Assembly: GCA_001179505.1 (NCBI GenBank)
Contig: CDMY01000636.1
Location: 1 to 37,885, forward strand
DNA length: 37,885 nt
Reading direction: 5' to 3'
Source of the DNA: Vitrella brassicaformis CCMP3155
Lineage: Eukaryota > Protista > Chromerida
Part shown: one piece after another, positions 1-37,885 of the stretch
Layout: each line of letters starts with the position of its first letter
Position numbering within the stretch: position 1 is the stretch's first letter
Position numbers and translations under genes: made by a program
The notes under the pieces: generated by a model
The model's input: the letters and a program-made list of their open reading frames with translations, nothing else
Database searches by the model: none
What the model was told of the DNA's origin: nothing

Positions 1-375
1 ATTATACAGGAGTCAGACAAACAGACAGGAACTTGCAGCCGAGTTTTCCTGGTTTTCACCTCTTTGAAGGGACAGGCAATCTGCTGTGCTATGTAGGTCC
101 GAACGATGTGTCTTGTCCGTGCTTTTGGTCATGGACCCCTCTCTTCCTCCCCTGCTCATTTTTGTCCCATCACCGTGCTTGCTTGGCTCTTACTCATTCG
201 TACCCCACCAACCCGCCCCTTGCTCGGACGATCTGATGGACGATGGCCAACTGAATGAATGAAACACATACATATATACGTCTACGTACTGACCACAGGG
301 TGAATCCATATTCACTTCTCGTCAAAATACTCCCTCTCTCTGGGGTTTCTGGGTTTGCAACCCTACAACCCCTTC

Positions 376-466
376 CATACAAGGGATTTTCAGTGCGAGC
401 GAAGCACACACACGCATACAAGGGATTTTCAATGCGAGCGAAGCGAGTGTTGGAAATCCCTTGTAT
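376..466. repeat. 30-bp direct repeat whose second copy forms a roughly 20-bp hairpin
   Basis: catacaagggattttcaRtgcgagcgaagc at 376-405 and 415-444; atacaagggattt (416-428) is the exact reverse complement of aaatcccttgtat (454-466), and the stem extends inward with G-T pairs. Confidence 0.85.
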
Positions 467-675
467 AAGTACTACTGATACATTGATGTATTCATGTATT
501 CAAGCAGTGGGTTTGAGATCTCGCGGCAGAATCGATGGCAGAAAATGACGGATCTATGTTGGTGTGACGCTTGACGCGCCGTTGACAGCGATGCAGACGT
601 CACGACGTCAACAAAGGTCAGCAGCGGCAACACCAAAGCAGGTGCCGCATCCCACAGCATCGAGCCGAGATCATC

Positions 676-1732
676 ATGTTGTCTTCTGCTTTAATCGTTG
701 TCGTCTTTCTCGCATCAGCTTCCCCCCTGTCATCTGCCTGCTATGCCGAGTGGAGTGGGTGGAGCGAGTGCTCCGCCTCATGTCTGTCGGTCCGCACCTT
801 CTCCCTCCCCCGCGAGTGGAGCGACGAGGCCAAGCAGCTCAGAGAGCGAGGTGTCCACGGCTACGCCCTCTTCCTGGGTTGTCCCTTCCAGCAAGGCGAC
901 CAGCAGTCAAGGCCTTGCACAGGCGGCAAATGTGAGAGGCCGCCGGTGGCAGCTGACAGCGGCCGTGAAGATGGTGGCAGCAACAGTCTCGTATTAAGGG
1001 AGCGAGGTACGCAGGGAGGGTGCGGCGTAGGCAGGCAGTGTTGACGTGAGGTCGATGTACGCCTGTCTGTCTGTCTGTCTGTTTGTTGATCTGTCTGTCT
1101 GTCTGTGCATTGTGTTGGTGTCTGTCCTGCAGACCCACCAGTGAAGGAGTGCGAGGGCGAGTGGTCACAGTGGAGCACCTGTGCATCCGACTGCAGGCGC
1201 ACGAGGACATTCATCCTTCATGGCGATGTGGCCGGTGACGATGTCCCACACGCTGCTGGCGAGGGCCACATCACCGTCACCACCTTCAGCAGCAACACCC
1301 CCTGCATGAGACCTGCGAACTGGACACAGGAGGAGCCCTGCGACGATGGCGAATGCACCAAAGGTAAATGTCACATACACAACAGCCCCCCCAACACACA
1401 GTTTGGACGTCTGTGTGTTGCTGGCATCAGGTCTGGATGGTGTGGCCGTCGATGACTTTCCCCCCGCCCCTCGCACACGAGAGGAGGCCGAGCGCAGCGT
1501 CCCAGACGATACCGATGGATGGCCCGGCACGGCCATGTGGCTGGCCATCTCTATCCCCTCTGCCATCCTCATTGTGGTAGTGGTCATCGTCATTATTATC
1601 TACCGGTGGCATCTCTGCACCAGGGCGCAGACAGCAGACGGGCCTGCTGCCCCGCCCACCGAGTCGTCCTCAGAGATCCCTTGGCCATTTCTCGAGAAGA
1701 AGCCGAGTGCCGTCCTGCAACTGGTACGATAA
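676..1732 (+). CDS. Type I membrane protein with two thrombospondin type-1 (TSR) domains, TRAP-like architecture
   Basis: Exons 676-1006, 1133-1363, 1431-1732, all joins phase 1 GT-AG. Signal peptide MLSSALIVVVFLASA; TSR motifs WSGWSECSASC..R and WSQWSTCASDCRRTR; TM AMWLAISIPSAILIVVVVIVIIIY; short tail ending SSSEIPWPFLEKKPSAVLQLVR*. Confidence 0.85.
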
Positions 1733-2650
1733 AGCATAGGGCGGTCTTGAGCATGTCGTACTGCCGAGTGCTACCCACCTTCACGAAATACCTGGCACAC
1801 AGGACAACAGCACATCACACATGTGTCTGGCCGCGTGTGTGATGTGTCAGGAGGCTCCCTCGCCCCAGAGGGTTGGCGGCAGACTGGTCATTCCGGGCAT
1901 CAAACGATCCCCCCAGCAAGCAGCCGAGGGGCCTGCAGCCAGCACCGATGCTTACCTGGAGCGGGGCATGGTGGTGGTTGGTGCGTCGCCGTGCGCGCCA
2001 TCGACGGCAGAGGGCTCTGCTGCATCGCGGGTGATCAGCAGTGGGCAAAGCAGCACGCCTTCCTTCGGCAAAGGGGAGGCAGAGATTGCTGACAAGGCGG
2101 CTGTCGTGTGTTAGGTATATTGCTTCTTCGCTCAGTCCGCTTCCTTGCTGTTTGTCAAGCTCGCCTGCTGGGTTTCATGATGTGTGTGTATAGCAAAGAC
2201 GAATGGGTCAGCGCGGGCGTGTCGCTATTTTGTTGAAAGCTGCAATCCAATCCGTCGTGGCTGTTTAGTTCTTTGTATGTATGTGTGGCAAGGTTATTGA
2301 AGGAAGGTGAGACGGCACACGGACATCCATTCATCCACATGCATGGTTAAAAGCACAGGTAGGTATAGCAAATCACGCGAGGAAGGTCCGCATCCGCATC
2401 ACGTACCTGCAGCATTCACGTGGTCCGGTCCGTAGGTGCACATGACAGCGTCAGTCATTGTGGGAAAGTCAATCAGTACTAGTGCGTCAGTCAATCACAT
2501 CCTGCTGGCAGGGCAGGCCATCCACCCACCCACCACCCACTCACACATCAACACAACACAGCCTCCACGGCACCGCACTCTACTGCCGTCTGTCTTTGCC
2601 TCGGATGAGCCGGGTCGGGTGATCCATCCATCCATCCATCGGTCGGTGGA

Positions 2651-3320
2651 TTACTTTGGGTTTCTGAGTACGATGATGACGCTGTCGCCTCGTAGGAAGA
2701 GCCTGGAGATGTATCTCTCCTTATTGACCGCCTTGGCCTTCTTCTTCCCAGACCCCTTCGGGTACTCCGTCCACATCTCCCGAACCTGACACGACACACA
2801 CCACATACACACGACAGACACGCCACGCAATGCCATGCCAGGCGATGAGCCACCCGCAGCAAAGCATTGCCATGTTGTCATGTTCAGACACACCTGCTCC
2901 AAGACCATGTTGCAGTGTCTGTCAAACGCCTTCACCTGAACACACATCGAATCCAGCCACAGAGCGGTCACGGTTCGTGTTGTCTTGTGTGTTCTCGCTC
3001 ACCCGTGCGATGATCTTGCGGTTGTTTCTGCAGTTGATGAGCACCTGCGCATTGTCCTTGACCGACTGAACAGACAGACGTGACACACACGCACGGCCAC
3101 GGTGAGCGACGTTGCTGGCGCCTGTTCAGCGTGTGCGTCAGTCACACTGGCGTGTGCTCACTTGAAAGAGGACGCTCAAGGGACCCTCCTCAGGCGCATC
3201 TCTGTTCGCCGTGTCCGTCTTGTCTGAAGCACGACACACAAACCACACCAACAAACATTCAGGTTGCCATGTCTGATACTTTTTGCGCGTCGTCAGCTTA
3301 CCTTTGTCTGTCATCGCCAT
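2651..3320 (-). CDS. SNRPD2: Small nuclear ribonucleoprotein Sm D2
   Basis: Spliced product [106 protein letters not shown], matching the hallmark SmD2 sequence. Confidence 0.97.
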
Positions 3321-3352
3321 CCTGTCAGCTTTCAGGAGAACTTGGGAGATCT

Positions 3353-3418
3353 GGGTTTAGGGTCCTCCACTTCCTTGGGCATCAAACCCTAGACCGAGAA
3401 ACCCTACATGTGTGGGCC
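3353..3418. promoter_or_regulatory. Putative bidirectional promoter with telo-box-like (AAACCCTA) and site II-like (TGGGCC) motifs
   Basis: AAACCCTA at 3384-3391 and 3399-3406, GGGTTTAGGG at 3353-3362, TGGGCC at 3413-3418, all in the 139-bp gap between divergent ATGs at 3320 and 3460. Confidence 0.4.
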
Positions 3419-3459
3419 CCCAGTGCAGGTTGTCGTGTTTGCGTTGGTTTGAGCACATC

Positions 3460-4504
3460 ATGGGCGGGCTACGAGGGCCTCTCATCCTGTTGGTCTTGTC
3501 AGTCTCGCTGGCCTTGGCCCACGTGCACGGAATCCCAGCACGAAGTGAGACGCCGTCCCGTCCCGTCTCCCCAACCACTTGTCTTCTGCGTCGCTTTTCG
3601 CAGGTGCCCGGCAGCCTGTTGACGGAGATGAGGCAGCAGAGAAGGGCTCCAAGGGCTTCATCTCCCCCTGGCCTGCTGTTAAGCTGGCTGGTCAACTCGG
3701 AAAAGCCGGCTGGAAGATGGCAACCGGACAGAGAGGTGTGCACCACAGATCTATGTGGCAACCGGACAGATCTATGTGGTGCAGACCCGGAGAAGGTGAA
3801 GAAGATGGAAGAGGAAGGCAGGTACGGCGTGCCGTCCTTCAAGCCTCTCTCTGGTGAGCAATGCCATCCTTCGCCTCCATTGAGTGTGTCTTATGCCTCC
3901 ACGTGTTAAGCAACGGAAAGCCACCAGAGCGTCTGATCTGTGTGTTTGCTCATGCATTCCCTCAGAGTTGGCTGGGAAGGCCGGCACAGGGCTGGCGAAG
4001 GAGGCGGGAAAGTTCTACCACGAGACAGGTCCAAGTCTCGGCCAGAGAATGATTGAAAGCATGGTGGGCGCCGGCAAGGCCGCCCAGTACTACGCCAAGC
4101 CCGCATTTGGCACCACATCCGAGGCCTACAAGCAGCATGCCATCGACACCGACGTGGCCAGCCAGAGGCAGGAGAGAGACATGCTGGCGCTCCAATCCAA
4201 AGCCGATTTCCTCAAGGAGGAGCTGAAAACGCTCGAGGGCAAGAAGGACGCCGACAGCGTGAGACGCAGGAACGAGATGGAATCCTACCTGGTCGGTGGG
4301 GTCTGTCTGTCTGATGGATGGATGTAGGCATCAAAGCTTACTCCCTGTGTGTGTGGCTGGCTTTTCGATTGTCAGCCCGGCCTGGAGCGAGACATTCTTC
4401 AGGACAAGAAGAGCATCGCAGCGCGGCAGCAGCAGCGGGCCAAGATGGCAGAGGACGAGTTCAAGTACGACAAGGCGACCAACCTGGTGGGGCCCTGGGG
4501 CTGA
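3460..4504 (+). CDS. Hypothetical secreted protein, helical/charged C-terminal half
   Basis: Signal peptide MGGLRGPLILLVLSVSLALAHVHG; phase-consistent exons ...ARQPVDGDEAAEKGSKGFISPW... / DPEKVKKMEEEGRYGVPSFKPLS / ELAGKAGTGLAKEAGKFYHET...NEMESYL / PGLERDILQDKK...KATNLVGPWG*; no family recognised. Confidence 0.75.
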
Positions 4505-4641
4505 GTGGCCGGTCAACGATCTGAGACACAGAGAAATTCTTACAATACCCCATCCCTTTTTAACGCCATTCTTTCAGTCGTGCAAAGCGTGAAAGAGACA
4601 CTGAAAGAGCCATGGACATGGACGGGGACATGATTGATCAG

Positions 4642-4698
4642 TGAATGAATGAATGAGTGAATGAGTGAATGAGTGAATGAAGGAATGAATGAATGAAG
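4642..4698. repeat. (TGAA/TGAG)n microsatellite
   Basis: gtgaatgaatgaatgagtgaatgagtgaatgagtgaatgaaggaatgaatgaatgaagg. Confidence 0.9.
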
Positions 4699-5368
4699 GA
4701 ATCAGTCAGCCCTCCCACACAGATGAGAAAGGCACCATGCCAGACACTCACCTCACGTGCATTGCGGCTCTGGTAGTGATGACAAGGCCAGTGACCCGGG
4801 TGGATGATCCTCAGGTGTGGTGCAGAGACCCGTGCTGTACCGGACGGCCAAGGGGAGACAGCAAGGCTTCTATATAGACACAGTATAACAGGGGGTGCGT
4901 TAGAGACGGCCTCTCGTGTGTGTTGTGTCCGGCCTCCAGGGTGTGTTGTCTCTCCAGGTGTTTGCAAGCTCCTTTGCAACACTCACTGGTGCGGTGTGGA
5001 TGTGTGTCGACTCGACATACAAGGATCGTAGGCAAAAGGCACATGCATTCATTTAATTGATGTCAACACGACACGATGGATGCGATGCACCCATGCCATG
5101 TGTGTACGCGAGTCCAGCCGGCGAGACCATGCGATGCAAGCAAGACAGTCAGTGTCCAAACACACACACACACGCACGCACACGCACATACATCATTCCA
5201 CTTGTAGTATCTCGGTAGGCTGCACAGACTGACTGACAGGGAGAGAGGAAGAGGCATAGAGCCCTCAGAAACACACCACACACCTCTGCCTGTACCCACA
5301 CCACACCACACAACACGCATCTGTCTATCTACCTGACTGCACGCGTGTCCGTGTCAGCGTCTGCGTTA

Positions 5369-6401
5369 TCATTCTCTTCCTATGATGACGAAGAAGCCCA
5401 TCGTCCCAACCAGCACGAACTTCAACCTGTGGTGCACAGACCAGACCAGACAGGCATACAGCCAAGCACATCACATCTTCGCCCTTTGTGTGCGTGTCGG
5501 CTGGCACACTGCTGACCATGGGTAGTCGTTGAGCCATATTGTAACCATCCCCACGTACGGCAAGAACCTGTGCAGATGACACGACCAAAGGAACCAAACA
5601 CATGTGCTGCCTGGGTCGATTGCGGGGTGTGCGGTTCTGGTTTGGTTGCTTTGTCGTGTGTGGTGTGTCATACGCGATAGCTCTGCCCATGATGTCGCTT
5701 TTGTTTAGCCACAGCTGGCCCGGTGCATAGAGCCCCCGGTCATCCACGTCGTTGTTGTCACCCTTGGTCAGGATCTTGACATCACCCTTGCCCCTGACAA
5801 CCCATCAGCAACACACTCTCACAGAGTGGTGTCATCCCTCCCTCCCTCCCTCTGTGAATGGTCACGTACGTTTCGTGCACTTCGAGGACTCTGTGTACGA
5901 TGGGAATGTCGCGGCCCTTGATCTTGAACACCACCACATCGCCGGGTAGCACGGGTGTGTCGGGGTTGTTGAGGAACAAGATGTCACCGCGATAAAAACC
6001 CGGCTCCATGCTCCCACTGAATGACATGGCAGCACAAACAGACAACACATGTGCTGTGCCGTGCTGTGCCGTGCTGTGCCATGCTGTGCCATGGCTGGTG
6101 CGAGGAAGCTGTTCTGACCTGAGTACGACGACCACAGGCGACTCTGAGCCGGTGATGACCATGAGGCCCTTCCAAAGCATTAAGGCAGAGAAGACGATAC
6201 AACACAGATTCAAGATCTGCTGCACAAACTGCACACACAAGCAGCAACAGACAGACAAACAGACAGACAGACAGAGACAACCGACAGACAGTCGTTCACT
6301 TGTTCTTGCATCGGTGGCCTGCCGAGATCTGATCTCACCTGCCGTGGTTTGCTGAACAGCGCCCGGAACTCATCCCAGTACTGACGCACCGTGTCCATCA
6401 T
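5369..6401 (-). CDS. SEC11: Signal peptidase complex catalytic subunit SEC11
   Basis: Spliced product includes [108 protein letters not shown]. Confidence 0.97.
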
Positions 6402-6584
6402 CCTCACTCACACAGTCACACCGCCTACAGATCCCTGCTTCTCGTCTTCACGCTCAGTTGGCTACCTCATCGCAGGCACGAACGAACGCACACCCAAGCG
6501 TTTCTTCACCACGTTCGCTCTTGAGCTTGCAAACAGTTGCGAGCTTAGCTCCGGGAGGTCCCAAGGCATTAAGAGGCTTCCAGG

Positions 6585-8311
6585 ATGTCAGATGAGAAGC
6601 TGATTCGTCGGCTGGGGTACGAGAGGGTGCGGCCCATCGGTCGGGGTCAGCACGGGCTTTGTTACCTTGTCAATGAACACAACGAGGGCAAGGCGCAGTC
6701 TGGCAAGGGCAAGTTCAGGGGCCCCTTTGTGGCGAAGCTGGTGGACCTCGGACTGCTGCCGGAGAATGACCGGTGAACACACACACACACCACAACTCAT
6801 CCCGCAGCATTCCGTTCCTGTGTTGTGTGTGCTTTGGCTGTGCGTCATCCATCGTGTTTGCAGCAAGATGGCGTATCAGGAGGTGGAGTTGCTTGAGCGG
6901 CTGCAGCATGACTACATCGTGGGCTACAGGGACAGCAGACTCGACAGCGAGAGGGATGTACTCGTCACCGTCATGGAATTCTGGTCGGTCAGCAACACCA
7001 GCCAGAGAGACGGGAAGCCTTGCCGCGCTTGTCGTGTTGTTTCTGGATGGATCTACCACTCACTCTGTGTGTGCGTCTGCCTGCAGTGAGGGCGGCGATT
7101 TGAAGGAGCTGATCAACCAGGTGGCGGCGCAGGACCTCTATCTGGCCGAGGAGCAGATCATGCGGTGGTTCGTGCAGCTGGCGCAGGCACTGGCCTACCT
7201 ACACAGCAACCGGGTGCTGCACCGAGACCTCAAGACCAGCAACATCTTCATGACAAGTGACAGGCAAACGGCCAAAATAGGAGACTTCGGGTGAGGATGA
7301 GTATGAGCGCCTTATATATGATCACGACACACTCACCCGGCCCGGCCATCCATCGACCTATCTGTGTGTCCTGCCTGTGTGTGGTGTGGTGTGCACTGAC
7401 TGCAGTATATCTCGTGTGTTGGAGGGTGCGCTGGACTTTGCTGCCACGACTGTCGGGACGCCATACTACATGAGGTGAGGTGGCCAGGCAGCAGGCAGGC
7501 AGGCAACCAAATTATAGATAGGAACGGGATGGACGCATCGCATCGCATCGCATCCCCTCTGTGGTTGTGTTGTGTTGTGTTGTCTGTCTGTCGATTGTTC
7601 GTTCGTTCAGTCCTGAGGTGTGTCAGAACAGCCCCTACAGCTTCAAATCTGACGTCTGGTCACTCGGGTATGTGTGTACCCATACATCCATCAATAGGAA
7701 GGGGGCATCGAATTGGCTGTCTGTTCGTGTATGTCTGACTGACTGGATGTTGTGTGTGTGTTGCAATGCAGGTGCGTCTTATACGAGCTCTGCATGCTCA
7801 AGGTAAGGTACTAGACTGTGGATGGGCAACTAGACTGTGGCAATGTCCATCTGTGTGTGTGTGTGTGTGTGCAGCATGCATTTGACGCCAACAGTCTGTT
7901 GGGGCTGGTGTACAAGATCGTGTCGGGCAGCAGCCCGCCAATCCCACCGTTCTACTCCAAAGACCTCAGCACACTCATCGAGTAAGCCAACACACACACA
8001 CACACACACACGCGCGCGCGCCACCCACCATTCATTGCAAATCGAATGTTCTCCTTTCCCCTCGCACACTCAGCAAGATGTTGGCCAAGGATGCGGCAGA
8101 TCGTCTGACGATAGACGAGGTGCTGGGCAGTCCCTTCGTCAAGGACTACCTCCGGGTGGCCGCCATGGAGGAGCAAAACCTCATCACACACGAGGCCGCT
8201 GACGCCATCGGCTTTGTCAAAGTCGTCAAATACACTGACGGACACATCCACGTAAACCACACACATCACAGATACAGTGGAGGGATGAATAAACGTCTCT
8301 CTCAATGCATG

Positions 8312-8344
<33 letters not shown>

Positions 8345-10012
8345 AGGAGAGCCGGTTAGAGATATCTCAGCGTGGCATCATGGTGCCGGCCGACCTGACT
8401 CCCGAGGCAGCGGCGGCGCTGCTCAAGGAGCGTGATGAGATGCCCACCCAGGTGGTTCCTGCTGCGTCCGCTGCTGCTGCATCCGAGGCAAAGGTGCCCG
8501 AAGTCCCCCTCCCACCCAAACGAATACTGGTGCGTTCCTTCACACAGTGCAATGCATGTGATGTGAGTGGCCAGCAAGCCGACATTTGGATGGACTTTGC
8601 TATGTTGCGTGCAGCCCATCCCAGAGGAGCACTATTCGATATTGGTTGGCCGCGTGCGGCGGACCTTGGTGCAGCGGCGGCTCAACTGGCTGCACGCCTT
8701 TGCGTTCCACGACAGAGAGGGCAGGGGCTCGCTGCCATTCAGGTACCGCACATACACACCAACCACCACACACACACACACACATCTGCCGCATGGCTGG
8801 CTCGATTCGTCGATCAGTGAGGCGTCTGAGATGTTGCTGGTGACACTGCACCTCACGCTATCGCGGGAGGAGGTGTCGCTGCTGCTAAGGTGTCTCGACG
8901 ACAGGGACGACGGCTGCTTAAGAGTGGACGCCTTCCGTGCCGCCCTCCTCGAGACCGGCAAGGCCTCCACACTGGCTTCGGTGGAGCAGTGGGCGGTGGA
9001 GCTCATCACTCACAGTGGACATGCCGACGAAGTCAAGCCGCAGTTCGACCAAGCCGATATCGATGGGTGAGTGAGGACCGGTGAGGGCAGCATTGGTCAC
9101 ATATATGTCTGATAGATGTGTCTGCCTGTGGTGCAGCGAGGGCATGCTGTCTGACCGTGAGTTTCGGCGCGTCATGTCGCACACGATAATGCAGGACGCC
9201 ACCGACAAGGTCACCGCCCTCGTCAAGAGCAGCGACCACCCCCTTGTCACCACAACAGACGAGGCGCTCAAATACGCCCTCAACAGGATCGTCCACCTGA
9301 CAGAGAAAAACGGACAAGTAAGCCAAAAGACGACGCACCAGAGAGCATCCCTCCCGTGTCCCATCTGTCTCTGTGTATGCCATCAGGGTGAGGTGAACTA
9401 CGTCGATTTTCTGCGTCGGTTCTACCCCGCTGCCCTGATGGTCAGTGATACCAACGACACAACCCACAGCTCCAAGGACACCGCTGCTGGGCTGTTGAGG
9501 GTGCCCACGCCCGTCATGGGTGCGTCGAGGTCGGCTCCAACCTCACCAGGCGGGCCGCGCAACATGCCTGCACCCATATTCAGACCCACGGCAAACACAC
9601 GTACGTCACTCAAGACACACTCACTCAGTGGTCCCTCCATTCCATCACCCACGTGTGCCTGCCTGTCTCCTGCTCAGCCCCTCCGTCGTTCGCCACGAGT
9701 TCATCGTCCCTGTCGCAGAAGCCCGCCCCCCCTCCCCTCCCCGCATCCCTCACCAAGGGCGCCGGTGCAGCCCTCCCGCTGCCCCCATCCATCGACGACG
9801 ACCTCACATCTCCTGCTGGTGGGCCACAACTCGCCCGGAGCGGCGGGAGATCGGCCACTACTGCTGGCGGTGTGGGTGGTGTGGGTGTTGGAGGTGGTGG
9901 TTGGCACCATCGTGTTGTGGATGAGGGCCAGCCGGTGAGGAAGACAGCAGCGATGGATGTGATGAGAAAGCACCAGCGGCAGAAGAGCCCGACTGTGCCT
10001 GCCAGGCACTGA
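6585..10012 (+). CDS. NIMA-related (NEK) Ser/Thr kinase with four EF-hand-like loops and a low-complexity tail
   Basis: Kinase motifs [97 protein letters not shown] (NEK signature); EF-like loops DREGRGSLPFSE, DDRDDGCLRVDA, DIDGEGMLSDRE, EKNGQGEVNYVD. Confidence 0.9.
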
Positions 10013-10421
10013 TGAGGGGATGGATGGATGGATGGGCGGATGGATGGGTGCATGTGTCTGTGGGGGTTGCTCTAGCTGGCCTTGCTCTGTTCTGTTCTGC
10101 TGCCCTCATTTCTCAATGGTTTGTCCATTTGTGCGTTGCTCGGATCGTTGTGCTGGTCTGTCTCTTTCTTATGCTGAGATCTATTCATCGAGATGCGTGG
10201 TGCGGTGCATGTGTTGACGACGGACATTAATGAAGACGACAGATACACGTATCCACAGACTCGTGACATCGCATCCAGCAGACGGTGTCTTGTTCATTCG
10301 CGCACACTGCCATGCAGACAGACTATCCGATAGACACCTCTAGTCGGCCAACACCTTTCGGCATGCAAAGCGTGCACCCACATGCCTGTCAGCCGGCCCC
10401 CCAAGGTGTCCGTCTATCAGT

Positions 10422-13310
10422 TTACTCGAGCCGCACCAGCTCGAGCCTGTCTGACTGTTTTTTGATAGTTGGTACGGTAAGCTCCGTTCTAATCCATCGC
10501 AGCTGAAACTTGGTGCTCGAGAGGTTGAACAGGGCGTGCGCTGTGCGGAACCTGTCGGTGATCCTCTCCGACAGACAAGTGCGGTCGAAAGCTACGTGCG
10601 CCTGCTTGATCCCCTGTGGGCAACACACCACACAAGTGGTCTTGTTCCTGAGCTCTACTCTTCTGTGCGTATACCTTGACATCGCTGGCTGCCTGCAAAA
10701 ACGCCAGCACATTCCCGTGGACTTTCTCGACCTCCGAATCCTGAGAATGGGCCCACAGGAGACCTGCACACCAAAAAATGCAACGTCATATACACGTCGG
10801 CCGCCAATCGATACCCTCTACATGCAGGGACAGCTCTTCTATCGTCGGCAGCGCCTCGCGAATCGCGCCCAATTCACCAAATGGGGGTCTGCCGGTCAGG
10901 CTGGCTGCATGCAGCCCCAGCGTCACCCGGCTGATCGTCTTGTCCGGGGCTGCGGCGTGAAACGCCTCGAGGAAGTCCCGCGCCTCACTCCCACTGCCGG
11001 CCTTCACACACTCGAGTGAGGGCATCTGCTGGGCGGCCTCCACCGCTTTGGCGATCCGTGTAGATCGGAGGCAGAAGGTGGTGGCCTTCGGAAATGCCGT
11101 TGGCGTCACCGGCTGGGCAGGCAAGGCGTCTGTGGGGTCCTTGAATACCACGACGCGCACTCCGCTGGCGAAGCCAGCCACGAGCTTTCTGACGGTGGGG
11201 GAGCGGTGGGCACTGCTCCATGTGACCAGCTGGTGGTCGACCTTCCCCTCCTCATGCAGGCACGGCATCACCAGCTGGCCGAGGGCGTCGGGGTGCATCA
11301 CAGCGTCACTGACAGAGAGACAGGAACAAAACAAGCACACGCGGCTGAAGTACGAGGCATGCAAAACACTCTCTTTATGTGGCCGGCCTTACACGAGCTC
11401 TGCTGCCCTTTCGATCAGCTCTCTCGTCTCGGCTGTGTCCTCCAGATATCCCTCGATTGTGTCCTCGGCGAAATCCAGGTGCATCTCACGCACGCTGTTG
11501 ACGCACCCCCGGCGCACCAGCAGATCCCGGAAGTCCTGCATCTCGGCAGGCTCCCAGCGGAGGTTCGTGCTGTCACTTGCGACGCGCACACGGCCGAGGG
11601 AACGCAAACCCGACAGCGACTTGCCCTCAGGAATCCCCCTGAGGAACTCATCGTTATCCCATCCAGTCCTGCACACACACATAACGAGATGGCGGTCATT
11701 CCTGCCTGCCACACGGTATGCACCCGCACCCATGTGTATCCGTCCGCCGTACCCGCGTGTGTCGTACTCGAGCTTCTCCAGCCGGGTACCGTCCCCAATC
11801 TACTGCCGGGCCCCCTCGAACTCGTCGGCCTCGCTGAACGTGCGCTGGAAGGTCAGCACTCGGACGTTAGGCGTGTGCCAGTTGCGGCCCACCCGAGCAG
11901 CCGCATGATCGAACAAGACGCCAATGACGGTCGTGAGGGCGGGCAGATGGACGGGGAAGGTGGGGGGCGGGCCGAGGGGGTCCCACTCACCAGCATCGCC
12001 ATTGGCATCTTCGAACCGCAGCACCTGGAGTGTGGCTTGTGAAGGGGGATGGCTAGGTGGCGGGGCGGCGCTCTCGATGCCGTCATCCATGGCTGACGAT
12101 GATGCGGCGCTGCTGCCCGGCTGCTCACTGCTGGCGTGGCCGTGTGCATGGCCTTCAACTAAGGATACCCATGCACCGTCACACCAGTAGGCTTCGCCTA
12201 GGTGGCGGATGGTCAGTTCTTTGAGGTTGCGGCTCCTCTGGCCCCACCTATGCGCCATATCGCACGACATTCGCTCCCACATGCCGCGCGCCTCGTCGTC
12301 ATCGCTGTCCATCGTCAGGTGGCTGTACTGCTGCACCGCTTGGTGGAAGATGCGCCGGCCGATGGCCGGCCGCAGCCGTGCCAGCTCCCAGGGCTGGAAG
12401 TGGCCGAAGATGCACGCACAAGTGTCGGGGGCCAGGACAGGCTGCCATCAAGGGCACACACCACACACGGCACAACCAAAATTGACACATACCAATTTGA
12501 GTGTGTCTGTGGTGTGCGTACCGGTTGACTCATGGGGTCGTTGCCGCTTCGAAGTACGAGACGATACGAGGGAGCACGAGCGGGCTGCTCATCCTAACAT
12601 ACACAGAAGAGAACAGTGCGTCTGATGACAGCCGCTGCCATGCTCCTCTTGACTTTCCAGTCACCTGTGTCTGTGCTCGCGGGTCAGCGTTGTTGGTCTC
12701 TTGTCCTTGGCGCGCCTCATCTGCCGTCGATGCGGTGAGGGCAGCCACGGCCCGCGCAAGCGGGATCCGCTGCAGTGCTAACTGTGTGGTGACGGCCGCC
12801 ATGTGGGAGGCCATCAATGTCATCTGCTCACGCACATCTCGGGCCGCGCGCAACGATGCCTGCACACAGCAACACACACACACACACACACACAATGGAA
12901 GGACTGTGTGTGCAGTTCCCCCACTGGCTTGTTCTCGGGCGTCCGTACCTCTGAAATTATTTGCGGAGGCTGCAACTGCTGCACGTGTGACGAAATGCTG
13001 TCCACCTGAACCGAGAAGACGACACCGGGCACAGAGACGATGCCGCTAGCACCTTTGCTGCAGCAAAGGGCTGGCGGCTCATCTACCTCTGCTAGGAAGC
13101 CATTCAGGTCCGCAATACTACTCTTCAACGATTTGGCACCATCACCCAGCTGAAAACACAGGACGAACCATGGACGGGGATGGACATGTACACACGCGCC
13201 GGCGGAAAAGCCCTGTTTTCTCACCTGCGCAACAACCGTGTTGGCCGAGTCGCCCTGACGCTGGTCAACAGTGTCATGCGATGGACTGCTACTTAAGATC
13301 TGCAGACAGA
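10422..13310 (-). CDS. Lineage-specific repeat-family protein (F-box-like CIFGHFQPWELARLR segment followed by LRR-like repeats); start uncertain
   Basis: Phase-consistent exons LGDGAKSLKSSIADLNGFL.. / ASLRAARDVREQM.. / PVLAPDTCACIFGHFQPWELARLRPAIGRRIFHQAVQQYSHL..RNLKELTIRH..HLPALTTV..TPNVRVLTF / ..FPKATTFCL..MPSLECV..LPTIEELSL; the family assignment is from pattern memory, not a search. Confidence 0.65.
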
Positions 13311-13639
13311 CAGGTGCAAGGGATACACATCAAATGCACGGCGCAGGTGAGTGTCTACGATGCATTTTGTGTGCATGAGTACGTCGCTTTGGATCTGCTG
13401 AAAGGCCCTTCGCACCTGAACACCATGGATGACAGGGATGAGAGCACCAAGCGATTTTGGCTTCTGGATGATGAATCACCTGGTCCAGGTCCATTCGTTC
13501 TAACCGCAGATAAGAAAGGCCCTCGAGATTTCTCGACGAGAGACTGCCCCCTTTGAGCTTGCAGGAAAAAAAAACACACTCGACGCACATTCCATACATT
13601 CGCAGTGCCCTTGTCTGCGTGCTTTGGATGTTCTGCAGG

Positions 13640-14510
13640 CAGATGAAGGAGGCCGACGATAAGCGATAAGCGACCACAACGACAACATGTGCGAGGAGAT
13701 TCAGCGGCTGTGGGACGAAATGCGCAACCTCAACAACAACCTCAACCGCAACCTCAACAACATGCTGGCAAACCATCCAATCAGCCCTCGTGCCCCACCC
13801 CTCCTCCGACCGCAAAGGCCGCCCGGTGGCGTGCGGCCACATGTGCCTATGGAGCAAGGAAGGGCCCGCTTTGTGGACGGCTGGGATGGCAATGGGACGC
13901 AGATACACAGTGGTAAGCAATTCACCCGCCCACAAGATATGTACATATTTGAGGGACTCATGCGGCATGTGTTGTATCATCTGTTGTCGTTTCAAGAGTG
14001 TTTTTGGGTGAAAGGACGTTTGGTCGTGTTGTAGCCGCCATCGATCTGTCTACGGGGCAGCGCGTGGCCATCAAGGTCCGTGCACATACAAGCTATGACA
14101 CATGCAAACATCACACGCACCATCACTCCTTCAGGTGGTGCGTGACGTACGGGAGTACACCGACCACGCGGAGACTGAAGCGAGTATCCTCCGCAAAGTC
14201 GCCATCCGTGAGAGGGAGCTCCGTCTCGAAGAGACCCGGCGCAACGCAGAATGGGGCCGCGGAGGTGTGCTGCCCATGCTGTCGGACTCCCGCATCGTCA
14301 AACTCATCGACAGCTTCTACTACTGCAAGTGGTGCAAGCGCACACGCTGTCATCGGGAATGTCGGGCGGCGGGGTGTGCGGCGAGGGATGTGGGGCAGCA
14401 CATGTGTCTGGTATTCGAGAAGCTGCAGTGTGTACGACCTCCTGAAGCGCAAGGCCTTCAAGGGCTTATACCCAATTGCTTATACCTGGAGGATGCTCTA
14501 TCGCGTGAGA
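13640..14510 (+). pseudogene. Truncated, frameshifted LAMMER/CLK-type kinase N-lobe fragment
   Basis: LGERTFGRVV..VAIK/VVRDVREYTDHAETEASILRKV..RIVKLIDSFYY..HMCLVFEKL-SVYDLL..KGLYLED resembles apicomplexan CLK1; Gly-loop G to R change, frameshifts near 14428 and 14473, no HTDLKPEN or DFG downstream. Confidence 0.7.
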
Positions 14511-14599
14511 GAGCGGCTAGAGAGCGGCAAACGCGCGCACGACGAACAGAACACCGCTGGATGTGTGTTGGTTGATATGATAGGTGGATGGCGTCTGTC

Positions 14600-16795
14600 C
14601 ATTACAGTGAGTCAGGGCACTCCTGAGTTCTTCATCTACGAGTATGAGGATGAGGTTGGAGAGTGTCTGTGGGTGTGCTACGACGCCTACACGACCAGCC
14701 AAATGGCCGACCACGTGCTGTCCGACCTGATGTCAACAACAGCCCACCGGGGAGACTGATGGCGGCGAAGGACAGCACGCTGGAGCTGCGCATCGACCAC
14801 GAGACGCTGCCGAAGCCCCTGCCGTATGACAGCAGGCGGTTCAAGAAGGTCAGTCAGAGGGAAGTTCAGGGATGCACTGAAAGCTTTTTGTTGAGGTCTA
14901 TATGCATTAATTGCATGCATGGCATTCACACGCTGGCTCTCCGGCTATGTGTGTATACTGCACTGCAGAACCCGCGCATCGTGTTTGAGAACTTGTGGGA
15001 ATACATGTTGTATCAACGCCATCGCACAGCCCCTCGTGAGGCTCCACCCCCTCTCCCGCTATCTAGTCAAGAGCACGTGTGTGAGCGCACGTACACCAAG
15101 AGCAGACAGCACCGACGCACGTACTTGATGCACTCATTTCCTGTAATACTCACTTATGTGTCTCTCTGTGCAGCCGGGAAGAACATCATGGCCAACGAGG
15201 CAGGCATCATCGGCCGCTACGAAAACTACAAGCCGTCAGTCAGGGGTACAGTACACACGAACCCACACATGGATGGATGGATGGATGTCCGTGTTGACAC
15301 ATACATGCAGCCCTTCCTGTCCTCTCTACTTGTGTGTGTGTCGTGCAGAGAAGAAGGTCGAGGAGATGTTGCTGGAGAACAGGGAGAAGTTCAACTGCAA
15401 AGACGACACCAAGGCCAAGGAGCTCAAGGCCATGATGAGCGCTCAGCTGCCCGACAGAGACCCCAAGGACGACCCCCATACTTCGATGCTGGTCGAGAGC
15501 CTTCGACTGGCCAGGTAGGTATCATTCATCAGAGATGGCCGGAGGGCCGGCAGGAAGGAGGCAAGGAAGGAGGAGGCCGGCAGGGGGAGAGGGATACATA
15601 CCTACATGTCTGTCTGTCTGTCTGTCCTTTGATGGTTTGCAGTGGTGTATATTTGCCGTCGCCGGAGGAGAGGGACAAGCGCAGGGGGCTCAAGACCAAC
15701 ACGCCGCTCACTGTGAGCGTCGCCGCAGAGACCTTCAGCCGCACTCTCATCCGCACCTCACCAACACTCAGTAAGTCATCAAATGATGGATGAAGCAGAG
15801 AGAGAGAGGGAGAGACAGAAGGGAGGGAGGGAGGGAGGGAGGAAGGGAGCAAAGACACACTAGCTTGTGCTTCTCTACACAGACACACGAAAATCCGTGA
15901 TGTCAGCTGGACGACTTCCCCAACGATGTGGCTCGCGGCGAGATCCTCGTGACGGGCCTTCCTGCCACTGCGACCGACGCGAGAGTGCGGCAGTGGTTCG
16001 AGAGGCGGCTGGGAGAAGAGGTCCATGAAATCAGAAGACCGCATCCTGAAGACCTCACGTGAGCGTGCCTCTCATGCGCATCTACTCCCTTGAGTGACCG
16101 TGCTCTGCCCGCTTGGTGTGTGTGTGTGTGTGTGTGTTGATGCAGAGTTGCCCGGGTCGCCTTCTGCAACGAGGACGCCGCCGACCTCGCGGCACGTCTC
16201 GACGATTCGGTGAGCGCTGGTGGCTGGGTGTCACTAGTATGTATCATCACGCTTATTGTGTGTTGGTGGTGTAGTTCTTCGAGTGGTGCTACATTCGTGT
16301 CCGTGCAGCGCCCCTGCCGTGTGTGGGCGAGAAGCAGCGGTACCCGCGGCCGATTCAGGGCCTTCCCAAGGTGGAGCAGCTGGCCACCGGCTTCAACCAC
16401 ACCATCGCCCTGGCTGACGGAGCCATAAGCAAGCAAGAGATCAAAGACAAATAGTGCCTGTAGTCACCTCTACTCACCAACTGACTGTTTCTCTGGTTTG
16501 TGTATTGTCTCAGTCACATCAAACACAGAAAAGGTGTTTGTGTGGGGCGACAACAAGTACGGCCAGCTGACGTTCCCCTCTGATGCCGCCACCGCCCTCT
16601 TCTGGCCGACAAAAGGAGAGCCACAGAGGTTAGCCCGCCGGATTGACTGACTGGTCCCTCACCTGCCTCCACGTACGCCTTTGAGTGTGCGTATGTGTGC
16701 AGCCTGGGCATCGAGGGGCCCCATCGGCCGCATATGGCGCATGGCGACGTGACCATCATCGGTAATCATCGGCCCCTGTGTCTCAAGTACTACGG
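14600..16795 (+). pseudogene. Copy 1 of an unknown-domain + RRM + RCC1-repeat gene, truncated and damaged
   Basis: RRM EILVTGLPATATDARVRQWF/VARVAFCNEDAADLAARLD/WCYIRVR; RCC1 VEQLATGFNHTIAL and VFVWGDNKYGQL; apparent -1 frameshift near 14730; donors lost at about 16426 (GT to AT) and 16796. Confidence 0.65.
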
Positions 16796-17431
16796 CACAG
16801 CTGGGCATCGGTGCGTCCGGCGAGCCGTTGATCTTCATCCCAGCTTGACAAGAGACATGAGCGAATCTCTGCCTACACTTTACATCTTGACGTCATTTCG
16901 TTTCGCCGCTATAGCTAGCTGGCTGAATGGATGGAATAAAGATATGAATCAAGTGTGTGGTACATGTGTCGACGGAACGTATGCACACGTTTATGGCAGC
17001 GGGCAGACAGGCAGACATGGACACGAATGGCCACTGTGTGTCGGTCTTTCTTTCGGTCAATGATGGTGGGGGTGTCACGGCCCACCGTGATTGATTGCAC
17101 AGCTATGTGCACTTGCTCTGCGCGAGGACGACGGCACCCACACAAAACAAATGCAAACACAGCTTTCCTTCCTTGCGACTCGTCCACCAACACATCATGC
17201 AAACACATGCATGTACGCACCTATGCAAACACATACACATACAAATTCAGGCACAGGCATATGCACGTGTGTGTGTGGTGTGTGGGGTATTGTCTGTGTG
17301 TTCATTCCTCCTCTTCTGTTTTGATGACGGTGTCTGTCTCGCCGTGCCCCTCTCCGTCTCCCTCTCCCTCTCCCTCTTTCTCTTTCTTGGCTCTCTGTCT
17401 GGTCTGGCTCGCTCGCAGCACTATCGTGCCG

Positions 17432-18284
17432 TCAGCCCTCTCTCACACGACACCTCTTCTTAGCTCCCTGCCTCACCATACCAACCATCGACTTAGGCCT
17501 GCCGCCGTACTGGTACTCGACGGACAGCAGGACACTGTCGAGTGTCGGGAAGGCTGAAAACGCCTCAACCACACACTCAGCGAACGAGCCGCAACACGTG
17601 CGCAGCTCGCGGGCGCTGGCATATGTAATCTTGATGCACACCTCGAGTGATGAAACACGGCCATTCTCCATGACCTCCCTGACTGCCTCGCTCTCCCCGT
17701 TCCCGTACATTTCCCAACCGATAGAAATGTCAGCACGTTCCTCTCTGTCTAAGTCATAGTTGTAGCGCCAGCCGTCACATGTGATATCATACTTCAGCTG
17801 GACTGCTAACTCCTTGCCTTCGCTTGACACGGACTCGAGGCCATCAGGCACGAGAGTGCATGTGGCCTCAGGGTCCGCGCAGACAGACAACTCAAAACAC
17901 ACCTTCTCTAGGTAGGGGGAGAGGGCATGCAGCACATAGCCCGCCCCACGCCCAGACGCACCCACGCCCACTGGCAGCGCCCCCTCCCTCACCACAATAG
18001 ACGAGACGCTCGGGAAGAGCGATGTGGGGTCGTCCGTGATGTATGAGGGCAGCAGGCCGGTGCCGGGGTAACGCACGATGGTGAGCTCGTGGGCATGCTC
18101 AAACACCATCGAATCCAGCCCGGGGGCCTCTTTGATGGTGTCGGCGGACGCATGGCTGTCGAGGGTCACCTTCTCGGCCTGCTTGCAGCACATGTCCACC
18201 GTGGCGAGGGAGTCGGTGAGGGCCTTCTTGTCGCCTCTGAAGGGCAGGTGGACGGTGGGGCCGCCCTGCAGCTCGCCCTCCTCG
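17432..18284 (-). CDS. C-terminal part of a lineage-specific LRR-like protein; 5' end lies in the assembly gap
   Basis: About 280 codons open with no stop: ..VFEHAHELTIVRY..LFPSVSSIVV..LSPYLEKVCFEL..RVSSLEVCI..AFPTLDSVLL; no microsatellites. Confidence 0.6.
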
Positions 18285-18584
18285 NNNNNNNNNNNNNNNN
18301 NNNNNNNNNNNNNNNNNNNNNNNNNNNNNNNNNNNNNNNNNNNNNNNNNNNNNNNNNNNNNNNNNNNNNNNNNNNNNNNNNNNNNNNNNNNNNNNNNNNN
18401 NNNNNNNNNNNNNNNNNNNNNNNNNNNNNNNNNNNNNNNNNNNNNNNNNNNNNNNNNNNNNNNNNNNNNNNNNNNNNNNNNNNNNNNNNNNNNNNNNNNN
18501 NNNNNNNNNNNNNNNNNNNNNNNNNNNNNNNNNNNNNNNNNNNNNNNNNNNNNNNNNNNNNNNNNNNNNNNNNNNNNNNNNNNN
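18285..18584. other. Assembly gap (300 N)
   Basis: Run of n characters; the round length suggests an estimated size. Confidence 0.99.
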
Positions 18585-21500
18585 GACTTCCCCAACGATG
18601 TGGCTCGCGGCGAGATCCTCGTGACGGGCCTTCCCGCCACTGCGACCGACGAGAGAGTGCGGCAGTGGTTCGAGAGGCGGCTGGGAGAATAGGTCCATGA
18701 AGTCAGGAGACCGCATCCTGAAGACCTCACGTGAGCGTGCCTCTCATGCGCATCTACTCCCTTGAGTGACCGTGCTCTGCCCGCTTGGTGTGTGTGTGTG
18801 TGTGTGTTGATGCAGAGTTGCCCGGGTCGTCTTCTGCAACGAGGACGCCGCCGACCTCGCCGCACGTCTCGACGATTCGGTGAGCGCGGGTATTGTGGGC
18901 GGGTGGGTGTCACTAGTATGTATCATCACGCTTATTGTGTGTTGGTTGTGTAGTTCTTCGAGTGGTGCTACATTCGTGTCCGTGCAGCGCCCCTGCTGTG
19001 TGTGGGGGAGAAGCAGCGGTACCCGCGGCCGATGGAGGGCCTTCCCAACGTGGAGCAGCTGGCCACCGGGTTCAACCACACAATTGCCTTGGCTGATGGA
19101 GCTGTAAGCAAGCAAGAGATCAAAGACAAGTAGTGCCTGTAGTCACCTCTACTCACCAACTGACTGTTTTCCTGTTTGTGTATGGATGTATTGTGTCTCC
19201 CTCACGTCAAACAGGTGTATGTGTGGGGGGACAACACGTACGGCCAGCTGACCTTCCCGTCTGATGCCACCAGCGCCCTCCTCTGGCCGACAAACGAACG
19301 CCACTGAGGTTAGCCCGCCGAATTGACAGACTGTTCCCTCCCCTGCCTCCACATACGCCTTTGCTTGTGCGTGTGCGTGCGTGTGTGTGTGTGTGTGAAG
19401 CCTGGGCATCGAGGGCCGCATCGGCCGCATATGGGCGCATGGGAACGTGACCATCGTGGGCACCCTGTGCCTCAAGTACTACGGGTGAGTGATGGAGCCA
19501 GCCAGGTCGATCGCATGTATGGGCTTTGTGTGCTTCAGGTGTGGGTCAAATGCGTGTGGCGAGCTGGGCATTGGTGCGGCCGGCGGGCCCATCGGCCACA
19601 TGACCGAGATAACGGCGCTCCGCGGGCTTGACGTGAGCAGTGACCGTCACGCATATGTCAACTCACGCACACACACATGCGGTTGTGTGGGGATTTGTGT
19701 GCGTATGTGTGTGCAGGTGGCCCAGCTCGTTGGCGGCACGTACCACACCACCGGCCTCCTGCGCAACGGCACCCTCATCACAATGGGAGATGGTGAGAGA
19801 TGCATTCATTAATTAAGCACATCAATCTTTCCCCTTTTGGGGTTTGTGTGTGCAGCCGAGTGCACCGGACTCGGGAGGGCCACACGCAACCACCACGCAA
19901 CGCTTCCATGGTCGATGGCTGTCAAGGTAAGCACATATGGGTGGAGGGATGGTCTACAGACTTACTTGTGGTCTGCCTGTCTACGGTCTACCTGTCTACC
20001 TACCCTAGGGCCTGAACTTCAAATCGCTGGGGGCGGGCGACGAGCACACCCTTGCCACCACAACAGCAGGGGACATTCTCACCTGGTGGGCACTCACTTG
20101 AGCAAAAGCATTGGTTCACCTCACCTGTGTACGTTCCGTTCGTGTATGTCACGGTGTCCGTCAGGGGCCGCGGTGCGAGTGGGCAGCTGGGCAATGTGGG
20201 CGGCCCCGACCAAGTCGAGGAGACGGACCCGCGCCTCATCCAGCTCAGCCCCCACTGCATGGAGTCAAAGCAGCTCAAGGACATGTTCGTCGTCAAGGTG
20301 ACTTGCTCACTTAAGTACTTGAGCACAGCCCCCCATCTCATCTGGTGTCTGTCGGCTGGCGACGCTGCTCTGTGTGTGTGTACCCACCAGGGCGACGGCG
20401 GAGGGCAGCACTCTCTGGAGCTGGTGAGTGAGTGAGTGCCGCTGGCTGCTATCGAACATGCGCGTGTACTCAAGTGGGTGTGTTGGTGTGGTGGTCTGTC
20501 TGTCAGGCATGGTCGCCGGAGACAGGCGTGGCGACCCTGCCTCCTCCCCCTGGCGTAAGCGACCGTGCGTGCGATGCGATATCCGTAAAGGTGTCCCTTC
20601 ATGGATGCGTCTGTCTGCCGTTGTGTTTGAAGGATTGGCGTGAGTTCCTGTCGTGGCGCCACAAGGAGGATCAGCGGATCCGGGTAGAGAGACAGGCTGA
20701 ATTGCGCGAGACACACAATATGGTATGCAGGCACCCATCCATCCATCCATCCATCGTGTGCCTGCCTGTGTGTGTGCTTCCTTTCGTCTAGGCCAGAGAG
20801 GACCACGACGCTCCCACCCGCCTGGCGCTGCCTGTGGTTCTCGTCAGCCCCGCTGTGGCAGCAAAACTCCAGGAAGATCCAGATCTGCTCGGTGAGTGCC
20901 CTGACAGAACCACCTCACCTTGCTTGTGATTCATCCATCCATTGCTGCGCAGGTAACGTCCGGTGGCTGTTGTCCTATGACGACAGATGTGGCTCGGACC
21001 TCCGGGACGACCTCATGAGCGATGGCAGGCTGTGGATTCGGCGTGCCGAGGGCTGCGCTGAGCACTTCGCCCACTGGAAGGGCATGACGCTCAAAGACGT
21101 TGTGACAAGAATAGTGGTAAGAAAAGGGAGCAAAGCGCACGCACAGCTTGTTGTCGGATGTTCGGGATGGGAGTGCAGAGGTTCTTTCTCGAGCATGGCG
21201 GCGTGCCTGATGGCCTGAGGGTGCTGTTGCCGCACCCACCTGACCACACACTCATCGCCAGCAGCGAATCCGACACGTAAGTGTGTGTGTGTGTGTATGT
21301 GTGTGTGTATGTGTGTGTGTATGTGTGTGTGTGTGCATCTACAGGCCGTTCGGTTCACGTCATGTTTTGCGAGTCATCTGTGGTGCGGATGCGGCATCCA
21401 TCACTGCTGAGTGGCTTCGGCTGGGCGAGAAAACTGCCGGGTGTAGCCACGTTAGCCTCGACAGCTGGCTGCTGGACAAGTACCCTGATTGCATCGGTGG

Positions 21501-22171
21501 GCACATGCCGACACCTCTTGTCTGTGGACGGGTGGATGGACTGCGTCGTGTGTGCTGTGTTGTGTGGTGTGGCGTGTGGAAGAGCTGCTGGCTGAGAGGG
21601 GTGGATCACTGCGTTCGGCTGCAGACGGGCTGATAGTGAACGTCAGGGACGTTATGGAAAACATCACCAAGCCACAGGCAGCCTCATGTGTATCCACGGC
21701 GATGCAGCTGGCCCATGCAGGCGTTGGGTCCCCGGATGGCCACATAGGAGACATGGAAATGCGAATCGACAGGCAGGCAGACGGAGGGAGGGAGGGAGGG
21801 AGATCATCACGCATCACATGGCTGCGCTGCCCTCATCGATCGAATCAGGTTTGTTGATGCCGTGTGGCCGACGTCGTTCGTTCTCCTCGCATTTGGTAAG
21901 TAAGATGTCGCATCGCTCAGAGAGGCCGCCGTTGACCTACATTACACCCACAGAGAGGTCGCCGATTGAGCAGCCGGACAGCCCTGCACAAGTAGTAGAA
22001 GACAGAGTCAGGTACGTACGGAACAGAGGCACCTGCCTCCGACCGACCTGCATGGCATGCGTGTCCAGGCGTTACGCACTCGCGCTGGCGCTTCGATGTC
22101 CGCACCTGACGGTCCTCCTGCTGCCGTGTCCGTCATCTGAGAACGTCAACGCAGCCATTGCCAGGTTCTAA
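18585..22171 (+). pseudogene. Copy 2 of the RRM + RCC1-repeat gene with a long C-terminal extension; two lesions in the duplicated part
   Basis: RCC1 repeats YGCGSNACGELGIG, VAQLVGGTYHTTGLL, FKSLGAGDEHTLATT, WGRGASGQLG, GGGQHSLEL; downstream exons join in phase (DWREFLSWRHK.., HVLRVICG..SLDSWLLDKYPD); TAG at 18690-18692 (GAG in copy 1) and a 1-nt deletion near 19295 giving TGA. Confidence 0.6.
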
Positions 22172-22310
22172 CGAAGACAGCAGAAAGACAACAACGAGTA
22201 AGCCAAGCTTGTCTTCACTCAATAAGAACTTCGGAAGGCTTGTGCATTGTCTGAGTGTGTGGCGGCCAGGTATGTGTGTCGCGTGTATTGGGCGTGTGGC
22301 ACTGCCAGCG

Positions 22311-23877
22311 ACGCGCTGCTGCTGAGCCTGGCTCGCTCAGCAAGACCAACAGCAGCTCAAATCTTCCTTCTTTGGACACTGCAGCAGGTACACACACACA
22401 CACACACACTCACAAGCTCTTTCCATCTCTTTCCATCTTGCTTGTCAGGCCAGGGATGCTTTGGAAGTAGTCGACATCAACCGGCTGCGAGATGCCCTCT
22501 GCGGCCACATCAAAGCACGGGTGAGCATGGCCCAAGGGCAGGAAGGAGGACAAGGACCATGACATTATCTGCTTGTCGCTCAGGTGAGTTCGTTTAGTGT
22601 GGATCCGTGCCAATTTGACACTGGCCAATGTGTTGGAGACCTCTGCATCATCTGGGCGTGGGCCAGCTCGAAGGCGATACCACTGCCGGCTGGTGGTGTC
22701 TTGCCCATGCGCGTTGGGAAGAGACTCGACGCCGTCACGAGGGCGTATTTCAGCCACCTGTGCGAACAGGTAAGAGGCAATGACGGAGAAACACGTGGCC
22801 CCTGTTCTCTCTTTCGTGATGTCTTCAGGGTGGTGATACCCGTCCGTGTCTGTTCACCCGGCGTGACATCAACTGCAAGGCGCTGGCAGATCTGATCAAC
22901 ACCATCACGCCGGCGGCCAAGCGCAACACCACTACCAGCACTGAAACTACAAACCAACAGAGTGGGCACCGCACCGCGTCCACCCACACGCATGAACGCG
23001 CACCTTATGCCAACGCCCATGTGTGCTGTCGTCATTCGTGTTTGCAGTTTGCTCGTACGTCGACGCACTGAAGGCGTTGGCCGCCTTCTACCACGGCAAA
23101 CGGTCGCATCCCCCGCCAGCGTATCCCTTCGGTTCCCCGCCCGACGTCCACAGCATCACACAAGCACTTGACCTTGGAAAGGTGCCGTCCGGCGTCAGCG
23201 GTGCCTTCAGCAGCCACCGCAGCGGATATGAGATGGATGTCGTCGTGTCGGCGTTGCATCCCCAGGCTGATGACCTGCGGCAGTCTTCACAACAGGTACT
23301 TGACACTTGACACATGTCGTGCTGCACGACCTTTGTCTGCTGTGTTGATTTGTTGCCGCTACAGCAGGCGGTAGAGTTGCGTGCAGCTTCGCACTGCCTC
23401 CACGGCAGAATCGAGAAGCGTCGAGTGGAAAGCAATGCTGCAGCTGATGGTGAGCAGGCAGAGAAGCGTTGGTGGTGCACCATGCGGGACGCATTTGTGG
23501 CTCTCTCAGATGAGGTCGGTGTCGTTCACGGCCACTTCACCTGCCAGAAGCCCACCCGCCCACCTCCCGCCCCGCTGTTCCTCTTCGGTGGTGCGCCATC
23601 GACACCATCGCCATCGGCTGATGAGACGCCGTCACCAGCCGCAGTAGCATCATCGCCCTCCCGTAGGCGGCGTGGGAGAGGGAGAGGGGCGGGGCCAGAG
23701 CAGACCTTTGGACGGGGGCTGACTGCCCCATCGTTTGAAACCTCACCGCCCGACGGTATGCACGTACGCCGACACAAAGGCAGGAAGGAATGCTCGGTTG
23801 TGCTGTTGGTTGATGTGCAGAACCAGCCGGCAAGAGGAGCAGACGGCCAGAGAGACGGGGGGAGTGAGGTGACGTGA
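22311..23877 (+). CDS. Hypothetical multi-exon protein, possibly a continuation of the upstream RCC1 gene
   Basis: Phase-consistent exons SDALLLSLARSARPTAAQIFLLWTLQQ / ARDALEVVDINRLRDALCGHIKAR / VSSFSVDPCQF..HLCEQ / GGDTRPCLF.. / ICSYVDALKALAAF.. / QAVELRAASHCL.. Confidence 0.55.
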
Positions 23878-23923
23878 GGTGAGGTGTGCAGAATTCCAAG
23901 CTTCGTTGGTGCTTTGCTTGCTG

Positions 23924-23956
<33 letters not shown>

Positions 23957-24806
23957 CTGGACTTGATGCCGTCTGTCCCTGTGTTGATTGGGTGTGACCG
24001 AGCGCACCTGGTACATCCCTGTATGTGTGTGTGACTCAAATGAATTTCGTCCTAACTTGAGTGAGTTAGCAGTCTAGTTGAGTTCGTGAGATGCCGTCCG
24101 TGAGTTTGTGGTGACCGACCTGAGCTGATCTGCACTGCACTGCACTGCACCGGACTCCATCCACACGGCAATCAATGCTAGGTAGCTTAGCGTACATGTG
24201 TGTTTCAGAGAGAGAGCTCTCACTGCTCGCCTGCAGACAGACGGACGGAAGCATCACGAGACATCTGGCAGTTCACTGTTCCTGCGTCACCTACCTGATA
24301 CTTCCAATGCCGTCGTATCGGCCGCGTCTTTGAGCTCAGCGGGTCTCTTTGTTTGCTCGTGTGGCGAGCGATGCCTTCTTCACAGGCTGCCATGCATGTG
24401 TCTGAATGGTTTACCTGGCGATGTGTGGTGTAGCCGCATGTGTGTGTGAACAAGGCCTGAATGACAGACAGACTTGCTATGCTGCGTGCCCCTTCATTCA
24501 ATGCGATTGATGGCATGCATTTGAAGATTCACTGGATCAATGGGCAGAAACTGCGGTCGTCTCCAGCCAACCTCAAAGCATCATCAGCTGTACATTTCAT
24601 GTTCTTTCTACTCACATCCTTCACGCGACAAGAAAACACCTGAGGCAATGCGAGCAGGCAGACAAGAGACCGGCATGCAGGCAGGCATGCGACCCTCTGA
24701 GCGACCCTATCGACACCCACTCCCCCTCTGCAGCATGCCTGCCTGGTCCCTCGATGGGATTGCTACAGGTATCCCTACAGCTATGGCTACGTCATATCTC
24801 GTCCGG

Positions 24807-27800
24807 TCAGTTCTGCATCTTGGCGCTGCTGCTGTCGGCCGACCGCTGGTGCGTCTTGAGCAGCACCTCCAGCTCGGCCACGTCACTGTCCTCCAGCAGA
24901 CACTTGTCGTACACACTCTCCACCGACATCTACACAACCACATCCATGCGTCGAGGTGGCGTGTGTGTGTGGATATCTACCGTGTAGCCCTCTTTCTTGG
25001 CGATTTTGGCCAGGAGCCTCTTCATGTTGTCCCACAGCACACGCAGCTGCGAGTCGGCCGCTATGGCGCTCTCGTCGGCCAACTCGCGGGGCTGCACACA
25101 TACACATACACACATGGAGCCAACGACATTTATGCTGTCTGTCTGTCTGCGTGTCTGCCTGTGAGCCCTCTCGCCCACCCAAAGGTCGAGTTTGTTGGCA
25201 GGCGTCTTGATATGTGTGTCGTTGCGTGCGATGCGGATGGCACAGTGGGCGCACATGGTGGCCAGCTGGGCGGGAGACAGCGACACGAACACATGATAAC
25301 CGAACGACAAATACTGAACACACACACACGCACAAACACACACGCGCGTCGATAGAAACACCACACCCAGGTCTATGTGTCGACATACATACCATAAGTA
25401 TGGTGGCCTTCTGAATCACGTATTCCTTGACGCTCTCATCGCCCCACTGCACCGCACGGCCATACCGACGCAGCGCGCGGAACGGCGAGGGGTAGTACAC
25501 GGCGAAGTCGAGCACCCGCAGCACGTCGCTCTGGACGGCCTTGAGGGTGGCCACGGGGGCTGGCTGGTCGCCGTCGTCAAGGATGATGTCTTGCTTGCCT
25601 GCAAAGCCGCTCTGGAAGCCCTCGCACTCCTCGTCGATATCGTCGATGCAGTGGTCGTTCATGTAGGCCAAACTCAGACACACGACACCCGTCTGAATGA
25701 ATGAAAGGAGGAATGTACCCAATGCATTGGGGGGGGGGTCACCGAAGGGGAGTGAGTGAGTGTGTGTGTGTGTGTGTGCCTACCACCAGGTATTGGTATC
25801 TGGTGAGGGGTTTGATGCCCTTGCCGGCCACGAGCTGCTCCTGGTACCGCCAATACACATAACGGTCCACCTGACAACACCACACCACAGCACAGCACCA
25901 CCCATCCCAAATTCCTCTCGCCCATCCCCCACCCACCGGCCCACCATATTGATGGCCGTGGCGATGCCGTCCTCGCCAAGCGACAGGTCGTTCTCACCCC
26001 CATCGTCGTCATCCTCATCCTCATCTTCATCGTCGACACACGCCGTGACGTCGTTCCAGCACACAAACCGGTCCCACAGCCTGGCGCGCAGGGCCGGCAG
26101 CTGGATGTCGCCGCCGCCGTCACCACCGCCATCGCCAGTCAGGAGCTGCTGGCTGTGGGTGGCGAAGAAGTCGCTGTCTGGCAGGGTGAATCTGCGGTGC
26201 TTGTCGTGCTGCAGATGCATGCAAAATACGAGAGAGATTCCAACAGGGAGGCGCGGCTGGCATTTGGTGTGGCTTGGCAGACGGACGTACTTCGATAGTC
26301 CTGAGGTGCTGTGGTCTGTAGTTGTCAGGTCGGTTGAGTCGGGTCGACGGCTGCCGCCCCTCCATGTACGAGGCGTACTGGTACACTTGCAGACCCAACA
26401 CACGCTCGAAGAAGGGGTGCCGCAGGGCAGCGGGACCCGTGATGCGCTGCGTGGGGTTCACCTTGAGCAGGCTGACACAACAACACACACACGAAAGAAG
26501 GAGGGTGCAGACAGACAGACAGACAGACACACAGACAGACTCACGTAGAGTACCTTTCCAGTAGGTCGATGGCAAGGGCTTCTGTTTCGGCGTCCATGTC
26601 TTGTCGAGGCGGGTCTGCACTCTTGAGCATGTCCTTCAGGGTGCAGCCGTCCTGCGGCTCCTCACCGCCGTCGAACCCCTCCATCATCTGCCCGCCCATT
26701 CACGTCAGTCAGGCCTGTGTGTGCAACATAACATACACACCTGTTCGTAGTTGTCGAGTCTCTCCACGCCCTTCCAGGTGCGATTCGTCGGCTTGCCTAC
26801 ACAAAGACACACACCGGATGGCATTGCACGCGCCGCACCGTTGCCACCCCAACCGGCGAATGGGTGGGTATCCGTTGGTCTCTTCTGTTTGGTTACCCAC
26901 CGAATGCTCTTGCGATTTCCACGAGTGTCTCGCGCTCCTCATCCAACCGCAGCACCTCTGGATGCTCCCCAGCAAACAGCAGACGGCCAGTCAGCAGCTC
27001 GCCGAAGATGCACCCCACCGCCCAGATGTCCACCTGTCGCATGCCATGGGCACACGCAAAGACACGCAAAGACAGCCGGATGTGACGTGCACTGCACGGG
27101 ATGCGATGCGATGCGTACGGCACTGAAGTAGTCTCGCTGGCCCAGGATGATCTCTGTCAGATCAGACACACAAAAGGATCGAAAAAGGGGAAGGGACTTT
27201 CGTACAAGACAAGTGGTAGAGAGAGAGAGGGGGGCCCCCATGATCTGTCTGTCTGCCTGTGTGACCTGGTGGGCAGTAAATCTTGGTGCCGACGCCTCGC
27301 GGGCTGCGCGACACGTAGGGAGTGGCGGGGGTCGCCTGGGCCATCCTATACATAACACACACATCCACAGAGAGAAAGCGGTTCAGACAGACGTGGACGA
27401 ATGTAACTGTGGGGGCGTCCATTCGCGAGGCTCACCCGAAGTCGCAGATCCTGACGTAGTGGACGTCCTTTGGCCGTCCGTGTTGGTTCAGCTTCAGCAG
27501 AATGTTGGATGGCTTCAAATCACAATGCATCACTGCACGAGAGCAACAGAATGACGAGAGCAATAAAGAAGCGCCACATGTGGCAGCAAGTGATCATTAC
27601 CCACCCTGCTTGCCGCCAGGACCGCCCGTGTGCATGTGAGTCACGCCCTTGACACACAGACACAGGTAGGGAGAAGAAAGAGAGACCGTCAGAAGCACAT
27701 GGTGTGACCCCGCTCGTCACTCCATCAGTCAGTCAGTCAGTCGTCCCTACCAGTAGGATTTGGTATAGGATCTCAGCGACCATCTTGATCTGCATCTGGT

Positions 27801-28077
27801 CACTCAGCGACCGGTGGTACTGGCTCAGGTTCTCATCACCCAACTCCTGACAACACAAACAACACACACAGCGTCGCATGTGTGTGTCAGCCGCCAGCCC
27901 ATTCCACATCGCTCACGAGTATGAGGTAGCTCGTGTTGGTGTTGGGGTCGACGTAGGCGGCGTGCAGCTTGGTGATGGAGGGATGTCGGGCGGCACGCAG
28001 CGTCGCCGCCTCCAGGTACGTATCCGACGACAGATGATTCACACGACTGGGGTAGCGCGACTCCGGGTCGACAGTCG

Positions 28078-28110
<33 letters not shown>

Positions 28111-28644
28111 GGCACACACACATGTATCCCACAGCCACTGCATCCGCATCAGGGCCTTCCTCCCTCCCTCCCCCTTGCGCACCTTCTTGATGGCGTAGCA
28201 CCCTCCCTCCAGCTTGAGCCCAGGTTCCACCGCCAGCTTGGCGGCGACGTCATCGGTGACCACACACCTGTACACCTCACCGAATGAGCCCCCGCCCAGC
28301 CGCTCCGGCTGCAGCTCATGCGTGTCGAGCCCCAGATCTAGCAGAGATCTGCCGCCGGCCGTCATCTGCCGGAGTCTGCCGGTGATCGGGATGATGAGCT
28401 TGGAGAGGAAGGGGTCTGATGCCACCTCGTAGTCCATGGCTGGCAGAACCTGCAGCCAGCAGGACCAACAGACAGAAGGGCAAAGGACGCATTCGGTGAG
28501 GATCAATTGCCAATGGTGGGTGGATGGATGAATGTTTTTGCTTTCTTGTCGCTGCACCTCCTCGCCGTCGGAGCGCCATTGCGAGCTTAGATCTTGGAGG
28601 GAAAGTGAAGTGGAGAGGCGTTCATCTTCGTGCTCATCGATCAT
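24807..28644 (-). CDS. CDK-like kinase fused in frame to a C-terminal cyclin domain
   Basis: Kinase LGGGSFGEVY, YAIKK, YLEAATLRAARHPSITKL, ILELGDENL, HCDLKPSNILL, ICDFGMAQ, VGTKIYCPPEIILG, VDIWAVGCIFGEL, FGKPTNRTWKGV, DLLESLLKVNPTQRITGPAALRHPFF; cyclin box LRARLWDRF, TAINMVDRYV, QYLVTGVVCLSLA, VQSDVLRVLDFAVYYPSPFRALRRY, LSPAQLATMCAHCAI; start at 28644 or 28437. Confidence 0.8.
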
Positions 28645-30941
28645 GTTCAAGAAGCCCGTGACGCTGTCTGCTCGTACGTCGCTGAGCAACAAAGAGAAGA
28701 AGAAGCTGCGTGCGGCGCTCAAGGAGAGGTTCCCGAGCCTGACGGACGTAGATGCGGACCTGCTGGTGCCCGACGGCGACGAGGTGCAGACATGCAAGGT
28801 GCAGGCCACGCGCATCGTCCTCTACTTCAGACACAAGGATCCTGTCATCGTCAACAACGACGGCTCGTTCTTCCCCACTGTCTACGGCCTATGGCTGGTG
28901 AGGCAGCCATATTGATGGCCGCACACACGACACATTGAGGATTGGCATCTGTGTGTCTGTGTGTCAGGTGCCGAGGATGCTTCCGTGTTTCTTGGTGTAT
29001 GCTCCCGTGTCCAAGTTCCTCATGGGCGGCGCAGACCTCATGCTGCCGGGCGTACTGCCGCCCAAGCGATGGCCGCAATTCCAAAAGGGAGAGCTATGGG
29101 CCGTCAGGTCGGTCAGTCAGTCAAGGAAGGAAGGACCACAATCACCACTCACGGCCGCAATGAATGACCCTCTCTTTCGTTGTGTTTTGATGTGTGTCTG
29201 ACAGGGTGATCGAGAATCAGTACCCCATAGCCGTCGGCAAGACGATGGTCAGCAACAAGGACATCTACTACCAGGGCATGCGGGGCCGCGGCCTCGAGCT
29301 CTACCACTCGTTCACCGACCACCTGTGGGAGCTCGGCAGCAGGTCCACACCCAACGCCAGCTTCACAGCGGCCGGCGTGACAGGCAGCGGCGACCCAGAA
29401 GAGACGGAGCTGGGCGAGCCCCCGGAGAAGTTCCCTGCGCTGCCGATAGCTTCCAAGGGAGAAGACGAACAGGCGGCAGGTGGCAGCGAGCGTGGCGATG
29501 AGGACGTGACCAACGGTGGGGTCAAGGAAAACGAGGAAGAGCAGGAGGGAGAGGGAGAGGGAGATGAAGGGGATCGCGACAACGATGACCGCTGCGACGA
29601 GAGGGAAGAGGAAGAACACGAGGAGCAGGAAGAGGCCCAACCATCGTCATCATCAGCATTCGACAACTCGGCGGCTGCAGCCGCTGGTGCTGAGGATGAG
29701 TCCCCAGTCACCGGTCCGCCCCCCGTGACCCTCACCCCCGACCAGATGGATGTCTATCTGCATCACTGCCTGCTGGAGGTGCTCAAGACGTCCGTGCAGG
29801 AGAGCCAGCTGCCCCTCGATGCAAGCGCCATCTACAGCCTCATGCTCGCCGCCGCCGACCGAGTGGCGCGACACAAGGTGCTCATCGAGGCGCTCGAGAA
29901 GACTGGCATCGCCGACGAGGCCGTCAAGGCCTTCCTCCTTGCCCCCCCGCCCCTGGACGTCAAGCGGTCCTCTCACAAGAAGGTGCCCAAGCTGTTCACC
30001 CATGCGGCCAAGGCCAAGCTGCTCACCACCAAGGAGCAGCGCGGCAACCAGATCATCACCGGCATCAACAAGCAGCACCCCCAGGTCACCGCATACACAC
30101 CAGCCCCCGAGCGACCCAAACCATCAGCAGCCGCAGCCGCCAGCAGCTCATCTTCATCTCAGCAACAGCAGGGCCCCAGCAGCAGCAGCGCCGGCAATGC
30201 GAATACCACCGGCGATATGGTGCAGGTGTTGGAGTTCTACAAGCCCGGTCAGCGTGTGCAGCCGGTGTTTGCGGCGGCGGGCATCAAGACGGGCAAGGAG
30301 CGTTTCTTCACCATCCAGGAGTGCCGCGAGGCCGTCAACAAGTACGTCAGCGAGCGCCTGCCGGCGGAGGGCGACAAGGGCAAGAGTGTGGTGCTGGACG
30401 CAATCCTGGCGTCAGCGGCTGGCATGAAGGGTCAGGACGGCACCGAGGTGGCCAAGGCCGAGCTGTGGAAGAAGGTGCAGAACAACCTCGACGACTACTT
30501 CTGTGTCGTACACCCGGGCAAAGACCATGCAGGTCAGTCAACACAACACACGAGTTCACACTTTTGCCTCTAATGTGTCCATTCTCTCTCTCTCTCTCTG
30601 TGCGTGTGTGGTGTGCAGTTGACCCAGTGAGTATCAAGAAGGGTCCGATAAGCAAGATAGAGGTGTCTGTTGAGGACCGGTCTGGCGGCCGCAAGCACAC
30701 GACCCACGTCCTGCACCTGGCCACCTACCACTTGGACGAGCAGGCCGTGGCTGAGTATCTGTCCAGGAAGCTGGCCTGCAGCAGCAGCACATACGAGCTG
30801 CCCGGCAAGGGCGACAAGGGCGGCACTGCCGTCATGGTGCAGGGCAGCGCGGCCAAGCAGGTGGCGGAGCTGCTCACCACCGAGTTCAAGGTGCCCCGCA
30901 AGTACATCGAGACCAAAGACAAGACCAAACCCAAGAAGTGA
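28643..30941 (+). CDS. EIF2D: Eukaryotic translation initiation factor 2D (ligatin)
   Basis: MFKKP..KEKKKLR N-terminus, FFPTVYGLW, PUA domain VSKFLMGGADLMLPGV..PIAVG, DVKRSSHKKVPKL, C-terminal SUI1 domain RSGGRKHTTHV..LACSSS..VMVQG..FKVPRKYIE; phase-consistent introns. Confidence 0.93.
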
Positions 30942-31385
30942 CTGACGCGACGCATCACATCGCATGGGTATGTGGGTGGCTTGATGGTATGGTAGGATAG
31001 GCATACGGACGTTTCTATTTTATGGTAGTGTGGTCAGTCTAGTGTCCACTGTTGACTATGTAAGTGAGTGAGCCTCCCTCGGACGGAGTTGTCTAGAGGC
31101 CTCGGCGTTCTAAGTGGTTGACAGACAAGCATGCATTGAGATTAATGTCTGGTACGATAAGCTGAGAGACCTTGTAAGCTGTACCTGCATTCTCCACACC
31201 TCACCTGCCGCCCCTGGAATGAATGCGAGCTGAGATCCGAAGGAGATCGCGTGCAGATCTGGCAAGCGAAGACAGGTGACCGAAGGCGGGTGAGAATGCA
31301 CCACCCAAGCAGATCCGGATGATATCAGTTGAAATGGATTCATCGCCGTTGCTATTTGTCCCATCTCATTGATTCGTCAGGCGAG

Positions 31386-32162
31386 ATGATGCTATTGGGC
31401 TCCCCCCGCGGCCTCCGCGTCATGACTCTGGAGGAGGCCGGTGATCAGCTCATCCAGGCGGAGAAGATGGCCAAGCGCACCGTCATCTATGCCCTCACGG
31501 CGATTAACTGCCTGCTGGGCCTGCTGGGCCTGATGGTCCTCGTTCTCGCCAGCAGCCACATCAACCGCGAGCACCTAGCCACTCAGGAGACGACCATCAA
31601 GACCCTGCAGCAGCAGATTGTGAACAAGGACGCACTGATTGGTGAGGCAGAGGCGGCAAACGTGCTGCTGGTGGAGCAGCTGGCGACAGCCGCCGCGGAT
31701 CTGCAGAACAAGACCGCCGCCATCACGGCCTTTCACGAGCAGGTGGAACGACTCACGGAGGATCTTGACAACACGACAGAGGCACTGCAGCAGAGGGACG
31801 AGGCCATTCTGGCTCTCGAGGAGCAATTCCAGGCCACTGAGAGAGCCCTCGCCCGAGCGAATGGACTTCTGGACAAGGGGCGCGGGGCACTCAACCGCAT
31901 CTTCTGGATCACAGCCGGTGCTCTCTCCCTCACCGTCTGCTGCTGGGCAGGAGGCGTGATGGCCACCTGGCTGCATGAGAAGACGAGAGAAGAGAAAGAA
32001 ACTTCCATTAACCGTAACACCCTGCATGAGAAGACTGCTTCAGCAAAGGGAGGGAGGTGTAACGTGACGCCGAGGGACCTCTGCCTCAGGTGGCCTGCAA
32101 GAGAGAGGAGAGGGGCGATTGTGACTGGACTTGGCTGCACATATGTGGGGTGGGTAATGTAA
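31386..32162 (+). CDS. Intronless TM - coiled coil - TM protein
   Basis: TM1 VIYALTAINCLLGLLGLMVLVLA; about 110-aa heptad-rich segment; TM2 IFWITAGALSLTVCCWAGGVMATWL; 3' end uncertain. Confidence 0.65.
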   Translation: MMLLGSPRGLRVMTLEEAGDQLIQAEKMAKRTVIYALTAINCLLGLLGLMVLVLASSHINREHLATQETTIKTLQQQIVNKDALIGEAEAANVLLVEQLATAAADLQNKTAAITAFHEQVERLTEDLDNTTEALQQRDEAILALEEQFQATERALARANGLLDKGRGALNRIFWITAGALSLTVCCWAGGVMATWLHEKTREEKETSINRNTLHEKTASAKGGRCNVTPRDLCLRWPARERRGAIVTGLGCTYVGWVM

Positions 32163-33129
32163 GGCGTTTGTGTGATTGTGAATGGCCGGCCAAAGCGGCT
32201 GTGAGGGAGGGACTCACTTGGCTGACTGACTGGATTAGCCTGACCTGTGGTGTTCGTCTGGCCTTGGGTGACTGACTGGCCGGGGAGATCAGATCGGGGA
32301 GGGGCATGGGCAGGGGCAGGGGCATTTGTGTGCAGCACGCACAGCTTGTGTGACTGCTGCGCTGCTCTACTGACTGACTACTGTGTCACCTGGGAAAGGG
32401 TCCAGACACGTTCATCATATCAGACGGAGTTCACTTGAGTCAATCGTGTGCATTTAATCAACGCACATCCCTCTGACTGTCGATCTCACGCACCGCCATT
32501 TAAAGCTCATGCATTGGTCCCTTCAGACATGCAACGCCGTCAGATCCCTCAATCCATCCATCCCTGTGTAAGTGCACACGCGCACATGGAACACGGGAGA
32601 CATTGCAAAAGGGACGTCAAGATATAAAATGTAGGCACCGATTGCCTGTCCTCCCGCCGTGCCAGCACTCACTGGCTCCGGCCACTCATCATCAGGCATC
32701 TCATCGTCCCCCCACTGATGAGCTGAGCCGGCAATAAAGGCAGATAGACACTCACAGGAAAAATCCCCCCCCCCCGCCCCCTGGCCCGCTCCTCAGTTGT
32801 TCGACTTGACGTGTGCACGCCATTCTTCACACATTCAGACAAATGCACCCACCGATTTGCAGGCAATGGACCGAAATGCTAGACAAATGTTCTCCCATGT
32901 GTGGCTGTTCGGCACCACAGTTGTGCATCGGTAATCATGCAAGGGGAGGCTGGATCAGGCAACAAAAGGGAAAAGGCACAGCCGGGCGACCAAGATTGGT
33001 GGCATCCAAAAAAGGCCAAAACATGGCCAAAACGGAGTCAGTGTCTGTTGACGGTGACCCTGGCTCGATGGACGGCCCCCCGACACACAGACACGGCATT
33101 AGGGGTGTTTGCACGTCAGGCCTTCTCGC

Positions 33130-33173
33130 GTCAAGTCATCTCGACGCCCCCCCAAGCGTCGAGATGACTTGAC
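33130..33173. repeat. Perfect 18-bp inverted repeat with 8-nt loop
   Basis: gtcaagtcatctcgacgc-ccccccaa-gcgtcgagatgacttgac. Confidence 0.95.
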
Positions 33174-33379
33174 ACGCTGAAGCCTGAATGCAACGCCGCC
33201 CGACATGCAAACGACCCCTCGCCCATCCAGGCATTCCATCGAGAAAAGCTCAAGTACACGCGTCACACCATCAGGGATTGCCGGCCACTCACAGACAGCA
33301 CACAGAGGTCACGGATGTCGATGTCTGTCTTGTGTGTCCTCTAAAAGGGGGATGGGCCACCGCGTCCTGTGGACACACA

Positions 33380-33414
<35 letters not shown>

Positions 33415-33875
33415 CAAGGCTGTGTTTGGTTTCTGCCCTGGATGTGTGTGCGTGTTCGCGACTTGGTGCGCTTGTCATTCACCTCACCTCGTGGCGTGGG
33501 CAGCCCCCGCCCCCTCGGACCTCCACGTGCCGCCGCCATCCATCATATAATATATGACATCCAAGAGGGTACGAAACGGCCGGCCAGCCAGGCGAACGAA
33601 CACAAAAGGAAAAATGTGCAGACAGAGACAGAGAGAGAGAGAGAGAGAGAGACAGGAAGGCAGACAGACAGCTGGATGGACACACCGAGATAGACACACC
33701 AAGCACCTCAGTCGGTCAGTCAGTCGATTGATTCAGTCATCGACTCAATGAATGCAGCCAGTGTCTACGGTGGTGTGGTGTGTGTGAACAGTTCGGTCAT
33801 GGCTGCACAGTAAGTACTGTGTGTGGAAGTAAGTCATGTGCACGTGCATGTGATTGTGTGGTGTGGTGCATGGCA

Positions 33876-34376
33876 ATAGGGCTGACCAGCCGTGTGCGCT
33901 GCACTGCAAATCGGTCGCCGGCCCTCCGCCAGGACTCCTCAGCCTTCAGCAGCTTCCCTGCAAGGAAAGCATTCAGAGGCACATGAACGATGACCCCTTC
34001 CATCACATCATCGTGGCGGCGTACCTCCCAAGTAGTGGTGGTTCTCCAGAAGCTTGAGCAGGTCCATCTCGAGGCTCCGGCGCGTCATGCGGCTGAGCAC
34101 TGCAGTCAGTCATCACAGACGGCAAGAGAGGACACACAATGACGGAGAAGAAACGAGCATGCAGTGAGAACGGCCTTTCGGCGCCCCGCCCTCCCTCTTG
34201 CCCCGTCTGTCCGTCCGTCTAGTGTCTGTCTGTTTACTGGCTGGCTGCATGGCTATCCATGTGTCCTCCTTACACTGCCGCAGACGCGCCATCCTGTCTT
34301 TCCTCGCCGTCGGCCACTGCCCGAACTTTCGAGCGTCTCTAAACAGGTAGGCCTGCTGGGTACCGGTCGCCATGGC
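33876..34376 (-). repeat. Copy A of a spliced gene unit (MAT(G/D)TQ..YLFR..WIAM / LSRMTRR.L..DLLKLLENH.YL)
   Basis: Homologous to 34466-34886 and 36512-37018 including introns; aaggaaagcattcagagg anchors at 33962, 34466 and 36599. Confidence 0.9.
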
Positions 34377-34465
34377 TTTTGGGTGCTGCTCGGAAAAAGC
34401 GATGTTGGGTGCTGCTCGGAGGTGCCCGTCCGCGGATACTCCTCAGCCATGACCACCCTCTCTAC

Positions 34466-34886
34466 AAGGAAAGCATTCAGAGGCGCATGAACGATGACCC
34501 CTTCCATCACATCATCGTGGCGGCGTACCGCAAAGGTATTGGTGGTTCTCCAGAAGCTTGAGCAGGTCCACCTCAAGGTCCGGGCGCGTCATGCGGTCGA
34601 GCACTGCAGTCAGTCATCACAGAAACCAAGAGAGGACACACAATGACGGAGAACAAACGAGGATGCAGTGAGAACGGCCTTTCGGCGCCGCGCCCTCCCT
34701 CTTGCCCCGTCTATCCGTCTGTCCGTCCGTCTAGTGTCTGTCTGTGTACTGGCTGGCTGCATGGCTATCCATGTGTCCTCCTTACACTGCCGCAGACGCG
34801 CCATCCTGTCGTCCCTCGCCGTCGGCCACTGGCCGAAGTTGCAGGCCTCCCTAAACAGGTAGACCTCCTGGGTGTCGGTCGCCATG
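34466..34886 (-). repeat. Copy B of the same unit, tandem to copy A at a 504-bp period
   Basis: MATDTQEVYLFREACNFGQWPTARDDRMARLRQCKEDTWIAM; 2-nt deletion just upstream of the ATG relative to copy C. Confidence 0.9.
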
Positions 34887-35420
34887 CTGATGGTGCTGCT
34901 CGGGCCGACCCGCCGACAAGACCACCAAACGGCTCGCGTCCGTCACAGACGCGATCGAGTCGTCATATCCTGGGTTGGGTTCGTAGTCGTCATATCCTGG
35001 TGGCGGAGGCACATGCGAGGGCTGCATGGTTGCGATCCGCCCGAGGCTCACTCACTCAGTCAGGTACAACACCGCTGCAAAGCACCGACAGACACACAAA
35101 CACCTGTGAGACATAATATGGCGGTTTGTGCCCTCGCTGACCCGCTGCTAAGCAGCGCAACCGTGCACACAGGCGCTCACCTATCTGCTGCAGTTATGCT
35201 ATCCTCGATAAGAGTGGCACGAAGACTGACAGCCACTCGCGCGTCAGCACTTGCTCACCCGCAGCTCGCTGGCGGTGCTCTCTCAAAGAACCAGGTATCT
35301 GACGAAGTATCTGAGGCGTGTGAAGGACAGAGAAAGTGGGTTGTTTCCGTGTCTGTCATCTCTTTGTGCATCCACCAAAGTGTGTGTGCTGTACCTCTCA
35401 CCAGAGTGTCCAGGCCGGCG

Positions 35421-35528
35421 GATGGGGTGGGTGACGTGAGCAGGGGCAGCTGTGGCGTGAGAGGGACACGTGGTATGAATCCTTCACAATATAAAATGTG
35501 GACAGCGATTGGAAGCGCCTCTCCTTCT
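35421..35528. repeat. Duplicated segment shared with 37383-37496
   Basis: gatggggtgggtgacgtgagcaggggcagctgtggcgtgagagggacacgt...aatccttcacaatataaaatgtggacagcgatt...ggaagcgcctctccttct occurs in both places. Confidence 0.9.
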
Positions 35529-35839
35529 CCAAAAGGGACGTCAAGATATAAAACGTAGGCACCGATGCCGACACACCCGCCGCTGGGGGTTCTGCAGCTC
35601 GGCACGCACTTGCTGACGCACTTGCTGCAGCCGGTCCCGCACCGGGTGCTGGTAGTGCTGGGGTGAGGGGGAGGGCAGCAGCTGTGGCGGGGGTGGGAAG
35701 TTGGGCGGCCAATATCCGCTCATGGCGAAGTTGGGCGGATGGTGGAAACACGGACTGGTACACAGACAGACAGACAGACAGACAGAGATGTAGGGGCATG
35801 AACGACAGACAGCCCAGCTTGTGGTGTCTGTCGTGAGTG

Positions 35840-36430
35840 TCAATCAGTAACCCACCCCTGTGGCGGCATTCTGTGGGCGTTATGGTCAAACGGAGGCCGC
35901 GACGGCGGGGCGGCGGGTGGGGTCGGGTCGGGAGGGAGTATGTGTGCGGGGCGGGGATATGGGGGTGAGTGGTGGGGAGGGAGTATGGGGCTGGGGACGG
36001 GGTGTGGGTGGGGGTGTGGGTAGTGGGGAGGGAGGGGAGGGACGGCGGCAGCAGGGGGCTGCTGGACAGGGGCGGCTGGGGGGACCTGAGCGGCCATCAT
36101 CCATGCCGTATGGTGCGCATGTGTTTCTGCGATCGCTTGTGTCTTTGCGTGTGCAAATCCATACCGACTGTAGATCAGACGTGCTGGTCGCCCATGCTTC
36201 CGTGTAAACGATTCCATCACCTGAGCGGCCTGACGACAGACAACACACAGACAGACATCGAATGACAATGACTGCGTCAATCACAGTAAGTGCCTGCCGA
36301 TCCCTCCCGCCCTGCACACATGGTGCAGCCATGCCTACCTGCTGCTGCTGCTGCTGCCGGGCGCGCAGCTCCTCCAGCTGACGGCGCAGCTCCTGCACCT
36401 CCCTCTCGGCCGCCAGCTGCACAAGCCAGA
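35840..36430 (-). CDS. Pro/His-rich hypothetical protein (short coiled coil exon plus proline-rich exon); start uncertain
   Basis: LAAEREVQELRRQLEELRARQQQQQQ, then ..QVMESFTRKHGRPARLIYSRYGFAHAK..PPAAPVQQPP..HYPHPHPHP..PPQGWVTD*. Confidence 0.45.
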
Positions 36431-36511
36431 CAGAGAAGGCATCGAACACCAGGATACACACACATCCACTGATCAGCGTGTCTGTGGATGTCAGTCAGTA
36501 AGTCCCGGATA

Positions 36512-37018
36512 GATAGGGCTGACCAGCTTCTCGCGCTGCTCCTCAAATGGGCGGCCGCTCCTGCGATGGTACACCTCAGCCATGACCGCCCTCTCTACAA
36601 GGAAAGCATTCAGAGGCACATGAACGATGACCACTTTCATCACATCATCGTGGCGGCGTACCGCAAAGGTAGTGGTGGTTCTCCAGAAGCTTGAGCAGGT
36701 CCATCTCGAGGCTCCGGCGCGTCATGCGGCTGAGCACTGCAGTCAGTCATCACAGACGGCAAGAGAGGACACACAATGACGGAGAAGAAACGAGCATGCA
36801 GTGAGAACGGCCTTTCGGCGCCCCGCCCTCCCTCTTGCCCCGTCTGTCCGTCTGTCCGTCTGTCTGTCTGTCTGTGTGCTGGCTGGCTGCATGGCTATCC
36901 ATGTGTCCTCCTTACAGTGCCGCAGACGCGCCATCCTGCCTTTCCTCGCCGTCGGCCACTGCCCGAACTTCCGAGCGTCTCTAAACAGGTAGGCCTGCTG
37001 GGTACCGGTCGCCATGGC
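36512..37018 (-). repeat. Copy C of the same unit, possibly the intact gene
   Basis: ..SKKAIAEQHPTAMATGTQQAYLFRDARKFGQWPTARKGRMARLRHCKEDTWIAM / LSRMTRRSLEMDLLKLLENHHYL / RAVMAEVYHRRSGRPFEEQREKLVSPIYPGLTD*. Confidence 0.75.
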
Positions 37019-37357
37019 TGTTGGGTGCTGCTCAGCGATGGCCTTTTTACTTCTTGTCTGGAGGCCTCTGAGTAACACGGACAGACCAGCACAAGGAGAG
37101 AGGGGGAGAGGGGATATGGCAATCACCGAAATGAATGGATTGAGAGGGGGATGTGATGGGTGGCTTACCACGATCAGTCTGTGTCTGCGCAGGCGGGGCA
37201 GGGGGGGCTGTGCTGCTGCGGCGACCTGGTTGGCCTGACGACAGACAACACACAGACATCGAGGGACGGCCGTGTCTCTCATCTCTTGGTGCAACCATGC
37301 GTGTGTGCTGCACCTCTCACCCAAGTGTCTCAGCGGCCGCGGGGTGTCTTCCTCGTC

Positions 37358-37867
37358 CTACTGACGGCTGGTCAGCCGCTTGGATGGGGTGGGTGACGTG
37401 AGCAGGGGCAGCTGTGGCGTGAGAGGGACACGTACTAATCCTTCACAATATAAAATGTGGACAGCGATTCTCTGGCGGGGAAGCGCCTCTCCTTCTTGCC
37501 ACTGGGGGCGGGTGCCGATGGGCGTGTGAGGGGTCTCACTGCCAAGAGGGGGGAAGAGGATGCTTGTGTCCTTGCCTTTGTCTTTGCCGACGGCTGATTG
37601 GGGGTGGTGTCGGGGTGAGAGGCGCTCCGGCACTGGTCCCTGCCCGCTGTCTTCCTCACACGTAAGAGCGAACACCTGCCGGCGGATCTCGTTGAGCACC
37701 TGCCCCATCAGCGCCACCTGAACCCCCGGCACCGCCACCTTTGCCCTTGATCGACACAACACACCCGTCTGCACCGCCGTTGCCGCCGCACCCTCCCTCT
37801 TGACCTCTTGCTCGCCGGCCTTCTGCTGCTTGGGGGGCCGCTTGTGCTCCATGTCCGCCTCACGCAC
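37358..37867 (-). CDS. Hypothetical protein fragment at the window edge
   Basis: ORF MREADMEHKRPPKQQKAGEQEVKRE..VALMGQVLNEIRRQVFAL..; probable internal intron; no family recognised. Confidence 0.35.
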   Translation of the reverse strand: MREADMEHKRPPKQQKAGEQEVKREGAAATAVQTGVLCRSRAKVAVPGVQVALMGQVLNEIRRQVFALTCEEDSGQGPVPERLSPRHHPQSAVGKDKGKDTSILFPPLGSETPHTPIGTRPQWQEGEALPRQRIAVHILYCEGLVRVPLTPQLPLLTSPTPSKRLTSRQ

Positions 37868-37885
37868 ACATCCCTCACAGGCCCC

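Follow-up and report, generated by a model that had tools for sequence, protein, structure and literature searches.

CDK control is usually explained by the separate synthesis and destruction of cyclins. CDKs that naturally carry integral cyclin domains were described in 2010 from oomycetes (e.g. PITG_21617), Paramecium, Tetrahymena and Theileria annulata (Judelson & Ah-Fong, PMC3019232). The oomycete genes were confirmed by RT-PCR or RNA data, and all reported fusions carried an Asp-to-Asn substitution in subdomain VIb; catalytic inactivity was proposed for the oomycete proteins, and a role in stability was suggested for the cyclin part (PMC3019232). As discussed in two reports, an engineered fission yeast Cdc13–Cdc2 fusion (the "minimal Cdk network") was active and could run the whole cell cycle (PMC4319789, PMC8248981). 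Natural hard-wired CDK–cyclin proteins are rare and little studied, and those on record are suspected to be dead kinases.

A gene of this architecture was analysed in Vitrella brassicaformis CCMP3155, within a window of 37,885 nucleotides (the whole stretch of DNA under study, contig CDMY01000636.1). Its single 764-aa product probably consists of a CDK-like kinase (residues 45–386), a linker of approximately 70 residues and a divergent cyclin (approximately residues 404–744) that pairs with the kinase. The gene is an uncommon new example of a known architecture rather than a protein of a new kind. The preliminary description of the locus knew of no described natural example in this lineage; outside it, fusions are on record from oomycetes, with relatives in ciliates and Theileria (PMC3019232). 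No report of a CDK–cyclin fusion for chromerids was found in the literature. The Vitrella protein has the same order as the oomycete fusions, a CDK-like kinase followed by a C-terminal cyclin in one transcript-confirmed open reading frame, whereas the yeast fusion is man-made, carries the cyclin N-terminally and joins canonical partners.

The spliced model comprised 17 exons on the minus strand, all 17 connected in frame by GT..AG introns of 51–112 nt, with a CDS of 2295 nt (Table 1). Its translation was identical, letter for letter, to the public V. brassicaformis protein CEM27640.1 (P0001), and the public annotation places one gene over the same interval. The public label reads only "protein kinase domain-containing"; the cyclin half was overlooked because the domain lies beyond the reach of Pfam. 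Three transcript contigs from three studies, X7 (3304 nt), X8 (3299 nt) and X1 (1409 nt), covered the locus. X7 and X8 (approximately 3.3 kb each) matched the whole 17-exon mRNA, and the piece coordinates of X7 summed exactly to 130 nt of 5′UTR, the CDS and 879 nt of 3′UTR. The fusion gene is genuine and expressed: as first described, the two halves lie in one frame and one mRNA without an intervening stop. The gene start had been placed at 28644, which lies outside the transcript contigs; the first in-frame ATG of the mRNA is at 28437.

Table 1. Features of the kinase–cyclin fusion gene (positions in the window)
Feature	Position	Strand	Basis
5′UTR, ~130 nt	28438..28567	(-)	X7 pieces reach 28567, X8 pieces 28565
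Coding region, 17 exons, 764 aa (ATG 28437, TGA 24807)	24807..28437	(-)	Spliced model, CEM27640.1, annotation, transcript contigs
Exons 1–6	28437-28183, 28081-27917, 27846-27751, 27647-27605, 27532-27436, 27345-27266	(-)	
Exons 7–12	27153-27119, 27033-26901, 26796-26741, 26687-26554, 26471-26291, 26208-25945	(-)	
Exons 13–17	25870-25784, 25692-25393, 25313-25179, 25091-24981, 24929-24807	(-)	
CDK-like protein kinase domain, residues 45–386, exons 1–11	26408..28305	(-)	Pfam, PDB relatives, motifs
Join region, residues 391–403, GLQVYQYASYMEG, inside exon 11	26357..26395	(-)	Between the end of kinase-paralog similarity and the start of P0013 similarity
N-terminal conserved segment of the cyclin-like unit, residues 404–425, RQ..R..YR..H..E	26291..26356	(-)	Alignment to P0013 residues 24–45
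Intron 11, 82 nt, GTACGT..TGCAG, phase 0	26209..26290	(-)	Removed in X1, X7, X8
Putative divergent two-box cyclin-like domain, residues 426–744, exons 12–17	24870..26208	(-)	Predicted structure, weak cyclin B1 matches
MRAIL-like helix LRARLWDRFVCW	26091-26056	(-)	Within cyclin-like domain
Acidic insert	26034-25987	(-)	Within cyclin-like domain
3′UTR, ~879 nt	23928..24806	(-)	X7, 372 letters beyond 24300; lower end inferred from X7 size, assuming an intron-free UTR

The kinase half is, judged by its sequence, a CDK-like member of the CMGC group, in agreement with the preliminary description. Pfam Pkinase (PF00069) matched residues 45–386 with 148.6 bits (E 2.9e-43), above the gathering score. 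The best 60 PDB matches were all CDKs (CDK8, CDK3, CDK1, CDK5, CDK2, CDK16 and a Giardia CMGC CDK), with E values from 1.8e-29 for CDK8 to approximately 1e-26 among the leading relatives CDK8, CDK3, CDK1, CDK5 and CDK2. The best named homologs were CDKE/CDK8 kinases, CDKE being the plant counterpart of CDK8, at only approximately 30% identity. The catalytic residues were intact: the AIKK lysine (81–85), the alphaC glutamate (YLEA within SDTYLEA), the aspartate and asparagine of the catalytic loop HCDLKPSN (189–196; 27527-27504) and DFG (217–219). Further motifs were the G-loop GGGSFGEVY, YCPPE, DIWAVGCIFGELL, GKPTNRTW and LRHPFF. The aspartate of subdomain VIb is thus kept, unlike in the reported fusions.

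In alignments, a PSTAIRE-type cyclin-binding helix was not found in the fusion kinase, where the alphaC helix reads SDTYLEA. HCD replaced HRD, alignment with CDK8-type kinases and the PDB alignment placed no threonine at the position of CDK2 T160, and the G-loop had Ser-Phe where CDKs have Thr14-Tyr15 (alignment with CDK8-type kinases). Together, these features point to a CDK-like kinase rather than a canonical cell-cycle CDK, and the last three would fit a kinase free of CAK and Wee1 control. CDK8 itself has HRD and an SMSACRE helix, and pairs with cyclin C as a separate protein, whereas the Vitrella halves are fused. CDK8 lacks a phospho-threonine in the T-loop, and in our reading of the alignment the Vitrella kinase resembles it in this respect.

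The C-terminal half is read here, on the strength of predicted models, as a very divergent two-box cyclin. The motifs from which the preliminary description had derived a cyclin are present (among them TAINMVDRYV, LVTGVVCLSLAYMNDH, VQSDVLRVLDFAVYYPSPFRALRRY and LSPAQLATMCAHCAIRIA) but are not recognised by Pfam: neither Cyclin_N (PF00134) nor Cyclin_C (PF02984) matched the whole protein at E 0.1 or residues 395–764 at E 10. That description had counted the lack of a cyclin HMM match against a cyclin half; the fold is upheld by structure, language-model evidence and a paralog. Pfam searches with single exons gave weak kinase matches and no cyclin match, the exons being too short. Sequence matches of the C-terminal half in the PDB were to cyclin B1 only and not significant (HMMER E 0.2–0.9); they formed two collinear segments, one spanning MRAIL..DRF and the other box 1 helix 4 through box 2. 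In the ESM Atlas, the structure of residues 413–744 matched a Cyclin_N+Cyclin_C cluster with TM 0.61/0.79 over 248 aa, with predicted models on both sides of the cyclin-fold comparison, and the feature neighbours were Cyclin_N/Cyclin_C clusters (181 shared features). An AlphaFold2 model, built from a 3-row alignment, was poor (pLDDT 43) and was used for ranking fold classes only. Its best 50 Foldseek matches (E approximately 0.007–0.09, low TM) were almost all cyclins, with cyclins C and K among the leading fold matches, besides two TFIIB-type chains.

The conserved residues of the cyclin box are, in cyclin A, Arg211, Asp240, Leu255, Lys266 and Glu295. The arginine (LRARL) and aspartate (VDRY) of the C-terminal half aligned with the MRAIL and DRF motifs of cyclin B1. 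The glutamate position was Gln597 in the PDB alignment, and, by eye, the leucine was kept and the lysine replaced by methionine. Two of the five classic residues (Glu and Lys) are therefore apparently replaced, and CDK binding may be altered.

For both fused halves, the closest relatives found were encoded in the same genome, as an unfused pair. On CDMY01000069.1, P0013 (CEL92335.1, 351 aa) and a 403-aa kinase are separate genes lying head to head, 174 bp apart, on opposite strands, and therefore cannot form one transcript. P0013 shared 34% identity with the fused cyclin half (E 8e-53), and the 403-aa kinase approximately 30% to 86% identity by exon with the fused kinase. Several splice choices of the 403-aa kinase were ambiguous, so that only its unambiguous exons were used in its reconstruction. 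All six introns of the fused cyclin half had counterparts in P0013 whose positions were identical or differed by 1 nt. Unlike the fused half, P0013 has a start of its own and one additional GC-AG intron, and lacks the acidic insert. Its structure matched cyclins with TM 0.53–0.65 over 225–271 aa; among the 99 nearest models, the 10 entries listed, each standing for one family set, were all cyclins or unnamed, and no other fold appeared. Pfam gave no cyclin match for P0013, which one source names "Cyclin C-terminal domain-containing protein". Within the Vitrella lineage, one of the two forms, fused or split, gave rise to the other, and their coexistence argues cleanly, on the Rosetta-stone principle, for the orphan P0013 family as the partner of a kinase.

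Outside Vitrella, no ortholog of the fusion was found in phmmer, word-indexed, profile and metagenome searches. A phmmer search with exon 14 against 1.84 billion representatives returned as true matches only the protein itself and the P0002/P0013 cluster; RCC1-repeat proteins were discarded as spurious multi-stretch matches. Word-indexed searches with the C-terminal half and a two-sequence profile gave no match outside Vitrella, and two metagenome scans recovered distant kinases and no relative of the cyclin half. The nearest language-model neighbours of the full-length protein in the ESM Atlas were Nucleocytoviricota Pkinase+Cyclin_N clusters of 548 and 563 aa (score 0.99, 230/256 features shared), which have the same domain content as the Vitrella fusion and are a lead only. 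Kinase open reading frames from 79 giant-virus loci with CDK-like kinases showed no significant similarity to the C-terminal half, and six of them with long C-terminal tails had no cyclin Pfam match; these viral kinases were more distant from the Vitrella kinase half than cellular CDKs.

The full-length ESM model superposed both domains on an oomycete Pkinase+Cyclin_N cluster (TM 0.66 over 576 aa), a match at the level of structure; any descent shared with the oomycete, ciliate and Theileria fusions would be supported by this match. Oomycete-type fusions match Pfam Cyclin_N/C strongly, in contrast to the Vitrella protein. The sequence comparison suggests a separate origin of the Vitrella fusion, since its kinase has approximately 30% identity to named homologs and approximately 30–86% per exon to the unfused Vitrella paralog.

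The cyclin half would bind the alphaC helix of the kinase to which it is joined, or possibly that of a second chain. The kinase would thereby always be supplied with its own cyclin, and we infer activation in cis, with activity depending on how much of a single protein is present and not on separate cyclin synthesis and destruction. It is unlikely, but the most credible of the alternatives, that the fusion is real and the kinase is not activated in cis by the cyclin-fold half joined to it. That half could instead act in trans (in head-to-tail dimers or on the paralogous kinase), provide docking or localisation, or be a stability-controlling pseudo-cyclin as suggested for oomycetes. The apparent replacement of the lysine and glutamate of the ordinary CDK interface and the failure of the Pfam cyclin models speak for such a role, as do the proposed inactivity of the oomycete fusions and the stability function suggested there (PMC3019232). 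Each of the two families, moreover, has a further member, one kinase and one cyclin-like protein, that is available for pairing in trans. However, the fused kinase keeps all catalytic residues, and both cyclin paralogs retain the MRAIL-like helix and DRY/DRF motif. The two families also occur together twice in one genome, fused once and adjacent once. Families repeatedly found together are usually taken as a sign of direct partnership.

Pairing of the two halves within the fusion protein thus remains our preferred reading. More tentatively, and with some doubt, the Vitrella gene might encode an independently evolved, catalytically competent single-chain CDK–cyclin in a genome that also encodes its unfused sister pair. 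If so, it would offer a natural side-by-side comparison of a cyclin in cis and in trans, and such fusions would have arisen repeatedly (in chromerids, oomycetes/ciliates and perhaps giant viruses). The gene keeps its catalytic residues, has lost the usual CAK/Wee1 sites and is accompanied by an unfused sister pair, and is therefore a workable case for what cells gain by kinase–cyclin fusion.

The preliminary description had treated intron 11 as the junction of the two parts. The intron itself was as claimed, with the donor GTACGT at 26290 and the acceptor TGCAG ending at 26209, linking ..QHLRTIE to HDKHRRF... As a fusion point, it was ruled out by P0013, a stand-alone gene with a phase 0 intron in the matching position (..VVE|HDK..); judged by this shared position, intron 11 is old and belongs to the interior of the cyclin-like unit. 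Similarity to P0013 begins at residue 404, approximately 22 residues upstream of intron 11, and residues 404–425 share exon 11 with kinase subdomain XI. The kinase paralog ends in ..ALRHPFFKHVLKK-stop, and kinase similarity ceases before residues 391–403. Because P0013 shares intron 11 and the similarity starts upstream of it, the true join lies at residues 391–403, inside an exon, and is no annotation artefact.

The locus could also yield two proteins, a kinase from intron-retaining or early-ended transcripts and a cyclin-like protein from an internal start, which we regard as very improbable. The earlier statement that there is no separate start holds for the spliced RNA; an in-frame ATG (MHLQ) exists 9 nt upstream of exon 12, but it is intronic. 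The unspliced frame stops at a TGA near 26120, and assembled contigs drop rare isoforms, so that minor isoforms of the fusion gene may escape X1, X7 and X8. Against two products, the spliced 26208/26291 joint was present in all three transcript assemblies (the RNA check called for in the preliminary description), and none of them ended there. An internal start would also cut off the conserved residues 404–425, and there is no intergenic space. Although gene callers do merge neighbours, and RT-PCR was needed by the oomycete authors for this reason (PMC3019232), a wrong merger of two adjoining genes is a practically negligible explanation, as one exon contains the whole join, three studies arrived independently at an assembly of the spliced mRNA, and DNA-like contigs (X6) matched the window without differences.

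The kinase-cyclin fusion is almost certainly real and expressed. Splicing by translation of the window gave a gene of 17 exons with a CDS of 2295 nt (764 aa) and introns of 51-112 nt, all GT..AG. Exon 14 alone, used as the query, retrieved the database protein P0001 (CEM27640.1 / A0A0G4GE50, Vitrella brassicaformis CCMP3155; 764 aa), which equalled the translated model at every letter. Its sole name is 'protein kinase domain-containing protein', and the public annotation holds a single gene with the same limits on scaffold CDMY01000636.1, of which the window is the entirety. The junction intron was recovered as the preliminary description had it (donor GTACGT, acceptor TGCAG, 82 nt, phase 0), with ..QHLRTIE and HDKHRRF.. 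on its two sides.

Logan contigs from four runs were placed on window 24300-29200. Splicing across the junction was confirmed by a 26208/26291 joint in contigs from three studies, X7 (3304 nt), X8 (3299 nt) and X1 (1409 nt); X6 contained unspliced pieces without difference from the window and looks like DNA. Contig X7 consisted of a 3'UTR of 879 nt (372 letters beyond 24300 plus 507 nt to the stop), exons 17 to 11 in order, 839 letters that are the exact sum of exons 10 to 2, and exon 1 with 130 nt of 5'UTR, reaching 28567. These pieces total 3304, the full record, and the 17-exon model is therefore matched in full by the assembled mRNA. An ATG at 28644, previously proposed as the upper gene limit, lies outside the transcript, and the first in-frame ATG of the mRNA is at 28437. 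Logan contigs lose rare isoforms; the result speaks for the main product, and minor alternative products may occur. A joint from 25155 to 27241 ('skips 2085') was rejected as splicing and is an assembly artefact. Microsatellites in two introns draw such chimeric joints, together with many loose ends.

Positions of the fusion gene, its parts and the related loci
Feature	Sequence	Positions	Strand
Fusion gene, CDS limits	window	28437-24807	minus
Junction intron	window	26290-26209	minus
Join region of the two similarities	window	26395-26357	minus
Acidic low-complexity insert	window	25987-26034	minus
Intron microsatellite, (CAGA)n / (GTCT)n	window	25135-25157	
Intron microsatellite, (CAGA)n / (GTCT)n	window	27241-27262	
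Head-to-head region with eIF2D gene	window	28567-28646	
3' end region with RCC1-like gene	window	~23867-23928	
Unfused cyclin-like/kinase pair	CDMY01000069.1 (L002)	2349-6603	plus/minus
Extra GC-AG intron of P0013 gene	CDMY01000069.1 (L002)	5865-5958	plus
Giant-virus kinase ORF with tail	L035	1905-4133	
Giant-virus kinase ORF with tail	L046	99-1907	
Giant-virus kinase ORF with tail	L076	857-2488	

By its sequence, the N-terminal half is CDK-like and not a canonical cell-cycle CDK. Pkinase (Pfam) matched residues 45-386 (E 2.9e-43), and the best 60 solved relatives were CDKs in 60/60 cases, with CDK8 first (E 1.8e-29), then CDK3, CDK1, CDK5 and CDK2. The best named homologs were plant CDKE and fungal CDK8 (~30% identity). 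Residues needed for catalysis were all kept: the lysine, the glutamate in alphaC, the Asp and the Asn within HCDLKPSN, and the DFG motif. The earlier CDK-type assignment held as far as the Pkinase match and the CDK relatives go, but four departures set the protein apart from the canonical enzymes. Whereas textbook CDKs have a PSTAIRE helix, HRD, and Thr14-Tyr15 in the G-loop, the fusion kinase has SDTYLEA, HCD and Ser-Phe, and no threonine aligned with T160 of CDK2. The fusion kinase has no counterpart of T160 or Tyr15 and no HRD arginine, which suggests that it would be independent of CAK and Wee1.

The C-terminal half had been aligned with cyclin A/B folds, with an HMM match proposed as the check. 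This check failed, as neither Cyclin_N nor Cyclin_C (Pfam) matched the whole protein, residues 395-764 (threshold E 10) or single exons. Sequence matches in the PDB at E up to 10 were six cyclin B1 entries only, all weak (E 0.2-0.6), in an alignment that spans box 1 helix 4 into box 2. A profile with the paralog added again matched cyclin B1 only, now as two collinear stretches; in the first, ..RA..WD..V.W...DRY lines up against MRAILIDWLV...DRF. The ESM Atlas feature neighbours were cyclin families (181 features shared), and the ESM model superposed on a Cyclin_N+Cyclin_C cluster (TM 0.61/0.79 over 248 residues). The AlphaFold model was poor (pLDDT 43); with it, Foldseek (350,542 chains) returned cyclins K, C, D1, B1, T1, H and A2 as nearly all of the top 50, the non-cyclins being two TFIIB-type chains. 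TFIIB-type chains have the same fold as cyclins. Structure matches of P0013, a stand-alone Vitrella cyclin-like paralog, were cyclins B1, A2, K, T and F (TM 0.53-0.65 over 225-271 residues), and none of those listed had a non-cyclin fold. The cyclin identity was thus retained on structure, feature neighbours and the PDB matches, though not by HMM, and the C-terminal half is very probably a cyclin fold that has drifted past HMM reach. In the first cyclin B1 alignment, a Glu conserved in cyclins is paired with Gln; a conserved Lys is apparently Met (by eye only), so the interface of the cyclin half may be unusual. Helices 1 and 2 of the cyclin-like domain are separated by an acidic low-complexity insert, DDEDEDEDDDDGGEND, which the free paralog lacks.

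P0013 (CEL92335.1, 351 aa; transcript recorded as P0002, on a JGI contig of 1398 nt) shared 34% identity with P0001 residues 404-717 (E 8e-53). Its gene (plus) is located head to head with a kinase gene (minus, 403 aa) across a 174 bp gap. The 403-aa kinase was 86% identical to the fused kinase in the VMHCDLKPSNILLKL..ICDFG exon, 56% in ELGD..LLGVTH.H and 44% in VDIWAVGCIFGELLTGR..PPRQDMD..DLL, and by our own reading of the read-through at least three intron positions are common to both (after AIK[KR], ..LIL and DFG). These two genes were the closest relatives found of the fusion halves. As the nearest relatives are separate adjacent genes, they provide a Rosetta-stone sign that both families work together, and the two genes may form a co-regulated kinase/cyclin couple. 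No relatives of the cyclin half outside Vitrella were found in the exon 14 search of 1.84 billion sequence representatives, in word-indexed searches with the C-terminal half and with a two-sequence profile, or in metagenome scans.

The paralogs also locate the join. Similarity to P0013 begins ~22 residues ahead of the junction intron, where KQRQERVYITRKYRQWHMKVVE followed by HDKKQHF in P0013 aligns with RQPSTRLNRPDNYRPQHLRTIE followed by HDKHRRF in P0001. In the exact mapping of P0013 onto its gene, the first intron separates VVE from HDK (phase 0), at the position of the junction intron, and 6/6 cyclin-half introns of the window have a counterpart at the matching place or 1 nt off. The annotated P0013 maps exactly only with a non-GT donor, that of one extra GC-AG intron (GCAAGA..GTGCAG) which the fused copy lacks. 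Because P0013 has an intron at the same position, the junction intron is old and internal to the cyclin unit; with the similarity starting upstream of it, the proposed kinase/cyclin boundary at this intron was rejected. Kinase-paralog similarity stops at ..HPFF(K/E)(H/R)VL and P0013 similarity starts at residue 404, leaving ~13 residues, GLQVYQYASYMEG. Judged from these limits, the ancestral units meet within exon 11. A join within one exon makes a gene-caller artefact impossible.

Engineered cyclin-Cdk fusions are well known (PMC4319789, PMC8248981), and the natural architecture has also been described. Judelson & Ah-Fong (2010) reported four RT-PCR-confirmed P. infestans CDKs with C-terminal Cyclin_N/Cyclin_C, and mentioned relatives of these genes in further oomycetes and in Paramecium, Tetrahymena and Theileria annulata (PMC3019232). 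In all of these natural fusions the Asp of subdomain VIb is changed to Asn, and a lack of activity was suspected (PMC3019232). The Vitrella protein shares their architecture but retains this Asp, its cyclin part escapes Pfam, and its nearest relatives are its own unfused paralogs. The ESM Atlas clusters nearest to full-length P0001 by features were from Nucleocytoviricota (548 and 563 aa, Pkinase + Cyclin_N, score 0.99); as a lead, this suggests that kinase-cyclin fusions exist in giant viruses too. Giant-virus kinase ORFs from 79 loci had no sequence-level link to the fusion gene, and our literature search found no paper on giant-virus kinase-cyclin fusions. Three of the viral kinase ORFs have C-terminal tails of ~290-315 aa, in which Pfam detected no convincing family and one sub-threshold Dyp_perox_N match (L076).

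A kinase that retains its catalytic residues and a domain of cyclin fold stand in one polypeptide. A linker of ~75 residues, partly conserved in the free paralog, separates the kinase end (~388) from the MRAIL-like helix (465). There is some support for a layout compatible with docking: the full-length ESM model and an oomycete kinase-cyclin cluster, both of them predictions, superposed across the two domains (TM 0.66 over 576 aa). The cyclin half would dock on the alphaC face of a kinase, either the one in its own chain or that of a partner, so that the enzyme would always carry its cyclin; control could then act via the level of the single protein or via other inputs. We give even chances to the earlier proposal that the cyclin half activates the attached kinase in cis.

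The plus-strand neighbour, head to head with the fusion gene, is an eIF2D gene (Pre-PUA, WH_eIF2D, SUI1). The assembled 5' ends, at 28567 (minus) for the fusion gene and 28600 (plus) for the eIF2D gene, are ~33 bp apart, which makes for a very short, bidirectional promoter region. At the other end, the fusion-gene 3'UTR (~879 nt) stops at most ~60 nt from the stop of a convergent plus-strand RCC1-like gene, so the 3' ends of the two genes probably overlap or abut.
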